Part shown: in pieces, positions 1-64,000 of the stretch
Layout: each line of letters opens with the position of its first letter
Position numbering within the stretch: position 1 is the stretch's first letter
NCBI GenBank assembly: GCA_019244185.1
Contig: JAFATB010000019.1
Location: 128,001-192,000, forward strand
Source of the DNA: Acidobacteriota bacterium
Lineage (GTDB): Bacteria > Acidobacteriota > Thermoanaerobaculia > Gp7-AA8
Reading direction: 5' to 3'
Length of the DNA stretch: 64,000 bases
The notes under the pieces: model-generated
The model's database searches: none
What the model was told of the DNA's origin: nothing
Seen by the model: only the letters and a program-made list of their open reading frames with translations
Program-made: the position numbers and the translations under genes

Positions 1-11
1 TGCCGCGCGAC

Positions 12-842
12 ATGAGCGACGCGCTGCGCGCGACCTTTCGCCGCGTCCTGCGGCTCGAGAATCGCCGGCAGGTCATCCGCTCCGGCCGCATCGAGCGCAT
101 CAGCGGCTTCGCATCCGGGATCCTCGGCAACGCGCGCGAGATCACGGTCTATCTCCCCGCCGGCTACGACGAGCGCGACGACCGCCGCTATCCCGTGCTG
201 TACATGCAGGACGGGCAGAATCTCTTCGACTCCGAACGCGCGTTCATCCCCGGCCAGCACTGGCGCCTCGGCGAGTCCGCCGACCTCGCGATCGGCGAGC
301 GCACGGCGTCTCCGATGATCATCGTCGGCGTCGACAACGCCGGCCCCGCGCGCATCGACGAGTACACGCCCGTGCGCGACGCGAAGCACAACGGCGGCGG
401 CCGCGCCGACGACTATGGCCGCATGCTCATCGAGGAGCTGAAGCCGCAGATCGACGAGCGTTTCCGCACGATTCCCGATGACACCGCGATCGGCGGCTCG
501 TCCCTCGGCGGACTCGTGTCGCTGCATCTCGCATTGCAACGTCCCGATGTGTTTCATCGCGCGGCAGTGATGTCGCCTTCCGTGTGGTGGTCGGATCGCG
601 CGGTGCTCGGCACCGTCGACGCGTTCGACGGTCCGCGACCGCGGCTCTGGCTCGACATCGGCGGCCGCGAGGGCACCGAAGCGCTCACCGATGCGCGCAC
701 GCTGCGCGACCGCCTCCGCGCGAAGGGGTGGAAAGACGACGAGGACTTCCGCTACTTCGAGGATCGCCGCGCCGATCACAGCGAGCGCGCGTGGGCCAAA
801 CGGGCGCGGCAGGTGCTGGAGTTTTTGTTCCCGCCAGCGTAG
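12..842 (+). CDS. alpha/beta-hydrolase fold esterase (Fes/IroE-like putative esterase family)
   Basis: YPVLYMQDGQNLF, nucleophile motif GSSLG, C-terminal catalytic His region (ADHSERAW). Confidence 0.85.
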   Translation: MSDALRATFRRVLRLENRRQVIRSGRIERISGFASGILGNAREITVYLPAGYDERDDRRYPVLYMQDGQNLFDSERAFIPGQHWRLGESADLAIGERTASPMIIVGVDNAGPARIDEYTPVRDAKHNGGGRADDYGRMLIEELKPQIDERFRTIPDDTAIGGSSLGGLVSLHLALQRPDVFHRAAVMSPSVWWSDRAVLGTVDAFDGPRPRLWLDIGGREGTEALTDARTLRDRLRAKGWKDDEDFRYFEDRRADHSERAWAKRARQVLEFLFPPA

Positions 843-854
843 TTTCGGCTCGCA

Positions 855-1865
855 ATGACGGCGCCGCGCGATGCGCTCGACCGGCCCATCCGCGATCTTC
901 GGATCTCGGTCACGGACCGCTGTAACTTCCGCTGCACGTACTGCATGCCGAAGGAGGTCTTCGGCCGCGACTTCGCGTTCCTGCGCCGCGACGAGCTGCT
1001 GACGTTCGAGGAGATCGCGCGCCTCGCACGCGTCTTCGTCCGCGCGGGCGTCGAGAAGGTGCGCCTCACCGGCGGCGAGCCGCTGCTCCGCCGCGATCTC
1101 GAGTCGCTCGTCGCCCAACTCGCCGCGACCGGCGTGCGCGATCTCGCGCTGACGACGAACGGCTCGCTGCTAACGCGCGCGAAAGCACGCGGCCTGCACG
1201 ACGCCGGCCTGCATCGTGTGACCATCAGCCTCGACTCGCTCGATGACGCGATGTTCCGCGCGATGAACGACGTCGACTTTCCGGTGACGCGCGTGCTCGA
1301 CGCCATCGACGCCGCCGCGGACGCGGGGCTCACTCCCGTGAAGATCGACGTGGTCGTGAAGCGCGGGATGAACGACCGTGACATCCCCGCGATCGCGGAA
1401 CGCTTCCGCGGCACCGGTCACATCGTTCGCTTCATCGAGTACATGGACGTCGGCAACTCGAACGGCTGGCGCATCGACGATGTCGTCTCCGGCCGCGAGA
1501 TCCTGGAGACGCTGCAGCGCAACTGGCCGCTCGTCCCCGCCGATCGCGAGTACTTCGGCGAGGTCGCGGAACGCTGGCACTACGCCGACGGCGCTGGCGA
1601 GATCGGGATCATCACGTCCGTCACGCAGCCGTTCTGCGGCAGCTGCACCCGCGCCCGCCTGGCCGCGAACGGCGAGCTCTATCTCTGCCTCTTCGCCTCA
1701 CGCGGCCACGATCTCCGCGCCCTGCTCCGCCGCGGCGCCACCGACGACGAGCTGTTCGCGACGATCGCCGGCATCTGGAGCACACGCACCGACCGCTACT
1801 CCGAGGTGCGCGCCGACGCGACGCCCGACCTGCGCAAAGTCGAGATGTCGCACATCGGGGGATGA
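855..1865 (+). CDS. moaA: GTP 3',8-cyclase (molybdenum cofactor biosynthesis)
   Basis: [16 protein letters not shown] radical-SAM motif, second cluster [10 protein letters not shown]...C, C-terminal MSHIGG. Confidence 0.97.
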
Positions 1866-2033
1866 CCGACCCAGAGCGCCTCCGGCGGGCCGGCGCGGCC
1901 GGCAGCGCTAAGGGCCTAGCCATTACGCACGTGCGGCTGCAGTCAACGTCATTCAAGGCAACGCACGTGCGGATAGGCTAAGCCCTTAGCGCTGCCGGCC
2001 GCGCCGGCCCGCCGGAGGCGCTCCCCGGTCGGT
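1865..2033. repeat. ~170 bp palindromic repeat (REPIN/MITE-like), copy 1
   Basis: ~57 bp near-perfect inverted arms (1865-1921 / 1976-2033); homologous copy at 45049-45214. Confidence 0.9.
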
Positions 2034-2206
2034 TACTCCCGTCCGCCGTTGTACTTCTCCTTCGACGAGCTCGGCACGGTCGACAGGGCGACGGCGTTCT
2101 TGGTCGGCAGCGATGACTTGGGGCCGAACGGCTGCACGCGCGCGGTGTAGGTGCGCTCGCGCATCGCGCGGCCTTCCTTGATCTCCTGAATCTGGCTCTT
2201 CTTCAT
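2033..2206 (-). CDS. small hypothetical protein (57 aa, MKKSQIQEIK...)
   Basis: ATG overlaps the UDG stop (ATGA coupling); GC3-rich codons. Confidence 0.55.
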   Translation of the reverse strand: MKKSQIQEIKEGRAMRERTYTARVQPFGPKSSLPTKNAVALSTVPSSSKEKYNGGRE

Positions 2207-2862
2207 GACCGCGGATTTTGCGACAGTCGGGCCATTCCTTCGACGAAAAGGTTCTTGCCGCCTTGGGACGGATGGCGGACTTTCGTGTGCTCGATGCCGA
2301 GGCGCTGGAGGCTGAGGGACGCGTGATTGCCGATCGCGACGAGTTGGGTGAAGGGAAAGAGCGCGAGGAGGCGTTCGATGAACGGTTGTCCGGCGAGCAG
2401 CTCGGCGGCGGTCGGTGCGCGGTTCGAGTCGGGAGTATCGGCGTCGAAGGGATGGAACGGGAACGCGTTCCAGAGCATCGGCAGCGGTGAGATCGTCTTG
2501 ATCGTGCCCCACACCATCGTCGCGCTGGCTTCGGTGGAGAGGCGCGGACCGGCGGTGGCTTTGCGGTAGCCGCGGTCGGCGCCGAGGATCGGGCCGCTGG
2601 TGGTGGAGACCCCGCCGAGCATCACGCTCTCGCTGACGAACGGGATGCCGGTGAGGCGTCCGCCGCGATAGCTCGGAGCCTCGCCGATGAGCAGCATGCG
2701 CGGCGCGATGGATTCGAGTTGTTCGAGATAGAGCCGCAGATTGCGGCGGCGGATCGCGTTCATCGGCAGGTCGCCTTCGAAGCGCGAGTACTGATTGCAC
2801 GCGCGTTCGGAGACCTCGACCTCGCTGAGCTCGCGGAGGAGCTTGTCGAAGCGCCGCGTCAC
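2203..2862 (-). CDS. uracil-DNA glycosylase superfamily protein
   Basis: LIGEAPSYRGGRLTGIPF motif 1, WNAFPFHP, RHPS motif 2; GTG overlaps the upstream gene stop (GTGA). Confidence 0.85.
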   Translation of the reverse strand: MTRRFDKLLRELSEVEVSERACNQYSRFEGDLPMNAIRRRNLRLYLEQLESIAPRMLLIGEAPSYRGGRLTGIPFVSESVMLGGVSTTSGPILGADRGYRKATAGPRLSTEASATMVWGTIKTISPLPMLWNAFPFHPFDADTPDSNRAPTAAELLAGQPFIERLLALFPFTQLVAIGNHASLSLQRLGIEHTKVRHPSQGGKNLFVEGMARLSQNPRS

Positions 2863-4697
2863 CACCCGCCGCCGCCTCCGCCGCCCGAGCTCGCGCCGCC
2901 TCCGCTGCTGCTCGACGACGGCGCCGAGACTCCGGCGGACATCGCGCCGACCGCCACCGCCCACGAGCCGGTCGCGCCCGCGCCGCCGAAGGCACCTCCG
3001 CCGCCGGTCCATGACGAGCCGGACGAGCCGGATGACGATGACGAGGACGACGACCACGTCGCCGTGTTCATCGTGTGCGCCGACGCGCCGCCGTACGCGC
3101 GGAACCAACGGTCAACGTGTTTACCAAGTCCGAAGGCGAGCACGTAGGGGAACCATTCGTCGCGCAGCGCGGGGTTCGGCAGCGCGAGCTGCTGCGCGAA
3201 GAAGTCACGCGCGCCGGCGATGCGCTTGCGGAAGCGGATCTTCTCGGGCGCGTCCTGAATCTTCATCAGATCGATGGCCAGCCAGAGCACGGCCAGGGCG
3301 AGCGCGGTGAGGCCGGCGATCGTCAGCGGCTCGAGTCCCCACGTCGACGCATTGAGGCAGCAGAGGAGCGCCGGCAGGCTCGCCAGCGTGCACCCCACCG
3401 TGGCGCTGATGAACGCCCCGCGAGTATGCGCGATCGCTTTCCGTGCCGCCGATGCGGCGATGACCCATGCGAAGACGGCGAAGAAGAACGTCAGGAAGCC
3501 GCCCAGCGCGGCGGCCATGCGGTTCGGCTCGTCCGGCGCGCGCACGCCGGCGACGATGACCATCGCGGCAGCGGCGAGGAATACGAGCACGCGTGGCCCG
3601 AGGATGAAGCGCGGCGACGTCAGCTGCCATTCGGGACGCGTCTGCAGCTGCGCGAGCACGCCGTCGGAGATCGCCTTGCCGGGATCGAAGCCGCTGCTGC
3701 GGTAATGCTTCTTGATCGCGTCGGTGTCGGTCTCGATGCGGCCGTCGAAGAAGAGCTTCGCGATCAGCGCGCCTTCGTAATCGCGCAGCGAATTGCGATC
3801 GACCTTCAGCGTGAGGTGCAGCACGTCGTCGTCGACGCGCGTGGCGAGCTTTCCCTCCTGCGTCATGCGCGCGAGCGTGGCCGCGACTTCCGCGGAGCCG
3901 ACGTCGTCGTCCCACGCCGCGCCCGCGATTTCGGGCGGCAGCTCGAGCAGCAGCGGATCGAAGCGCGGCTCGACTTTGTCGAAGCGGCCGGTGGGGCGTT
4001 CGCCGGCGATGAAGGAGACGACGAGCAGCGCGACGATCGCGAGAAATCCGAGAAGAAACCCGCGGCCGATCCAGCGCGGCAGCACGCCCGCGACGCCGGA
4101 CGGTGCGCGCGCGCCGGCGTACGTCAGCTGCTCGCGGACGATCACGTGCTCGCCCGGTGCGAGATGCTCGCGCGTGAGCGCGACCGGCGTCGCGCCGCTC
4201 CAGACCGGGTCGAACGTCACGTGCAGCGTGAAGCGCTCGACCTCGCCGGAACGTTCGGGGAGTCCGAAGTCGTGCGCGAGCGAATAGCCGGTGCCGCCTT
4301 CGGGCACGAGCACGTTCGACTCGACGTAATCGAGCACGTACGTGAGCTCTTGATTGCTGAACGGCGGATCGCTCGGCAGGCGGCTGCGCCAGCGCAGCAC
4401 GCCGTGCGATGTGAACGCGTAGCGATCGACGGCGTCGAGGTTGCCTTCTTCGAGCGCGATCTCACGTCCGCCATCGATGCGCTTCACGCTGTTGAGCGTG
4501 ATCTCCTGTTTTCCGCGCAGATTGAACGAGCGCTCGCCGCCGTTCCAGTCGCCGTCGAACACCATCGCCTGGCGCTCGACGACGTGCAGGTAGCCTTCCG
4601 CGTCGAGATGCGCATCGACGTCGATCGACGTCCAGTGCAGTGTTTTTCCAAAGAGCGGCGATGCGAGGAACAGCAGGAGTACAGCGGTACGGCGCAT
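2859..4697 (-). CDS. DUF2207-type membrane protein
   Basis: signal peptide, multiple TM helices, PYVLAFGL, Ser/Gly-rich tail ending GGGGGGW. Confidence 0.85.
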   Translation of the reverse strand: MRRTAVLLLFLASPLFGKTLHWTSIDVDAHLDAEGYLHVVERQAMVFDGDWNGGERSFNLRGKQEITLNSVKRIDGGREIALEEGNLDAVDRYAFTSHGVLRWRSRLPSDPPFSNQELTYVLDYVESNVLVPEGGTGYSLAHDFGLPERSGEVERFTLHVTFDPVWSGATPVALTREHLAPGEHVIVREQLTYAGARAPSGVAGVLPRWIGRGFLLGFLAIVALLVVSFIAGERPTGRFDKVEPRFDPLLLELPPEIAGAAWDDDVGSAEVAATLARMTQEGKLATRVDDDVLHLTLKVDRNSLRDYEGALIAKLFFDGRIETDTDAIKKHYRSSGFDPGKAISDGVLAQLQTRPEWQLTSPRFILGPRVLVFLAAAAMVIVAGVRAPDEPNRMAAALGGFLTFFFAVFAWVIAASAARKAIAHTRGAFISATVGCTLASLPALLCCLNASTWGLEPLTIAGLTALALAVLWLAIDLMKIQDAPEKIRFRKRIAGARDFFAQQLALPNPALRDEWFPYVLAFGLGKHVDRWFRAYGGASAHTMNTATWSSSSSSSSGSSGSSWTGGGGAFGGAGATGSWAVAVGAMSAGVSAPSSSSSGGGASSGGGGGGGW

Positions 4698-4730
4698 CCG
4701 GCGATTCTACGCGCGTGCGCGCCGCGGCCT

Positions 4731-5882
4731 TCAGTGCCGCACGCCGCGCCGGCGCGGACCGGCGCCTGTTTCCGACGCGATGTGATACAGCGCGCCCGCG
4801 TCGTAGTCGGCCACGTACAACTCGCCGGCGACGTCTTCGCCGAACGTGCTGATGGCCAAGTCGGTGTCGAGCAGCGTGCGCGCGGTGATGCTGCCGTTGC
4901 TGAGGCGCGTGGCGCCGTCGATGCGGCCGTTGCAGTAATCGCCGTAGACGTACGTTCCGACGAGCCGCGGATAGCGCGCGCCGCGATAGACGTAGCCGCC
5001 GGTGATCGAGCAAGCGCCGTCGTCGTGCCCGTATTCGAGCACCGGCAGCACGAACGATATGTCGCCGCAGTTGGTCGCCGGGTTGAAGCAATGCGTCCCT
5101 TCCATGCGTCGCCAGCCGTAGTTCTCGCCGCCGATGCTGCTCGCGGGCTGGAAGTCGATCTCTTCCCAGTCGCCCTGGCCGACGTCGGCGATCCAGAGGT
5201 CGCCGGTCGTGCGATCGAAGGAGAAGCGCCAGGGATTGCGCAGCCCGTACGCCCAGATCTCGCCGCGCGCGCCGGCGTGTCCGACGAACGGATTCGAGGC
5301 GGGCACGGTGTAGCCGCTCGTGTTGCGGACGTCGATGCGCAGCAGCTTGCCGAGGAGCTCGCCCAGGTTCTGCGCGCGATTGCCGGGATCGCCACCGGAG
5401 CCGCCGTCGCCCATGCCGATGTACAGAAAGCCATCCGGGCCGAACTGCAGCTGTCCGCCGTTATGGTTGACGAACGGCTGATCGATCGTGAGCAGCACGC
5501 GCGCGGACGCGGGATCGGCGCGATTCGGATCGCTCGACGACACGGAGTAGCGCGCGATCACGGTGTCGCCGTTGCCGGCGCGCGCGGTGTAGTCGACGTA
5601 GAAGAAGCCGTTGTGCGCGAAATCGGGATCGAACGCGACGCTGAGCAGTCCCTGCTCGCCGCCATAGAGAACGAGCGCCCGGATGTCGAGAAACGGCTCG
5701 GGCACCAGACGCGTGCCGTCGAAGATCCTCACGCGCCCCGGCTGCTCGGTAATGAAGAGTCGCGCGTCGCCGGCGTGCGTGACGGAAACGGGATGGTCGA
5801 GACCGCTCACGACCGGCTCGAGCGAGATCGTTTGCGCGAGCGCGGGAATGGCAACGAAGAGGACGACGAGGAGCCGTTTCAT
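4731..5882 (-). CDS. PQQ-dependent sugar dehydrogenase (Asd/YliI-like beta-propeller)
   Basis: signal peptide, GEQGLL, NHNGG, GDGG, YGLRNPWR, NYGW; C-terminus GPRRRGVRH. Confidence 0.92.
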   Translation of the reverse strand: MKRLLVVLFVAIPALAQTISLEPVVSGLDHPVSVTHAGDARLFITEQPGRVRIFDGTRLVPEPFLDIRALVLYGGEQGLLSVAFDPDFAHNGFFYVDYTARAGNGDTVIARYSVSSSDPNRADPASARVLLTIDQPFVNHNGGQLQFGPDGFLYIGMGDGGSGGDPGNRAQNLGELLGKLLRIDVRNTSGYTVPASNPFVGHAGARGEIWAYGLRNPWRFSFDRTTGDLWIADVGQGDWEEIDFQPASSIGGENYGWRRMEGTHCFNPATNCGDISFVLPVLEYGHDDGACSITGGYVYRGARYPRLVGTYVYGDYCNGRIDGATRLSNGSITARTLLDTDLAISTFGEDVAGELYVADYDAGALYHIASETGAGPRRRGVRH

Positions 5883-5946
5883 ACGAGCGCTTCCATGCAA
5901 GGATCGGGAACGATTCTTGAGATCGAACGGCGCGGAGGGACACCGA

Positions 5947-6120
5947 ATGGGAACGATTGATCAACCCAAGCCGAGTGCGCCGAAGTCGCCGCAGCCGGAC
6001 GTGCAGCCGCTGCAGCCGGGCGAGACCGTCATCTCGCGCTCGAATTCCGCCGATCCGCAGCGCGTCAATCACCAGACGCCGGACTCTCAGCACGAGAAGT
6101 TCCGCGACGAGGAGCGATAA
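5947..6120 (+). CDS. small hydrophilic hypothetical protein (57 aa)
   Basis: GGAGGG SD ~7 nt before ATG; biased codon usage. Confidence 0.6.
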   Translation: MGTIDQPKPSAPKSPQPDVQPLQPGETVISRSNSADPQRVNHQTPDSQHEKFRDEER

Positions 6121-6171
6121 ACCACTGGCGTTGCGCGGCGGCAGCGTTCGCGCCGCGCGACGCTCACCCGC

Positions 6172-8076
6172 ATGTCCTTCGTCGACCGCCTGCTCGGCCG
6201 CCGCCTCGCCTCGTGGGAGACGGAGGACGCGAAGATCGGCGCGTTCCGCGGCGTTCCGGTCCTCGGGCTCGACGGGCTGGCGTCCGCGGCATACGGTCCC
6301 GAGGCCGCGCTCGCGATTCTGATTCCCCTCGGCGCGATCGGTCTGCGCTACATCGCACCGATCACCGCGGTCGTTCTCGGGCTGCTGGCGATTCTCTATT
6401 TCTCGTACCGGCAGACGATCGCCGCGTATCCGAACGGCGGCGGCTCGTACATCGTCGCGCGCGAGAACCTCGGCACGCGCATGGGGCTGCTCTCCGCGGC
6501 CGCGCTGCTGCTCGATTACATCCTGAACGTCGCCGTCGGCATTTCCGCGGGCGTCGGCGCGCTCGTCTCGGCGGTGCCCGCGCTGCACGCGCACATTCTT
6601 TCGCTATGTCTCGGCGTGCTCGTGCTCATCGCGATCCTGAACCTGCGCGGCGTGCGCGAGTCGTCGACCACGTTCGCCGTGCCGACGTATTTCTTCGTCG
6701 CTTCCCTCGGGACGGTCATGCTGATCGGCGTCTATAAGGCGATCGTGAGCGGCGGACATCCGCAACCGCTCGCGCCGATCCCCGCGACGGCGGCGGCGAC
6801 GACGACCGCGAGTCTCTGGCTGCTGCTGCGGTCGTTCGCGAGCGGCTGCACCGCGATGACGGGCGTCGAAGCGGTGAGCAACGGCGTGCCGATCTTCAAG
6901 GAGCCACCGGTTGTACACGCGCATCGCGCGCTCACCGCGATCGTGGCGATCCTCGGCTGTCTGCTCGCCGGCATCGCCTATCTCTCACACGCGTATGGCA
7001 TCACCGCGATGGACCAGCAGCAGCCGGGCTATCAGAGCATTCTCTCGTCGCTCGTGGCGGCGGTGGTCGGACGCGGGTTCTTCTACTACGTTACGCTCGC
7101 GGCGGTGCTCGCCGTGCTGTCGCTCTCCGCGAACACGAGCTTCGCCGATTTCCCGCGCCTCTGCCGCGTCATCGCCGAGGACGAGTATCTGCCGCACGCG
7201 TTCGCGAACGTCGGACGGCGGCTCGTCTACTCGGGCGGCATCATCGTGCTGACGGTCCTCGCCGGCGGATTGCTGATCGCGTTCGGCGGCATTACGGACC
7301 GTCTCATTCCGCTGTTCGCCGTCGGCGCGTTCGGCGCGTTCACGACATCACAGGCGGGCATGGTCGTGCACTGGAAGCGCATCGGCGCGCGGAAGCACTG
7401 GCATTCGCTCGCCATCAACGCCGTCGGCGCGGTCGTCACCGGCGTGGCGCTCGTCGTGATCATCATCGCGAAATTCAAGGAAGGCGCGTGGATCACGCTG
7501 GTGCTGATCCCGGCGATGCTGCTGATCTTCCGCGGCACGCGCCGCCATTACGCGATGGTGGACCGGCAGATGTCGTTCGACGCCGGCGCGATCGACGTGA
7601 CGCCGGAAGTCGAGCCGCCCGTCGTGGTGGTGCCGATCAAAGGCTGGAACAACCTCGCCGCGAAAGCGATCCGCTTCGCGATGACGATGTCGCCGAACGT
7701 CGTCGCCGTGCACGTGTTCACGGATCCGCAGCAAGCTGAGGAACTGCGCGCGCAATGGTCCGAGCACGTTGAGACGCCGCTGCGCGACACGACTCTGCGC
7801 ACGCCCAAGCTCGTGCTGCTGTCGTCACCCTACCGCCGCCTCTTCGGCCCGATCGTGCAGTACGTCGATCACCTGCGCCAGGAGTGCAGCGGCACGATCG
7901 CCGTGATCCTCCCCGATCTCGTCGAGGGCCGCTGGTGGGAGTATCTCCTGCACACGCACCGAGCCGGCGTGCTGCGTTCGTTGTTGTTGTTGAAGGGAAG
8001 CCAGCGCGTCGTCGTGATCAGCGTGCCCTGGTACCTGGAACGCCGCCGCAACAGTCGCTCCAAAGACGCGCCCTGA
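6172..8076 (+). CDS. APC-superfamily permease, KimA/YdaO-like K+ transporter
   Basis: DGLASAAYGPE, YPNGGGSY, TGVEAVSNGVP, ~12 TM helices plus cytoplasmic C-terminal domain. Confidence 0.88.
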   Translation: MSFVDRLLGRRLASWETEDAKIGAFRGVPVLGLDGLASAAYGPEAALAILIPLGAIGLRYIAPITAVVLGLLAILYFSYRQTIAAYPNGGGSYIVARENLGTRMGLLSAAALLLDYILNVAVGISAGVGALVSAVPALHAHILSLCLGVLVLIAILNLRGVRESSTTFAVPTYFFVASLGTVMLIGVYKAIVSGGHPQPLAPIPATAAATTTASLWLLLRSFASGCTAMTGVEAVSNGVPIFKEPPVVHAHRALTAIVAILGCLLAGIAYLSHAYGITAMDQQQPGYQSILSSLVAAVVGRGFFYYVTLAAVLAVLSLSANTSFADFPRLCRVIAEDEYLPHAFANVGRRLVYSGGIIVLTVLAGGLLIAFGGITDRLIPLFAVGAFGAFTTSQAGMVVHWKRIGARKHWHSLAINAVGAVVTGVALVVIIIAKFKEGAWITLVLIPAMLLIFRGTRRHYAMVDRQMSFDAGAIDVTPEVEPPVVVVPIKGWNNLAAKAIRFAMTMSPNVVAVHVFTDPQQAEELRAQWSEHVETPLRDTTLRTPKLVLLSSPYRRLFGPIVQYVDHLRQECSGTIAVILPDLVEGRWWEYLLHTHRAGVLRSLLLLKGSQRVVVISVPWYLERRRNSRSKDAP

Positions 8077-8171
8077 AATCCGCACGCTCTCGCCGCCGCT
8101 CAGCCGCGCGCAAGCGCCGGCTGCCGCGCGGCGAACGACCGCGGCCCGCAGGGTCCGCGTGTCGTTGTAGA

Positions 8172-8519
8172 TGGAGGCGGCGGGAATCGAACCCGCGTCC
8201 GAAAACAGTGGCAGCCTGGCTCCTACATGCTTAGCTCTTCGTTTGATCTCGTCCACGGCCTGTCCGGAGAGCGGGAACCGGACGTGGACCAGCCTCTTGA
8301 TCTCGCGGACGCGCGCGTAGGCGTTGCGCGCGCCGCCAGCTCACATCATGACGCTCGTTCCATCACCGTGAGCGAGTGATGGAGGAGCGCTCGAGGTCAA
8401 TTAAGCCGCGAGGGCAAAGTCGCTGTTCGCGATTGCGTGTTTTGATCGGTTTAACGAGGTGATCCGCTCGGCATGCAACCATGACCCCGACGTGTTCCCG
8501 TCGAAGCCGGTGCGCCCCC
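8172..8519 (-). ncRNA. ssrA: tmRNA; tag peptide (A)ANSDFALAA* encoded at 8430-8401
   Basis: 5' GGGGGCG...GGCTTCGACG, 3' T-arm GGTTCGATTCCC and CGCCTCCA acceptor; internal tag ORF ends ALAA-TAA; 3' CCA not genome-encoded. Confidence 0.96.
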
Positions 8520-8578
8520 AGATTGTCAACGAACCACGATGCAAAACGGCTGGCATGCTGCCAGAATTTCGCTCCGAC

Positions 8579-9403
8579 ATGGATCCGCACGAGCTAGAAC
8601 GCATCGTCCGCACCGCCTTCGCCGAAGACCTCCCGGACATCACGAGCGAGGCCATCTTTGCGCCGTCCGATCGCGGCGCGGCGAAGTTTCTCATGAAGGC
8701 CGAAGGTGTCATCGCCGGGCTCGCCGCCATCGAAACGGTCTTTCGTCTGCTCGATGAGAGCGCACGCGTGAGGTTGCACGCGGAGGACGGCGACGCGGTC
8801 GCGCCTGGTGATGTGATCGCGGAGGTCGAGGCGTCGGTGATTGCGCTCCTGTCGGGCGAACGCACGGCGCTCAATTTGCTGCAACGCGCGTCGGGCATCG
8901 CCACGGCGACACGCCGCTACGTCGACGCGGTACGCGGCACGCGCGCGCGCATCTACGACACGCGCAAAACCGCGCCGGGACTGCGCATGCTCGACAAAGA
9001 GGCAGTGCGGGCGGGAGGCGGCGAGAACCACCGCATCGGCCTGCACGACATGTTTCTCGTGAAAAACAACCACGTCGACCGCGCCGGCTCCATCACCGCG
9101 GCCGTGCAGCGCATCCGCGCGAAGCAGATGCCGCAGCCGATCATGGTCGAGGTGCGCAACCGTAAAGAGCTCGACGAGGCGCTCGCGCAGACGCCCGACT
9201 TCATCCTCCTCGACAACATGTCGCACGACGAGATGTGCGAGGCCGTCGAACGCACCGCGGGACGCGTGCCGCTCGAGGCCTCCGGCGGCATCACGCTCGA
9301 CACCATCCGCGCCGTCGCCGAGACCGGCGTCGACCGCATCTCCATCGGCGCGCTGACGCATTCGGTGACCGCGCTCGACATCTCGATGCGCATCCATCGC
9401 TGA
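8579..9403 (+). CDS. nadC: quinolinate phosphoribosyltransferase
   Basis: GERTALNLLQ, DTRKTAPG, NHRIGL, LLDNM, LEASGGI, ISIGALTHS. Confidence 0.96.
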   Translation: MDPHELERIVRTAFAEDLPDITSEAIFAPSDRGAAKFLMKAEGVIAGLAAIETVFRLLDESARVRLHAEDGDAVAPGDVIAEVEASVIALLSGERTALNLLQRASGIATATRRYVDAVRGTRARIYDTRKTAPGLRMLDKEAVRAGGGENHRIGLHDMFLVKNNHVDRAGSITAAVQRIRAKQMPQPIMVEVRNRKELDEALAQTPDFILLDNMSHDEMCEAVERTAGRVPLEASGGITLDTIRAVAETGVDRISIGALTHSVTALDISMRIHR

Positions 9404-9411
9404 CAACGTCG

Positions 9412-9426
9412 TGGCACGCTCGTTGC
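9412..9426 (+). promoter_or_regulatory. sigma54 (-24/-12) promoter candidate
   Basis: TGGCACG-ctcg-TTGC, exact GG-N10-GC spacing, 14 nt before the diguanylate cyclase ATG. Confidence 0.65.
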
Positions 9427-9440
9427 CGCCGCGTCTGCCG

Positions 9441-10421
<981 letters not shown>

Positions 10422-10445
10422 ACGTTTGGCGCGCCGAGCGGCGCG

Positions 10446-10766
10446 CTACGAAGCCGCGAGCGCGAGCTCGCGCTTGCAGCGATCGATCTCCGCGCGCAGG
10501 TTCAGCACGTGCTGCTGCACCTTCTCCTCGAGCCCCTCGGCGCCCTCGTTCGTCTCGAGCACTTTCTCGAGTGCCGCGGCGTCGGTCGAGATCCGCTGAA
10601 AGCCGTAGCTGCCGCCCGAGCCTTTCAGCTGATGCGCGAGGTACGTGAGGCGATCCTGCGCCTCGCGCGTGCGAACGCTCTCGAGCGCCGTCTGCATCTC
10701 GTCGACTTTGCCTCGCGCCTCGTCGAGGAACTCCCGTTTCAGTTCATCCAGCTCGTGATCCACCAT
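10446..10766 (-). CDS. stand-alone Hpt (histidine phosphotransfer) protein
   Basis: AHQLKGSGGSYGF motif in a helical bundle. Confidence 0.9.
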   Translation of the reverse strand: MVDHELDELKREFLDEARGKVDEMQTALESVRTREAQDRLTYLAHQLKGSGGSYGFQRISTDAAALEKVLETNEGAEGLEEKVQQHVLNLRAEIDRCKRELALAAS

Positions 10767-10788
10767 CGGCATACCCGGCCGCGGTCGT

Positions 10789-10804
10789 TGCACGGGATGT
10801 GCCG
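10789..10804 (-). promoter_or_regulatory. sigma54-like promoter candidate for the Hpt gene
   Basis: minus strand CGGCACatcccGTGCA, GG-N10-GC spacing. Confidence 0.45.
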
Positions 10805-10864
10805 CCGCGCCCGCCGTGTGAGGCATGTCTCACGGCACGCGTGTCTTATGATGACGCGGAGGTC

Positions 10865-11503
10865 ATGACCGCCGAGACGCTCGTGGTGCCGCGCGCCGCT
10901 TTCGACTTCGAGGAGCCGTGGGCGACGCCGCCGGAATGCACGCCCGTGCGTTTGCGCGCCGCGACCGACGCCTCCGCGCCGCGCCTGGCGACGAGCATCA
11001 CCGTCTGGTTCGACGACGCGTATCTGACGGTGCTCTTCTGCGCCTCCGACGACCGCATCGAAGCCTCGCATCTCGCGCACGACGCGCCGCTCTACGAGGA
11101 AGACGCCTTCGAGCTCTTTCTCGCGCCGGAGCGCCTCACGCGCTACTTCGAGATCGAGGTGAGCCCGCGCGGCACGATCTTCGACGCCGCGATCGACTCG
11201 CCCGACGGCGTGCGCCAGACGATGAGCGTCGATCGCGAATGGAACTGCGAGGGGCTCTTCGCCGCCGTGCGAACTGTCATCGAATCCAACGGCACGATGA
11301 GCGTCGACACCGTCGTGCGCGTGCCGTTCGCGGCGCTGGGTTGTCCTGTTCCGTCCGACGGCGACACGTGGCGCGCGAACTTCTTTCGCATCGACCGCCA
11401 CCCGGAGCGCGGCGACGAATACAGCGCGTGGCAGCCGACGATGAGAGTGCCCGCCGACTTTCACGTGGCGGACGCGTTTGGAACGCTCAGGTTCAAAGGC
11501 TGA
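10865..11503 (+). CDS. carbohydrate-binding family 9-like protein
   Basis: DAPLYEEDAFELF, YFEIEVSPRG, WRANFFR, AWQPT...FH...FG; GGAGG SD. Confidence 0.85.
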   Translation: MTAETLVVPRAAFDFEEPWATPPECTPVRLRAATDASAPRLATSITVWFDDAYLTVLFCASDDRIEASHLAHDAPLYEEDAFELFLAPERLTRYFEIEVSPRGTIFDAAIDSPDGVRQTMSVDREWNCEGLFAAVRTVIESNGTMSVDTVVRVPFAALGCPVPSDGDTWRANFFRIDRHPERGDEYSAWQPTMRVPADFHVADAFGTLRFKG

Positions 11504-11592
11504 ATGAAGAATTTCGAATGAAGAATTCAGAATGAAGACCGCGCCGGCGCGCCTTCTCAATTCTTCATTCTTCATTCGAAATTCTTCATTCA
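11501..11592. repeat. heptamer-repeat (GAATGAA-type) inverted-arm element, copy A
   Basis: tandem 7-mer arms in inverted orientation around a GC-rich spacer; core CTTCTCAATTCTTCATTCT at 11553-11571. Confidence 0.85.
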
Positions 11593-11631
11593 TCGTTTTC
11601 TCCGGCCTACCCCTTGCACCCGCGCCCTCCC

Positions 11632-13476
11632 GTGCGCCGCCCCCTCCTCCTCCTCCTCCTCCTGACTTCGCTCTCCGCCTCCGCCGCCAACTGGGGTGAG
11701 CGCGGCATCAGCCGCCGCTTCGCGCTGCGCGGCAATCTGCTCTACGACGTCGACGGACGCGGCGTCTCCGTGTACGACGTGAGCGATACCTCCTCGATCC
11801 GCCGCGTCGACAGCGAGCCGTGGAACGACGAGACGTACGACCTCGCGCTGCACGGCGACCAGGCCATCGTGGCCACGAGGCGCGGGCTCGTGCGTTACGC
11901 GATCGGCGCCGACGGCATGCTCGCGTTCTCCGGCGTCAACGAATCCCTTCCTCCGATTTCCCACCTCGCCGCGAACGCCGACGCGATCGCCGCATCGACC
12001 GGCGACCGGCTCCTCTTCATCAACGACGAGACGCTCGACGCCGACCGCGAGATCGCGTTCAACAATCCGATCCGCGCGCTCGCGTTCAGCGACGACGCGC
12101 TCTACGTCGCCGTCGAACGCTCCGGCATCTTCGTGCTCGATCCGCAGAGCGGCGAACAGCTCGGCTTCGTGCCGGTCGAAGCGACCGCGCTCGCCGTCAA
12201 CGGCGCGACGCTCTGGGCGGCGGGCGGCACGCTCAAAGGCCTCACCGCGATCGACGTCAGCGATCCCGCGAACCCCGCGGTCATCGGCAACTCCGGCAAC
12301 AACGAGCACACGTACGGCGATCTCGCCGCGACGGACAACCGCGTCTACGCGATCGAAGGCGCGGACGAAGTGCGCGTCTTCGACACCTCCGATGCGACCG
12401 ACCCGCAACTCGTCTCATCGATCGACGACTGGGTCGCCGTCGTCGCCGCGTCCGGCAACCGCGTGTTCCTCTCCGGCTCGATCGTCGACCAGCACGGGAT
12501 GAAATCCGAGACCGGCGTTCCGCTGCGCGTCTACGACGCCACGACGCTGGCGACCCTCGGCGAGTTCGACGATCTCGCCGGCGCGGTGAGCGGCGCGTGG
12601 ACCGACGGCTCGGTCGCGTTCATCGTCGACCCGCCGTACTTTCGCGTGCTCGACGTCTCGAACAGCGACGCCCCGCGCGAGCTCGCGAACCTCATCGTGC
12701 CGGGGCTGCAGGACTCGATCCGCGTGCGCGACGGCATGGCCATCGTCTACGGCCGCGCGAAGGTGAACTTCATCGACGTCCACGACATCTACCGTCCGAC
12801 CTTCGACGGCACGTGGGACGCGCAGGGACATCCGCCCGGCGGCGCCGGCTTCACCGGCCAGGACACCGTCGTCGAGGCGAACGATCACAGCGGCATGCAC
12901 GTGGTCGACTACAGCGATCCGACGAACCCGCGCATCATCGGCAGCATCAACATGCACTACTTCGAGATCGCGACCGGCGACAGCGCGATCTACACGATCG
13001 ACGCGAGCGCGCTGCTGGCGCGCGAGCTCGTCAACCGCACTCACATCGTCGAACGCAGCGCTTTCAAGACGCTCTATCAGCACCTCGACTCCGCGCCGCC
13101 GAACTCGCCGGCACCGGAGCGCCTCGTCGCGACCGCAGGCAATCTCATCTCGGTCTTCAGCCTCGCCGCCGATCGTTTCGCGCCGGTCGAGGTCGCTCGC
13201 ATCCCGTTCGGCGGTGTGGACGCGCTCGGCACGACCGCGACGACCGCCTGGGTCGCGCGCGACGGCGTGCTCCACCGCATCGATCTCCTCAGCCCCGGCG
13301 CGCCGGAGGCCACCGACTACCACGTCACCGCGCCGATGCAGATCAGCGCGGCAGGCGAGAAGATCGTCGTAGCGGACCGCTATTCGGTGCGCGTCTACGG
13401 GCCGCAGACCGACGCGCCCCCGCCCCCGCCGCCTCCGTCCGCGCCGCCGATGCGCCACCGCGCCATCCGCCACTGA
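11632..13476 (+). CDS. secreted LVIVD-like beta-propeller protein
   Basis: signal peptide, repeated xDVSDPxxP blades, Pro linker then MRHRAIRH C-terminus. Confidence 0.8.
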   Translation: MRRPLLLLLLLTSLSASAANWGERGISRRFALRGNLLYDVDGRGVSVYDVSDTSSIRRVDSEPWNDETYDLALHGDQAIVATRRGLVRYAIGADGMLAFSGVNESLPPISHLAANADAIAASTGDRLLFINDETLDADREIAFNNPIRALAFSDDALYVAVERSGIFVLDPQSGEQLGFVPVEATALAVNGATLWAAGGTLKGLTAIDVSDPANPAVIGNSGNNEHTYGDLAATDNRVYAIEGADEVRVFDTSDATDPQLVSSIDDWVAVVAASGNRVFLSGSIVDQHGMKSETGVPLRVYDATTLATLGEFDDLAGAVSGAWTDGSVAFIVDPPYFRVLDVSNSDAPRELANLIVPGLQDSIRVRDGMAIVYGRAKVNFIDVHDIYRPTFDGTWDAQGHPPGGAGFTGQDTVVEANDHSGMHVVDYSDPTNPRIIGSINMHYFEIATGDSAIYTIDASALLARELVNRTHIVERSAFKTLYQHLDSAPPNSPAPERLVATAGNLISVFSLAADRFAPVEVARIPFGGVDALGTTATTAWVARDGVLHRIDLLSPGAPEATDYHVTAPMQISAAGEKIVVADRYSVRVYGPQTDAPPPPPPPSAPPMRHRAIRH

Positions 13477-13585
13477 ATTTCGGACGGAGGATTTCAGGAA
13501 TTCATCCGAACTTTTCTGATTTGTAAACGGTACTCCGGCACGTTGGGCGTAGAGTGACGGCGGCTAAAGGGACCTCTTTCTCCAT

Positions 13586-14047
13586 ATGGTTCGATGCATT
13601 CCCAGACTGATCCTGCTCGCGCTCGTCGCCGCGACCGTCGTCGTGCGCGGCCAGGAGGCGAAGTGCAGCAGCACCGCGCAGGAGTGCGATCAGCAGATCC
13701 GGAAGATGCTCAGCGGCCGCCGCTACCTCGGCGCCACGATCGCCGAGACGAACCCCGGACTGCTCATCAAAGCGCTCGTGCCGGACGGCCCCGCCGCGCG
13801 TTCCGGGCTTCGCACCGGCGACCGCCTCATTGCGGTCAACGGCAAGTCGCTGACGCAGGCATCCGCGAGCGAGTTCAAGCAGATCCTCGCCGACGCCGGT
13901 CAGACAGGGCGGCTCTGGATCATCGTCTGGCGCCGCGGAGCGTACATCAAAGTCGACGCACGACTGGAACCATACACGAAGGAGCAGATCGACAAGATCG
14001 TCGCGGCGCACATCGCCCAGAGCCACACCATGACGGCAGCGCAGTGA
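13586..14047 (+). CDS. secreted PDZ-domain protein
   Basis: signal peptide, YLGAT, GPAARSGLRTGDRLIAVNG. Confidence 0.85.
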   Translation: MVRCIPRLILLALVAATVVVRGQEAKCSSTAQECDQQIRKMLSGRRYLGATIAETNPGLLIKALVPDGPAARSGLRTGDRLIAVNGKSLTQASASEFKQILADAGQTGRLWIIVWRRGAYIKVDARLEPYTKEQIDKIVAAHIAQSHTMTAAQ

Positions 14048-14069
14048 TGACCGGTCGATCCCACGGCCG

Positions 14070-15647
14070 ATGTTTTCCGACCTGATCGAGAGACTGCGAG
14101 CGCTCTCCCCGCGCGGGAGACGGCCGGACCGCGTCTCGATCCTGCTCCCCTTCCTGATCATCTCCATCGGCCTCGGCGCGCTCGCCTGGCGCTCGTTCGA
14201 TCTGTCGCGCAAGACCGAGCTCAGCGCGAAGACGCTCGCGATTCAATACGCCGGCTACTCGGCCGAGATCGCCGCGCGCCGCGTCGACGCCGCCGTCCGC
14301 ACCGAGATGATCCGCGCCTCCGATGACTGGCGCCAGACCGAGCGCCGCGACGGCGCGCCGACGTTCGCCTCCGTGCGCGAGTGGGTCGCGCAGCGCGGCT
14401 GGATCGTCTCCGCGATCTACGTTCCCGACGACGATCCGGCCAGCTCGGTCTACGTCAGCGAGCTCGCCGCGCACGACCACGCCGTGCGCCTCTCGCGCGA
14501 GATCTTCACCTCCAGCGGCACGATGCGCTACACCTACGATCCACGCCGCCTGCTCCAGGCCGTGCAGGACGCGGTCAAGCAGCAGCCGCTCGTGCGCGTC
14601 GGCGCTGAAGCGGGACTCCCGATCGGCCAGCGCGCCGACCTCACGCTCGTGCTCGATCCGCACGTCGAAGGTCTGCAGCGCGTCGATGACGGCTACCGCT
14701 TCACCGCCGCGCTCGCGCCGCCGCTGCAGGCGTACGGCGTCCGCGCCGCCGTGCGCACCGCGTACGTCGGCGGCCGCGGCTGGGAGAACCAGCGCTTCGT
14801 CTCGCTCAGCGTGAGCATCCTGGCCATCATCCTCACCGGCGCCGGCGTCATGCTCGCGCTGCGCGGCATGAACAAGGAAGCGGAGACGACCAAGCTCCGC
14901 GGCGCGCTCATCGCGAACGTCTCGCACGAGCTGCGCACGCCGCTCTCGATGATCCGCCTCGGCGCGGAGACGCTCAAGCTCGGACGCCTCAAACCGCAGG
15001 AGCGCGCCGAGATCGAGGACCAGATCCTCCGCGAGGTGCTGCTCCTCTCGCACCTCGTCGAGAACGTGCTCGATGTCGCGCGCATGCAGAACCGCAGCAC
15101 GAAGGCGCTGGCCTTCACCGCCGTGCATCCGCGTGACCTCATCCGCGGCCTCGTCGCGACGTACGAGGGCTGGATCCGCAGCAAAGGCTTCACCGTCGCG
15201 CTCGAGCTCGACGAGAGCATCGGTCCGCAGATGTGGGACCGCGACGCCGTGTCGCGCGCGCTGCTCAACCTCATCGACAACGCCATCAAGTATTCGAACG
15301 ACGACAAAGCCATCGACGTCGCGCTGCGCGAGACCGCGGAGCACGTCGTCATCGAGGTGAAGGACCGCGGCATCGGCATCGACGCCAAGGACGCGGCGCG
15401 CATCTTCGATCCGTACTACCGCGCGAAGTTCTCCGACACCATCACGCGCCGCGGCGCCGGACTCGGACTCACGCTCGTGCAGCAGATCGTGCATTCGCAC
15501 GGCGGACGCGTCGAGCTCGAGTCGCAGCCCGGCGCCGGCTCGACCTTCCGCCTGCTCTTCCCGCGCGAGCTCGCGGACGCCGCGGCCGACGACGCGACCG
15601 ACTCGCGCCGCTCGCTCGGCGAAACCCTCGCCCCCGGACTCCCGTAA
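14070..15647 (+). CDS. membrane sensor histidine kinase
   Basis: 2 TM helices, SHELRTPL H-box, NLIDNAIKY, DRGIGI, GAGLGL. Confidence 0.95.
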   Translation: MFSDLIERLRALSPRGRRPDRVSILLPFLIISIGLGALAWRSFDLSRKTELSAKTLAIQYAGYSAEIAARRVDAAVRTEMIRASDDWRQTERRDGAPTFASVREWVAQRGWIVSAIYVPDDDPASSVYVSELAAHDHAVRLSREIFTSSGTMRYTYDPRRLLQAVQDAVKQQPLVRVGAEAGLPIGQRADLTLVLDPHVEGLQRVDDGYRFTAALAPPLQAYGVRAAVRTAYVGGRGWENQRFVSLSVSILAIILTGAGVMLALRGMNKEAETTKLRGALIANVSHELRTPLSMIRLGAETLKLGRLKPQERAEIEDQILREVLLLSHLVENVLDVARMQNRSTKALAFTAVHPRDLIRGLVATYEGWIRSKGFTVALELDESIGPQMWDRDAVSRALLNLIDNAIKYSNDDKAIDVALRETAEHVVIEVKDRGIGIDAKDAARIFDPYYRAKFSDTITRRGAGLGLTLVQQIVHSHGGRVELESQPGAGSTFRLLFPRELADAAADDATDSRRSLGETLAPGLP

Positions 15648-15673
15648 CATTGCCGTACAACGGAGCGTTTTGA

Positions 15674-16390
15674 ATGACGAAGATCCTGATCGTGGAAGAC
15701 GAGGCGGGACTGAGGCAGGGACTGGAGATCAATCTCCGCCACGAGAATTACGAGACGGCCACGGCCGCCGACGGCGAGGAGGCCATCCGCCTCTTCCACG
15801 CTGAGAGCCCCGATCTCATCCTGCTCGACCTCATGCTGCCGAAGAAAAGCGGATTCGAGGTCCTCGACCACATCCGCAAAGTCTCGAAAGTGCCGGTGAT
15901 CCTGCTCACCGCGCGCGGCCAGGAGACCGACAAGGTCCGCGGTCTGCGCGGCGGCGCGGATGACTACGTCACCAAGCCGTTCGGCGTGCAGGAGCTCTTC
16001 GCGCGCATCGACGCGGTCATGCGCCGCAGCGAGGTCGTGACGACGACGGCGCGGTCGATCTGCGAGGACTCGCTGATCCGCCTCGATCCCGCCACGCGCG
16101 AAGCCTCGGCGAACAATCAGAAGCTCAAGCTCTCGCCGAAAGAGTTCGATCTGCTGATGTACCTCTTCAAGAACAAGGAGCGCGTCGTGCCGCGCGACGA
16201 GCTGCTCTCGCGCGTCTGGAACTATCGCGTCGATCTCAACCTCAACAGCCGCACCGTCGACACGCACGTCACGCGTCTGCGCCGCAAGCTGCAGAAGGCG
16301 GTCGGCACCGACGCCGCGGTCATCGTCGCCGTCGCGAAGATCGGCTACCGCTACCTCGGCGAGGCCAGCGGCTCGGCGGTGGCGCGCTGA
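15674..16390 (+). CDS. OmpR/PhoB-family response regulator
   Basis: REC domain (VEDE, LDLMLP, KPF) plus winged helix (RTVDTHVTRLRRKL). Confidence 0.95.
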   Translation: MTKILIVEDEAGLRQGLEINLRHENYETATAADGEEAIRLFHAESPDLILLDLMLPKKSGFEVLDHIRKVSKVPVILLTARGQETDKVRGLRGGADDYVTKPFGVQELFARIDAVMRRSEVVTTTARSICEDSLIRLDPATREASANNQKLKLSPKEFDLLMYLFKNKERVVPRDELLSRVWNYRVDLNLNSRTVDTHVTRLRRKLQKAVGTDAAVIVAVAKIGYRYLGEASGSAVAR

Positions 16391-16424
16391 TCGCGATGCA
16401 GGACCTGGAGTAGAATCCGCCGCA

Positions 16425-16493
16425 ATGTCTCGGACGACCGTTCACGCGTGCGCTTGTTGTCGGCCCGCCGCGGGTCCGTCCGAGGTTTGTTGA
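16425..16493 (+). CDS. putative cysteine-attenuator leader peptide MSRTTVHACACCRPAAGPSEVC (22 aa)
   Basis: ATG 8 nt after TAGAAT -10; 4 Cys codons; directly upstream of cysK and overlapping the alternative helices. Confidence 0.8.
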   Translation: MSRTTVHACACCRPAAGPSEVC

Positions 16494-16523
16494 TGGTCGT
16501 TTAAAAACCCAGCGAATCGAGAT

Positions 16524-16559
16524 GGACCCGAGCCGTTGCGCTCGGGTCTTTTTGTTTTT
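16524..16559 (+). terminator. intrinsic terminator (attenuator) in the cysK leader
   Basis: GACCCGAGC-cgttgc-GCTCGGGTC followed by TTTTTGTTTTT, 28 nt before the cysK ATG. Confidence 0.88.
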
Positions 16560-16587
16560 GCGCGAAAGAAAGGAACGGTTTCCCCTC

Positions 16588-17601
16588 ATGAGCGAACGTA
16601 CCGAACGCATTTACGACAACATCACGGACCTCATCGGCAACACGCCGCTCGTGCGCATCCGCAACGTCGTGCCCGAAGGCGCTGCGGAAGTGCTGGCCAA
16701 GCTCGAGTCGTTCAATCCGCTCTCGTCGGTGAAGGATCGCATCGCCATCTCGATGGTGCGCGAGGCGGAGAAAGCGGGCGAGATCGGTCCGGGCTCGACG
16801 ATCATCGAGGCCACGAGCGGCAACACCGGCATCGGTCTCGCGTTCGTCGCCGCCGCGCTCGGCTACCGCTGCGTGCTGGTGCTGCCCGATACGTTCTCGA
16901 TCGAACGCCGCAAGCTGTTGCAGGCGCTCGGCGCGGAGCTGATCCTCACGCCCGGCCCGATGGGCATCAAGGAAGCGCAGCGCGTCGCCGGCGAGTACGC
17001 GGAGAAGACGCCGGGCGCGTGGCTCTCGCGCCAGTTCGACAATCCCGCGAACGTGAAGATCCACCGCGAGACCACCGCGCGCGAGATCCTGCGCGACACC
17101 GGCGGCCGCGTCGACGCCGTCGTCGCAGGAGTCGGCACCGGCGGCACGGTCACCGGCGTCGGTCAGATCCTCAAACAGGAGCTCGGAACGAACGTGCAGA
17201 TCGTCGCCGTCGAGCCGATCGAGTCGCAGGTGCTCAAAGGCGGCACGCACAGCCCGCACAAACTGCAGGGCATCGGCGCCGGCATGATCCCGGCGATCTA
17301 CGACGCGAGCGTCGTAGACCGCGTGGTCGACGTCTCGTCCGATGACGCGTTCAAAACCTCGCGCCGTCTCGCGAAAGAAGAAGGCATCTTCGTCGGCATC
17401 TCCTCCGGCGCCATCGCCTGGGCCGCGTTCCAGGTCGCGAAAGACCTCGGCCCCGGCAAGCGCGTCGTGGTCGTCCTTCCCGACACCGGCGAGCGCTATC
17501 TGTCGACCGCGCTATTCGAATACACGGACCTCGTGAACCAGCCAGCGACGACGCCGCAGATGCTCGCGGAGCGCGCGGGAGCGACGGCGCAGGCACCTTA
17601 G
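16588..17601 (+). CDS. cysK: cysteine synthase A
   Basis: IGNTPLV, SVKDRIA (PLP Lys), EATSGNTG, GVGTGGT, HKLQGIGAG, PDTGERYLST. Confidence 0.96.
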   Translation: MSERTERIYDNITDLIGNTPLVRIRNVVPEGAAEVLAKLESFNPLSSVKDRIAISMVREAEKAGEIGPGSTIIEATSGNTGIGLAFVAAALGYRCVLVLPDTFSIERRKLLQALGAELILTPGPMGIKEAQRVAGEYAEKTPGAWLSRQFDNPANVKIHRETTAREILRDTGGRVDAVVAGVGTGGTVTGVGQILKQELGTNVQIVAVEPIESQVLKGGTHSPHKLQGIGAGMIPAIYDASVVDRVVDVSSDDAFKTSRRLAKEEGIFVGISSGAIAWAAFQVAKDLGPGKRVVVVLPDTGERYLSTALFEYTDLVNQPATTPQMLAERAGATAQAP

Positions 17602-17610
17602 AAGGAAAAG

Positions 17611-17722
17611 CGAATTTAGAACGCAGAACGCAGAACGCTGAATGAAGAAATGGGAACCGGCGCGACGCGCGCCGGGCGGGGGCTTCTCAATTCTTCATTC
17701 TGCATTCTGCGTTCTGCATTCC
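17611..17722. repeat. heptamer-repeat inverted-arm element, copy B
   Basis: AGAACGC/GAATGAA tandem arms; shared 19-nt core at 17683-17701. Confidence 0.85.
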
Positions 17723-17761
17723 GGCCCGGCACAAAGCACGTTCCCGCCTATCATTCGCGTC

Positions 17762-18373
17762 GTGGACACCCGCGCCGGTTCCGTCGCTTTCCTGGCCGCC
17801 GCCCTCCACCTCCTCGCCGCTCTCTCCCTCCTCCTTCTCCTCCAACCCGCCCTTCCCGGCGCGGCGTATCCGGCGCGCATCGCCTATCTCGAAACGCACC
17901 GCGCCGCGTGGACGCTCGGCTGGCTCACGTGGCAGCTCGCGGCGATGTCGCTCCTCGCGCTCATGGCCGTGCTCGCGTTGCGGTTTCGCGGCACGGTTGC
18001 GGTCACCGCGATGTGCATCGCGGCGGCGGCGTTCTCGATCGACTTCGCGTCGGAGTCGCGTTACATGGGAGTTCTGCCGGAGCTGCGCGGCGACGCGTTC
18101 GCGGCGCTCGATCGCGAGCTCGACGTGCTGATCGGCTTCGCCGCGAACGGGCTGTACACGATCGCGCTGGCGTTGCTCGTCGGTGCGGGCTGGCGCGCGT
18201 TGCCGAGCGCGGCGCGCATCCTGGCGGTGCCGGTCGTCGCGAGTGGACTCGCGCTCGCGGCCGCGTCGCTCGCACATGACGCGCGCGCGGAGACGATCAG
18301 CTCCGCGGTGCTGTTTCCGCTGCTCGTTTTGTGGATGATCGTGGTGGGATTGTGGCTGCGAAGAAACGCGTGA
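17762..18373 (+). CDS. hypothetical multi-pass membrane protein
   Basis: ~6 hydrophobic segments; GTG 7 nt after TATCAT. Confidence 0.75.
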   Translation: MDTRAGSVAFLAAALHLLAALSLLLLLQPALPGAAYPARIAYLETHRAAWTLGWLTWQLAAMSLLALMAVLALRFRGTVAVTAMCIAAAAFSIDFASESRYMGVLPELRGDAFAALDRELDVLIGFAANGLYTIALALLVGAGWRALPSAARILAVPVVASGLALAAASLAHDARAETISSAVLFPLLVLWMIVVGLWLRRNA

Positions 18374-19152
18374 TCGTCCTCGGCGCGCGCGGCGTGTTCG
18401 GCTCGCTGCTCGCCTCTGAGTTGCAGCGCGACTACGACGTCGTGCCGCTCACGCGCGGCATGGCGTTCGATCCGCGCGGCGCGTTCGCCGTCGCCTGCGC
18501 GGCCGGTCCGTTCCAGCAACTCGATCGCGGCCTCGTGCGCACGACCGTCGATGCCGGCGCGCACTGGCTCGACATCGCAGACGACGAGATGTGGTTCTTC
18601 GATCTCATCGACGATCGCGCGCTCGACGCGCGTGCACGCGAGCGCGGCGTCGCCGTGATCCCCGGACTCTCGACTCTACCCGCGCTCTCCGGCGCGCTCG
18701 TGCGGCGGCTCGGCGCGCCGCCGCACGTCACGCTCACGCTCTTCATCGGCAACAACAACCGCAAAGGCGTCGCCGCGATCGCGAGCGCGGCGCAGTCGGG
18801 CAACGGTCCGCTGCGCACGCCCGATCGCGAGCTGCTGCGCCGCGAGCTCGGCATCGACGCGCAGGCGTTCGTGAAGTTCGAAATCCCCGTCGCCGCGCCG
18901 CTGCTGCGTTTCCTCGGACGCGCGCCGCGTCTCGCCGCCGCGATCGCGAAGCCGTTCCGCTTCGGTACACGCGGCGGCTACGTCGAAGCGCGCGCGGGCA
19001 ATCGCGTCGAACGCATTCGCGGCGGCGATCAACGGCTCGCGATTCTGCCGCTCGTCTTCGCCCTGGCGCGGCTCGACGACGTCCGCGGCTGCCATGCGCC
19101 GAGCGTCTTCGATGCCGAGGAGCTACTGCGATTCGTGGAGGCACGCGCGTGA
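18352..19152 (+). CDS. saccharopine dehydrogenase-like NAD(P)-binding protein
   Basis: VLGARGVFG Rossmann motif, CAAGPF, HWLDIAD; start uncertain. Confidence 0.75.
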   Translation: MAAKKRVIVLGARGVFGSLLASELQRDYDVVPLTRGMAFDPRGAFAVACAAGPFQQLDRGLVRTTVDAGAHWLDIADDEMWFFDLIDDRALDARARERGVAVIPGLSTLPALSGALVRRLGAPPHVTLTLFIGNNNRKGVAAIASAAQSGNGPLRTPDRELLRRELGIDAQAFVKFEIPVAAPLLRFLGRAPRLAAAIAKPFRFGTRGGYVEARAGNRVERIRGGDQRLAILPLVFALARLDDVRGCHAPSVFDAEELLRFVEARA

Positions 19153-19568
19153 AGCGAAGGAGACTGCATCGCATCGTGTTCGCGCTTGCGGGCGTGTACA
19201 ACCTCGCGTGGGGCGCGTACTCCGCGCTCGATCCGCAGTGGCTCTTCCGCTTCGCCGGCATGCCGCTGCAGAACCATCCCGAGATCTTCGCGTGTCTCGG
19301 CATGGTCGTCGGCGTGTACGGCTTGCTCTATCTCGACGTCGCGCGCGATCCGGAGCGCGGCGCGCGCATCGCCGCCGTCGGATTGCTGGGCAAAGTCCTC
19401 GGACCGATCGGACTCGCGCGGCTCATCGCCACCGGCGTGTGGCCGCTGAAGAGCATCGTCCTCTGCGTCACGAACGACTTCGTTTGGTGGATCCCGTTCG
19501 CGCTGTACCTGTGGGACGTCAGTCAGTTCGCGGCCGCATCCCGCCGTACGGGCCGGGACGCAGTTTGA
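19149..19568 (+). CDS. hypothetical membrane protein
   Basis: GTGA coupling; AGVYNLAWG, CLGMVVGVYG, GLLGKVLGPIG, TNDFVWWIPF. Confidence 0.8.
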   Translation: MKRRRLHRIVFALAGVYNLAWGAYSALDPQWLFRFAGMPLQNHPEIFACLGMVVGVYGLLYLDVARDPERGARIAAVGLLGKVLGPIGLARLIATGVWPLKSIVLCVTNDFVWWIPFALYLWDVSQFAAASRRTGRDAV

Positions 19569-19974
19569 ACTTCTCGAACTTCGCGCGCTGCTCCGGCGTC
19601 AGCACTGCCGCGATCTCCTCGTTCGTCGCGTGGATCTCCGCGGTCACGCGCGGCCGCATCGCGGCGAGCTCGGATTCCATGCGATTCACGTGACGCTCGA
19701 TGATCTGCTGGATGCGCGCGTGCTGCTCGCTGGTGAGGTCGAGGCGGCGATCGAGCCGGCGCAGCATCATGTGCGTTGCGAAGGGCGGCACGTGCATGCC
19801 GTGATGGAAGATCACGTAGCGGTCGGCGAAGAAGCCGACCACCAGGCCGGAGCCGAAGGCGAGCACCACCACGATCGCGGCGATGAGCGTCGTGACGAGT
19901 GCGGCCGACGACGAGCGCGGCGGAAGCTGCGGCGGAAGCTGGGACGGAACAGGGAGCGGATCAGTCGCCGACAC
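19519..19974 (-). CDS. membrane-anchored Spy/CpxP/ZraP-like protein
   Basis: TM anchor plus LDLTSEQ and LTPEQ (LTxxQ) motifs. Confidence 0.75.
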   Translation of the reverse strand: MSATDPLPVPSQLPPQLPPRSSSAALVTTLIAAIVVVLAFGSGLVVGFFADRYVIFHHGMHVPPFATHMMLRRLDRRLDLTSEQHARIQQIIERHVNRMESELAAMRPRVTAEIHATNEEIAAVLTPEQRAKFEKFKLRPGPYGGMRPRTD

Positions 19975-20269
19975 CGAGGGTTCCTCCTCCCGTCATCCAG
20001 GCCTCGATGACGCCGCCGTCGAGCAGCGGCTCGCGCTCGTTGAGCAACGCGAGGCCGAGCGTCGCCGCAAGCGCGATGGCGGACAGCGTCGCCACGAGCG
20101 GGCGAAACCATCCGGCGAGCAGTTCGGCCACGCTCGCGCGCGGCGCAATGCGCTCCTGAATGCGCATGCGGATGCGCGCGAGCTCGCGCTCGTCGGGCCG
20201 CGCGCGCAACGCGCGTGCGTCGCCGCGCAGGCGCTCGAAGAACTTGTCGTCGTCGTCAGTCGTGGTCAT
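19961..20269 (-). CDS. putative anti-sigma factor (single TM)
   Basis: overlaps the ECF sigma stop; short cytoplasmic part plus one TM helix. Confidence 0.6.
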   Translation of the reverse strand: MTTTDDDDKFFERLRGDARALRARPDERELARIRMRIQERIAPRASVAELLAGWFRPLVATLSAIALAATLGLALLNEREPLLDGGVIEAWMTGGGTLGVGD

Positions 20270-20846
20270 ACAAATCCGCCAGTCGTTCCTTCAGTTTCTT
20301 CCTTGCGAGCGAAAGATGCGAGCGAATCGTCCCCTCGGACAGCCCGGTCATCGCCGCGATCTCCGCGTGCTCGAACTCCTCGACGAGGTGCAGCCGCGCG
20401 ACGAGCCGCTGCATGTCCGGCAGCTCGTCGAGCGCGGCCGCGATGCGCCGTGCGATCTCGCCGCCGACGGCCGCCGCGTCCGCGTCGTCGCGGCGCGCCG
20501 CGGGCGCCTGCTCGCCGAGCGGCTCGTGCGGAAAGCGGGTGCGATGTTTCTGCATGTCGAGAGCGAGGTTGGTCACGATGCGATGGATCCACGGCGCGAA
20601 CGGCTCGCCCACGCGGAAGCGCGGGAGATGCCGGTACGCCTTCACGAACGCTTCCTGCGCCAGATCGTCCGCGTCCGCGGGGTTGCGGACGATGCTGCGC
20701 GCGATCGCGACGACGCGCCGCAAATGCAACGACACGAGAGCGTCGTACGCCCTCGTGTCGCCCGACTGCGCGCGCGCGACGAGCAGCGTTTCCGCGGCCC
20801 GCGCGTCGTCGTCGCCGGCCGCGATCAGCGGCTGTGCCGTTCCCAC
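20256..20846 (-). CDS. ECF RNA polymerase sigma factor
   Basis: ADDLAQEAFVKA, FAPWIHRIVTN, EIAAMTGLSEGTIRSHLSLAR. Confidence 0.92.
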   Translation of the reverse strand: MGTAQPLIAAGDDDARAAETLLVARAQSGDTRAYDALVSLHLRRVVAIARSIVRNPADADDLAQEAFVKAYRHLPRFRVGEPFAPWIHRIVTNLALDMQKHRTRFPHEPLGEQAPAARRDDADAAAVGGEIARRIAAALDELPDMQRLVARLHLVEEFEHAEIAAMTGLSEGTIRSHLSLARKKLKERLADLYDHD

Positions 20847-21286
20847 TGCGCCGCATGCTCCTCGATCATCGTGCCGAGTTTCGCACGCTGCTCCGGCGTG
20901 AGCACGTTCAGCGCCTTCGACACCGCGACGAGCGTGTTCGCCTTCAGCGCCTTCTCCGCGTCGTTCTGCTGATCGAGCAGCGCCTGCGCCGCGGCGACGT
21001 CGTTCGGATTCTTCACCAGCGTCTGCGCGATGCTGCGCAGGCCGCCGTGGAACTGCTGGCGATACGGCGCGTTCTGCGTGCGCAGGTCGGCGAAGATGTC
21101 TTTGATCTCGCTGACCTGCTGATCGCTGAGATCGAGCTTGCCGGCGACGAACGCCAGATGTGCCATCGGATTGAGGCCGTGTCCGTGGCCGAAGCCGTGA
21201 TGCATCGGCGGCTGCTGCGCCTGCAGCACGAGCGCGGCCGCCAGCATCGCGGCGATCGCGGTTGCAATGAGGATCTTCTTCTTCAT
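20825..21286 (-). CDS. Spy/CpxP-family periplasmic chaperone
   Basis: signal peptide, His/Gly-rich N-terminus, LDLSDQQ and LTPEQ motifs. Confidence 0.85.
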   Translation of the reverse strand: MKKKILIATAIAAMLAAALVLQAQQPPMHHGFGHGHGLNPMAHLAFVAGKLDLSDQQVSEIKDIFADLRTQNAPYRQQFHGGLRSIAQTLVKNPNDVAAAQALLDQQNDAEKALKANTLVAVSKALNVLTPEQRAKLGTMIEEHAAQWERHSR

Positions 21287-21314
21287 GATGATTCGTTCTC
21301 CTTCTGCATCGCAT

Positions 21315-21340
21315 TACGACGGCGCGCCGCCGCTGTTGAA
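21315..21340 (-). promoter_or_regulatory. ECF-type promoter candidate (autoregulation of the spy-sigma operon)
   Basis: minus strand TTCAAC-N16-CGTA, matching the general ECF AAC/CGT pattern; AAGGAG SD downstream. Confidence 0.45.
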
Positions 21341-21386
21341 TGAGGCCGTGAAATCGCGCCGGTATAATCGCGCGACGCTTCGTCGC

Positions 21387-22745
21387 ATGCGGCCGCTCTC
21401 GCTGGTTCTCGCGCTGTCCCTCGCCGCCGGCGCCGCCGCGCAGCAGGCGCTCGTCTGTCCGCCCGCGCCGGGCGGCCGCGCGTGCGACGCGTTTCACTTC
21501 CACATCGCGCTCTACCGTCCCGACACGAAGCAGTTTGTCGAGGTCACCGGCGTCAACCAGTTCGCGACGCAGAACGCGTGCGACCGCGCGCGCGACGCGC
21601 AGCTCGCCGCGAACGCGAAGGTCGTCGAAGCGCTGCGCGCGGTGAAGCAGCAGCTCGAGCCGAACCAGTACGGCCCGTGTCATTGCGACCAGACGCTCGA
21701 CAAGACCAGCCCGATGTACCTGACGGACGCGCAGCGCGTGCAGCAGCTGCGGATGGTCGAGGACGTGCGGCTGCGCGTGCGGGAGCGGATGCTCGACAAC
21801 CGCATCACGAGCGACTCGGAGGCGATGCGCGCGTTGTACACGCCGCTGCCGTCGACGCCGCAGCTCGGCGCGCCGCGCGTCGTGACGCTGCCGCAGACCG
21901 CGACCGCGCAGATCGCGACATCGGCGGATGATCTCCGTTCAACGGCGACGATCGACTCGGTGAAGCCCGCGATCGCCGCGCTCGATCTGCCGCTCGTCGA
22001 GCTCGAAGCGCCAGCCGCGCCGGCGACACCCGCGACGAGCACGATCGAAGTCGCGGCACCACAGCCGGCGACGGAGACGCAACCCGTCGCGCAGCCGACG
22101 CCGGCAACGCAGACCGCACCATCGACGCAAGCCGCGCCAACGCAAACGCCCGCGCAACCGCAAACACCCGCGGCGCAAGCGCCGCAATCCGCGCCGGTCA
22201 CCGAAACGACCGTCACGCCGGAGCCGCCGGTCACGCCCACCGTCGACGCCGCACCGGAGCCGTCGCCCGATCTGCAGGCCACCGCGGATCGCTTCATCAC
22301 GTACGAGACCGAGCGCATTCAGAACGTGCTCAAGGCGTCGCAGGCGATCGACGACGAGAATCTCAAAGGGAAGATCTTCGACGCGGCGATGCAGCGCATC
22401 CAGCTGCTGTCGAACCTGCGGCTGCTCATCGAGGGCTCCGGCGTGCGCAGCCGGCTCGCGGCCGCGGCGCGCGCGGCGGACGACGAGGCCGCGCGGCTGG
22501 CGCTCGTCACGAAGCTCTTCGGCGACGACATCGCGCCGCACTGGGCGCCACACGACGCGAGCGACGTCGTCTTCGACGTCGACCCCGCCATCGCCGCGGC
22601 GCCGGAGCGCGCGCTGCGCGACACCACCGGCCACTTCTCCGCGCAGCAGAAACGCCGCGCTCTCTACCTCGTGCTCGCGCAGACGCAGCCCGCCGAGGAC
22701 CAGCGCCTCTGGCTCACCAGCGTCGTCGAGGAGTTCCTCCAGTGA
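21387..22745 (+). CDS. secreted hypothetical protein with Cys-containing N-domain and P/A/T/Q linker
   Basis: signal peptide; TATAAT at 21363-21368; coupled to the next gene. Confidence 0.8.
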   Translation: MRPLSLVLALSLAAGAAAQQALVCPPAPGGRACDAFHFHIALYRPDTKQFVEVTGVNQFATQNACDRARDAQLAANAKVVEALRAVKQQLEPNQYGPCHCDQTLDKTSPMYLTDAQRVQQLRMVEDVRLRVRERMLDNRITSDSEAMRALYTPLPSTPQLGAPRVVTLPQTATAQIATSADDLRSTATIDSVKPAIAALDLPLVELEAPAAPATPATSTIEVAAPQPATETQPVAQPTPATQTAPSTQAAPTQTPAQPQTPAAQAPQSAPVTETTVTPEPPVTPTVDAAPEPSPDLQATADRFITYETERIQNVLKASQAIDDENLKGKIFDAAMQRIQLLSNLRLLIEGSGVRSRLAAAARAADDEAARLALVTKLFGDDIAPHWAPHDASDVVFDVDPAIAAAPERALRDTTGHFSAQQKRRALYLVLAQTQPAEDQRLWLTSVVEEFLQ

Positions 22746-24412
22746 GAACCGCGCTCGCCGTGCTGCTGCTCGCCGTGCTGTTGCTCGCCGTGCTGCCGCT
22801 CGTGGCAACGTCCGCGTTCGCGCAGGATGCGCCCGCGACGAATCCTCACGACGAATTCACGAAGGCCTTTTTCTTCGGAAAGAAATTCGCCGACCTCGGC
22901 GAATACGCGTCCGCGTACGAACAGTTCGCGAAAGCCGACGCGCTCGAGCCCGATCAGGCGCCCGTGCTCTACGACATGGCTGTCGTGCTCGCGCGCGCGG
23001 GCCGCTACTCCGACGCGCAGGTGAAGGTCGATCGTTACCTGCAGCTCTTCCCGAGCGGCGCCGAGCGCGCGAATGTCGCCAAGCTGCAGCTCGAGCTCGA
23101 GTTCCAGCGCGAGCTGCAGAAGAAGCGTCAGACCGATCAGGAGTACGCCGATCTCTTCAACCGCGCGAAGTTCACCTACGCGCACGGCGACCTCGGCGAA
23201 GCGCTGCGCCTCTTCCAACAGGCCGAGCAGCTCCGCGCGTCCGACGCCGCCGCCGTCTTCGACGAGGCGGTCGTGCTCGAGAAGCAGGGCGAGTTCGCGA
23301 AAGCCATCGAACGCTACCGCCGCTACGCGGAGCTGGAGACGAACGTCGAGAAGAAGACCAGCGTCGACGAGCGCATCTTCGCGCTGCAGCACGAGCTCGA
23401 AGACATGCGCACGAAGATCGTCTGCGCGTTCTGCGGCTACAAGCTCCCCGCCGGCGCGACGTGGTGCCCGCGCTGCTGGCACGGTCCGTATCTCGTGAAG
23501 TCCGCGGTGTGGAACACGCGGCCGTGCGTCGACGGCGCATCCGCCACGCGCGCGACCTACTTCTCCGATGAGCGTTTCAATCGCAACGACGTCCTGCCAT
23601 GTCTCTGGAAGAACGGGTCGATGCTGGAGACGCTGCGCTACACGCCGTCGCGCCAGCGCGCGATCCAGGAGGCGCGGCGAGCGGAAGGATGGACGTACGC
23701 GAACGACGTGCTGCAGAACTGGAGCGACCGCCAGGGCAATCAGATCCGCTACACGCAGGGCGCCGATTACTGCGAGAAGATCAGCTCGACCAGCGGCGGC
23801 GAAGTGCTCACGTACACCGCGCACGCCGGCGGCGACGGCATCTGGCTGCTCGACCGCGAGGACCTCATCGTCGACGCGCAGCGCTACACGAATCACTACG
23901 AGTACGACGCGGCCGGACGCATCGCGCGGCAGCAGGTCTCGTACGAGAACGGCGCCGCGTGCAATCACGTCATCGACATGACCGCCGACTACGCGTACGC
24001 GAACGACGCCCTCGTCGCCGCAACCATCAAAGGTGGTTACGACGGTTATACGCCGGAAGGCGCGCCGCGCGTCGACTGGCAGGCCAGTGTCGCCTACACG
24101 TACGACGCGAACGCGCGCGTGATGAAGGAAGAACTGGCGGTGACGTCGTTCAGCAAGACGTACACGCAGAAGGCGCAGGGCGCGCTGCGCGACGAGGTCT
24201 CGCAGCTCTACGCGAACATGCGCGTGCGGAAGCCGATCGAGAACGTCAGCCGCAGCGGCGACTTGTGCGGCGCGAGCGGCAATCAGCTGCTCACGAACCT
24301 CATCGACCTGCGGCCGTTCTACGCGCTCTCGCCGAACCTCGCCATCGCGCTGCAGAACGGCGTCACGCGCGCGGTGGTGACGTTCACCTATCCGGACGCG
24401 TTCCGGCCGTGA
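22742..24412 (+). CDS. secreted TPR protein with CxxC...CxxC ribbon and YD-like repeats
   Basis: signal peptide, TPR helices, CAFC...CPRC, YEYDAAGR / YTYDANAR. Confidence 0.8.
   Translation: MRTALAVLLLAVLLLAVLPLVATSAFAQDAPATNPHDEFTKAFFFGKKFADLGEYASAYEQFAKADALEPDQAPVLYDMAVVLARAGRYSDAQVKVDRYLQLFPSGAERANVAKLQLELEFQRELQKKRQTDQEYADLFNRAKFTYAHGDLGEALRLFQQAEQLRASDAAAVFDEAVVLEKQGEFAKAIERYRRYAELETNVEKKTSVDERIFALQHELEDMRTKIVCAFCGYKLPAGATWCPRCWHGPYLVKSAVWNTRPCVDGASATRATYFSDERFNRNDVLPCLWKNGSMLETLRYTPSRQRAIQEARRAEGWTYANDVLQNWSDRQGNQIRYTQGADYCEKISSTSGGEVLTYTAHAGGDGIWLLDREDLIVDAQRYTNHYEYDAAGRIARQQVSYENGAACNHVIDMTADYAYANDALVAATIKGGYDGYTPEGAPRVDWQASVAYTYDANARVMKEELAVTSFSKTYTQKAQGALRDEVSQLYANMRVRKPIENVSRSGDLCGASGNQLLTNLIDLRPFYALSPNLAIALQNGVTRAVVTFTYPDAFRP
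22753..22797 (+). repeat. 3 x 15-nt in-frame tandem repeat in the signal peptide (LAVLL)
   Basis: GCTCGCCGTGCTG-NN repeated three times. Confidence 0.8.
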
Positions 24413-25325
24413 CGCCTACCGGTACGCAGAACAGATCGTCGGCCACGCATTCCGCGAACTCGAACTGAATGGTCGTGTGCGCGATGCGGTATTCGCGGGC
24501 GAGCATCGCGTTCACGTCATCGAGCAGACGCGCCGTGCTCTTCACCGGCACGTCGCCGACCATCAGATGACACGACAGCGCGGGCGCGGAGGGGCCGAGC
24601 GCCCAGATGTGCAGGTGGTGGACGCCGTGAATGCCGGCGATCGTGCCGAGGGAGCTCGTGACGGCGGAGGGGTCGATGGTGGCGGGCGTGCCTTCGAGCA
24701 GCAGATTCACCGACTCTTTCAGCACGCCGTAGCTGCTCCAGAGAATCAGCACGCCGATGGCGATCGACACGATCTCGTCCCACTGCAATGAGCCCGTGGC
24801 AACGATGAGCAGCGCGGCCACGATGATGCCGGCGGAGGAGAGCGCGTCACCGACCATGTGCACGAACGCGCCGCGCACGTTCACGTCCTCGCGGCTCTCG
24901 TGATGGAGCGACCACGCGATCGCGCCGTTGACGAAGAGCGCGATGGCCGCCATCACGAGCATCGGCGTCGTCTCGACCGGCGTCGGATGCGCGAGCCGTC
25001 CGAACGCCTCGCGGAAGATCAGCAGCGTGAACGCCATCAGCACGCCGGAGTTGATGAACGCCGCGAGAATGCCGGCGCGCTGGTAGCCGAAGGATTTCGA
25101 GACCGTCGGCGCGCGCCGGGCCAGGCGCACGGCCACGAGCGCGATCACGAGCGCGACGGCGTCGGTGAGGTTGTGCAGCGCGTCGCCGATGAGCGCGAGC
25201 GAGCCGGCGTACACGCCGATCGAGGCTTCGGCGACGACGACGACGAGGTTCGCGGCGGTGGCGAAGGTCAGCTTGCGCGAGACGGTGCGGGTGGGATCGT
25301 GGTGGTGGTGATGGTCGTGAGCCAT
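24384..25325 (-). CDS. cation diffusion facilitator (CzcD/ZitB-like)
   Basis: His-rich N-terminus, SLALIGDALHNLTD, HMVGD, HHLHIW, HTTIQFE. Confidence 0.92.
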   Translation of the reverse strand: MAHDHHHHHDPTRTVSRKLTFATAANLVVVVAEASIGVYAGSLALIGDALHNLTDAVALVIALVAVRLARRAPTVSKSFGYQRAGILAAFINSGVLMAFTLLIFREAFGRLAHPTPVETTPMLVMAAIALFVNGAIAWSLHHESREDVNVRGAFVHMVGDALSSAGIIVAALLIVATGSLQWDEIVSIAIGVLILWSSYGVLKESVNLLLEGTPATIDPSAVTSSLGTIAGIHGVHHLHIWALGPSAPALSCHLMVGDVPVKSTARLLDDVNAMLAREYRIAHTTIQFEFAECVADDLFCVPVGVTAGTRPDR

Positions 25326-25329
25326 CGCC

Positions 25330-25833
25330 TCACCGCGTCGATTTCTCCACCTTCTTCGACTTCGCGGCGACCTGTTCGCCCATCGCGCGGCGCTGCTCGC
25401 GCAGCTTCGCCGCGAGCTCCGCGTCGGACGTCGCCACGATCTGCGCCGCGAGAATGCCGGCATTGCGCGCGCCGCCGATGGCCACAGTCGCCACCGGGAT
25501 TCCCGGCGGCATCTGAACGATCGCGTACAGCGCGTCGAGTCCCTGCAACGCGCCGCTCGCGAGCGGCACGCCGATCACCGGACGCGTCGTCAGCGACGCC
25601 ACGACGCCCGGCAGATGCGCGGCCATGCCCGCGCCGGCGATGAACGCGACGGCGCCGTTCGCTTCCGCGCCGGTCACGATCTCCTTCGTGCGGTCGGGGC
25701 TGCGATGCGCCGACGCCACGGTGAACTCGTACGGCACGCCCGCTTCATCGAGCGCCGCGGCAGCCTGCGACATCACCTCCGCGTCGGAGTCGCTGCCCAT
25801 GATGATGAGAACCCACGGTTTTGCCACTGCCAT
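25330..25833 (-). CDS. purE: N5-CAIR mutase
   Basis: MGSDSD, SAHRSP, AGAGMAAHLPG, QMPPGIPVATV. Confidence 0.97.
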   Translation of the reverse strand: MAVAKPWVLIIMGSDSDAEVMSQAAAALDEAGVPYEFTVASAHRSPDRTKEIVTGAEANGAVAFIAGAGMAAHLPGVVASLTTRPVIGVPLASGALQGLDALYAIVQMPPGIPVATVAIGGARNAGILAAQIVATSDAELAAKLREQRRAMGEQVAAKSKKVEKSTR

Positions 25834-27128
25834 CAATCGACCGCCCATGCTCCCGATTTGCGCGCCTCGAGCGCGCGATAACCGATGTCGCGCCGGTAGC
25901 GCGCACCTTCGAACCGCACTTTCGGCGCGGCTTCATACACTTTCGCCAGCGCCTCGGACAGCGACGCCGCGCGCGCGCAGACGCTGACGACGCGCCCCGC
26001 CTGATTCACGAGCTTTCCGCCGCGCTTCACGACGCCGGCGTGGAAGACGACCACCGAGTCGTCGGCGATCGGATCGAACTCCACTTCCTGCCCTTTCGGG
26101 AAATCGTCGGGATAGCCGTCGACCGCGATCACGACGCACGCCGCCGCTTCCTTCCGGAAGTTCAGCGCCTTGAGGTCACCCAGGTTGCCGCGCGCGACGC
26201 GCAGGCAGACCTCCGCGAGATCGTCGTCGAGTCGCAGCATCTGCACCTGCGTCTCCGGATCGCCGAAGCGGCAGTTGTACTCGAGGACGCGCGGACCGTT
26301 CGCCGTGAGCATGAGCCCCGCGTACAGCACGCCGGTGTAAGGCCGTCCTTCCGCCTCCATGCCTTGCAGCGTGGGCAGAATGACGGAGCTCATGATGTCG
26401 GCAGCGGTGGAAGCGCCAAGGACCACGGCGGGCGAATGCGCGCCCATCCCGCCGGTATTCGGGCCGGTGTCGCCGTCGAACGCCTTCTTGTAATCCTTCA
26501 CCGGCGCGAGCGGCAGCGCCTTCTTGCCGTCGGTGACGACGATGAACGACACCTCTTCGCCGGCGAGGAACTCCTCGACGAGGATGCGCGTGGCCGCGGT
26601 GCCGAACTTCTTCTCCTCGAACACCATGTGCAGGTATTCGTCGGCCTCGCGCGCGGACTCCACGATCACGACGCCCTTGCCGGCGGCGAGGCCGTCGACC
26701 TTCAGCACGGCGGGGTACTTGGTCTGCTTCAGCGCCGCCTTCGCCTCGTCGACGGAGTTGCAGGTCCACGCCGCGGCGGTGGGGATGTCGTACTTGCGCA
26801 TGAAGTCTTTCGAGAAGACTTTCGAGCCTTCGAGCTCCGCGGCGAGGCGCGTGGGGCCGAAGATGGCCAGGCCGCGCTTCTGGAACTCGTCGACGATGCC
26901 GAGGGTGAGCGGGAGCTCCGGGCCGACGACGGTGAGATCCATCTTCAGCTTCTCGGCGAAGTCGGCCAGCTCGACGATGTCCGCCACGCCGATCTGGACG
27001 CAATCGGCCACGGAGGCGATTCCGGCGTTGCCCGGCGCGGCGTAGAGCTCGTGCACGAGCGGCGACTGCTTGAGTTTCCAGCAGAGCGCGTGTTCGCGCG
27101 CGCCCTGTCCCACGACCAGCACTCGCAT
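25833..27128 (-). CDS. purD: phosphoribosylamine-glycine ligase
   Basis: GAREHAL, APGNAG, GLAAGKGV, GPNTGGMG, EYNCRFGDPE. Confidence 0.97.
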   Translation of the reverse strand: MRVLVVGQGAREHALCWKLKQSPLVHELYAAPGNAGIASVADCVQIGVADIVELADFAEKLKMDLTVVGPELPLTLGIVDEFQKRGLAIFGPTRLAAELEGSKVFSKDFMRKYDIPTAAAWTCNSVDEAKAALKQTKYPAVLKVDGLAAGKGVVIVESAREADEYLHMVFEEKKFGTAATRILVEEFLAGEEVSFIVVTDGKKALPLAPVKDYKKAFDGDTGPNTGGMGAHSPAVVLGASTAADIMSSVILPTLQGMEAEGRPYTGVLYAGLMLTANGPRVLEYNCRFGDPETQVQMLRLDDDLAEVCLRVARGNLGDLKALNFRKEAAACVVIAVDGYPDDFPKGQEVEFDPIADDSVVVFHAGVVKRGGKLVNQAGRVVSVCARAASLSEALAKVYEAAPKVRFEGARYRRDIGYRALEARKSGAWAVD

Positions 27129-27203
27129 GTCTGCTCCCGATTGTAACGGGGAAGCGCGAAGTCTCTCTAGACGTTTCCCGAACAGCCCCCGTACAAAGGG
27201 GCG

Positions 27204-27821
27204 ATGTCCGCGGAACTCCACGTGATGATGCCGACGACACCCAGCGTCGAACCAGACGATCGCCAGCTCGTGCAGACGATCCGCGAGGGCGACGCCGACG
27301 CCTTCGAACTGCTCGTGCGCCGCAAGACCTCCAAGGTCTACGCGCTCTGCTACCGCATCATCGGCAACGGCGAGGACGCGAAGGACATCGCGCAGCTGGT
27401 CTTCATCAAGCTCTGGGAGAACCTCGAAAAGTACGACGCGAGCTACGCCTTCGACACGTGGCTCTACCGCATGGTCACGAACGTGGCCATCGACTTCATG
27501 CGCAACCGCCAGTCGCGCGAGAATGCCGTGAACTCGAACCTGCGCCTCGTGAAGACCGCCGCCGACGCCGAACAGACCGTCGTCGTGCAGCGGAAGGAAG
27601 TCGAGCATGTCTTCAACGACATCTCCGACGTCCTCTCCCCGAAGCAGAAGACGATCTTCGTCATGAATCAGATGGACGACCTTCCTTCCGCCGAGATCGC
27701 GAAGATCCTCGGCTGCCGCGAGTCGACGGTGCGCAATCACCTCTTCAACGCGCGCAAGCTGATGCAGCAGCAGCTGCAGAAGCGCTATCCCGAATACGCG
27801 CAGCTGTGGAGGGAGCGATGA
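27204..27821 (+). CDS. ECF RNA polymerase sigma factor
   Basis: DAKDIAQLVF, FDTWLYRMVTN, EIAKILG...TVRNHLFNAR; start may be ~20 nt downstream. Confidence 0.92.
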   Translation: MSAELHVMMPTTPSVEPDDRQLVQTIREGDADAFELLVRRKTSKVYALCYRIIGNGEDAKDIAQLVFIKLWENLEKYDASYAFDTWLYRMVTNVAIDFMRNRQSRENAVNSNLRLVKTAADAEQTVVVQRKEVEHVFNDISDVLSPKQKTIFVMNQMDDLPSAEIAKILGCRESTVRNHLFNARKLMQQQLQKRYPEYAQLWRER

Positions 27822-28345
27822 TCTCCTGCGAGGCGTTCCGCACCCGTTTTCACGCGTCGACCGAAGACCCGTCGCTGCTCGACCATCTGCGCGCGTGCGA
27901 CCGCTGCCTCGACTTCGCCGTCGACGTCGATCCGGACGTCCTCTTCCGCTCCCTCGGCGGCGCGGAGCTGGTGCCTCCCGGCGGTGTCGACGCGTTCGTC
28001 AGCGATGTGATGCGCCAAGTGCGCGTGCGCGACGCGGAGACGGCTGCCGCCGCGCGGCACCGCGTCATCAGCTGGCCGCGCCGTCTGGCCATCGCCGCGA
28101 CGATCGCCGCCGGCCTCACCGGCACGCTGCTGACGTATCGTGCGAATGCGCCAACCGTTGCGCCGCAGCCGATCGCGCGTATCGCGCACGCGAGCGCACC
28201 CGTCGCGGCGAAGGCGCTGGTGACGAAACCCGTGGTGGAAACGTATGACTCTCAGAATGCGACGATCGTCGAAGTACCCGGCGAATCATCCGATGACGTC
28301 AAGGTCGTGATGATCTTCGACGAGAATCTCCCGGCGGATTTATGA
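27818..28345 (+). CDS. zinc-binding (ZAS) membrane anti-sigma factor
   Basis: ATGA coupling; HLRACDRC (HxxxCxxC) motif, one TM helix. Confidence 0.8.
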   Translation: MISCEAFRTRFHASTEDPSLLDHLRACDRCLDFAVDVDPDVLFRSLGGAELVPPGGVDAFVSDVMRQVRVRDAETAAAARHRVISWPRRLAIAATIAAGLTGTLLTYRANAPTVAPQPIARIAHASAPVAAKALVTKPVVETYDSQNATIVEVPGESSDDVKVVMIFDENLPADL

Positions 28346-29016
28346 AACGACTTCTGGCTGTAGTGGCGGCGCTGCTCTTTCTCTCCGTCTCCGCGTTTGC
28401 GGAGCCGGCCGAGGTGGGGCGGAGCCTTTCCGTGCGGACGTTCCAGTTCAAGCACAAGCAGGCGGACAAAGCGGCGGCGGTGATCAAGCCGCTCATGAGC
28501 GCGGAAGGGTCGATGTCGATCCAGCCGGCGGCGAACTCGCTCGTCGTCACGGACGCGCCGGAGAACCTCAAGAAGATCGCCGCCGCGCTCGCGGACTTCG
28601 ACTCCGTCGCGCAGCCGTTCCGCCTCTCGATCCGTCTCGTGGCCGCGAGCCGCGTGACCAACGGCACCACGCCGAAGATCACCGATGACGTGAAAGACGT
28701 CGCGCCGAAGCTCGCGCTGCTCCGCTACAACGCGCTCGAAGGTCTCGGTGCCGCCGACGTCGCCGGCAAGGAAGGCGAGCCGGGCGTGGTGGAGCTGAGC
28801 GGCTACCGCGCCGAGTTCAAGTTCGGCGATTACGATCCGGCCAGCGACTCGATCAAAGTCAGCGACTTCAAGTTGTCACGGCTCGAGGGCGATCAGCTTG
28901 CGCCGATGATGAAGACCACTCTCAATCTCAAACTCGGGCAGACCGTGATCATCGGCGCGACCAAACAGCCGCAGAGCCAGCGCGCGCTGATGATCGTCGT
29001 CGCTGCCCGGCGCTGA
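28342..29016 (+). CDS. periplasmic protein with a secretin N-type (NolW-like) domain
   Basis: signal peptide, NSLVVTDAPENLKKI; no secretin barrel. Confidence 0.7.
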   Translation: MKRLLAVVAALLFLSVSAFAEPAEVGRSLSVRTFQFKHKQADKAAAVIKPLMSAEGSMSIQPAANSLVVTDAPENLKKIAAALADFDSVAQPFRLSIRLVAASRVTNGTTPKITDDVKDVAPKLALLRYNALEGLGAADVAGKEGEPGVVELSGYRAEFKFGDYDPASDSIKVSDFKLSRLEGDQLAPMMKTTLNLKLGQTVIIGATKQPQSQRALMIVVAARR

Positions 29017-29073
29017 ACAGACGCAGCGCATCCTTTTCTCCTCACTTCGCGCGAAGGGCGCGGCGCACACCGC

Positions 29074-30759
29074 TCACCGTGCGCCGCGCCCGATGGCCGC
29101 CGCGCCGCCGCGCTTCTTCTTCCGCGCCTCGAAGAACTCCACGATCTCGTCGACGTCGCGCGTGTTGAAGATCTCCTTCGCCGACAGTCCCGCCTTCCGC
29201 GCGACGAACGTTCCGGTGATCAGCGCGTTGTACTCGCCGATCGAGTGCGCGTCGGGATGGATGCTGAACATCACGCCGCGGTCGAGCGCGCGTTTCGCGT
29301 GACGCCAGTCGAGATCGAGCCTCCGGGGATTGCCGTTGATCTCGATCATCACGCCGCGCTCGCCGGCTTTCTCGAAGATGCGGTCGTAGTCGACGCTGTA
29401 GCCTTCGCGCGAGAGCAAGAGGCGCCCGGTGAGGTGGCCGATGAACGTGACGTGAGGATCGTCGAGCGCGTTCAGGATGCGCTCGGTCATCGCGTCGCGA
29501 TCCATCTTGAACTGCGAGTGCACGGAGGCGATGACGAAGTCGAACTTCGACAGGACTTTCTTCCCGTAGTCCATCGTGCCGTCGGGGAGGATGTCCGCTT
29601 CGGTGCCGCGGAAGACGCGCATCGGCGCGACCGACCCCTCCTGCCGCGCGATCTCCGCGTGCTGCGCGCGCAGCTTGTCTTCGGTGAGGCCGCCCGCGTA
29701 GTACGCGGCGGGTGAATGATCGGAGAGGCCGACATACTCCCAGCCGCGCGCGTGCGCGGCGGAGAGCATCTCCTGCACCGTGTTGCGGCCGTCGGAGAAC
29801 GTGGTGTGGACGTGAAACGTGCCGCGCAGATCGGCGAGCTGCACGAGCTTCGGACGGCGCTTCTTTGCGAGATCGTCGGCGCTCTCGCGGCGTTCGGGCT
29901 CGACGAACGTAAAGCCCGCTTTCTTGAACGCATCGGCTTCTGTTTTGGCTTTGGAAATCGCGCCGAACGCGTCGACGAACTCCTGCGAGCCGGTGGTGCG
30001 CAGCAGCGTCGAGCCGAAGTCGGACGCGCTCGTGAAGTGCAGCAGCACGTCGACCTCGTTGCGCGCGACGCCTTTCCACGTGTCGTCGTCGAGCTGCTCG
30101 AGGTTCGCGATGACGCCGCGCAGTTCGTCGACCACCGCGTCGCGTTTCTTCGTGCTGATGACGACGTTCACGTTGCGGATGACTTCGAGGCGTCGGCGCA
30201 CGCTGCCGGAGACCTCGACCGCGTCGACGCCGCTCATCGCCTCGATGCGCTCGCGCAGCACCTCGCCGATCTCGATGCCGACCGGCAGCAGGAACTGCGA
30301 CTCGCGCTGGCGCGCGAAGCCGATGCCTTTGAGGATCTGCTCGGCCGTCTTCGCGCCGAAGCCTTTGAGCTCCGTGATGCGGCCGTCGCGCGCGGCCGCT
30401 TCCAATTCGTCCAGCGATCCGATGCCGAGCTCCGAGTAGAGCTGGCCGATTTTCTTCAGGCCGAGACGCGGGACGCGCATCAGCTCGAAGATGCCGGCCG
30501 GATATTGCGCGCGCAGCTCCTCCAGGTATCGCGACGAGCCGGTGCGCACGATCTCCTCGACGATCTGCGCGGTGGCTTTGCCGATGCCGGAGATGCCGAG
30601 GAGGCCGCCGGAGGCGACGAGGGCGTCGAGATCGCCTTCAATTTTTTCGACCGCGCGCGCGGCCTTCTCGAACGCGCGCGCGCGGAACGGATTCGGATCG
30701 CTCAGTTCGAGATAGCGGGAGATCTCGTCGAGCGTCTTCGCGACGGTGAATTTATCCAT
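29074..30759 (-). CDS. polX: family X DNA polymerase/PHP exonuclease (non-canonical polymerase site)
   Basis: NPFRARAF, HhH GIGK/GFGAKT, GSVRR; PHP HVHTTFSDG, DHS, GHLTGR, DAH. Confidence 0.9.
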   Translation of the reverse strand: MDKFTVAKTLDEISRYLELSDPNPFRARAFEKAARAVEKIEGDLDALVASGGLLGISGIGKATAQIVEEIVRTGSSRYLEELRAQYPAGIFELMRVPRLGLKKIGQLYSELGIGSLDELEAAARDGRITELKGFGAKTAEQILKGIGFARQRESQFLLPVGIEIGEVLRERIEAMSGVDAVEVSGSVRRRLEVIRNVNVVISTKKRDAVVDELRGVIANLEQLDDDTWKGVARNEVDVLLHFTSASDFGSTLLRTTGSQEFVDAFGAISKAKTEADAFKKAGFTFVEPERRESADDLAKKRRPKLVQLADLRGTFHVHTTFSDGRNTVQEMLSAAHARGWEYVGLSDHSPAAYYAGGLTEDKLRAQHAEIARQEGSVAPMRVFRGTEADILPDGTMDYGKKVLSKFDFVIASVHSQFKMDRDAMTERILNALDDPHVTFIGHLTGRLLLSREGYSVDYDRIFEKAGERGVMIEINGNPRRLDLDWRHAKRALDRGVMFSIHPDAHSIGEYNALITGTFVARKAGLSAKEIFNTRDVDEIVEFFEARKKKRGGAAAIGRGAR

Positions 30760-30779
30760 ACGCTGACTATGATGACGGA

Positions 30780-31472
30780 ATGCAAGCACGCGACCGTCTC
30801 CATGCCCGTCTGGTAGTGGCTGTCGACGTCTCGCAGCGCGACGACATCCTCCGTCTCGTGGACTCGCTGCACGGCGTGGCGGGCGTGTTCAAGATCGGCC
30901 TGCAGGCGTTCATCGCGAACGGTCCGTCGATCGTGCGCGAGCTCGTCGCGCGCGGCGAGCGCGTGTTCCTCGACCTGAAGATCCACGACATCCCGAACAC
31001 CGCGCAGCACGCGATCGCCGAAGCCGCGGAGCTCGGCGCGTTCATCGCCACCGTGCACACCGCCGGCGGCTCGGCGATGCTGCGCGCGTGCGCGCATGGC
31101 TCTCTCCTCGTCCTCGGCGTCACGATTCTCACGAGCCTCGACGACGCCGCGCTCGCGGAGATCGGCTTTGCGGGCAACGCGGTCGACAACGCCGTGCGCC
31201 TCGCGCGGCTCGCGCGCGCGAGCGGCTTGCGGGGCGTCGTCGCGTCGCCGCACGAGATCGCGCCGATTCGCGAGGCATGCGGCGACGACTTCGTGATCCT
31301 CACACCGGGCATCCGTCCCTCGGGCTCCGATGCCGGCGATCAGCGCCGCACGATGACGCCACGCGAGGCGATCGCCGCGGGCGCCGACTATCTCGTCGTG
31401 GGACGCCCCATCACAGGTGCGGCCGACGCGAGGTCGGCCGCACTGAAGATTCTCGAAGAGATGGACGCTTAA
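30780..31472 (+). CDS. pyrF: orotidine-5'-phosphate decarboxylase
   Basis: FLDLKIHDIPNT, VTILTS, TPGIR, DQRR, VVGRPI. Confidence 0.97.
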   Translation: MQARDRLHARLVVAVDVSQRDDILRLVDSLHGVAGVFKIGLQAFIANGPSIVRELVARGERVFLDLKIHDIPNTAQHAIAEAAELGAFIATVHTAGGSAMLRACAHGSLLVLGVTILTSLDDAALAEIGFAGNAVDNAVRLARLARASGLRGVVASPHEIAPIREACGDDFVILTPGIRPSGSDAGDQRRTMTPREAIAAGADYLVVGRPITGAADARSAALKILEEMDA

Positions 31473-32983
31473 CGCACGGAGCGCCGGCGCGGCACCGTGC
31501 AGTTCGAGCCCGGTCCCGGGAAGAAGATGCGCATCGACGCGAACTGGCGGCGATTGTTCAGCGTGTCCGTGCCGATGGCGCGCAGCACGTGCTCGCCGCG
31601 CGGCGTGTTGTCGAGATTCACGCCGATGCGCCAGTTGTCGACCGGCGTCGTGCTGGAGATGTCGGTGCGCGGCGTGCCGCCGATGAGCGCGGGTCCGAGC
31701 GAGGCGTTGTCGAGGAAGAGCTCGACGTTGGTGATCTTCTGCGTGCCGGTGACCCAGCCGTGGATCGACGCGCCGCCGCAGGTGAGGTGCTCGATGCTAT
31801 CCAGCTCGATGCGTCCGGTGACGATGCCGCACGAGCCCCAGCTCTGCAGGCCGGTCGTTTCGCCGATCACGTAAACGTATGGCCCGATGGCGACGGGATT
31901 GTGTTTCACCTCGTCGTCGCTGGTCATGGTCACGTCTTCGTAAAGGCGCTCGACCGAGCCTTCGAGCTGCGGCACGGTGAAGTCGAAGACGTCGAAGGCG
32001 ATCGTGCGCGCGGCGTTGAGCGTCATCTGATCGACTTCGTCGACGAGCGTCACGAGGCGCGCGTTCGAGTCGTCGAACCACGCGTTGCGGTTGAAGCGGA
32101 TCGGGTTCGCGCGATTGAGCGCGAGATACGGCGCGATCGTCAGCTGCCGCGTGCGCAGGAAGAGCGGCGCGAAGCCGACGCGCACGGACACGGTGTCAAT
32201 GGTCGTGTCGTTGCCGATGGCGATGAAGTCGGCGCCGTTGCTCACCAGCCACTTGCCGGGGATGGCCAGGCGCTCGACCGCGCGCGGCGCCGCGGAGTTC
32301 GTGATGTCGAACGCGTAGAGGCCGGTCTCGGAGATGCCCATGAGCAGCCCGGAGTTGAAGGCGACGTCGTTCCAGCCGAGGGGCGCGATGCCGGCGAATG
32401 GACGGATGTTCGAGCTGATCGAGCTGACGAACGTCGGCGCGACAGTGGGCGTGCTGATGTCGAAGAGATCGATCTGGTTCGAGCAGAGCGACGTGCCTTT
32501 CGGATAGCACGGCAGATCGGTGGACGGATAGAGACCGGCGAGGCGGTTGTTCGCCGCGGCGAGGCGGCGGTAGTGCAGCCCCGGCGTGCGCGCGACGAGG
32601 ATCGGCGCGTTGCCGCCCGAGCGGACGTTGCGCAGGTCGTAGACCTCGAGGCCGGCCTCGCTGCTGAGATAGAGGAAGCCGTTGTTGAACGCGACGCCGC
32701 CTTCGGTCTCGCGCGCGCCGAGGGAGCCGATGAAGTCCTCGCGCGCGATCTGCAGGTTGCCGACGTCGTTCACGGTGTACGTCGACAGCACGTTGCCGCG
32801 CAACGCGAAGACGGTGTTGCCGCTGCGGAACACGCCGTGCGGCGAGAGATCGAAATCGGTCGACGCGGGATTCACATCCGCGAGCGAGAGCGGACACTCC
32901 GCGATCAGATGATCCGCGTACAGAAATGGAGCGGAGAAGACGAGCAGCACGACGACCAAAGCGACCCGTGAACACACACGCAT
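31469..32983 (-). CDS. secreted beta-propeller plus Ig-like domain protein
   Basis: GGAGG SD, signal peptide, LVIVD-like blades, C-terminal Ig-like domain, ends VPRRRSVR. Confidence 0.8.
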   Translation of the reverse strand: MRVCSRVALVVVLLVFSAPFLYADHLIAECPLSLADVNPASTDFDLSPHGVFRSGNTVFALRGNVLSTYTVNDVGNLQIAREDFIGSLGARETEGGVAFNNGFLYLSSEAGLEVYDLRNVRSGGNAPILVARTPGLHYRRLAAANNRLAGLYPSTDLPCYPKGTSLCSNQIDLFDISTPTVAPTFVSSISSNIRPFAGIAPLGWNDVAFNSGLLMGISETGLYAFDITNSAAPRAVERLAIPGKWLVSNGADFIAIGNDTTIDTVSVRVGFAPLFLRTRQLTIAPYLALNRANPIRFNRNAWFDDSNARLVTLVDEVDQMTLNAARTIAFDVFDFTVPQLEGSVERLYEDVTMTSDDEVKHNPVAIGPYVYVIGETTGLQSWGSCGIVTGRIELDSIEHLTCGGASIHGWVTGTQKITNVELFLDNASLGPALIGGTPRTDISSTTPVDNWRIGVNLDNTPRGEHVLRAIGTDTLNNRRQFASMRIFFPGPGSNCTVPRRRSVR

Positions 32984-33178
32984 AAAGCCTCCCGTAAGCA
33001 CACCCGTGACGCCCGGCGTCCCCGCGCGCGTAGCGTCTCCACGATTCGCGGACACCGGCCGTTGACGATGGCGCGGCCCCGCTCCAATGAGCAGTCCAAG
33101 TTCGTCTTGGGAGCTAAGTGTGTCGCAAGTCGTGATTTTTTTGCAAGATCGGCCCGCCGTGTATCATGGACGCGGACA

Positions 33179-33763
33179 ATGCTCGACGGACATGTGCTGG
33201 TACTGAATCGCGTGTTTCAGGCCGTGCAAATCACGTCGGTGCGGCGCGCGCTGACGCTTCTGTACAAAGGACAGGTGCGAGCGGTCGACTCGGAGTATCG
33301 CACCTACGACTTCGAGATCTGGGCGGACATCCCCGTGCAGCCCAGCGATCATTATGTCCAGACGCCCAGCCGGAACATCCTCATTCCGCACGTCGTGCAG
33401 CTGCTCGCCTTCGACCGCCTGCCGCGGCAGGAAGTGAAGTTCTCGCGCGGCAACATCTATCTGCGCGACCAGAACCGCTGCCAGTACTGCGGGAAGAAGT
33501 TCCCCTCGTCCGAGCTCTCGCTCGATCACGTCATCCCCATCTCGCGCGGCGGCAAGTCGACGTGGGAGAACGTCGTCTGCGCGTGCCTGCCGTGCAACGT
33601 GCGCAAAGGCAACAAGCTCCTCCACGAAAGCGACATGCGCCTCATCCGCCTGCCGCACCGCCCGAAGTGGCATCCGCTGCACCGGCTGCAAGGGAGGACG
33701 TATCCGGAGATCTGGAAGAACTTTTTGGATGAGGCGTACTGGAACGTCGAGCTTCGATCTTAG
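33179..33763 (+). CDS. HNH endonuclease (McrA-like)
   Basis: VLVLN, RDQNRCQYCG, LDHVIPISRGG, CLPCNVRKG. Confidence 0.93.
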   Translation: MLDGHVLVLNRVFQAVQITSVRRALTLLYKGQVRAVDSEYRTYDFEIWADIPVQPSDHYVQTPSRNILIPHVVQLLAFDRLPRQEVKFSRGNIYLRDQNRCQYCGKKFPSSELSLDHVIPISRGGKSTWENVVCACLPCNVRKGNKLLHESDMRLIRLPHRPKWHPLHRLQGRTYPEIWKNFLDEAYWNVELRS

Positions 33764-33783
33764 GGACCGGGCAACGTATGCGG

Positions 33784-33813
33784 ATGGACGGGCGCTTTGG
33801 CGCCCGTTCGTGT
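33784..33813 (+). terminator. possible terminator hairpin after the HNH gene
   Basis: GACGGGCGC/GCGCCCGTT stem with a weak U-tract. Confidence 0.45.
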
Positions 33814-33830
33814 TTGGGGCGCCCGGCGTA

Positions 33831-33937
33831 GGAATGAAGAACGCAGAACGCAGAATGAAGAATTGAGAAGAGAGCCCGCCCGCGCGGCGTCGTTCTTTTT
33901 CTACGTTCTTCATTCTGCGTTCTGCGTTCTTCATTCC
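33831..33937. repeat. heptamer-repeat inverted-arm element, copy C (inverted)
   Basis: GGAATGAAGAACGCAGAACGCAGAATGAAGAA and its reverse complement; 19-nt core at 33852-33870. Confidence 0.88.
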
Positions 33938-34038
33938 GGTTTCTGTGCGGCCGCGCTGAAGCGCGCCTAAGCACCTGCAAACGCGCGTCTTCCTTCTTTG
34001 GATCACTTCTTGCTCTTGCGTCCTCCCCGGAGTACGCG

Positions 34039-34332
34039 ATGACGTTGGTGAACTCTCTTTGTGCGGAGATCAGTGTGTTTCAGGGGATCGGCGAGTCGAC
34101 CGGCATCGTCGTCGAGCGGAGCGCCATCCGCGGGAAGAAGGGGCTCTGCAAGAGCATGCGCGATCTGGCGATCAAGTCGCGCGTCCTCGGCGACGGCTAC
34201 TACTACATCCCGATCGACCTCTGGCCGAAAGCAAAAGAGCCGGTGACGGTGCACAAACACGACTGGACGGTCATCAGCTCGATCCCGCGGACGACCCGCA
34301 TCGGCAAGAAGCGGCGCGCCGCGAGCGAGTGA
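34039..34332 (+). CDS. hypothetical protein (97 aa)
   Basis: GGAG SD, biased codon usage. Confidence 0.6.
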   Translation: MTLVNSLCAEISVFQGIGESTGIVVERSAIRGKKGLCKSMRDLAIKSRVLGDGYYYIPIDLWPKAKEPVTVHKHDWTVISSIPRTTRIGKKRRAASE

Positions 34333-34397
34333 CCGCGCGGCGGGTACGCCGCGTGCAGCCGCGACCTTCCGACAATCGAATGGGAGTGTGACTTCAC

Positions 34398-35579
34398 ATG
34401 AAACTGTGGAAAGTGTTTCTCCTCGCGCTGGCGATCGCCGCCCCGCTGTCGGCGCAAACCGAAGAAGGTCCGGGACAGGCGCAGGGCGCCGCCGTCGACA
34501 CGACGGGCCGCGGCTACAGCGCCGCGTACGTCATCGAGACCTCGACCAAGCAGCCGCTCTTCGCGCTCAACGAACATCAGCCGCTGCCGACGGCCTCGAT
34601 GGCGAAGATGATGACGCTGCTCATCACCATGGAGGAGATCCGCGACGGACGCCTCAAGTACGACACGCCGGTCACGGTCTCGGCGCGCGCGTCGAAGATG
34701 GGCGGCTCGCAGGTCTACCTGCGCGCGGGCTCGGTATGGCCCGTGAAAAACCTCATCATCGCCACGATGGTGCAGTCGGCGAACGATGCTGCCGAGGCGC
34801 TCGCGGAGAAGATCGCCGGGTCGGCGGAGAACTTCGCCGACATGATGAACCAGCGCGCGCAGGAGCTCGGGCTCACGCACTCGCACTTCTACGATCCGCA
34901 CGGCCTGCCGAACTCGAAGGATCCGACGCACATCAACACGATGTGCCCGCACGACCTCGCCATCCTCGGCATGGAAGTCATGAAGTACCAGCTTCTCCGC
35001 GATCTCGCGAAGACGCCGGAAATGCCGTTCCGCAACGGCACGCTCGAGAAGATCTACAACCCGAACCACCTCATCAATCCGCGCAAGGCGAATTACATGG
35101 AAGACGCGACCGGCATCAAGACCGGTTACTCCGGCCCCGCCGGCTACTGCGTCACCGCGTCCGCCAAACGCGCCGGGATGGAAGTCGTCGCGGTGGTGAT
35201 GGGCGCGAAGACCGGCGGCGGTCCGAATGGCTCGTTCGCGAATGCAGGACGCCTCATGAACGAGGCGCTCGTGAACTACCGCATGGCCACGCCCGCGAAG
35301 AAAGGCACGCAGGTCGGACAGGCGACCGTGAAGAACGGACGCGCGAAGACGGTGGCGGTCGTCGCCGGCGCCGATGCGACCGCGCTCGTGAAACGCGGCC
35401 AGGATCGCAACATCAAGATCACGTACAGCGGCGGCGAAGTGACCGCGCCGGTGAAGAAGGGACAGCAGATCGGCACCGTGCTCGTGCAGAACGGCAACGA
35501 GACGATCGCGAAGATCCCTGCGCTCGCCGCGGCCGACGTCGAGAAGCAGTCGGCGTGGAAGTCCTTCTGGCCCTTTTAG
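34398..35579 (+). CDS. D-alanyl-D-alanine carboxypeptidase (peptidase S11, DacA-like)
   Basis: SxxK (ASMAK), SxN (SAN), KTG, PBP5 C-terminal domain. Confidence 0.94.
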   Translation: MKLWKVFLLALAIAAPLSAQTEEGPGQAQGAAVDTTGRGYSAAYVIETSTKQPLFALNEHQPLPTASMAKMMTLLITMEEIRDGRLKYDTPVTVSARASKMGGSQVYLRAGSVWPVKNLIIATMVQSANDAAEALAEKIAGSAENFADMMNQRAQELGLTHSHFYDPHGLPNSKDPTHINTMCPHDLAILGMEVMKYQLLRDLAKTPEMPFRNGTLEKIYNPNHLINPRKANYMEDATGIKTGYSGPAGYCVTASAKRAGMEVVAVVMGAKTGGGPNGSFANAGRLMNEALVNYRMATPAKKGTQVGQATVKNGRAKTVAVVAGADATALVKRGQDRNIKITYSGGEVTAPVKKGQQIGTVLVQNGNETIAKIPALAAADVEKQSAWKSFWPF

Positions 35580-36184
35580 CTGAAGACCACGCGTCGCCCT
35601 TCGACGCGCCACGCGCGCGTCGCTAACGATCGCAACGCCTCCACGTACGCGGCGTGCTCCTGACTCAGGATGCGCGCCGCAAGCGTGGAGGCGTCGTCGT
35701 CTTCATGCACCGGCACCGCGCGCTGCACGAGGATCGGTCCCGCGTCGAGCTGCTCGTCGACGAGATGCACCGTGCAGCCCGACACCTTCACGCCGTACGC
35801 GACCGCCTGCGCCTGCGCGTCGACGCCGGGAAACGCGGGCAACAGCGACGGATGGATGTTGACGATGCGATTGCGCCAGCGGGCGATGAACTCCGCGCCG
35901 AGAAGGCGCATGTAGCCCGCGAGCGCGATGAAGTCCGGCCGCGCCTCGTCGAGCACGCGCAGCACCTCGGTCTCGTGCGCCGCGCGCGAGGCGAAGAGCT
36001 TGTGATCGATCGCATGCGCCGCGTAGCCGTAGTCGCGCGCGCGCTGCAGTCCCGCGGCATCGGGACGGTTCGAGATCACGCACACGATCTGCGCCGGCAG
36101 CTCGCCGCGCGCGATCGCCTCGTGAATGGCCTGGAAGTTCGAGCCACGTCCGGAGAGCAGCACCGCGACGCGCATCACGCTCAC
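35576..36184 (-). CDS. purN: phosphoribosylglycinamide formyltransferase
   Basis: SGRGSN, LAGYMR, NIHPSLLP, GCTVH, LDAGP. Confidence 0.96.
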   Translation of the reverse strand: MSVMRVAVLLSGRGSNFQAIHEAIARGELPAQIVCVISNRPDAAGLQRARDYGYAAHAIDHKLFASRAAHETEVLRVLDEARPDFIALAGYMRLLGAEFIARWRNRIVNIHPSLLPAFPGVDAQAQAVAYGVKVSGCTVHLVDEQLDAGPILVQRAVPVHEDDDASTLAARILSQEHAAYVEALRSLATRAWRVEGRRVVFS

Positions 36185-36191
36185 TCGACCC

Positions 36192-37256
36192 TTACTCGAT
36201 CCACGACGCGAAGCCGCTCGGCGGCACGTCGTACACCACGCGTCCCGAGCCCTTCACCACGTTGCCGATGAAGTAGCACGCCTGCCCGATCTGCGTGAAG
36301 TGCTGCGCCACGCGGCCGACGGCATCCGGCGCGACGATGAGCACCATGCCGATGCCCATGTTGAACACGCGCAGCATCTCGTCGCGGTCGACGTTGCCTT
36401 TCTCGAAGATCAAGCGGAACAGCGGCAGCACCGGCCACGAGCCGAGCTTGATCCGCGCGTCGAGCGTCTCCGGCAGCACGCGCGGCACGTTGTCCGTGAG
36501 GCCGCCGCCGGTGATGTGCGCGAGCGCGTGCAGCGCGCGCTCTTCGACGAGCGGCAGCAGCGGCTTGAGATACGAGATGTGCGGCGCCAGCAGCGCCTCG
36601 CCGATCTTGCCGATGCCGGGGACGATGCTCTGGTGGTCGTAGCCGAGCTGGTCGAAGAGCACCTTGCGCGCGAGCGAGTAGCCGTTCGTGTGCAGGCCGA
36701 CGGACGGCAGTCCGATCAGCACGTCGCCTTCGCGCACGGCCTTGCCGTCGATGAGCTTCGAAGCGTCGACGACGCCGAGGATGAAGCCGGCGACGTCGTA
36801 GTCATCGTCGCCGTAGAAGCCCGGCATCTCCGCGGTCTCGCCGCCGATCAGCGCGCAGCCGTTCTCGCGGCACGCGCGGGCCATGCCGCGCACGACGTCG
36901 GTCATCACCGGCGGGCGCAGCTTGCCGGTCGCGTAGTAGTCGAGGAAGAACAGCGGACGCGCGCCCTGCACGAGGATGTCGTTGACGCAGTGCGAGACGA
37001 GGTCGTAGCCGACGGTGTCGTGGATCTTCATCGCCTGCGCGACGCGCAGCTTCGTTCCGACGCCGTCGGTCGACGACACGAGGATCGGCGCATCGATGCC
37101 TTCGAACGTGCCGCGAAAGAGGCCGCCGAACGAGCCGATGTCGGAGAGCACGCCCGGCGTGTACGTGTCGCGCACGATGCGCCGCACCTCGCGCAGAGCC
37201 TCGTCCTGGGCGTCGATGTCGACGCCGGAATCGCGGTACGACGTCTTGTCCGGCAC
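36192..37256 (-). CDS. purM: AIR synthetase
   Basis: SYRDSGVDI, TDGVGTK, GGETAEMPG, GLHTNGYSL, HITGGG, FNMGIG. Confidence 0.96.
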   Translation of the reverse strand: MPDKTSYRDSGVDIDAQDEALREVRRIVRDTYTPGVLSDIGSFGGLFRGTFEGIDAPILVSSTDGVGTKLRVAQAMKIHDTVGYDLVSHCVNDILVQGARPLFFLDYYATGKLRPPVMTDVVRGMARACRENGCALIGGETAEMPGFYGDDDYDVAGFILGVVDASKLIDGKAVREGDVLIGLPSVGLHTNGYSLARKVLFDQLGYDHQSIVPGIGKIGEALLAPHISYLKPLLPLVEERALHALAHITGGGLTDNVPRVLPETLDARIKLGSWPVLPLFRLIFEKGNVDRDEMLRVFNMGIGMVLIVAPDAVGRVAQHFTQIGQACYFIGNVVKGSGRVVYDVPPSGFASWIE

Positions 37257-37283
37257 GGGGGCGGAGTCTAGCATGTCGAATCC

Positions 37284-37736
37284 GTGGCTCAGGCTCTGCT
37301 CGTCTCCACGCTTCTCACCATTGCCGGTCTCGTCGCGACGATCGTCCTCGGCGTCCGCGCGACGCCGGCGCACGTCGCGAATCACATCATCGTCGCGCTC
37401 GCAACGGTGATCGTCGGCCTGTTCTCGCAGTCCATGACGATGTTCTTCTTCATCGGCACGGGCAAAGAACTGAAGGACAAATCCGAGCAGGACGCGCGCG
37501 TCGTGCAGCAGACCAAGGCGTTCAAGTCGCGCGTCTTCCCCGCGGCGATGTGGGCCATGGCCGCGATCATGGTGACCTTCATCATGGGCGGCGGCGTCGG
37601 CTCCGGCAAAACACCGCTGTGGCTGCACAACGCGTCGGCCGCGCTGTCGATCTTCCTCTTCGGCCGCGCGTACGTGATTCAGATCCGCGCGATGATGGAG
37701 AACGCGTCGCTGATGGAGCGCTACCTCAAGGACTGA
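37284..37736 (+). CDS. hypothetical 4-TM membrane protein
   Basis: hydrophobic segments, FFFIGTGK motif. Confidence 0.75.
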   Translation: MAQALLVSTLLTIAGLVATIVLGVRATPAHVANHIIVALATVIVGLFSQSMTMFFFIGTGKELKDKSEQDARVVQQTKAFKSRVFPAAMWAMAAIMVTFIMGGGVGSGKTPLWLHNASAALSIFLFGRAYVIQIRAMMENASLMERYLKD

Positions 37737-39684
37737 CTTTGTCGAGGAGGCCGGCGGACGCGACGGCGGCGAGATACGCCTCGACGTCGGCGAGCTTCAC
37801 GTCGTCCACGCTGTAGATCGCCGCGAGGGCGTCGCGCACTTCCGAGGTCGTGCGCGTGCCGTCGACGAGATTCAGCGCCTCGTAGCGCAGCTCCGCGTCG
37901 AGTTGCAGCGGCTGCGTGACGCCGTGATCGGCGAGGTAGTCGTAGCCGAACGTGTCGAGCGGACCGCGCACTTTCGTCGAACGCCGATACACGACGCCGC
38001 TGCCGCGCGCCGGCGCTTTCGGATTGCCGAGCACCGCCGCGAGATTCGTGAGAAACGCCGCCGACTCTTTGCGCACGTCGGACGGCGCGTCGAAGAAACG
38101 CGCGAACGAATCGAACATCGCGCGCTCGTACCAGAGCTCGAACGACCGCGTGCCTTTGCGCAGCGACGTCGCGGCGCGTTCGAGCGCGTGCGTCTCGACG
38201 ACGTTCGCGAGCGTGCGCGCGTCGCTCGCGTCGATGCGCGCCAGGACGTAGCCGCTCGCCGCGGCGATGAAGCCCGCGCGCGCGAGCTTGGTGGGATCGA
38301 TGTTCGCCGGCACGTCGAAGTTCGTATGGATGTAGCGGTCGGGCCAGTCGTTGAGATAGATCGCCGGGATCGCGTACGTGCGGTCGCTGTATACCTGATG
38401 ATCGCTGCCGAGCGTGAGCGGCACGAACGACGCCTGCAACGCTTCCTTCCCGCCTTCCGGCGCGACGAGCGGCCAGCGCGCGACGCCGGTGCTCGCGAAC
38501 GCATCCGACTGTTCGTTGACCAGCATGCCGATCGTCTGCGCGATGTCGTAGATGAACGACGGCTGGCTCGATGGACCGCGCGTCACGTGAAAGATCGCCT
38601 TCGTCACCGGGCCGCCGCCGACCATGTCGAGATGGATCGCCGCCTTGATGCGCGCGGCGAGCTCGGGACGTCCGGCGAGCAGCGCGTGCGTGCCTTCGAT
38701 CTCCGGCGGATAGACGAAGCGGATCGTGCGGCGCGGCGGCGCGAGGCGTTTCTCGGCGATGAGCTTCGAGAGCGTGCGTGCGATCTCGAGCGTCGTCGCG
38801 CAGCCGCTCGCGTTGTCGTTCGCGCCGGGATGCGGATGATCGAGATGACAACTGAAGACGATCTCTTCGTTCGTCGTTCCGGGAATCGTGGCCGTGGCGA
38901 TGTCGTACGCGCCCGGCTCCTGCGCCGCGTCGACGACCGCGTGCATGCGGATCGTCTCGCCGTGCGCGAGCCGCTGCTGCAGCGCGCGTGCGGTCTTGAG
39001 CGACACCATGAACGCGAACGTCTTGAACGGCGCGAACGTCTCGAGGTGTCCCCAGCGCACGAGGTTCTCGTCCTCGCCCCACCACGCGGTCTTCTGGTTC
39101 TGCGCGTAGCTGACGATGCCGGCCGCGCCGTACTTCGCGACCGCGAGCGGCGCGACCGCGCCCGGTTGCGCCGATGCGAGGACGAGCTTTCCGCGCACGT
39201 CTTTGTTCGCGTAATCCGACTCGTGCGTGCCTTCGCCGCAGTCGACGAGCGTCGTCGTGACGTCGGCGCTCGTGCTGTCCTGCGCGAGCGTGATCGGCTC
39301 CGCGTCCCAGCTCGCGTAACGCACGACGTTCGCGCCGCTCGCATCGACTTCCCACAGCTCCGCGAAGTTCGCGTTCCACGCGGGGCGCGAGCGCTGCGTG
39401 CCGTAGAAGAGCGTGCCGTCGGCCGGGAACGACTCGAGGTGCGCGTCGGCGAGTCCGTAGCGCTTCAGCTCCGCGACGATCTGCTCCGCGGTCGCGCGAA
39501 ATCCACGCGAGCCACGCATGCGGTGCTGGCGCGAGAAGCCTTCGAGATTGCGCTTCGCCGACTCGCCGGAGATCTCCGACGCGAGCGCGGAGACTTCCTT
39601 GTCCGTCAGAAACGGCAGCGTGTCGGCGGCGAGCTGTGTGGCGGCGAGAGCGAGCGACAGCGTTGCGATCGCGATCCTGATCAT
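37726..39684 (-). CDS. M28-family peptidase with PA-like insert (DUF4910-like)
   Basis: signal peptide, CHLDH, GANDNASG, LDMVG, GSDH, YIHT. Confidence 0.85.
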   Translation of the reverse strand: MIRIAIATLSLALAATQLAADTLPFLTDKEVSALASEISGESAKRNLEGFSRQHRMRGSRGFRATAEQIVAELKRYGLADAHLESFPADGTLFYGTQRSRPAWNANFAELWEVDASGANVVRYASWDAEPITLAQDSTSADVTTTLVDCGEGTHESDYANKDVRGKLVLASAQPGAVAPLAVAKYGAAGIVSYAQNQKTAWWGEDENLVRWGHLETFAPFKTFAFMVSLKTARALQQRLAHGETIRMHAVVDAAQEPGAYDIATATIPGTTNEEIVFSCHLDHPHPGANDNASGCATTLEIARTLSKLIAEKRLAPPRRTIRFVYPPEIEGTHALLAGRPELAARIKAAIHLDMVGGGPVTKAIFHVTRGPSSQPSFIYDIAQTIGMLVNEQSDAFASTGVARWPLVAPEGGKEALQASFVPLTLGSDHQVYSDRTYAIPAIYLNDWPDRYIHTNFDVPANIDPTKLARAGFIAAASGYVLARIDASDARTLANVVETHALERAATSLRKGTRSFELWYERAMFDSFARFFDAPSDVRKESAAFLTNLAAVLGNPKAPARGSGVVYRRSTKVRGPLDTFGYDYLADHGVTQPLQLDAELRYEALNLVDGTRTTSEVRDALAAIYSVDDVKLADVEAYLAAVASAGLLDKVSP

Positions 39685-40781
39685 CAAGTCCGGTAGAGCG
39701 CGGCGCCCCAATGCAGTCCCGAGCCGAGCGCCGTGAAGCAGACCAGCATGCCCGGTTTGATACGGCCGTCCGCGAGGCACTCGTGGAAGAGGATCGGCAG
39801 CGTGCCCGCGGTCGTGTTGCCGTAGCGCTCGATGTTGTGCGGCACTTTCTCCGCCGGCAGTCCGAGCTGCTTCGCAACGCCTTCGACGATGCGCAGGTTC
39901 GCCTGATGGATGAGCAGCAGGTCGATCTGCGACGGCTCGACGCCCGCGGACGCGCAGACCTCGCGCACCGACTCCGGCATCTTCGACACCGCCTGCTTGA
40001 AGACCTCGCGCCCTTCCATCACCGGGATGTACTCGCTCGCGTCGATCTGCGCGCGATCGACGAACGGACGCCGCCGGAAGCCGACGCCGGGAACGTAAAG
40101 CGCCTCGATGTTCGAGCCGTTCGTGTAGAGCTTCGCGGCGAGAAAGCCGCGCGCGTCATCGTCCGACGCTTCGACGACGACGGCACCCGCGCCATCCCCA
40201 AAGAGTACGGTTCGGTCGCGGATCTTCGTATTCTCCGCGTACTCCTCCGGCGTCGCCTCGCGGTCGCTGCGCCCGATCGTCGCGTCCCAGTTGTTGTGCC
40301 ACGGCATGAACGGCGTGTGCACGTCCGCGCCGACGAGAAGCAGGCGCTGGTACTTGCCGCTGCGGATCAGCGAGTCGGCGAGATCGAGTCCGTACAGAAA
40401 CCCCGAGCACTGCTGCCGGATGTCGAAGGTCGGCATCGACTCGCGCAGCCCCATCTTCGCCTGCAGCACCGGACCATTTCCCGGGAAGAAGTGATCGGGC
40501 GTCATCGTGGCGAAGATGACGGCGTCGAGCTCCTCTTTCGTGCGACCCGCCTTCGCGAGCGCACCCTCGGCGGCGATGCGCCCGAGGTCCGTCGAGCCGG
40601 TGCCGGGATTGACGTAGTGGCGCTGCTCGACGCCGCTGCGCGTGCGGATCCATTCGTCCGACGTGTCCATGATCTTCGCGAGCGCGTCGTTCTTCACGAC
40701 GTTCTGCCCGACGGCGATGCCGGTGCCGGTGATGACGGATTTCACGCTCTTCACGGACGTCACAATGCCGCGATCATGCAT
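39684..40781 (-). CDS. fabH: beta-ketoacyl-ACP synthase III family
   Basis: TSDEWI, QQCSGF, FGDGAG, HQAN, YGNT; start uncertain (40763 possible). Confidence 0.88.
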   Translation of the reverse strand: MHDRGIVTSVKSVKSVITGTGIAVGQNVVKNDALAKIMDTSDEWIRTRSGVEQRHYVNPGTGSTDLGRIAAEGALAKAGRTKEELDAVIFATMTPDHFFPGNGPVLQAKMGLRESMPTFDIRQQCSGFLYGLDLADSLIRSGKYQRLLLVGADVHTPFMPWHNNWDATIGRSDREATPEEYAENTKIRDRTVLFGDGAGAVVVEASDDDARGFLAAKLYTNGSNIEALYVPGVGFRRRPFVDRAQIDASEYIPVMEGREVFKQAVSKMPESVREVCASAGVEPSQIDLLLIHQANLRIVEGVAKQLGLPAEKVPHNIERYGNTTAGTLPILFHECLADGRIKPGMLVCFTALGSGLHWGAALYRT

Positions 40782-41655
40782 CGTGCTTCGCGGTGAGCGC
40801 AAGCAACTCGTCGGCGCCAAACTGGTACTTGCGTCCGCAGAACTGGCACACGACTTCGGTGCCGCCTTCGTCGATCATCTCGCGCAGGTCGTCGTCGCCC
40901 AGGAGCGCGAGCGGCGCGAGCGCGCGATCGCGCGTGCACTGGCAGGTGTAGCTCACCGGAATCGTGTAGCCCGCATCGATCTGCTTGTAGTTGACGCCGT
41001 GCAGCACCGTCGCGACGACGTCTTCGATCGGCAGCTTCTCGAGCAGCGTCGACAGCGGCGGCGCTTCTTTGATGCGCTGTTCGATCGCGGCGATCGCTTC
41101 TTCGGTCGCGTGCGGAAACGCCTGAATCACGATGCCGCCCGCGGAGGCGACGCCGTCGCGGCGATTGAGCACGCCGAGGAGCACGGCGGAGGCGATCTGC
41201 TCGGAGCGCATGAGGTAACGCGTGATGTCCGTCGCGATGCCGTTGCCGCCCAGAAGTATCTGCGACGTGTACGGCTTTCCGGCAGGAGGCGTTCCCCGGA
41301 TGACGGTGAGACTGCCGTTGCCGATGGCGCTGTCGGCGTCGAGCAGCGGATCGTCGGGAACGGGGTTGGCGACGTAGCCGCGCACGTTGCCGCCGACGCT
41401 GCCGTCCGCGATGACGGTGCCGAGCGGCCCGTTGCCTTCGAAGCGCAGCGTGACGTACTGATTGCGCACGTCTTTGTCGAGCAGACGCGCGAGCAGGAGC
41501 GAGCCGGTCATGGCGCGGCCGAGCGCATCGGCGGCGACGGGAGAGAGGTCGAGGATCTCGCGCGCGGTCTCGACGGCGGTGGTCGTCTGCGCGGCGATGA
41601 CGCGGAAGTGGCCATCGACGGCCATACCCTGGATGAGGCGGTCGTGTTCTAGCAT
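40774..41655 (-). CDS. hslO: redox-regulated chaperone Hsp33
   Basis: GNGPLG, VRGYV, SEQI, CxC...CxxC (CQC, CQFC). Confidence 0.93.
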   Translation of the reverse strand: MLEHDRLIQGMAVDGHFRVIAAQTTTAVETAREILDLSPVAADALGRAMTGSLLLARLLDKDVRNQYVTLRFEGNGPLGTVIADGSVGGNVRGYVANPVPDDPLLDADSAIGNGSLTVIRGTPPAGKPYTSQILLGGNGIATDITRYLMRSEQIASAVLLGVLNRRDGVASAGGIVIQAFPHATEEAIAAIEQRIKEAPPLSTLLEKLPIEDVVATVLHGVNYKQIDAGYTIPVSYTCQCTRDRALAPLALLGDDDLREMIDEGGTEVVCQFCGRKYQFGADELLALTAKHDA

Positions 41656-41674
41656 TGGAACGGGAAAAACGCCG

Positions 41675-41690
41675 CGGCGCGCACATTGCT
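41675..41690 (+). promoter_or_regulatory. sigma54-like promoter candidate
   Basis: CGGCGCG-caca-TTGCT, GG-N10-GC spacing, 14 nt before ATG 41704. Confidence 0.45.
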
Positions 41691-41703
41691 TCCTCCCGAA
41701 TCC

Positions 41704-42078
41704 ATGCGAACTGTGCTGCTTTCTCTGCTGCTCGTCGTCGCGGCCTGCAAGGTCGATGAGAAAGGCAACGTCAAGCCGAGTGCGGAGACGCAGACGGCGA
41801 CGGCGGCCGCGAAGGAAAACGCGAAGGAGCTCGGCGACGACCTCCAGAAAAGCACGAAGGACGCGATCACGTCCGACGCCGGCCAGCGCGTGATCGCGCA
41901 GACGAAGGACGTCGCGCGCCAGGCCGAACACGCCGCGGGCGTTGCCGCCGAGGAAACCGGCGAGGCGCTGGCGCAGAAAGGACGCGACGCGCAGAACAAC
42001 GCGCAACAGCACGCGCCCGCCACCGCCACCTCGGGAACAGTGGTCACCACGACGACGGTTACCACCACGTCGCACTGA
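41704..42078 (+). CDS. putative lipoprotein, hydrophilic/LEA-like
   Basis: lipobox VAAC; A/K/E/Q/T-rich body. Confidence 0.75.
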   Translation: MRTVLLSLLLVVAACKVDEKGNVKPSAETQTATAAAKENAKELGDDLQKSTKDAITSDAGQRVIAQTKDVARQAEHAAGVAAEETGEALAQKGRDAQNNAQQHAPATATSGTVVTTTTVTTTSH

Positions 42079-42133
42079 GCATCACCGCCGCGGATTTGCT
42101 TTATTCTTCGCCGCTGGAGGGTCCCGAAAGAAA

Positions 42134-44083
42134 TTGACCACGACCGCCGACATCCTCGAGGCGCAGAAAAAAGAGTGGAGCGTCGACGACGCGGTCTCGC
42201 TCTACATGATCGATCGCTGGGGCGCGGACTATTTCGACGTCGCGCCGAGCGGTGAGGTGACGGTTTCCCCGCTGCAGCAACGCGGCATTGCCGTGCCCAT
42301 CATCGACGTCGTCCGCGCGGCGCGGGAGACGATGAATCTCTCGACGCCGATCCTGGTGCGCTTTCAGGACCTGCTGCGCCATCGCGTGGAGATGCTCAAT
42401 CAGGCGTTCCGCAAAGCGATCCGCGAGAACAACTATCGCGGCGACTATCGCGGCGTCTTTCCCATCAAGGTCAATCAGCTGCGCGAAGTGGTCGAGGAGA
42501 TCCTCGACGCGGGCCGCCCGTTCCACCACGGCGTGGAAGTCGGCTCGAAGCCGGAGATGTTCGCCGGCCTCGCCGTCCACACCGATCCCGAGTCGATCAT
42601 CATCTGCAACGGCTACAAGGATCGCGCGTACATCCGCATGGCCCTCCTCGGGCGCAAGCTCGGCAAGAAGGTGATCCTCGTGGCGGAGAAGATCTCCGAG
42701 GTCGCCATGATCGTGAAGATCGCCGCCGAGATGGGCGTGGAGCCGTGGATCGGTCTGCGCGTGCGCCTGCTCTCGAAAGGCGCGGGCAAGTGGGCGACCT
42801 CCGGCGGCGAGCACGCGAAGTTCGGTCTCTCGACCGCCGAGATCCTGGAGGCGATGGAGATCATGCGCGAGGCGAACATGGCCTCCGCGTTCAAGCTCCT
42901 GCACTTCCACATCGGCTCGCAGATCCCCGACATCCTCACGATCAAACGCGCCGTCCGCGAGGCGGCGATGTATTACGCGAAGCTGTACAAGAGCGGCCAG
43001 AAGCTCGAGTACGTCGACGTCGGCGGCGGTCTGGCCATCGACTACGACGGCTCGCGCTCCACGTTCCACTCGTCGATGAACTACACCGTCGAGGAGTACG
43101 CGGCCGACATCGTCTACAACATCATGGACGTCTGCGACGACGAGAAGGTGCCGCATCCGGTCATCGTCTCGGAGTCCGGCCGCGCGACGGTCGCGCATCA
43201 CTCCGTGCTCGTCGTGCAGGCCTTCGCGGCGATCGAGAAGACGCCGCTCGAGTCGCGCGAGATCCGCGCGCGCGATCACAAGCTCGTGCGCGAGCTGATC
43301 GACATCGACGGCTCGCTCTCCGAGGACAACGTGCAGTCGGCGTGGCACGACCTGCAGCAGATCAAAGAGCAGGCGCAGACGATGTTCGAGCTCGGCCTGC
43401 TCGACCTCGATGTCAAAGCGAGAGTCGAGTCGCTGTACTGGGAAGTCGCCGAGCGCATGCAGAAGCTCGTGCGCACGATGGAGCCGGGCGAGGTGCCCGA
43501 GGATCTCGTGAACCTCAACATCGAGCTCGCCGATCAGCACATCTGCAACTTCTCGGTCTTCCAGTCGCTGCTCGATCACTGGGCGCTGGGCCAGCTGTTC
43601 CCGATCGTGCCCATTCATCGGCTGAACGAACGTCCGCAGCTGGAGTCGACGCTGGTCGACATCACGTGCGACTCCGACGGCAAGGTCTCGAAGTTCATCG
43701 ACCTCAACGACGTCCGCGAGACGCTCCCGCTCCACGAGATTCGCGCGGACGAGCCCTACTACCTCGGCATCTTCCTCACCGGCGCCTATCAGGACATCAT
43801 GGGCGACATCCACAATCTCTTCGGCCGCGTGAACGAGGTGCACGTGTTCCTCGATCCGGACGAAGACGCGGGCTTCTACATCGAGGAAGAGATCCCCGGC
43901 CAGCCGATCGGCGAAGTGCTCGCCATGACGCAATGGGACTGGCGCGATCTCGAGAAGCGGATGAAGCAGCAGATCGACGTCGCCATCAAACAGGATCGCG
44001 TGAAGCCGACCGAGGGCATGCGCCTGCTGCAGGATTACGAGCGCGGCCTCAAGGACCAGACGTACCTCACCTTCGATTCATAG
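42134..44083 (+). CDS. speA: biosynthetic arginine decarboxylase
   Basis: FPIKVNQ (PLP Lys), GSKPE, CNGYKD, HFHIGSQI, ESGRA, TCDSDG, GAYQ; TTG start after GGAGG. Confidence 0.95.
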   Translation: MTTTADILEAQKKEWSVDDAVSLYMIDRWGADYFDVAPSGEVTVSPLQQRGIAVPIIDVVRAARETMNLSTPILVRFQDLLRHRVEMLNQAFRKAIRENNYRGDYRGVFPIKVNQLREVVEEILDAGRPFHHGVEVGSKPEMFAGLAVHTDPESIIICNGYKDRAYIRMALLGRKLGKKVILVAEKISEVAMIVKIAAEMGVEPWIGLRVRLLSKGAGKWATSGGEHAKFGLSTAEILEAMEIMREANMASAFKLLHFHIGSQIPDILTIKRAVREAAMYYAKLYKSGQKLEYVDVGGGLAIDYDGSRSTFHSSMNYTVEEYAADIVYNIMDVCDDEKVPHPVIVSESGRATVAHHSVLVVQAFAAIEKTPLESREIRARDHKLVRELIDIDGSLSEDNVQSAWHDLQQIKEQAQTMFELGLLDLDVKARVESLYWEVAERMQKLVRTMEPGEVPEDLVNLNIELADQHICNFSVFQSLLDHWALGQLFPIVPIHRLNERPQLESTLVDITCDSDGKVSKFIDLNDVRETLPLHEIRADEPYYLGIFLTGAYQDIMGDIHNLFGRVNEVHVFLDPDEDAGFYIEEEIPGQPIGEVLAMTQWDWRDLEKRMKQQIDVAIKQDRVKPTEGMRLLQDYERGLKDQTYLTFDS

Positions 44084-44093
44084 GAGCACTATC

Positions 44094-45023
44094 ATGCGGA
44101 AGACGTTTCTCGTCACGCTGTCCCTCTTGTGCGCGTACGCCACGCACGCGTTCGCTGCGACCGAGGCGCGCCTCAGCGGCGCGATCGTCGACGCGGCCAC
44201 GAAACAACCGATCCCCGACGCGACCATCACGCTCGACGCGATGGAAGTGAAGAAGGTGCATCAGTCGTCGAAGGCGAAGAAGGACGGCTCGTACGCGATC
44301 TTCGTGCTCGACGGCACCATCCGCTACAAGTTCACCGTCGCCGCGCCCGGCTACGCGACGTTCACCGACGAAGGGAAGCTGAAGCTCGGCGAGACGACGA
44401 AGCGCGACTTCGAGCTCGTGAAAGCAGGCGACGCCGTACCCGCGTCGACAGCGGCGGCCACTCCGCCGAAGAATGAGCCGGGCGTCACGGAGTACAACGA
44501 AGGTGCGGCGCTCGCGAACGCGGGCGACATCGCCGGCGCCACCGAGAAGTTCAAAGCGGCCGTCGCCGCGAAGCCGGAGCTCTATCCCGCCTGGAGCGCG
44601 CTCGCGAAGATGCAACTGCGCCAGAGCCACTACGCCGACGCGATCGCCGCCGCGAACAAGGTCCTCGAGATCGACGACACGGACGCGGAGATGCTGTCCG
44701 TCCTCGTGCAGGCATACACGGCCACCGGCGACAAGGCCAAAGCCGCCGAAGCGCAGAAGAAGCTGCCCGCCAACGCGTCGTCGCTCTTCAACGACGCCGC
44801 GCATTTCATCAACAGCAACAACGACGCGGCCGCCGAGCCGCTGCTCAAACAGGCCATCGGCATCGATCCCAATTTCGCGCAGGCGTACTTCGAGCTGGGG
44901 ATGATCTACGCCCGCGCGAGCAAAAACGCGGAGGCGAAGCAGAATCTCGAGACGTACCTGAAGCTCGCGCCGGACGGCAAGGACGCCGCGTCCGCGAAGG
45001 AAATGCTGGGCTACCTCAAGTGA
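44094..45023 (+). CDS. secreted carboxypeptidase-regulatory-like domain plus TPR protein
   Basis: signal peptide, SGAIVDAAT..PIPDATI, TPRs, YLKLAPDG. Confidence 0.85.
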   Translation: MRKTFLVTLSLLCAYATHAFAATEARLSGAIVDAATKQPIPDATITLDAMEVKKVHQSSKAKKDGSYAIFVLDGTIRYKFTVAAPGYATFTDEGKLKLGETTKRDFELVKAGDAVPASTAAATPPKNEPGVTEYNEGAALANAGDIAGATEKFKAAVAAKPELYPAWSALAKMQLRQSHYADAIAAANKVLEIDDTDAEMLSVLVQAYTATGDKAKAAEAQKKLPANASSLFNDAAHFINSNNDAAAEPLLKQAIGIDPNFAQAYFELGMIYARASKNAEAKQNLETYLKLAPDGKDAASAKEMLGYLK

Positions 45024-45048
45024 GATCGCAGGCGATTGCGGGCGTAAG

Positions 45049-45214
45049 CCGACCGGGAGCGCCTCCGGCGGGGCGGCGCGGCCGCCAGCGCTAAGGGCTT
45101 AGCCAGTACGCACGTGCGGCTGCCGTCAACGACGTTAACCGCGACCGCACGTGCGTCTAGGCTAGGCCCTTAGCTCAGGCGGCCGTACCGCCCCGCCGGA
45201 GGCGCTATCGGTCG
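45049..45214. repeat. ~165 bp palindromic repeat, copy 2
   Basis: homologous to 1865-2033 including two CGCACGTGCG boxes; right arm overlaps the maeB stop. Confidence 0.9.
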
Positions 45215-47472
45215 TTCTCCAGTCGCTGCGCGTCGATCACCGCGATGGCGGCCATGTTGACGATGTCGTTCACGTCGACGCCGCGTTGCAGGACGTGAAC
45301 GGGTTTCGCGATGCCCTGGAGAATCGGCCCGATCACCTCGGCGCCGGAGAGGCGCCAGAGCAGCTTGTACGCGGCGTTCGCGGCGTCGAGGTTCGCGAAA
45401 ACCAGCACGTTCGCGTCGCCCTGGATCGCGCTCCACGGGTAGTCGGTTTGCGCGATCTCGGGAGTGACGGCGGTGTCGGCTTGCATCTCGCCTTCGACGA
45501 TGAGATCGGGGCGGCGCTTGCGCAGGATCTCGACGGCATCGCGGACTTTCTCGGCGCCCGGATCCTTCGTCGAGCCGAAGTTCGAGAACGAGATCATCGC
45601 GATGCGCGGCTCGAGGTGGAAGCGCTTCGCCGTCTCGGCGGTCTGCTCGGCGATCTCCGCGAGCGTCTCGCTGTCGGGATCGATGTTCACCGTCGTATCC
45701 GCGAGCACCAGCATGCGGTTCTTGAACATCAGGAGGTAGGCGCCGGAGACGTGGCGCACGGTCGGGCGCGTCTTCACGATCTGCAGCGCCGGTTTGATGG
45801 TGGCGGGATAGAAGGCGCGAAGGCCGGAAATCACGCCGTCCGCATCGCCGCATTCGAGCATCATCATCGCGAAGTAATTCCGGCTGTTGAGGATCTTGCG
45901 CGCGTCGGAGAGTGTGATCCCGTGGCGGCGGCGCAGCTCGTGGAAGCGCTGCACGTAGCGCGGCAGATCGGGCGCGTGATTGATGTCGATGATCGTGATC
46001 TTCGACTCCTCGACGTGATACTTCGCGAGGATCGGCAGGAGCTCCTCGCGTCGGCCGAGGAGGATCGGGAACGCCAGACCTTCATCGACGAGGATCTTCG
46101 CGGCGCGGACGATCTTCTCCTGATCGCCCTCGGGGAACACGATGCGTTTCGGATCCTGGCGCGCGCGCGAGTAGAGCTCGTGCATCAGACCGCGCGAGCG
46201 GCCGAGCATGTGCTCGAGGCGGCGGCGGTACTCGCCGTAGTCGGTGATCGGCTGCTGTGCGACACCGGTCTCCGCGGCCGCGCGCGCGACCGCGACGGGC
46301 ACGTTGAGCAGCACGCGATAGTCGAACGGCTTCGGGATCAGGTACTCGCGTCCGAAGGCGATGCCGTCCTTGCCGTACGCGCGCAGGACAGAGTCGGGGA
46401 CGTCTTCCTTCGCCAGCTCGGCGAGCGCGCGCGACGCGGCGAGCTTCATCTCGTCGTTGATCGTCGTGGCGCGGCAGTCGAGCGCGCCGCGGAAGATGAA
46501 TGGAAACCCAAGGACATTGTTGACCTGGTTCGGGTAGTCGGAGCGGCCCGTGGCCATGATCACGTCGGGGCGCGCGGAGACGGCCTCGTCGTAGCCGATC
46601 TCCGGAGTCGGGTTCGCCATCGCGAACACGATCGGATCGTTCGCCATCGAGCGGATCATGTCCTGCGTCACGATCCCGCCGGCGGAGAGGCCGATGAAGA
46701 CGTCGGAGCCTTTGAACGCGTCGGCGAGCGTGCGGCGATCCGTCTCGACCGCGAACTCCTCCTTGTACGCCGTCATGTCTTCCGTCCGGCCTTTGTAGAT
46801 GATGCCGTGGCGGTCGACGAGCAAGGCGTTTTCCTTCCGCAGACCGAGCTTCACGTAGAGGCGCAGGCACGCCATCGCCGCGGCGCCCGCGCCGGAGATC
46901 ACCATCTTCACATCTTCGATCTTCTTGCCGGCCACTTCGAGCGCGTTGATCAGCGCGGCGGCGGAGATGATCGCGGTGCCGTGCTGGTCGTCGTGGAAGA
47001 CGGGGATGTTCATCTCCGCCTTCAGCCGCTCCTCGATCTCGAAGCACTCCGGCGCGGCGATGTCCTCGAGGTTGATCCCGCCGAACGTCGGCTCGAGCAG
47101 TTTCACCGCGCGAATGAACTCCTCGGTATCGCGCGTGTCGAGCTCGAGATCGAACACGTCGATGTCGGCGAAGCGCTTGAAGAGCACGCCTTTGCCTTCC
47201 ATCACCGGCTTGCCGGCGGCGGCGCCGATGTTCCCGAGTCCGAGGACAGCGGTGCCGTTCGTGATCACGGCGACGAGATTGCCTTTCGCGGTGTACTTGT
47301 AGACGTCCGCGGGATTCGCGGCGATGTCGAGGCAGGGAGCGGCGACGCCGGGCGTATAGGCGAGCGAGAGGTCGCGTTGCGTGGCGGTCGGCTTCGACGG
47401 CACCACCTCGATCTTTCCGGGACGTCCGCTCGCATGGTAGTCGAGGGCTTCGTCGCGGCTGTTGTCCGGCAT
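45205..47472 (-). CDS. maeB: NADP-dependent malic enzyme with PTA-like C-terminal domain
   Basis: [49 protein letters not shown]. Confidence 0.96.
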
Positions 47473-47504
47473 GGCGTCTCCTTCGGCGCGGAGTGTATCT
47501 GAAG

Positions 47505-47539
47505 GCGAAACGAGAACGGCGGCCCGAAGGCCGCCGTTC
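47505..47539 (-). terminator. terminator hairpin after secF
   Basis: 11-bp GC stem with cUUCGg loop followed by TCGTTTC on the minus strand. Confidence 0.65.
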
Positions 47540-47563
47540 GTGTGGGGAGGGCTGTGGAGTTCG

Positions 47564-48763
47564 TCAGCTCGCCTTGCGCTTGCGCGCGGCGGGCTCGATG
47601 CGCGTCGGCTCGGGACGCACCGGCGCGGCAGCGGCGCGCTTCGACGTCCAGCGATCGAGGCCGACCGCGACGGCGGGAACGATGAGCAGCGTCGAGTACG
47701 TACCGGAGATGACGCCCATGAGCAGGATCCAGGCGAAGCCGCGGATGACGTCGCCGCCGAAGGCGATCAGCGCGACCAGGACGAGGAACACGGAGCCGCT
47801 GGTGAGGATCGTTCGCGACAGCGTCTGGTTGATGGCCAGGTCGAGGTGCTCGGCGAGCGGCATCGGCTTCTTGATCTTGCGCTTGTTCTCGCGCACGCGG
47901 TCGTACATGACCACCGTGTCGTTGATCGAGTAGCCGACGATCATGAGCAACGCGGCCACGATGTTCAGCGAGAACTCGAGGCGCATGAAGAGCATGAACG
48001 AGAGCGCGATGGCGACGTCGTGGATGATGCAGGCGACGGCGCCGAGGCCGAAGGTGAGGTCGGCGAAACGGAACCAGATGTAGAGACCCATCGCCAGCGA
48101 CGAGAGGATGATCGCAATGAGCGCCTTCCGCTGCAGCTCGCTGCCGACCTGCGGACCGACCGTTTCCTGATTGAGGATGTTGAACGCGCCGGCGAACGTC
48201 TTCTCATTGAGGACGCGCGCGTCGTTCGCGGTGATGCCCGCGGTGCTCGTGGCGTCCTGCAGCGTCTTGAAGATGCCGATCGACGAGCGCTTCTCGATGA
48301 CCTTCCGCGCGAGCTGATCGTAGTACGCGACCGCGGCGGGGTTCGTGCCGCGGTTGTCCGGATCGAGCTGCTTGAAGAGGCCGGAGAGGCGATCGGCGCC
48401 GTAGTAGTTGAGGTCGAGCTTCGAGGCCGCTTCCGGATTCATGTCGCGGTGCAGGCTCTCGGTGATCTGGCCGGCGTAGTCGGTCTCGCGCTTCTGCTCG
48501 GGGAGGCGGATGAGCAGCGCGCGGTTGTCGGGCGTGCCGTACTGCTGGATCGTGGCGTCGGGGAAGCGTCCGCGGAGCTGCGCGATCGGCGGCGCGTCCT
48601 TGAACTTGAGCGTGATCGCGGCGCCGCCGGCGAAGTCGATGCCCCAGTTCACGCCCCAGATGAAGTAGGCGACGATGCCGGCCAGGACGAACACCGCGGA
48701 GACCGCGACGCCCTTCCAGCGGTGCTTGACGAACTTGTAGTCGGGATTGACGAAAATCTGCAT
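47564..48763 (-). CDS. secF: protein translocase subunit SecF
   Basis: [38 protein letters not shown]. Confidence 0.96.
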
Positions 48764-48781
48764 GGTGGTCTCCTCGTCCGC

Positions 48782-50347
48782 TTAGATGCTGATCTCGCGC
48801 GGACGATCGGTCGGCTTGTAGACGATGTCGAAGATCATGCGCGACACAAAGAACGCCGTGAACACCGACGCGCCGAGGCCGATGAGCAGCGTCACCGCGA
48901 AGCCTTTGATCGGACCGGTGCCGAACTGGAAGAGGAACAGCGCCGAGATGATCGTGGTGAGGTGCGTGTCGATGATGGTCGCGAACGCGCGCGAGAAGCC
49001 CTGATCGATCGCGGCGCGCACGGTCTTCCCTTCGCGCAGCTCTTCGCGGATGCGCTCGAAGACGAGCACGTTCGTGTCGACGGCCATGCCCAGCGTCAGG
49101 ATGATGCCGGCGATGCCGGGCAGCGTGAGCGTCGCTTTGAAGTACGCCATCATGCCGAGGAGGATGACGAGGTTGAGCAGCAGCGCGAGCACCGCGTTGA
49201 TGCCGGCGCCGCGGTAGTAGACGATGATCGCGGCGATCAGGATCAGGAAGCCGATGACCGATGCGGTCACGCCCTGACGGATCGAGTCGCGTCCGAGCGA
49301 GGGGCCGACGGTGCGCTCTTCGAGCGTCGTGAGCGACGCGGGGAGCGAGCCGCTGCGCAGGACGAGCGCGAGATCGCTGGCCTGCTGGGTCGTGAAGCTG
49401 CCTTCGATCACGCCGCTGTCGGTGATCTGGCTGTGGATGACCGGCGCGGAGACGACCTTGTTGTCGAGCACGATCGCGAGCTTGCGCCCGACGTGCGTGC
49501 CGGTGAGGTTGCCGAACTTCGGAGCGCCTTCCGGCGTGAGCGTGAAGCCGATGACCGGCGCGCCGACCTGGCCCTTCTGCACGCGCGCGTTCTTGAGATC
49601 GCGGCCGCTGACGGGAACTTCCTTGTGCACGGCGTAGAACTCGGTGCCGACGACGCGTCCGAGCTCGTCCTCGCGGCTGCCCGGCAGGATGTCGACGTCC
49701 GCGCGGACGTTCGCCGGCAGCGCGTCGTACACCGCCTGCGCGGTTGCCTGCGCCTCGCCTTCGACGATGCGGAACTGCAGCTGCGCCGTCGTGCGGATGA
49801 TGTCCTTCACGCGCGCCGGATCATCGACGCCCGGCAGCTGAATGACGATGCGGTCCTCGCCCTCGGGGACGATGATCGGCTCGGTCACGCCGAGGGCGTT
49901 GACGCGGCGGTCGATCGCCTCGACGGCCTGCTGCACGGTGTCGTGCTGGAGCGTCGCCGCGGTCTGCGGCTTGAGGTGGAAGCGGAGGCCGTCGGCCGCG
50001 CGCGAGACTTCGAACGCGGGCAGGAAATCGTGGCCGATGCGCTCGTAGTCCGCGGTGCCGACACCCGCGGCGGTCGTGGCCACGAACGTCGTGTCGTCGA
50101 GACGGCGCGTGGTCGGAACCGGCAGGTTCTGCGACGAGGCCTGGCTCTTGAGCGAGTTCATCGCCTGGTCGGTTTCGAGACGCAGCGCCTCGTTGACGTT
50201 GACGCGCATCACCAGGTGGATGCCGCCTTTGAGATCGAGGCCGCGTCGAATCGGCTCAGGGTTGTCCTTCGTCGGGATGATGGCGACCGTGAACACCACC
50301 AGCACGGCGAGGATCAACACGATTTTCCAAAGCACAGTTCTATTCAA
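48782..50347 (-). CDS. secD: protein translocase subunit SecD
   Basis: GLDLKGG, LGVTEP, LRSGSLPA, VGPSLG, GMAVDTNVLVFERIREE; TTG start. Confidence 0.96.
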   Translation of the reverse strand: MNRTVLWKIVLILAVLVVFTVAIIPTKDNPEPIRRGLDLKGGIHLVMRVNVNEALRLETDQAMNSLKSQASSQNLPVPTTRRLDDTTFVATTAAGVGTADYERIGHDFLPAFEVSRAADGLRFHLKPQTAATLQHDTVQQAVEAIDRRVNALGVTEPIIVPEGEDRIVIQLPGVDDPARVKDIIRTTAQLQFRIVEGEAQATAQAVYDALPANVRADVDILPGSREDELGRVVGTEFYAVHKEVPVSGRDLKNARVQKGQVGAPVIGFTLTPEGAPKFGNLTGTHVGRKLAIVLDNKVVSAPVIHSQITDSGVIEGSFTTQQASDLALVLRSGSLPASLTTLEERTVGPSLGRDSIRQGVTASVIGFLILIAAIIVYYRGAGINAVLALLLNLVILLGMMAYFKATLTLPGIAGIILTLGMAVDTNVLVFERIREELREGKTVRAAIDQGFSRAFATIIDTHLTTIISALFLFQFGTGPIKGFAVTLLIGLGASVFTAFFVSRMIFDIVYKPTDRPREISI

Positions 50348-50684
50348 GGTTTCCTCCGGACCGCGGCACGCTCACCGCCGATTCGTCTCCGGTCACGACA
50401 CCGGACACGGCAGTGCGCGCCAACTTGACTTTGACGTTGTCGGCGATCTTCAGATAGACGACGTCGGGCTCAACACCCTGGACCGTCCCGTAAATCCCGC
50501 CGGTGGTGACCACGCGATCACCCTTCTTCAGGGCGCCGATCATTTCCTGCGTCTTCCGCCGCTGCTTGTTTGCGGGCGCGATGACGAGGAAGTAGAAGAC
50601 GAGGCCGATGGCGATGATCGGCAGAAACTGCACGATCGCCGCGGCGCCGCCGGCGGTGCTTTGGAGCAGAGCTATCGCATTCAT
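50340..50684 (-). CDS. yajC: preprotein translocase subunit YajC
   Basis: FYFLVIAP, LKKGDRVVTTGGIYG. Confidence 0.95.
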   Translation of the reverse strand: MNAIALLQSTAGGAAAIVQFLPIIAIGLVFYFLVIAPANKQRRKTQEMIGALKKGDRVVTTGGIYGTVQGVEPDVVYLKIADNVKVKLARTAVSGVVTGDESAVSVPRSGGNLE

Positions 50685-50704
50685 GGATGTTCTCTTTTCG
50701 CCGG

Positions 50705-51829
50705 CTACGCGTCTTTTCCGCCGCTGGCGTACCTCGAGAGGAATGCTTCGCGGAAAGACCCGAAGGAATTGGACGCAACAGCCTGCCGGATGTCCTTCAT
50801 CAAGTCAAGGTAAAACGAGATGTTGTGGATCGTGTTGTAGACCGCGGCGGCGATCTCGTCGTTCGTGTAGAGGTGCCGCAGATACGCGCGCGAAACGGTC
50901 GTGCAGGTGATGCAGGAGCATCGCGGATCGAGCGGCCGGTCGTCCGCGGCGAAGCGCGCGTTCTTGATGGCGACCTTGCCGAAGCTTGTGAAGAGCGTGC
51001 CGTTGCGCGCGTTCCGCGTCGGCATCACGCAGTCGAACATGTCGATGCCCGCCGTGACGCCGTTGACGAGATCTTCCGGCGTACCGACGCCCATCAGATA
51101 CCGCGGCTTGTCCGCCGGCAGCAGCGGCGCCGTGAAGTTCACGACGTCGAACATCTCTTCTTTCGGCTCGCCGACCGAGACGCCGCCGATGGCGACGCCG
51201 TCGAAGTCGATCGCGCCGATCTCTTCGACGCTGCGCTTGCGCAGGTCGAGATGAATGCCGCCCTGCACGATGCCGAAGAGCGCCGACGCGCCGGTACGCG
51301 CCGCGAGCGAACGCCGCGCCCACCGGTGCGTGAGCAGCATCGACTTCTCGATCTCCGCGTGCGAGAGGCCGTAGGCGGGACACTCGTCGAAGGCCATGGC
51401 GATGTCGACGCCCATGCGCGTCTGGATGCCGACCGATGTCTCCGGCGAGAGAAAGTACGCCGCGCCGTCGATGTGGCTGCGGAACTCGACGCCTTCCTCG
51501 CGAATCTTGCGGATCGCCGCGAGCGAGAAGAGCTGAAAGCCGCCGGAGTCGGAGAGCACCGCCCCGTTCCAGCCCATGAACTTGTGCACGCCGCCGAGCT
51601 TTTCGAGCAGGTCGATGCCCGGTCGCAGCATGAGGTGGTACGTGTTGTTGAGGATGATCTGCGGCCCGAGTCGCGCGAGCTGCTCGGTAGTCAAGCTCTT
51701 GACCGACGCCATCGTGCCGACCGGCATGAAGACCGGCGTGTCGATGACGCCGTGCCGCGTCGTCAGCTGCCCGCGACGCGCCGCGCCGTCGGTCGCGGTG
51801 ACGTGAAACTCGATGCGCGAATCCGCCAC
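50705..51829 (-). CDS. tgt: queuine tRNA-ribosyltransferase
   Basis: TPVFMPVGT, NTYHL, DSGGFQ, GIVQGG, DMFDCV, CSCITC Zn site. Confidence 0.97.
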   Translation of the reverse strand: MADSRIEFHVTATDGAARRGQLTTRHGVIDTPVFMPVGTMASVKSLTTEQLARLGPQIILNNTYHLMLRPGIDLLEKLGGVHKFMGWNGAVLSDSGGFQLFSLAAIRKIREEGVEFRSHIDGAAYFLSPETSVGIQTRMGVDIAMAFDECPAYGLSHAEIEKSMLLTHRWARRSLAARTGASALFGIVQGGIHLDLRKRSVEEIGAIDFDGVAIGGVSVGEPKEEMFDVVNFTAPLLPADKPRYLMGVGTPEDLVNGVTAGIDMFDCVMPTRNARNGTLFTSFGKVAIKNARFAADDRPLDPRCSCITCTTVSRAYLRHLYTNDEIAAAVYNTIHNISFYLDLMKDIRQAVASNSFGSFREAFLSRYASGGKDA

Positions 51830-51833
51830 GGCG

Positions 51834-52508
51834 CTACTGCAGTTTCATCTGCTCCACTTTCACTCCCGCGGGCAACTGCAGGGCGAAGCGGCTGGCCGGA
51901 ACCGGCTGGTTGATGCGGATGTTGGTGAACTCGTAGCGGGTGACGTCGCCGTCGCCCTCGACGTATTCGACCTTCGAGGTGAGGTACGTCTTCTTGTCGA
52001 TCCACAGCTTGATGTGGCGCACGCGCTTCGAGACCGCGCGCGTCTTCGGCGCGAGGTCGAGCACGTACACCGGCAGCTTCGGCGAGTCGCTGAACGTGAA
52101 GTCGAAGTAGCGTCCGAGCTCGTCGATCGCACCGGAGGCGCCCATGTATTTGAAGATGCGATCCTCGAAGCGCTTGACGTCGATGCGCTCGGCCTTGTTG
52201 AGGTCGGGGTAGTACGTCGTGAGCGTGCCGCCGGCGATCACCATCTGCACGCGCTTCGGCGCCGCGTAGGTCCACAGCACGTTGTTCGGCTTCGAGTAGA
52301 CGAACGTCCCGTTCGACACCTCGGGCTTCGCGAGGAGCGCCAGCTCTTTTTCCTGACGGAAGTCCGCCTGGAGCGTGGAGGTGTTCTTCTGCTGTTCCTG
52401 AACTTTCTTGATGACGCTGTCGAGCGTCACGGGAGCAGCGGCGGCGATGATGGGCAGCGTCGCGAGAGCGGCCGCGCGGAGCGCCGCGTGGATCGTGCGT
52501 TTGACCAT
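51834..52508 (-). CDS. LolA-family outer-membrane lipoprotein carrier
   Basis: signal peptide, LQADFRQ, GTFVYSKP..WTY, LWIDKKT. Confidence 0.8.
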   Translation of the reverse strand: MVKRTIHAALRAAALATLPIIAAAAPVTLDSVIKKVQEQQKNTSTLQADFRQEKELALLAKPEVSNGTFVYSKPNNVLWTYAAPKRVQMVIAGGTLTTYYPDLNKAERIDVKRFEDRIFKYMGASGAIDELGRYFDFTFSDSPKLPVYVLDLAPKTRAVSKRVRHIKLWIDKKTYLTSKVEYVEGDGDVTRYEFTNIRINQPVPASRFALQLPAGVKVEQMKLQ

Positions 52509-52574
52509 GCGGCGCTCAACCCCGCCGGAGGGGGTGAAATTTCCCTGTATACTGAGGCGACCGCGAGGTTATTT

Positions 52575-53396
52575 ATGAAAAAATCGCTGTGTGCCGCAGT
52601 GCTCGCGTGGATCGCTCTGCCGGTCTTCGGCGCGATCCAGTACGACTTCCTCCAGAAGAGCAGCATGGACGACTCGGCCGTCCCCGCGGCCGACCTCACG
52701 GCACGCGCCCTCATCGACGGCCGCCGCTCCCGCGTCGACTTCCTCTCCGGCAACACGTATCCGCCGGGAACCTACGTCGTCTCGAAGGACGCGCGCCGCC
52801 TGTTCTTCGTCGATCCGCTCAACAAGTGGTACACCGAGTTCAACACAGACAGCGTCGCCAGCGCCATCGGCGCGAGCAGCCTGAAGATCGAGAACCAGAA
52901 GATCTCCGTCGAGACCCTGCCGGACGAGCTGGTCGTCGCCGGCATCAAGACCGAGCACGTGCAGGTGACGCTCACGTACGACATCACTCTCGACGTCCGC
53001 ACCATGTCGCTCAAGCAGCGCGTGCGCACCGTGATCGACAACTGGACCACGCCGCAGTTCGGCGACATCATGCAGGCCGCCTTCACGAACAGCGCGCGCA
53101 CCGGCAACGCCGCCATCGACAGCCTCATCGAAGCGGAGATGTCGAAGGTGCACGGCTTTCCGATGCGGCAGGTGGTGACGGTGCGGTCGCAGATCGATCT
53201 GCCGCACATCGAGTCGCAGCTCAAGCTGCCGGCCACGCGCACGGTCGTGCACGAGACGAGCGTCACCGCCGTGCACGAGCTCGACGCCGATCCGGCGCTG
53301 TTCAACGTGCCGGCCGGCTATCGTCGCGCGGACGCGCCGGACCTGCCGAAGTCCGCGACCCAGGTGCTGCAGTTCGAGCCGTCGACGCCGAAGTGA
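52575..53396 (+). CDS. secreted hypothetical protein (DUF4412-like)
   Basis: GAGG SD, signal peptide, GFPMRQ, LFNVPAGY. Confidence 0.7.
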   Translation: MKKSLCAAVLAWIALPVFGAIQYDFLQKSSMDDSAVPAADLTARALIDGRRSRVDFLSGNTYPPGTYVVSKDARRLFFVDPLNKWYTEFNTDSVASAIGASSLKIENQKISVETLPDELVVAGIKTEHVQVTLTYDITLDVRTMSLKQRVRTVIDNWTTPQFGDIMQAAFTNSARTGNAAIDSLIEAEMSKVHGFPMRQVVTVRSQIDLPHIESQLKLPATRTVVHETSVTAVHELDADPALFNVPAGYRRADAPDLPKSATQVLQFEPSTPK

Positions 53397-53482
53397 CGCG
53401 GCCTCGCGTGTTAGTATCGTTCCCGGAAGCGTTCCCAGCGGTTCGTTCGTCGTAACGAAGCGTCCAGTGGTTCCCAGTAGTC

Positions 53483-54796
53483 ATGGTCAAGAAACCTAAG
53501 CGTTGGGGGAGAGTGGTGCGGAAGCCGCGGGTCTATCTCGCGCTGGCCGTGCCGCTCGCGATCCCGCTGTTCCTCGCCGCCGTGCGCTCGCAGCCGGAGT
53601 TCGGCAATGCCACGGCCGCGTCCGTCGCACCGCTCCCGTTGCGTTATGACGCGCTGCGTCCGTTCCGCACGCAGTTGCCCGAGCACGCGATGCTGCTGAC
53701 GATGGAGCAGGACGACACGCTCGACTCGGTGCTCGTCGACGGCGGGCTCTCCTCGCACGACAGCGCGCTCCTCACGCGCGAGTTCGCGAAGTCGATCGAC
53801 GTCCGCCGTCTGCGGCCCGGCCATCTCCTCCGCTTCCACTACGACGCCGCGAACCGCGTCGACAGCGTGCAGATGAAAGTCACCGGCTGGGGCGAGATCG
53901 GCGCGCTGCGCAGCGGCGACGGCTTTTCCGTCAGCCCGCATCCCGCGTTGCCGCACAGCGTCGAGACGACCGTCTCCGCCGTCATCGACACCTCCCTCTA
54001 CGATGCGCTGCGCGGCAGCGGCGAGAACCCGGCGCTCGTGCAACAGCTCGTCGACATCTTCCAGTGGGACATCGACTTCTTCGAGCTGCATCGCGGCGAC
54101 GCGTTCAGCCTCGTCGTGACGAAGAATTACGTCGGCGGCGATCTCGTCGGCTACGGCCCCGTCACCGCCGCGCGCTTCACGCACAAGGGCACGACGTACG
54201 AGGCGTTCCGCGACGCGACGCCCGGCGGCGGCCCCGGCTACTACGCGCGCACCGGCACGCCGCTGCGCAAGCAGTTCCTCAAGGCGCCGCTCAAGTTCAC
54301 GCGCATCACGTCCGGATTCAGCAAGCACCGCTTTCATCCCGTGCTGAAGTATTTCCGTCCGCACAACGGCATCGACTACGGCGCGCCGATCGGCACGCCG
54401 GTGATGACGACCGCCGACGGCGTCGTCGTCGAGGCGCGCTACAGCCCGGGCGAAGGCAACTTCATCCGCGTGCGTCACAGCTCGCGCTACGACACGTACT
54501 ACCTCCACCTCTCGCGCTTTGCGAAAGGTTTGAAGCGCGGCACGCGCGTGGCGCAGGGCGACGTCATCGGTTACGTCGGCATGACCGGCCTTGCGACGGG
54601 GCCGCATCTCGATTACCGCGTGACCGACGGCGGCCACTGGCTGAATCCTCTGAATCTGAAATCCATCACGCCTGATCCGCTGGGCGGCGACGCGCTGCGG
54701 CGCTTCCGCGCCGAAGTCGCGCGCCTCACGCCGAAGCTCAGCGAGCCGGCGCGCGAGCTCGCGGAAAAAGCGGTGCAGCAGCGGGCACTCTTCTAG
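53483..54796 (+). CDS. M23 peptidoglycan DD-endopeptidase (MepM-like)
   Basis: RFHPV, HNGIDY, YLHLS, TGPHLDY. Confidence 0.92.
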   Translation: MVKKPKRWGRVVRKPRVYLALAVPLAIPLFLAAVRSQPEFGNATAASVAPLPLRYDALRPFRTQLPEHAMLLTMEQDDTLDSVLVDGGLSSHDSALLTREFAKSIDVRRLRPGHLLRFHYDAANRVDSVQMKVTGWGEIGALRSGDGFSVSPHPALPHSVETTVSAVIDTSLYDALRGSGENPALVQQLVDIFQWDIDFFELHRGDAFSLVVTKNYVGGDLVGYGPVTAARFTHKGTTYEAFRDATPGGGPGYYARTGTPLRKQFLKAPLKFTRITSGFSKHRFHPVLKYFRPHNGIDYGAPIGTPVMTTADGVVVEARYSPGEGNFIRVRHSSRYDTYYLHLSRFAKGLKRGTRVAQGDVIGYVGMTGLATGPHLDYRVTDGGHWLNPLNLKSITPDPLGGDALRRFRAEVARLTPKLSEPARELAEKAVQQRALF

Positions 54797-54815
54797 CAAA
54801 ATCGGGCCTCCATCT

Positions 54816-56678
54816 ATGAACAAGGTCACCGTCCGGGCGCCGGTGCGCGCCGATCTCGCTGGTGGAACTCTCGACCTCTGGCCGCTGTATCTGTTCCATC
54901 CCGGTTCGCGCACGGTGAACGTCGCGATCTCGTTCTACGCCGAATCCGAGGTCTCGGAGACCGGCGACGGCGCGATCGAGATCCACCTCACCGACCAGCA
55001 GTACAAGCAGCGCTATGAATCCGTGCAGGAGATGGGCGCCGATCCGAAAGCGGCGCTGCTCCATCGCGCGGTCGAGCACTTCAAGCTCTCCGGCGTCCGC
55101 ATCACCACCCGGACCGACGCACCGCGTGGCTCCGGCCTCGGCGGCTCGTCCGCGCTCGCCATCACGCTCGTGCGCGGGCTCTCCGAGCTCGCCGGACAAC
55201 CGGTCGACGGCGAGGACCTCATCTTCCTCGTGCGCGATCTCGAGACGCGCCTGCTGCACGTTCCCGCCGGCATTCAGGATTACTACCCGCCGGTCTTCGG
55301 CGGCCTCGGCTCGCTGCATCTCAATCCCGGCAAGCCCGCGCGCCATCCGCTGCAGACCTCCGCGCACGACCTCGGCGCGCACATGCTGCTGCACTACACC
55401 GGCATTGCGCACTTCTCCGGCACGAACAACTGGGAGCTCTACAAGCGCCACGTCGACGGCCGCAAGAAAGTGCAGAAAGGCTTCGCGAACATTGCCGAGA
55501 CCGCGATCGAGATGGAGCGCGCGCTCGACGCCGGCAACTACGAGGCCGCGGGCGCCGCTCTGCGGAAAGAATGGCTGCATCGCAAGGCGCTCATCGAAGG
55601 CATCACCACGCCCGAGATCGACGCCGCGATCGAAGCCGCGGAAAACGCCGGCGCGTGGGGCGGCAAAGTGTGCGGCGCCGGCGGCGGCGGCTGCATCGTG
55701 TTTCTCTTCCCGCCCGAGCGGCGCGAAGCGATCGCGCAGGCGCTGGCGACAGTGCCGGGCCGCGTCCTCGACGCGATTCCGGTCGCACACGGGATGACAG
55801 TCGAGAACGACCGCGGCGCGCAGGCGGTCGCACCATCGCGCGTGCGGCGTCCGGCGCGCGGCGGCGAAACGCTGGAGCAACTCTACGTCTCCGGCGGCGA
55901 AGGCAAATACCGGCCGTACATCCTCGCGGAAGGAATCGTGACGCATACGGAAGGGCGGAGCGGCTTCCATCAGTCGACCGTGCGTTCGTACGTCGCGCCG
56001 ATCGCGCCGCAGGACGGGCGCGTGCTGTGGCAGCAGGCGTCGCAGATCGACCCGGAGCGCCTCGACATCCGCGCGGTACCCGATCCGTCGCACACGACCG
56101 ACCTCGCCATTAGCCCCGAGGCGCTCATGCAGAACGCGAGGCAGGCGGAGGAAGGGTTCCGCCAGTTCCTCGCCGCGAACGGCAAGACGCAGATCTTCCA
56201 CAACCCGGCGTTCGGCTTCTACTCCGAGCCGAACGAAACGCGCGAGGCGTTCCTCGTCCGCTGCAACGAGGAGGCGAAGCGCCGGCTCGAAGACCAGCAG
56301 GAGCGCCTCGAGTCGACGTTCCGCCGTCGCTTCGATCAGCTGCGCGAGCGGAGCGAACGCGAACAGCGCGAGCTCGAGGCGAATGAGGAAGGTCCGCGCG
56401 ACGAAAAGCAGGACGTGAACGTCGCGTGGGGACAGGCGCTCTACAACCTCACCAGCGGCAAACCCGCCGCCGTCGCCGAGCCGGGCGTCTCGTCCGTGCG
56501 CGAAACCGACTACCTCGACAACATCGCCCAGATGCAGCGCGCCTGGGACCGCGAGCTCGACGCCCTGCGCGAAGACCTGCAGTCGAAAGCCCGCGCCATC
56601 GAAGACATCTCCATCATCCCGACGGAGCGCAACATCGAGGTGACGCGCTACCTGATCCTCTGGGCCGCCGCCCTGTAG
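54816..56678 (+). CDS. GHMP sugar kinase (HddA-like) fused to a ~280 aa C-terminal domain
   Basis: APVRADLAGGTLD, PRGSGLGGSS, GIQD, KVCGAGGGG; charged coiled-coil extension. Confidence 0.85.
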   Translation: MNKVTVRAPVRADLAGGTLDLWPLYLFHPGSRTVNVAISFYAESEVSETGDGAIEIHLTDQQYKQRYESVQEMGADPKAALLHRAVEHFKLSGVRITTRTDAPRGSGLGGSSALAITLVRGLSELAGQPVDGEDLIFLVRDLETRLLHVPAGIQDYYPPVFGGLGSLHLNPGKPARHPLQTSAHDLGAHMLLHYTGIAHFSGTNNWELYKRHVDGRKKVQKGFANIAETAIEMERALDAGNYEAAGAALRKEWLHRKALIEGITTPEIDAAIEAAENAGAWGGKVCGAGGGGCIVFLFPPERREAIAQALATVPGRVLDAIPVAHGMTVENDRGAQAVAPSRVRRPARGGETLEQLYVSGGEGKYRPYILAEGIVTHTEGRSGFHQSTVRSYVAPIAPQDGRVLWQQASQIDPERLDIRAVPDPSHTTDLAISPEALMQNARQAEEGFRQFLAANGKTQIFHNPAFGFYSEPNETREAFLVRCNEEAKRRLEDQQERLESTFRRRFDQLRERSEREQRELEANEEGPRDEKQDVNVAWGQALYNLTSGKPAAVAEPGVSSVRETDYLDNIAQMQRAWDRELDALREDLQSKARAIEDISIIPTERNIEVTRYLILWAAAL

Positions 56679-56742
56679 CCGCGGAATACCGATCCGCTCG
56701 ATTCGTTAGCACACCGCGCGCGTGATAGCATCCCGCGCGAGT

Positions 56743-56819
56743 CGGGCAGTAGCGCAGCCTGGTAGCGTACCTGAATGGGGTTCAGGTGGTCGGGGGTTCA
56801 AATCCCCCCTGCCCGACCA
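56743..56819 (+). tRNA. tRNA-Pro(GGG)
   Basis: 77 nt cloverleaf CGGGCAG...CTGCCCG-ACCA, anticodon arm CCTGA-atGGGgt-TCAGG, GGTTCAAATCC T-arm. Confidence 0.97.
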
Positions 56820-57002
56820 AACACAACCCCAAAGCCCCCAACAACTTAGCTCCCACCCCTCTCTTCGACGCTCACGCCGAATCGGGCTCCGTGCCTGGTT
56901 GCGCGCCTAGTGACGTTTCCGCGTCTGCAGCCCCTTCGACTTCGTCGGAGTCGGACGATCTCGACGCCGCGGCTGCGACGATCCCCAACAAGGAGAACAT
57001 CG

Positions 57003-57218
57003 ATGAAGAAGGACTTTGTCCCCCGGCACATCCTCGCCGAGGAGCTCGGCGTGCACACGCAGACGATCGCGAAATGGGAGCGGGACGGCTGGTTCCCGCA
57101 GCCCGAACACCGGATCTCGGATCGCCTGATCCTCTACCGCCGGTCGTCCGTGGACGAGGCGATCGCGGAACGGCGCGCTCGCCAGGTGATGCGCCGCCCT
57201 CCGCGCCGCGTGGCGTAA
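57003..57218 (+). CDS. AlpA/excisionase-like HTH protein
   Basis: AAGGAG SD; LAEELGVHTQTIAKWERDGWFPQP...ILYRRSSV. Confidence 0.85.
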   Translation: MKKDFVPRHILAEELGVHTQTIAKWERDGWFPQPEHRISDRLILYRRSSVDEAIAERRARQVMRRPPRRVA

Positions 57219-58471
57219 CGCCGAAGAAGCGACTCAAGCTTCGGCGTATCGCCCGCGGGCTCTTGTACGACAACACCACACGCACCGCGAAGCTCTCGGT
57301 TTACGTCCTTGGCGGCAAGGGCGAGCGGCGCGTTCGCCGCACACTTCACAACGTCTCGGCCGAAGAGGCGGAGCGAGCGATGGCGACGTTCCGCGAGCGC
57401 GTCAATCGCGAGCCCGCGCAACCGCCGCCGCTCATCGCGCCGACGTTTGAGGAGTTCTACGACCGGTACTTTCCTCTCATCGTCGAAGGTCTTTCACCTT
57501 CGACCGCGAAGGACTATCGGCTCGTCGCCGAGCGGTGCCTGTTGAAACGCTTCGGATCGTGGCGGCTGTCGGACATCACGGCTGGCGCGGTGAACCTCTG
57601 GATTCGCGAACTGAAGTTGGAACGGCGGGCGGCCGGCAAACGGCCGCTCGCCGGCGCCACGATCAACGGCTACGCGAACATCCTCCGCGCGCTCGTGAAC
57701 TATGCCGTCCGCTTCGACGTGCTGGAGGAGAGCCCGTTCAAGAAGCGACTCGAACGCGAGAAGGTGAACCGCCCGAAGAACGAGCTGTCCGACCGCGAGT
57801 GCGCGGCGTTCCTCGCCGCGTTCGACGATCGAGAGGCGTTCGTGGCCGACCTACGCGCCAAGTACCGACGCGGTGAGGTCGTGCCATGCGAGCGCTACCC
57901 GACCCCGCGCGTCTTCGGCGGCAGCCGCCGCTGGGACAGCGAGGCGGCAAACGACATCTGGGAGCACTTCCACGCGCTCAAGCCGTTCTTCATCGTCGCG
58001 CTCACCACCGGCCTCCGGCTCGGCGATCTCTGTCGCCTGACGTGGAAGGACGTCCGCTGGACCGAGGGCTGGATTCAGCTCGTCATGGAGAAAACGGAGC
58101 GCGAGGTCGTCGTCCCGATCAGCGCCGCGTGCGAGGCCGCCCTCAAAGAGTGCCGCGCACGTCCCGTCGTCGGGGAGCTCGTCTTCGTCGATGAAGTCGG
58201 CGCGCCGCTCTCCGTCACCCGCATCCGCCGCGGCTTCGCGCTCGCGAAGAAGCTCGCCGGCATCACGCGCAAAGTTCGCTTCCACGACCTCCGGCACACC
58301 TACGGCTCCTCGCTCGCGTCCGACGGCTTATCGCTCGCCATCATCGGCAAAGTCATGGGTCACGCGAGCCAGATCACCACGGCTCGCTACGCACGCCCCG
58401 ATACGCGCGTCTTCGAGGCCGTTCGAGAAGCCCTCGACCGCCGCCACGGCGGCAGCTCGGATCGCCGATGA
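57218..58471 (+). CDS. tyrosine recombinase/integrase (start uncertain)
   Basis: catalytic R (TTGLR), K (EKT), HDLRH, MGH, Y (TTARY). Confidence 0.92.
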   Translation, partial: TPKKRLKLRRIARGLLYDNTTRTAKLSVYVLGGKGERRVRRTLHNVSAEEAERAMATFRERVNREPAQPPPLIAPTFEEFYDRYFPLIVEGLSPSTAKDYRLVAERCLLKRFGSWRLSDITAGAVNLWIRELKLERRAAGKRPLAGATINGYANILRALVNYAVRFDVLEESPFKKRLEREKVNRPKNELSDRECAAFLAAFDDREAFVADLRAKYRRGEVVPCERYPTPRVFGGSRRWDSEAANDIWEHFHALKPFFIVALTTGLRLGDLCRLTWKDVRWTEGWIQLVMEKTEREVVVPISAACEAALKECRARPVVGELVFVDEVGAPLSVTRIRRGFALAKKLAGITRKVRFHDLRHTYGSSLASDGLSLAIIGKVMGHASQITTARYARPDTRVFEAVREALDRRHGGSSDRR

Positions 58472-58757
58472 CGCCACACACCCCTGAAAGGAAGGCTCCA
58501 GCATGCACGCACAACCTGTCCGGTCACCCCTCCGGTTCTACGACTGGAGGGGTTCCGTCTCCTGCTCGTATCGTCGGCTTCCCGGTAGCTCGCAGAGATC
58601 GCAGTACTTCCGCGATGCAGCGACGCCCGATGCCGCTGTGGTTTCTCTCACGACTTACCCCATCCCGCCGCCCCACCGTCCGCGCGACAGCCGCTCTCCC
58701 GCGTGTAGACCGCACGCCCACCATCCGCCACCGAGATACAATTCATTGAGGCTCCCT

Positions 58758-59675
58758 ATGCAGCAGACCGCGCTCGCTTTTCATGATGCCGAGGACTTCC
58801 TCCGCGGCGTCTCTCCGCTCCGCGAGCTCGGCGCGTACGAGTGGCTCTGGTCGCAACCGGGAGCGACCTTCAAGACGCTCGCGAACAAGTTCCGCGCACA
58901 ACCGGAGAAGCGTCCCTCCGACTTCGTTCCGGCGGAGATCGCGGACGCCACCGCCGCCGAGGTGCAACACATCCTCGCCGCACGCGGCGTCCCGCACTTC
59001 GGCGTGCAGCTCCGTCAGAGTTACGAGTGCCCGCAGGCACTCCGCGACACCCGGCACCCGCTGGAGATGCTCTACTACCTGGGCACCTGGAACTTCATCG
59101 AGTCGGATGCCGTCGCCGTCGTCGGCACCCGGAAGGCATCCCCCGATGCGCTCGCGGAAACGGACGCCCTCGTGCGCGCGCTCGTCGCCGAAGATTGGAC
59201 CATCGTCTCCGGCCTCGCGGAGGGCATCGACACGCAGGCCCACACCTCCGCGATCGATGCCTCCGGCCGCACCATCGCGGTGATCGGCACGCCCATCTCC
59301 GAGATCTACCCGCGCGCGAACGCGGAGCTGCATGCGCGCATCGCACGCGACTTCCTCGTCGTGAGCCAAGTCCCCGTGCTCCGCTCCTCGCAGCAGTCGT
59401 GGATGCAGAACCGCGCCTTCTTCCGCGAGCGGAACATCACCATGGCCGCGCTCACGCAGGCGAGCATCATCGTGGAAGCCGGCGAGATGTCGGGCGCTCG
59501 CATCCTCGCGCGCGCTGCGGTGGAACTCGGCCACCCGCTCTTCATCCTCGATCGCTGCTTCCGCGACCCCGCGGCCCGCTGGTCGCACGCCTTCGTCGAG
59601 GAGCACGGTGCCGTCCGCGTCCGCGACCACGCCGAGGTGCTGGAGGCCCTCCGGGGTGTTCATCGCAGTCGATGA
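58758..59675 (+). CDS. DprA/SMF (SLOG) protein, island type
   Basis: VAVVGTR, VSGLAEGID, TIAVIGT, FRERN, IVEAGEMSG; no C-terminal winged helix; in-frame upstream ATG at 58503 possible. Confidence 0.88.
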   Translation: MQQTALAFHDAEDFLRGVSPLRELGAYEWLWSQPGATFKTLANKFRAQPEKRPSDFVPAEIADATAAEVQHILAARGVPHFGVQLRQSYECPQALRDTRHPLEMLYYLGTWNFIESDAVAVVGTRKASPDALAETDALVRALVAEDWTIVSGLAEGIDTQAHTSAIDASGRTIAVIGTPISEIYPRANAELHARIARDFLVVSQVPVLRSSQQSWMQNRAFFRERNITMAALTQASIIVEAGEMSGARILARAAVELGHPLFILDRCFRDPAARWSHAFVEEHGAVRVRDHAEVLEALRGVHRSR

Positions 59676-60282
59676 TCTCCTCCGCCCGCTCTACCCACAT
59701 CTCACCGCCGCCGACCAGTGCTACTTCCTGCGCGAGTACACGGCGGGTCGCGGCTATGCCGGCAGTGAGACAAACCAGCTCATCCTGAACCTGAAGAAGC
59801 CGCCCGACCGGCGTGGCACGCCGGAGTGGCGCTACAAGGAGCGCGCGATCCAGCAGATCGCCCGCGAGTTTCGGGAGTCCGTGAATCTCGCGGCGCTCCG
59901 CCGCATCACGCTCGTCCCCATGCCGCCATCGAAGGCCAAAGGGGATCCGCTGTACGACGACCGCATGCTCCGGGTGCTCCGCGCGGTCGACGTCGAAGGC
60001 CAGCTCGACATCCGCGAGCTGCTCCTCGCCGTCGAGAGCATGACGGCCGCGCATGCGACCGAGAGACGGCCCACCGTCGATCAGCTCATGGCGAACTTCG
60101 TCGTCGACGACGCCCTCGCTGTTCCTCTGCCCCGTACCATTGCGCTCGTCGATGACGTACTCACGACCGGCGCGCACTTCGTCGCGGCGAAGGAGGTGCT
60201 CACCGTGCGTTTCCCAAGCGTCCCCGTCCGTGGGGTCTACGTCGCGCGGAGGGTGTTCGATGATCCTCCCTCGCGGCCCTAG
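59656..60282 (+). CDS. ComF-like phosphoribosyltransferase
   Basis: GGAGG SD plus GTG overlapping dprA; LVPMPPS, PRPP-binding LVDDVLTTGAH. Confidence 0.85.
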   Translation: MFIAVDDLLRPLYPHLTAADQCYFLREYTAGRGYAGSETNQLILNLKKPPDRRGTPEWRYKERAIQQIAREFRESVNLAALRRITLVPMPPSKAKGDPLYDDRMLRVLRAVDVEGQLDIRELLLAVESMTAAHATERRPTVDQLMANFVVDDALAVPLPRTIALVDDVLTTGAHFVAAKEVLTVRFPSVPVRGVYVARRVFDDPPSRP

Positions 60283-60410
60283 CGTCGCGCGCTGGCCATC
60301 ACGTTTTATTCGTCCGTCGTTCTGTGATGCTGCCTGCCATCCCGAGAGGATGGCAGGCATGTTCGCTCTCGTTTCTCGACGCATTGCCCCCACCCGTGTA
60401 TGGTCAGGCC

Positions 60411-60941
60411 ATGAGGCGCTTGCTGCTGTTCTCCATCCTCGCTCTCGCGCTGGCGCTCCCTTCGCGGGGAGTCGCGGCCACTTCATCCGTTCCCCGGGTA
60501 GAGTTCCTCCGCGACCTCGCGCTTGTGCGCGGCTTCGCGCCGTCTCCGGGCGCCACCGCGACTTGCTTCAGCGATGTCGTAGCCACCGATGAGGACGCGA
60601 CATTCCTGTGCACCGCCAAAGCCGGAGCGTGGGTTCGTGGCTATAACGACGGGGCATTCCGTCCGACCGCCCCCGTCACCCGCGCCGAAGCAGCTGTCAT
60701 GATCGCGAACCTCTTCACGACGTGCCCGCTTCGGCACCGAACGACTACCGCGGATATCGCGCATCACGCGGAGCGTGATCGTATCGAGATTGCGCTCTCG
60801 CATGAGTGGCTGATGCAGCGCGGTGGCCGCTTCGAGCCCGCTCAATCGCTCACGCAGAGTGAGGCCCTCCAGGCGCTGTCGCAACTTGCACGGGCGGTCG
60901 CTGACAGCAACCCGGACGCCTCCTCCTGCTACCTCCAGTAA
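60411..60941 (+). CDS. secreted S-layer homology (SLH) domain protein
   Basis: signal peptide, FSDV...GYNDGAFRPTAPVTRAEAA, second repeat FEPAQSLTQSEA. Confidence 0.78.
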   Translation: MRRLLLFSILALALALPSRGVAATSSVPRVEFLRDLALVRGFAPSPGATATCFSDVVATDEDATFLCTAKAGAWVRGYNDGAFRPTAPVTRAEAAVMIANLFTTCPLRHRTTTADIAHHAERDRIEIALSHEWLMQRGGRFEPAQSLTQSEALQALSQLARAVADSNPDASSCYLQ

Positions 60942-60950
60942 CGGTCGACG

Positions 60951-62198
60951 CTATTCCGGCGTCGCCGTTACGTCATCGATTCGGAACCATGTGGCGAACG
61001 CGGCGTCGTTCGATGCTTCGAACCGCAGTTTCACTGACTTTCCCCCGAGTCCGAAGACCCGGACCGCCTGTTCGGCGTACGACAGCGGTACGTCAAATCC
61101 GAGGGGCTTAGTCGGACGTTCATTTGTGAACCGCCCGATTGTCATGAGCTCGCCGCCGGTCGCGGCGTCGATCAGTGCTACGCGCAGTACATCGTAAGGA
61201 TACGCCGCCGTCTCCTCCGTCAGCACGGAGGCGTAGTACCGCACTAGCACACTCGCACTTCCAGCCGGCACGACGAAGGGGCGCGATTCCACCCACTGGA
61301 CGCTGTTTCGCTCCGCGCCGAGGTAAAGATACGCCGCGCTGCCGTTCCTGCCCCACGTCCCTCCGCCACGCAACACAGCGAAATCGGTTCCGCGGTAGTA
61401 CGTGCGAGTCCACGAGCCGTCCGCCGCCGCGTTCGTGGGGGCGAGAATCCTTTCGAAGTTGCCGTTAATCACGAGCGGCGACGTCGACGGGACGTTGTCG
61501 GACACGAACGTCCGGCCGCCCACCATCGCGTCGTCCAAGCTCGGCCGCATCGCGTCGTCAATGCCGTCCCCCTTGCTCTCATAGTCCTGGAACCCGGCCA
61601 AGTCCGTTCGACGCAGACGCAGACGGTTGATCCCTTGCGTGTGCGAGTCTGGGGTGTTACCGGTGCCGAAGACGTGAAAGTGCAGGTGGACGGACCAGGC
61701 GGATTCGGAGTTATTGCCGCTGCCGCCAGCGTTCGCGACGATGTCGCCAGTGTGGACGATCGCGCCCCCTGTCCGATACGCGGGCTTGATGTCCGACAGG
61801 TGCATCAGCACGAGGAGAAACGATTTTCCGTTCGACCCCGGCACCCGGATGTGCAGTTGCCGCCCGCCCATGCCCGTCGTATCCATCTTCGCCGTAACTA
61901 CCGTTCCATCGGCTGGAGCCAGCACGTCGAAGTTCTTCGCGGCGCCCGTCGCGTCGCGCTGCACGATGTCTAGCGCGTACGTGTTCTCCCACTGCGTATT
62001 GCTGGGATCGACCGACCGCTGCCCGGCGACGTTGTGCGACGTCGCCCCATGATTGCCCTGCGTGATGATCGCGGATCCCTGCCACGGCGCGTGGAGCAGC
62101 GGCTGATCGGAGGATGTCTGCACGGGCGTCTGTGCGGATGCTGCTGCGGCAACGACGAGCACAATGGCGCCTACCGCCATTCTGTTGAGACGGGTCAT
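60951..62198 (-). CDS. secreted M23-family peptidase with C-terminal jelly-roll-like domain
   Basis: signal peptide, TQGNHG..SH, YALDI, APADG, HLHF; INGNFE domain start. Confidence 0.75.
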   Translation of the reverse strand: MTRLNRMAVGAIVLVVAAAASAQTPVQTSSDQPLLHAPWQGSAIITQGNHGATSHNVAGQRSVDPSNTQWENTYALDIVQRDATGAAKNFDVLAPADGTVVTAKMDTTGMGGRQLHIRVPGSNGKSFLLVLMHLSDIKPAYRTGGAIVHTGDIVANAGGSGNNSESAWSVHLHFHVFGTGNTPDSHTQGINRLRLRRTDLAGFQDYESKGDGIDDAMRPSLDDAMVGGRTFVSDNVPSTSPLVINGNFERILAPTNAAADGSWTRTYYRGTDFAVLRGGGTWGRNGSAAYLYLGAERNSVQWVESRPFVVPAGSASVLVRYYASVLTEETAAYPYDVLRVALIDAATGGELMTIGRFTNERPTKPLGFDVPLSYAEQAVRVFGLGGKSVKLRFEASNDAAFATWFRIDDVTATPE

Positions 62199-62377
62199 CG
62201 AGGTCTCCTGCGCGGTTATTTTGAGTTATCAACCACAGAACGGCAGGATGTGTTCCTCCAGCTAGAGCCAATGGTTACGCCTCCACTTCGACCGGCTCCG
62301 CGTTGCGCCGCCCCGTCCGCGTGACAGTTCCACCTGCGCCGCGCTTGAGCGCTCGCGGCTGAAAGGAACTGCTTACG

Positions 62378-62808
62378 ATGACTACAACTGTTACTGCTCT
62401 TTCGCTGTCGCCTCCGGAGAAGCGACAGGCGTTTTCCCGTCTACGCCTCACCGCCTGCGCCTTTTCGGCGCCGCGGTCGGAGGTGTCCTCATCACGGCCT
62501 GTGGCCAGACGCCAGGCACTGACACCGGACGGCTGTATGTCTTCAGTCTCACTCCGAGCATCATCACGCTTTGTCTCCTCGGAGCGCTGTTCGTCCTCGT
62601 CGGCGTCGCCGCCGGCACCCTCGGCGCGCTCCACGTTCTGCGGAATGCGGATACGACGATCGTTCGGCATCAGCGATCCGTGCTCACACGGGTCTTCCAA
62701 GCGTCGCAGCAGCTGCAACTCGCCGTCGAGGAGAGCGTCGCCGAGGCCCACCGCCGCGTCGACGCGCTCCGCGCGCAGCTTGCGCGCATGCAGGAGACGA
62801 CGCGATGA
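62378..62808 (+). pseudogene. frameshifted (or non-canonically initiated) lipoprotein/membrane coiled-coil gene
   Basis: SD plus ATG at 62378 lie in one frame; the protein-like body (LITAC lipobox, TM, coiled coil) lies in the -1 frame and ends in ATGA coupling at 62805-62808. Confidence 0.55.
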
Positions 62809-63119
62809 CCCGCAAGGCATCTACCGCCCTCGTTACTCGCACTACCGCTGATCTCGTGCCGGCGCGCGCCCTCGACACCTCCGTCACCGCTGCCGCGCAA
62901 CGCGTGATCGGCGCAGCCGGCGACGGGTCGCTCCGCCCGCGCCACGCGAAGCAACTCCGCAAGATCATGGAGGAGGTCGCGCCCGTGGTCGACAACTTCG
63001 TTCGCATCGCGGAGCGTGGCAATCAGCTCGCGCGATCGAGCGCACAACTCGCGCACGACGTCGAGCAACTCGCGACCGCCGTCGACGACTTTGCGACCAA
63101 GCGCGCTGAAACGCGGTGA
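62805..63119 (+). CDS. hypothetical helical protein (MTRKAST...)
   Basis: ATGA coupling upstream and GTGA coupling downstream. Confidence 0.65.
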   Translation: MTRKASTALVTRTTADLVPARALDTSVTAAAQRVIGAAGDGSLRPRHAKQLRKIMEEVAPVVDNFVRIAERGNQLARSSAQLAHDVEQLATAVDDFATKRAETR

Positions 63120-63682
63120 AGGTCGCCGAGGCGAACGCGCGCGCGGAGAAGGCCAAGGAGATCGCTCGCGAGCAAGCCAACGTCCAACTCCTGACCGCGA
63201 AGGTGCAATCCGCTGAACTCAAGGCGCGTCTCGATGCGCTCGAAGCGCCGCGGAAAGAGGCGGCGAGACAGGCGAAGGCGGGGCCGGCCACGAGACCGTT
63301 GCCCGTCGATCGCGTGCAAGCTGCTCTCGACGCCAAGGCGGACGCTGCGCGGAAGAAGAATGAAAGCGACGCCGCGCGCATCGTTCGCGACGTGCAGATC
63401 GGCGCCGTCGCCGCCGACGAGCAGCACCCGTACGACGGCTACGCGGGCTGCATCTACCTCGCGGCGAAGCTCGACGATGGCCTGACGAGCGCGGAGGCCG
63501 CGGATCGCACGCGCGAAGCCGTGCTCGCGATGATGCTCGGCACCGACGTCTCGCCCGAGCAGGTCGCGCTCTACTACACGGCGTATGAGGCGCTGAAGGA
63601 GCGCGCGGCGGCTGCCGCCAAGCGCAGCGAAGCCACGGAGCTCTTCGCCGCCGCCGAGGCCCTCACCGGAGGTGTGCAGTGA
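63116..63682 (+). CDS. hypothetical coiled-coil protein
   Basis: GTGA coupling at both ends; Ala/Glu/Lys-rich. Confidence 0.7.
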   Translation: MKVAEANARAEKAKEIAREQANVQLLTAKVQSAELKARLDALEAPRKEAARQAKAGPATRPLPVDRVQAALDAKADAARKKNESDAARIVRDVQIGAVAADEQHPYDGYAGCIYLAAKLDDGLTSAEAADRTREAVLAMMLGTDVSPEQVALYYTAYEALKERAAAAAKRSEATELFAAAEALTGGVQ

Positions 63683-64000
63683 GCCGGCAACGTCGAACGG
63701 TGCGCCGCCACGTGACCGAGCCCGTGATCGTCCTCGGCACCGAGATAGGGACCGGGAAGGTGTACGCGCTCCGCCACGCCGCCTTCCAGCGCGGCGTCCA
63801 CATCCTCGGCGCGATCGGAGCCGGCAAGACCTCGCTCCTGCTCCGCCTCCTCTACGGTATCGGCACGCGGTACCCGTGGGTGCTCCACGACTTCATCGGC
63901 ACCGGCCATCGCCGGTTGCAAGCGTGGGTCGCGTACCTCGCCACCACCTTCGCGCTCGCAGAACGTTGGTGCCCCGATATGACCGGGAGCACGGCGCGCT
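63679..64000 (+). CDS. P-loop ATPase, HerA/FtsK/VirD4-like (partial, runs off the window)
   Basis: GGAGG SD plus GTG; IVLG...RGVHILGAIGAGKTS Walker A, then VLHDFIG; not in the ORF track. Confidence 0.75.
   Translation, partial: MSRQRRTVRRHVTEPVIVLGTEIGTGKVYALRHAAFQRGVHILGAIGAGKTSLLLRLLYGIGTRYPWVLHDFIGTGHRRLQAWVAYLATTFALAERWCPDMTGSTAR

Follow-up and report, generated by a model that had tools for sequence, protein, structure and literature searches.

A candidate cysteine-sensing transcription attenuator with a probably leaderless leader peptide precedes cysK in Acidobacteriota

Upstream of cysK in a 64,000-nucleotide stretch of an Acidobacteriota genome (the window), we found a small Cys-rich open reading frame followed by alternative RNA helices and an intrinsic terminator. 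Judged by sequence and comparison, this element is very probably a ribosome-mediated transcription attenuator of the trp/his/leu type that couples cysK to the supply of Cys-tRNA(Cys). An earlier note on this DNA had proposed such a trp-style logic, with Cys codons, helices 1:2, 2:3 and 3:4 and cysK downstream, and the comparative data support it. The leader helices and the terminator with its U-tract sit 29 nt ahead of cysK (Table 1), whose product scores 420.5 bits against TIGR01139 (cut-off 350.95). By closing its feature at 16590 the note had implied a cysK start at 16589-90, but the gene starts at 16588; its other coordinates stand.

Table 1. Features of the cysK leader region, in window coordinates.
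Feature	Position	Strand	Remarks
OmpR/PhoB-type response regulator gene	15674..16390	+	upstream neighbour, not part of the attenuator
-10 promoter box TAGAAT	16411..16416	+	poor -35
Leader ORF MSRTTVHACACCRPAAGPSEVC	16425..16493	+	22 codons plus TGA (stop 16491-93), without Shine-Dalgarno
Segment 1 (TCTCGGACGACC)	16428..16439	+	5' arm of hairpin 1:2; MFE fold
Regulatory codons TGC GCT TGT TGT (Cys9, Ala10, Cys11, Cys12)	16449..16460	+	
Segment 2 (CGGGTCCGTCCGAGG)	16471..16485	+	partner is segment 1 or segment 3
Segment 3 (TCGAGATGGACCCGAGC)	16517..16533	+	antiterminator 3' arm and terminator 5' arm
Segment 4 (GCTCGGGTCT) and U-tract TTTTTGTTTTT	16540..16559	+	intrinsic terminator with segment 3
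Shine-Dalgarno-like AAGGAA of cysK	16570..16575	+	outside all leader helices
cysK, cysteine synthase A (O-acetylserine sulfhydrylase), 337 aa	16588..17601	+	TIGR01139

The leader ATG lies 8 nt 3' of the TAGAAT box, and both, together with the extent of the ORF, were confirmed as the earlier note had read them. Also confirmed, base for base, were the four Cys residues among the 22 codons, encoded at codons 9 (TGC), 11, 12 and 22 (all TGT). The note had called TGT the minority Cys codon, and it indeed accounts for only 682 of the 6197 Cys codons (11%) counted across 1432 long ORFs with high GC3 in the genome, compared with 103 of 179 (58%) in the leaders. The -35 region is poor (CTGATC, 17-nt spacing) and overlaps the stop of the upstream gene, and a sigma-70 consensus scan of 15600-18000 found no promoter. 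With its ATG 8 nt past the -10 box and no Shine-Dalgarno in front, the ORF is probably leaderless or almost so, its translation starting at the 5' AUG of the transcript; the earlier note had not drawn this conclusion.

All three helices of the earlier proposal were recovered in place. Helix 1:2 joins CTCGGACG (16429-36) to CGTCCGAG (16477-84), and lengthens in the MFE fold to 12 pairs (16428-39 with 16473-85) interrupted by one bulge. Helix 2:3 joins CGGGTCCGTC (16471-80) to GATGGACCCG (16521-30) through 10 pairs, one of them G-U, and can be extended by 3 pairs beyond a 1-nt bulge. The terminator stem at 16524-16549 has 10 pairs (7 G-C), a loop of 6 and a hairpin energy of -17 to -21 kcal/mol, and is followed by the U-tract. 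Beyond it, the cysK Shine-Dalgarno of the window has a spacing of 13 nt, longer than in relatives. The free leader RNA folds as 1:2 plus terminator, and the whole-leader fold is moderately unusual (z = -2.5; 4 of 200 shuffles equally stable). Folded alone, the antiterminator segment of this locus reaches z = -5.0, a stability that none of 300 shuffles equalled, and the 1:2 hairpin z = -0.3.

Conservation of the leader peptide centres on its Cys codons. Of 58 distinct leaders, 56 retain a Cys-codon run (2-5 codons), whereas the peptide drifts elsewhere, its N-terminal residues included; the earlier note had proposed looking for conserved Cys codons in relatives, and they are there. The run is under coding constraint; TGT and TGC exchange for each other among the leaders, and indels inside the leader ORF of relatives (3, 12 and 15 nt) leave the frame intact. 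Two types of leader can be told apart, a long one of 22-29 codons and a short one of 18.

We then asked how widely the element occurs, all genomes compared being MAGs of uncultured organisms. A covariance model (R1) matched 22 of 35 same-genus genomes strongly (E <= 4e-11) and just once each; the element is absent from 12 others and degenerate in one, and is therefore dispensable. When the search was widened to the order, R1 had matches with E <= 0.01 in 48 of the family's 123 other genomes, representing 14 of 43 genera, and every one of the 20 non-genus matches that we inspected was a Cys-run sORF with a terminator directly before cysK. A second model (R2) located the element at 43 of 71 cysK loci sampled from GTDB species genomes, and at none of the 7 cysK loci from other phyla searched with it. 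Some other genera have TTGAC -35 boxes of their own at the element.

Several weak model matches proved false on inspection (G011:C78, G187, G231, G177 and a second site in G065), as did one in the genome under study (C4:267227), where a terminator follows an ATP synthase c-like gene. Searching the whole class for five Cys codons in succession returned hits no more frequently than a reversed control; this search was uninformative because CTG/GCT repeats in other frames dominate it.

The predicted capacity to switch is also conserved. To represent a ribosome stalled at the last Cys codon, we folded only the RNA running from its leading edge through the terminator 5' arm, and in 22/22 same-genus sequences that arm paired with segment 2. 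Antiterminator energies ranged from -14 to -30 kcal/mol in these sequences, against -11 to -21 for the terminator, and the antiterminator z-score was weak in two of the 22 (-0.5; 81/300 shuffles equally stable). A G+C-rich hairpin with a T-tract is present in 21/21 complete same-genus leaders and in 20/20 inspected leaders from outside the genus.

Covariation lends the helices modest support, counted on sequences of close kin in an alignment fitted to the model, where the core GGGTCC/GGACCC pairs hardly vary. For the antiterminator, 77% of cells were paired and both sides had changed in 8 of 14 pairs, a level equalled in 4 of 500 shuffles; slid controls were only 19-58% paired. For 1:2 plus terminator, the values were 72.8% of cells and 10 of 20 pairs (1/500 shuffles), and for helix 1 in the same-genus detail 71.5% and 7 of 11. 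As an example of compensation across all three segments, one genome carries GGGTCT / AGACCC / GGGTCT and the others GGGTCC / GGACCC / GGGTCC. The helix conservation and covariation that the earlier note had suggested examining in relatives are thus borne out, the covariation modestly. A MAFFT alignment of 15 leaders put the helices out of register, so that RNAalifold recovered almost no consensus structure from it, and the model-based alignment was used instead.

The Cys codons occupy the loop of hairpin 1:2 and the upper part of its stem, and in 21/22 same-genus sequences 12-17 nt separate the last of them from the base at which segment 2 starts to pair, so that segment 2 would start right at the leading edge of a stalled ribosome. 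When the ribosome was represented as a mask in thermodynamic folding, with segment 1 free to pair across it, the terminator was mostly still favored, and folding of this kind has no discriminating power. If the element works as proposed, kinetics must then decide the switch, as they do in classical attenuators.

These features are consistent with the following mechanism. Transcription would start a few bases past the TAGAAT box, which would place the mRNA 5' end at, or no more than about 3 nt from, the leader AUG. A ribosome would load on this leaderless start and translate the 22-codon leader while the remaining leader is being transcribed. With Cys-tRNA plentiful, the ribosome would reach the stop codon and cover segment 2, whereupon the 3:4 terminator would form and transcription would stop in the U-tract at about 16550-16559. 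With Cys-tRNA scarce, it would stall at Cys codons 9-12, most of them the rare TGT, keeping segments 1 and 2 apart and leaving segment 2 free ahead of its leading edge; segment 2 could then pair with nascent segment 3, no terminator would form, and the polymerase would enter cysK. The earlier note had the stalled ribosome freeing helix 2:3, which fits, and masking segment 1, which fits less well, as its place would rather be in the gap separating segment 1 from segment 2. If the leader were not translated at all, both 1:2 and 3:4 would form and transcription would terminate, and this default termination would also block read-through from the upstream response-regulator operon.

Public RNA data are neutral on expression of the leader, speaking neither for nor against it. 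Six soil metatranscriptomes contain 4-6% of the words searched for, and four runs cover only conserved parts of both flanking genes, at 90-95% likeness, with nothing at 16406-16609.

We weighed several other readings of the locus against this attenuator. One keeps the attenuator as described and denies only that it is leaderless, with transcription starting further upstream or in the regulator operon and the AUG lying, without a Shine-Dalgarno, inside a 5' UTR. The poor -35 would fit such an arrangement, as would the 20/58 leaders whose -10-like box lies 10 nt from the ATG, giving a 5' UTR of 2-4 nt. However, 53/58 distinct leaders have a TANNNT box at a distance of 6-11 nt upstream of their start codon, none of the 58 has a Shine-Dalgarno at a consistent position before the leader ATG while GAAAGGAG precedes cysK in relatives, and in one relative (G019) the same TAGAAT box is found 8 nt before the ATG of cysK itself; we regard this reading as unlikely. 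It is decidedly improbable that the leader senses cysteine by another route, through translational attenuation by occlusion of the cysK ribosome-binding site or through Rho-dependent termination, the hairpin and U-tract being incidental. Precedent exists, in that the best-studied leaderless poly-Cys sORF, Ms5788A of M. smegmatis, acts on translation, and a poly-Cys sORF of M. tuberculosis precedes cysK1-cysE (10.1101/834739). Here, in contrast, segment 2 is complementary to the terminator 5' arm and not to the ribosome-binding site, the cysK Shine-Dalgarno lies outside every predicted helix, and the hairpin with its T-tract recurs throughout the complete same-genus leaders and the inspected other genera.

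Another reading assigns the hairpin to the upstream two-component operon as its terminator, places the cysK promoter further downstream and treats the Cys-rich ORF as a chance frame. We found no terminator belonging to the response-regulator gene between its stop (16390) and the leader, nor a second terminator between that stop and cysK; added to this, the promoter scan gave no consensus promoter, and G+C-rich DNA readily yields short Cys-containing ORFs. Yet the element stays with cysK where the upstream gene differs (the G002 and G014 loci, and other genera), and relatives that have the regulator next to cysK and lack the leader lack the terminator too. The Cys run, its reading frame and the -10-to-ATG spacing are kept across genera, and the model finds one match per genome, those inspected outside the genus preceding cysK. 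The comparative data thus make this reading very unlikely. We give equally little credence to a functional Cys-rich micropeptide (metal- or redox-binding, or a modified-peptide precursor) encoded beside cysK or co-transcribed with it, the helices being secondary. A Cys-x-Cys-Cys and a 'GPFE' motif do recur in many leaders, but conservation is limited to the Cys run and to GPFE, which is encoded by segment 2 (GGT CCG TTC GAG); the peptides vary from 12 to 29 residues, with the stop codon shifting by up to 11 codons. Enrichment in the rare TGT suits slow decoding rather than a peptide function, and analogous Thr-, Tyr- and Phe-rich leaders stand before thrS, chorismate mutase and pheA.

The attenuator reading invites comparison with the amino-acid leaders of E. 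coli. Like trpL, hisL, leuL, pheL and thrL, the element combines a short ORF rich in end-product codons with 1:2, 2:3 and 3:4 hairpins, 3:4 being an intrinsic terminator, and its predicted default state is likewise termination. In leuL, rare synonymous codons make up the regulatory run, a trait shared by the cysK leader. Unlike in the classical leaders, the amino acid sensed would be cysteine, there is no Shine-Dalgarno, the start codon lies 8 nt after the -10 box, and the regulatory codons are in the top of hairpin 1:2 and not in segment 1. Nor is there a sequence relationship; an Rfam scan of the leader at a permissive threshold gave only chance-level matches (14-17 bits against gathering thresholds of 39-95), the top one being Leu_leader (15.5 bits, gathering score 50).

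Cys-codon leaders have been described before, and the earlier note's claim of novelty was too strong in this respect. Terminator-type Cys leaders of cysS have been predicted in Rhodobacterales (PMC8632094), and attenuation of cysS has been proposed in Deinococcus (PMC4007540). The uORFC-8-2 motif of Rhodobacterales is a Cys-codon uORF with an intrinsic terminator predicted upstream of cysS; set against the present leader by description and not by sequence, it is likewise predicted to be ribosome-mediated, with tandem conserved Cys codons and a terminator stem with U run (PMC8632094). Both use UGU and UGC, but UGC is dominant there and TGT here; that motif controls cysteinyl-tRNA synthetase in Alphaproteobacteria rather than cysteine synthase, its Cys codons are at positions 14-15 within the first stem, and the available part of the paper describes no leaderless start (PMC8632094). 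In Deinococcus deserti, a leaderless leader peptide with 2 Cys was proposed for attenuation of cysS transcription, similar to our case in placing Cys codons before a cysteine-related gene (PMC4007540). There the leader AUG coincides with an experimentally mapped transcription start, whereas the start proposed here is a prediction; it concerns another phylum and another gene, and the accessible part of that report presents no alternative helices or covariation (PMC4007540).

Mycobacterial Ms5788A and Rv2334A (the latter before cysK1-cysE) are also leaderless sORFs with consecutive Cys codons that head cysteine-metabolism operons, and there too a ribosome stalled on Cys codons lifts repression (10.1101/834739). 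Ms5788A acts translationally, however, its Cys tract pairing around the Shine-Dalgarno of the gene that follows, and it has no terminator/antiterminator pair (10.1101/834739); in the cysK leader, segment 2 has the terminator arm as its partner, and the cysK Shine-Dalgarno is unpaired in all folds. The earlier note had described actinobacterial Cys leaders as lacking a terminator switch, correctly so, since Seliverstov et al. 2005 found them to be without terminators (PMC1262725).

What is new here is most likely a terminator-type attenuator for the biosynthetic gene cysK in Acidobacteriota. The terminator-type Cys leaders described to date control cysS, and previous cys-operon leaders are terminator-less or translational; the cysK leader would thus supply textbook-type cysteine attenuation for a biosynthetic gene, with the principle of attenuation itself unchanged.

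The genome under study repeats this design elsewhere: thrS is preceded by a Thr-rich leader and chorismate mutase by a Tyr-rich one, both with a terminator and with a -10 box at 9 nt from the ATG. A Phe-rich leader of analogous kind stands before pheA. Several of these leaders open with a common 5' module, AUG-NCU-CGN-ACG (M-x-R-T), which doubles as segment 1; this shared module suggests that a common leaderless chassis may give rise to new attenuators through exchange of its regulatory codons. A relaxed scan of the same genome for amino-acid-rich small ORFs before terminators, with the -10 condition dropped, gave mostly noise. Tentatively, and with the balance of our judgement slightly against it, Thermoanaerobaculia might use leaderless leader-peptide attenuators of the terminator type as a network that spans the lineage (Cys for cysK/cysH, Thr for thrS, Tyr for chorismate mutase, Phe for pheA/DAHP synthase), in which control of cysH by Cys may occur in another family.

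To our knowledge, gene regulation in this lineage, an uncultured soil group, is almost entirely unstudied. The cysK leader adds a conserved cis-regulatory RNA family with an Rfam-ready model, at least 58 distinct sequences and at least 14 genera, and gives annotators a rule by which small ORFs missed by gene callers become findable. If it operates as proposed, it would imply that these Acidobacteriota translate leaderless mRNA and that their transcription and translation are coupled closely enough to permit attenuation. The network, if true, would be the phylum's first case of leaderless translation combined with classical attenuation as a general control strategy.

The region upstream of cysK had been read in the earlier note as a trp-style cysteine attenuator with a Cys-rich leader peptide, and each of its sequence elements proved accurate to the base: the TAGAAT box, the ATG, the ORF, its Cys codons and the three helices (hairpin 1:2, antiterminator 2:3 and intrinsic terminator 3:4, formed among leader RNA segments 1 to 4). 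Cysteine occupies leader codons 9 (TGC), 11, 12 and 22 (the last three TGT), and in the minimum-energy fold hairpin 1:2 has 12 pairs and one bulge (16428-39 with 16473-85). An Rfam scan of this leader returned no family match, the top being Leu_leader, whose 15.5 bits fall short of the threshold of 50. Taken on its own, the leader is no more than moderately unusual in stability (z = -2.5; 4 of 200 shuffles equally stable); it is the comparative evidence that decides whether the element lies beyond chance. The kinase/regulator pair directly upstream, which adjoins the leader and cysK in most same-genus genomes, has no terminator of its own between its end at 16390 and the leader.

Features of the cysK region and of related leaders in the same and other genomes
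Feature	Location	Strand	Details
Histidine kinase (525 aa) and OmpR/PhoB-type response regulator (238 aa)	14070-16390	+	directly upstream of leader
-10 box TAGAAT	16411-16416		then CCGCCGCA, then ATG at 16425
Leader ORF	16425-16493		MSRTTVHACACCRPAAGPSEVC, then stop; ATG start
Terminator stem	16524-16549		10 pairs, 7 G-C, loop 6; TTTTTGTTTTT directly 3'
cysK	start 16588		cysteine synthase A; TIGR01139, 420 bits vs cut-off 351
Two ORFs past cysK	17642-19152	+	243 aa, a putative membrane protein, then 273 aa; neither matches NCBIfam at E <= 0.001
Tyr-rich leader	C21:58534-58584	+	MNHSALRYAYYYGYYS; own genome, outside window
Thr-rich leader	C21:107842-107904	-	MTRTTTTAQTRTGRTPAPCR; own genome, outside window
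Phe-rich leaders	L053 G019:C115:35871-36022; L054 G016:C368:9900-10051; also L083 (G089)		MTRTFARFFAFTSSIGARPRSV; MVHRSLRFFSFFSSTRAGSVTV
CCCCC leaders	L076 G181:C19; L080 G157:C38		VNSAATRCCCCCH..., VNASLIARCCCCCR...; intrinsic terminator; upstream of cysH
FYFYF leader	L079 G201:C119		MAPSAPAVSSGFYFYFTPETGRCGPPA; terminator; third family of class; upstream of DAHP synthase

We drew cysK orthologues from 22 same-genus genomes (protein identity 74-85%) and found, by eye and by script, that 15 of the 22 upstream regions share one layout: TAGAAT or TACAAT, an ATG 7-10 nt on, a Cys-rich ORF, GGGTCC, and GGACCC...GGGTCC with a T-tract. A covariance model of the element built from 15 sequences (R1) gave a single strong hit (E <= 4e-11) per genome in 22 of 35 members of the genus, counting the window's own, and one further same-genus genome carries a degenerate copy. 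Across the order, R1 matched 48 of 123 other genomes of the family (14 of 43 genera) and none of 3 genomes from two other families, counts that are lower bounds because the filters were strict. Each of the 20 matches fetched from outside the genus has a Cys-run sORF and then a terminator immediately ahead of a cysK beginning MHG(R/K)IY. With a second model (R2; 41 sequences), the element turned up in 25 of the 35 family genomes sampled and at 43 of 71 cysK loci from GTDB species genomes, among which the close relatives are labelled Thermoanaerobaculia, Acidobacteria gp7 or Acidobacteriota MAGs; it was found at none of the seven loci labelled as other phyla. The conclusions are independent of two unpublished genomes (G002, G024) included in the 22 same-genus rows.

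The Cys ORF is present in 58 of 62 distinct matched sequences, and comparison of the cysK upstream regions of relatives, a check that the earlier note had proposed, showed a main run of 2-5 Cys kept in 56 of these 58 leaders. Outside the run the peptide drifts freely (e.g. MRTALRCCCCCG, MTRCCRSTGPFEAP, MKRTTCCRRYNGPFERT), and a recurrent GPFE is segment 2 itself (GGT CCG TTC GAG). Indels within the leader ORF measure 3, 12 and 15 nt, while the spacer past the stop shows any length change. TGT and TGC exchange for each other among leaders, and TGT accounts for 103 of the 179 Cys codons in leaders (58%) versus 682 of 6197 (11%) genome-wide, as counted in 1432 long ORFs of the window's own genome (67% G+C). 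Attenuators are known to use rare, slowly decoded codons in their regulatory runs, as in leuL. These patterns suggest that the leader ORF is translated. Together, the conserved Cys run, segment 2 and terminator upstream of cysK in relatives support the attenuator interpretation.

The 58 leaders start with ATG (55) or GTG (3), and 53 have a TANNNT box 6-11 nt upstream of the start. None has a Shine-Dalgarno sequence at a consistent position, although relatives' cysK does carry one (GAAAGGAG). The -10 box just before the start and the missing Shine-Dalgarno point to a leader ORF that is leaderless or nearly so. At one same-genus locus (L013, G019:C31) the entire leader is missing and TAGAAT lies 8 nt before the cysK ATG; cysK thus appears leaderless in that genome, which lends support both to the assigned promoter and to leaderless initiation. 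At two other loci (L003, L020) a -10 box and a terminator-like hairpin alone are left upstream of cysK, so loss of the attenuator has taken several forms inside a single genus.

Folding of the free leader RNA gave 1:2 plus the terminator in the window and most relatives. We also folded just the stretch left free ahead of a ribosome stalled at the run's final Cys codon, taken from +12 nt through the end of the terminator 5' arm. The best structure paired that arm with segment 2 in all 22 same-genus sequences, at -14 to -30 kcal/mol versus -11 to -21 for the terminator hairpin and with z-scores of -0.5 to -5.0 (window: -30.1 kcal/mol, z = -5.0, 0 of 300 shuffles as good). Helix covariation, likewise proposed as a check, was modestly supported in a model-based alignment of the 22 sequences with column shuffles and slid controls. 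For the antiterminator, pairing held in 77% of cells and 8 of 14 pairs had changed on both sides; 4 of 500 column shuffles scored as high, and slid controls gave 19-58% paired. For 1:2 plus terminator, pairing held in 72.8% of cells and 10 of 20 pairs had changed on both sides, with 1 of 500 shuffles scoring as high. These are modest figures that come from close kin in an alignment fitted to the model, with the core GGGTCC/GGACCC pairs nearly invariant. Individual cases of covariation are clear: one genome carries GGGTCT, AGACCC and GGGTCT in segments 2, 3 and 4 versus GGGTCC, GGACCC and GGGTCC elsewhere, and 1:2 reads CGGACG/CGTCCG in the window versus CGAACG/CGTTCG in most relatives. Leaders are either long (21-29 codons; stop 9-18 nt past GGTCCG) or short (18 codons; stop right after GGTCC(G/A)), and both types keep the Cys run, segment 2 and terminator.

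Within hairpin 1:2 the Cys codons occupy the upper stem and the loop. The run's final Cys codon begins at mRNA nt 31-37 in 21 of the 22 same-genus leaders and at nt 46 in the other, and segment 2 begins 12-17 nt further along in 21 of 22. Judging from this gap and the typical size of a ribosome footprint, a ribosome that stalls on the run would hold segments 1 and 2 apart, with segment 2 emerging right at its front edge and free for pairing with segment 3. Once at the stop codon, the ribosome would cover most or all of segment 2, so that 3:4 would form; with no ribosome, 1:2 and 3:4 would both form. Transcripts entering from the regulator operon carry the leader AUG at an internal position with no Shine-Dalgarno before it, and these too should terminate here. 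In equilibrium folding the terminator mostly prevails, even when a ribosome mask is applied, so the decision would have to be kinetic, as in classical attenuation systems.

A plain operon terminator accompanied by a chance ORF can be excluded for practical purposes, since the element accompanies cysK where the upstream gene differs and since, in relatives that lack it but keep the regulator next to cysK, the terminator is gone as well. Translational attenuation of the mycobacterial type does not fit either: no predicted helix includes the cysK ribosome-binding site, and segment 2 has its complement in a terminator arm. Nor does a functional Cys micropeptide, with which the conservation pattern of the peptide is at odds.

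Cys-codon transcription attenuation of cysK can be set beside several published leaders. Seliverstov et al. (2005; PMC1262725) saw no terminators after the Cys leaders of actinobacteria. Leaderless poly-Cys sORFs attenuate translation in M. smegmatis and one precedes cysK1-cysE in M. tuberculosis, according to Canestrari et al. (2020; 10.1101/834739), who state uORF-mediated cysteine attenuation to be previously undescribed. De Groot et al. (2014; PMC4007540) map leaderless leader peptides in Deinococcus deserti and propose transcription attenuation for a 2-Cys peptide before cysS. In Rhodobacterales, the uORFC-8-2 motif ahead of cysS combines tandem Cys codons with a terminator (Brewer et al. 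2021; PMC8632094), and Naville and Gautheret (2010; PMC2965389) note predicted Acidobacteria attenuators without assigned functions. The full-text literature searches made here found no description of a Cys leader with a terminator/antiterminator switch before cysK and no characterised attenuator in Acidobacteriota.

Weak matches to the Cys model turned out, from the protein families of the downstream genes, to be sister devices. Phe-rich leaders precede prephenate dehydratase in two same-genus genomes (MTRTFARFFAFT...) and, in a different genus of this family, a pheA-like gene (MVHRSLRFFSFF...). The Phe-rich leaders L053, L054 and L083, scored at 28-36 bits by the Cys model, each have a terminator and a -10 box 8 nt upstream; prephenate dehydratase is a family match for L053, and the L083 gene was judged to be prephenate dehydratase by N-terminal sequence alone. 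The CCCCC leaders, with five consecutive Cys codons, come from two genomes of another family of the same class (cysH, PAPS/APS reductase, is a family match for L076), and the FYFYF leader is a candidate aromatic amino-acid attenuator. A scan of the window's own genome for a -10 box, a start 5-11 nt on, and a small ORF with a terminator behind it yielded the Cys leader and two more. The Tyr-rich one, with a TTGACA -35, 17-nt spacer, TACCCT -10, ATG 9 nt on and a 3' terminator past which a 96-aa chorismate mutase (TIGR01807) starts at 58680, looks like a tyrosine attenuator with the leaderless build of the Cys leader. The Thr-rich one begins 9 nt past TATACT and is followed by a terminator and then thrS (TIGR00418, 716 bits); its first codons, AUG ACU CGA ACG AC, resemble those of Cys leaders, and AUG-NCU-CGN-ACG opens several of these leaders. 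The evidence, all of it in silico, supports a genuine and conserved transcription attenuator of Thermoanaerobaculia cysK that relies on Cys codons and is probably leaderless, and the leaders before cysH suggest that Cys attenuation is not confined to cysK or to one family.
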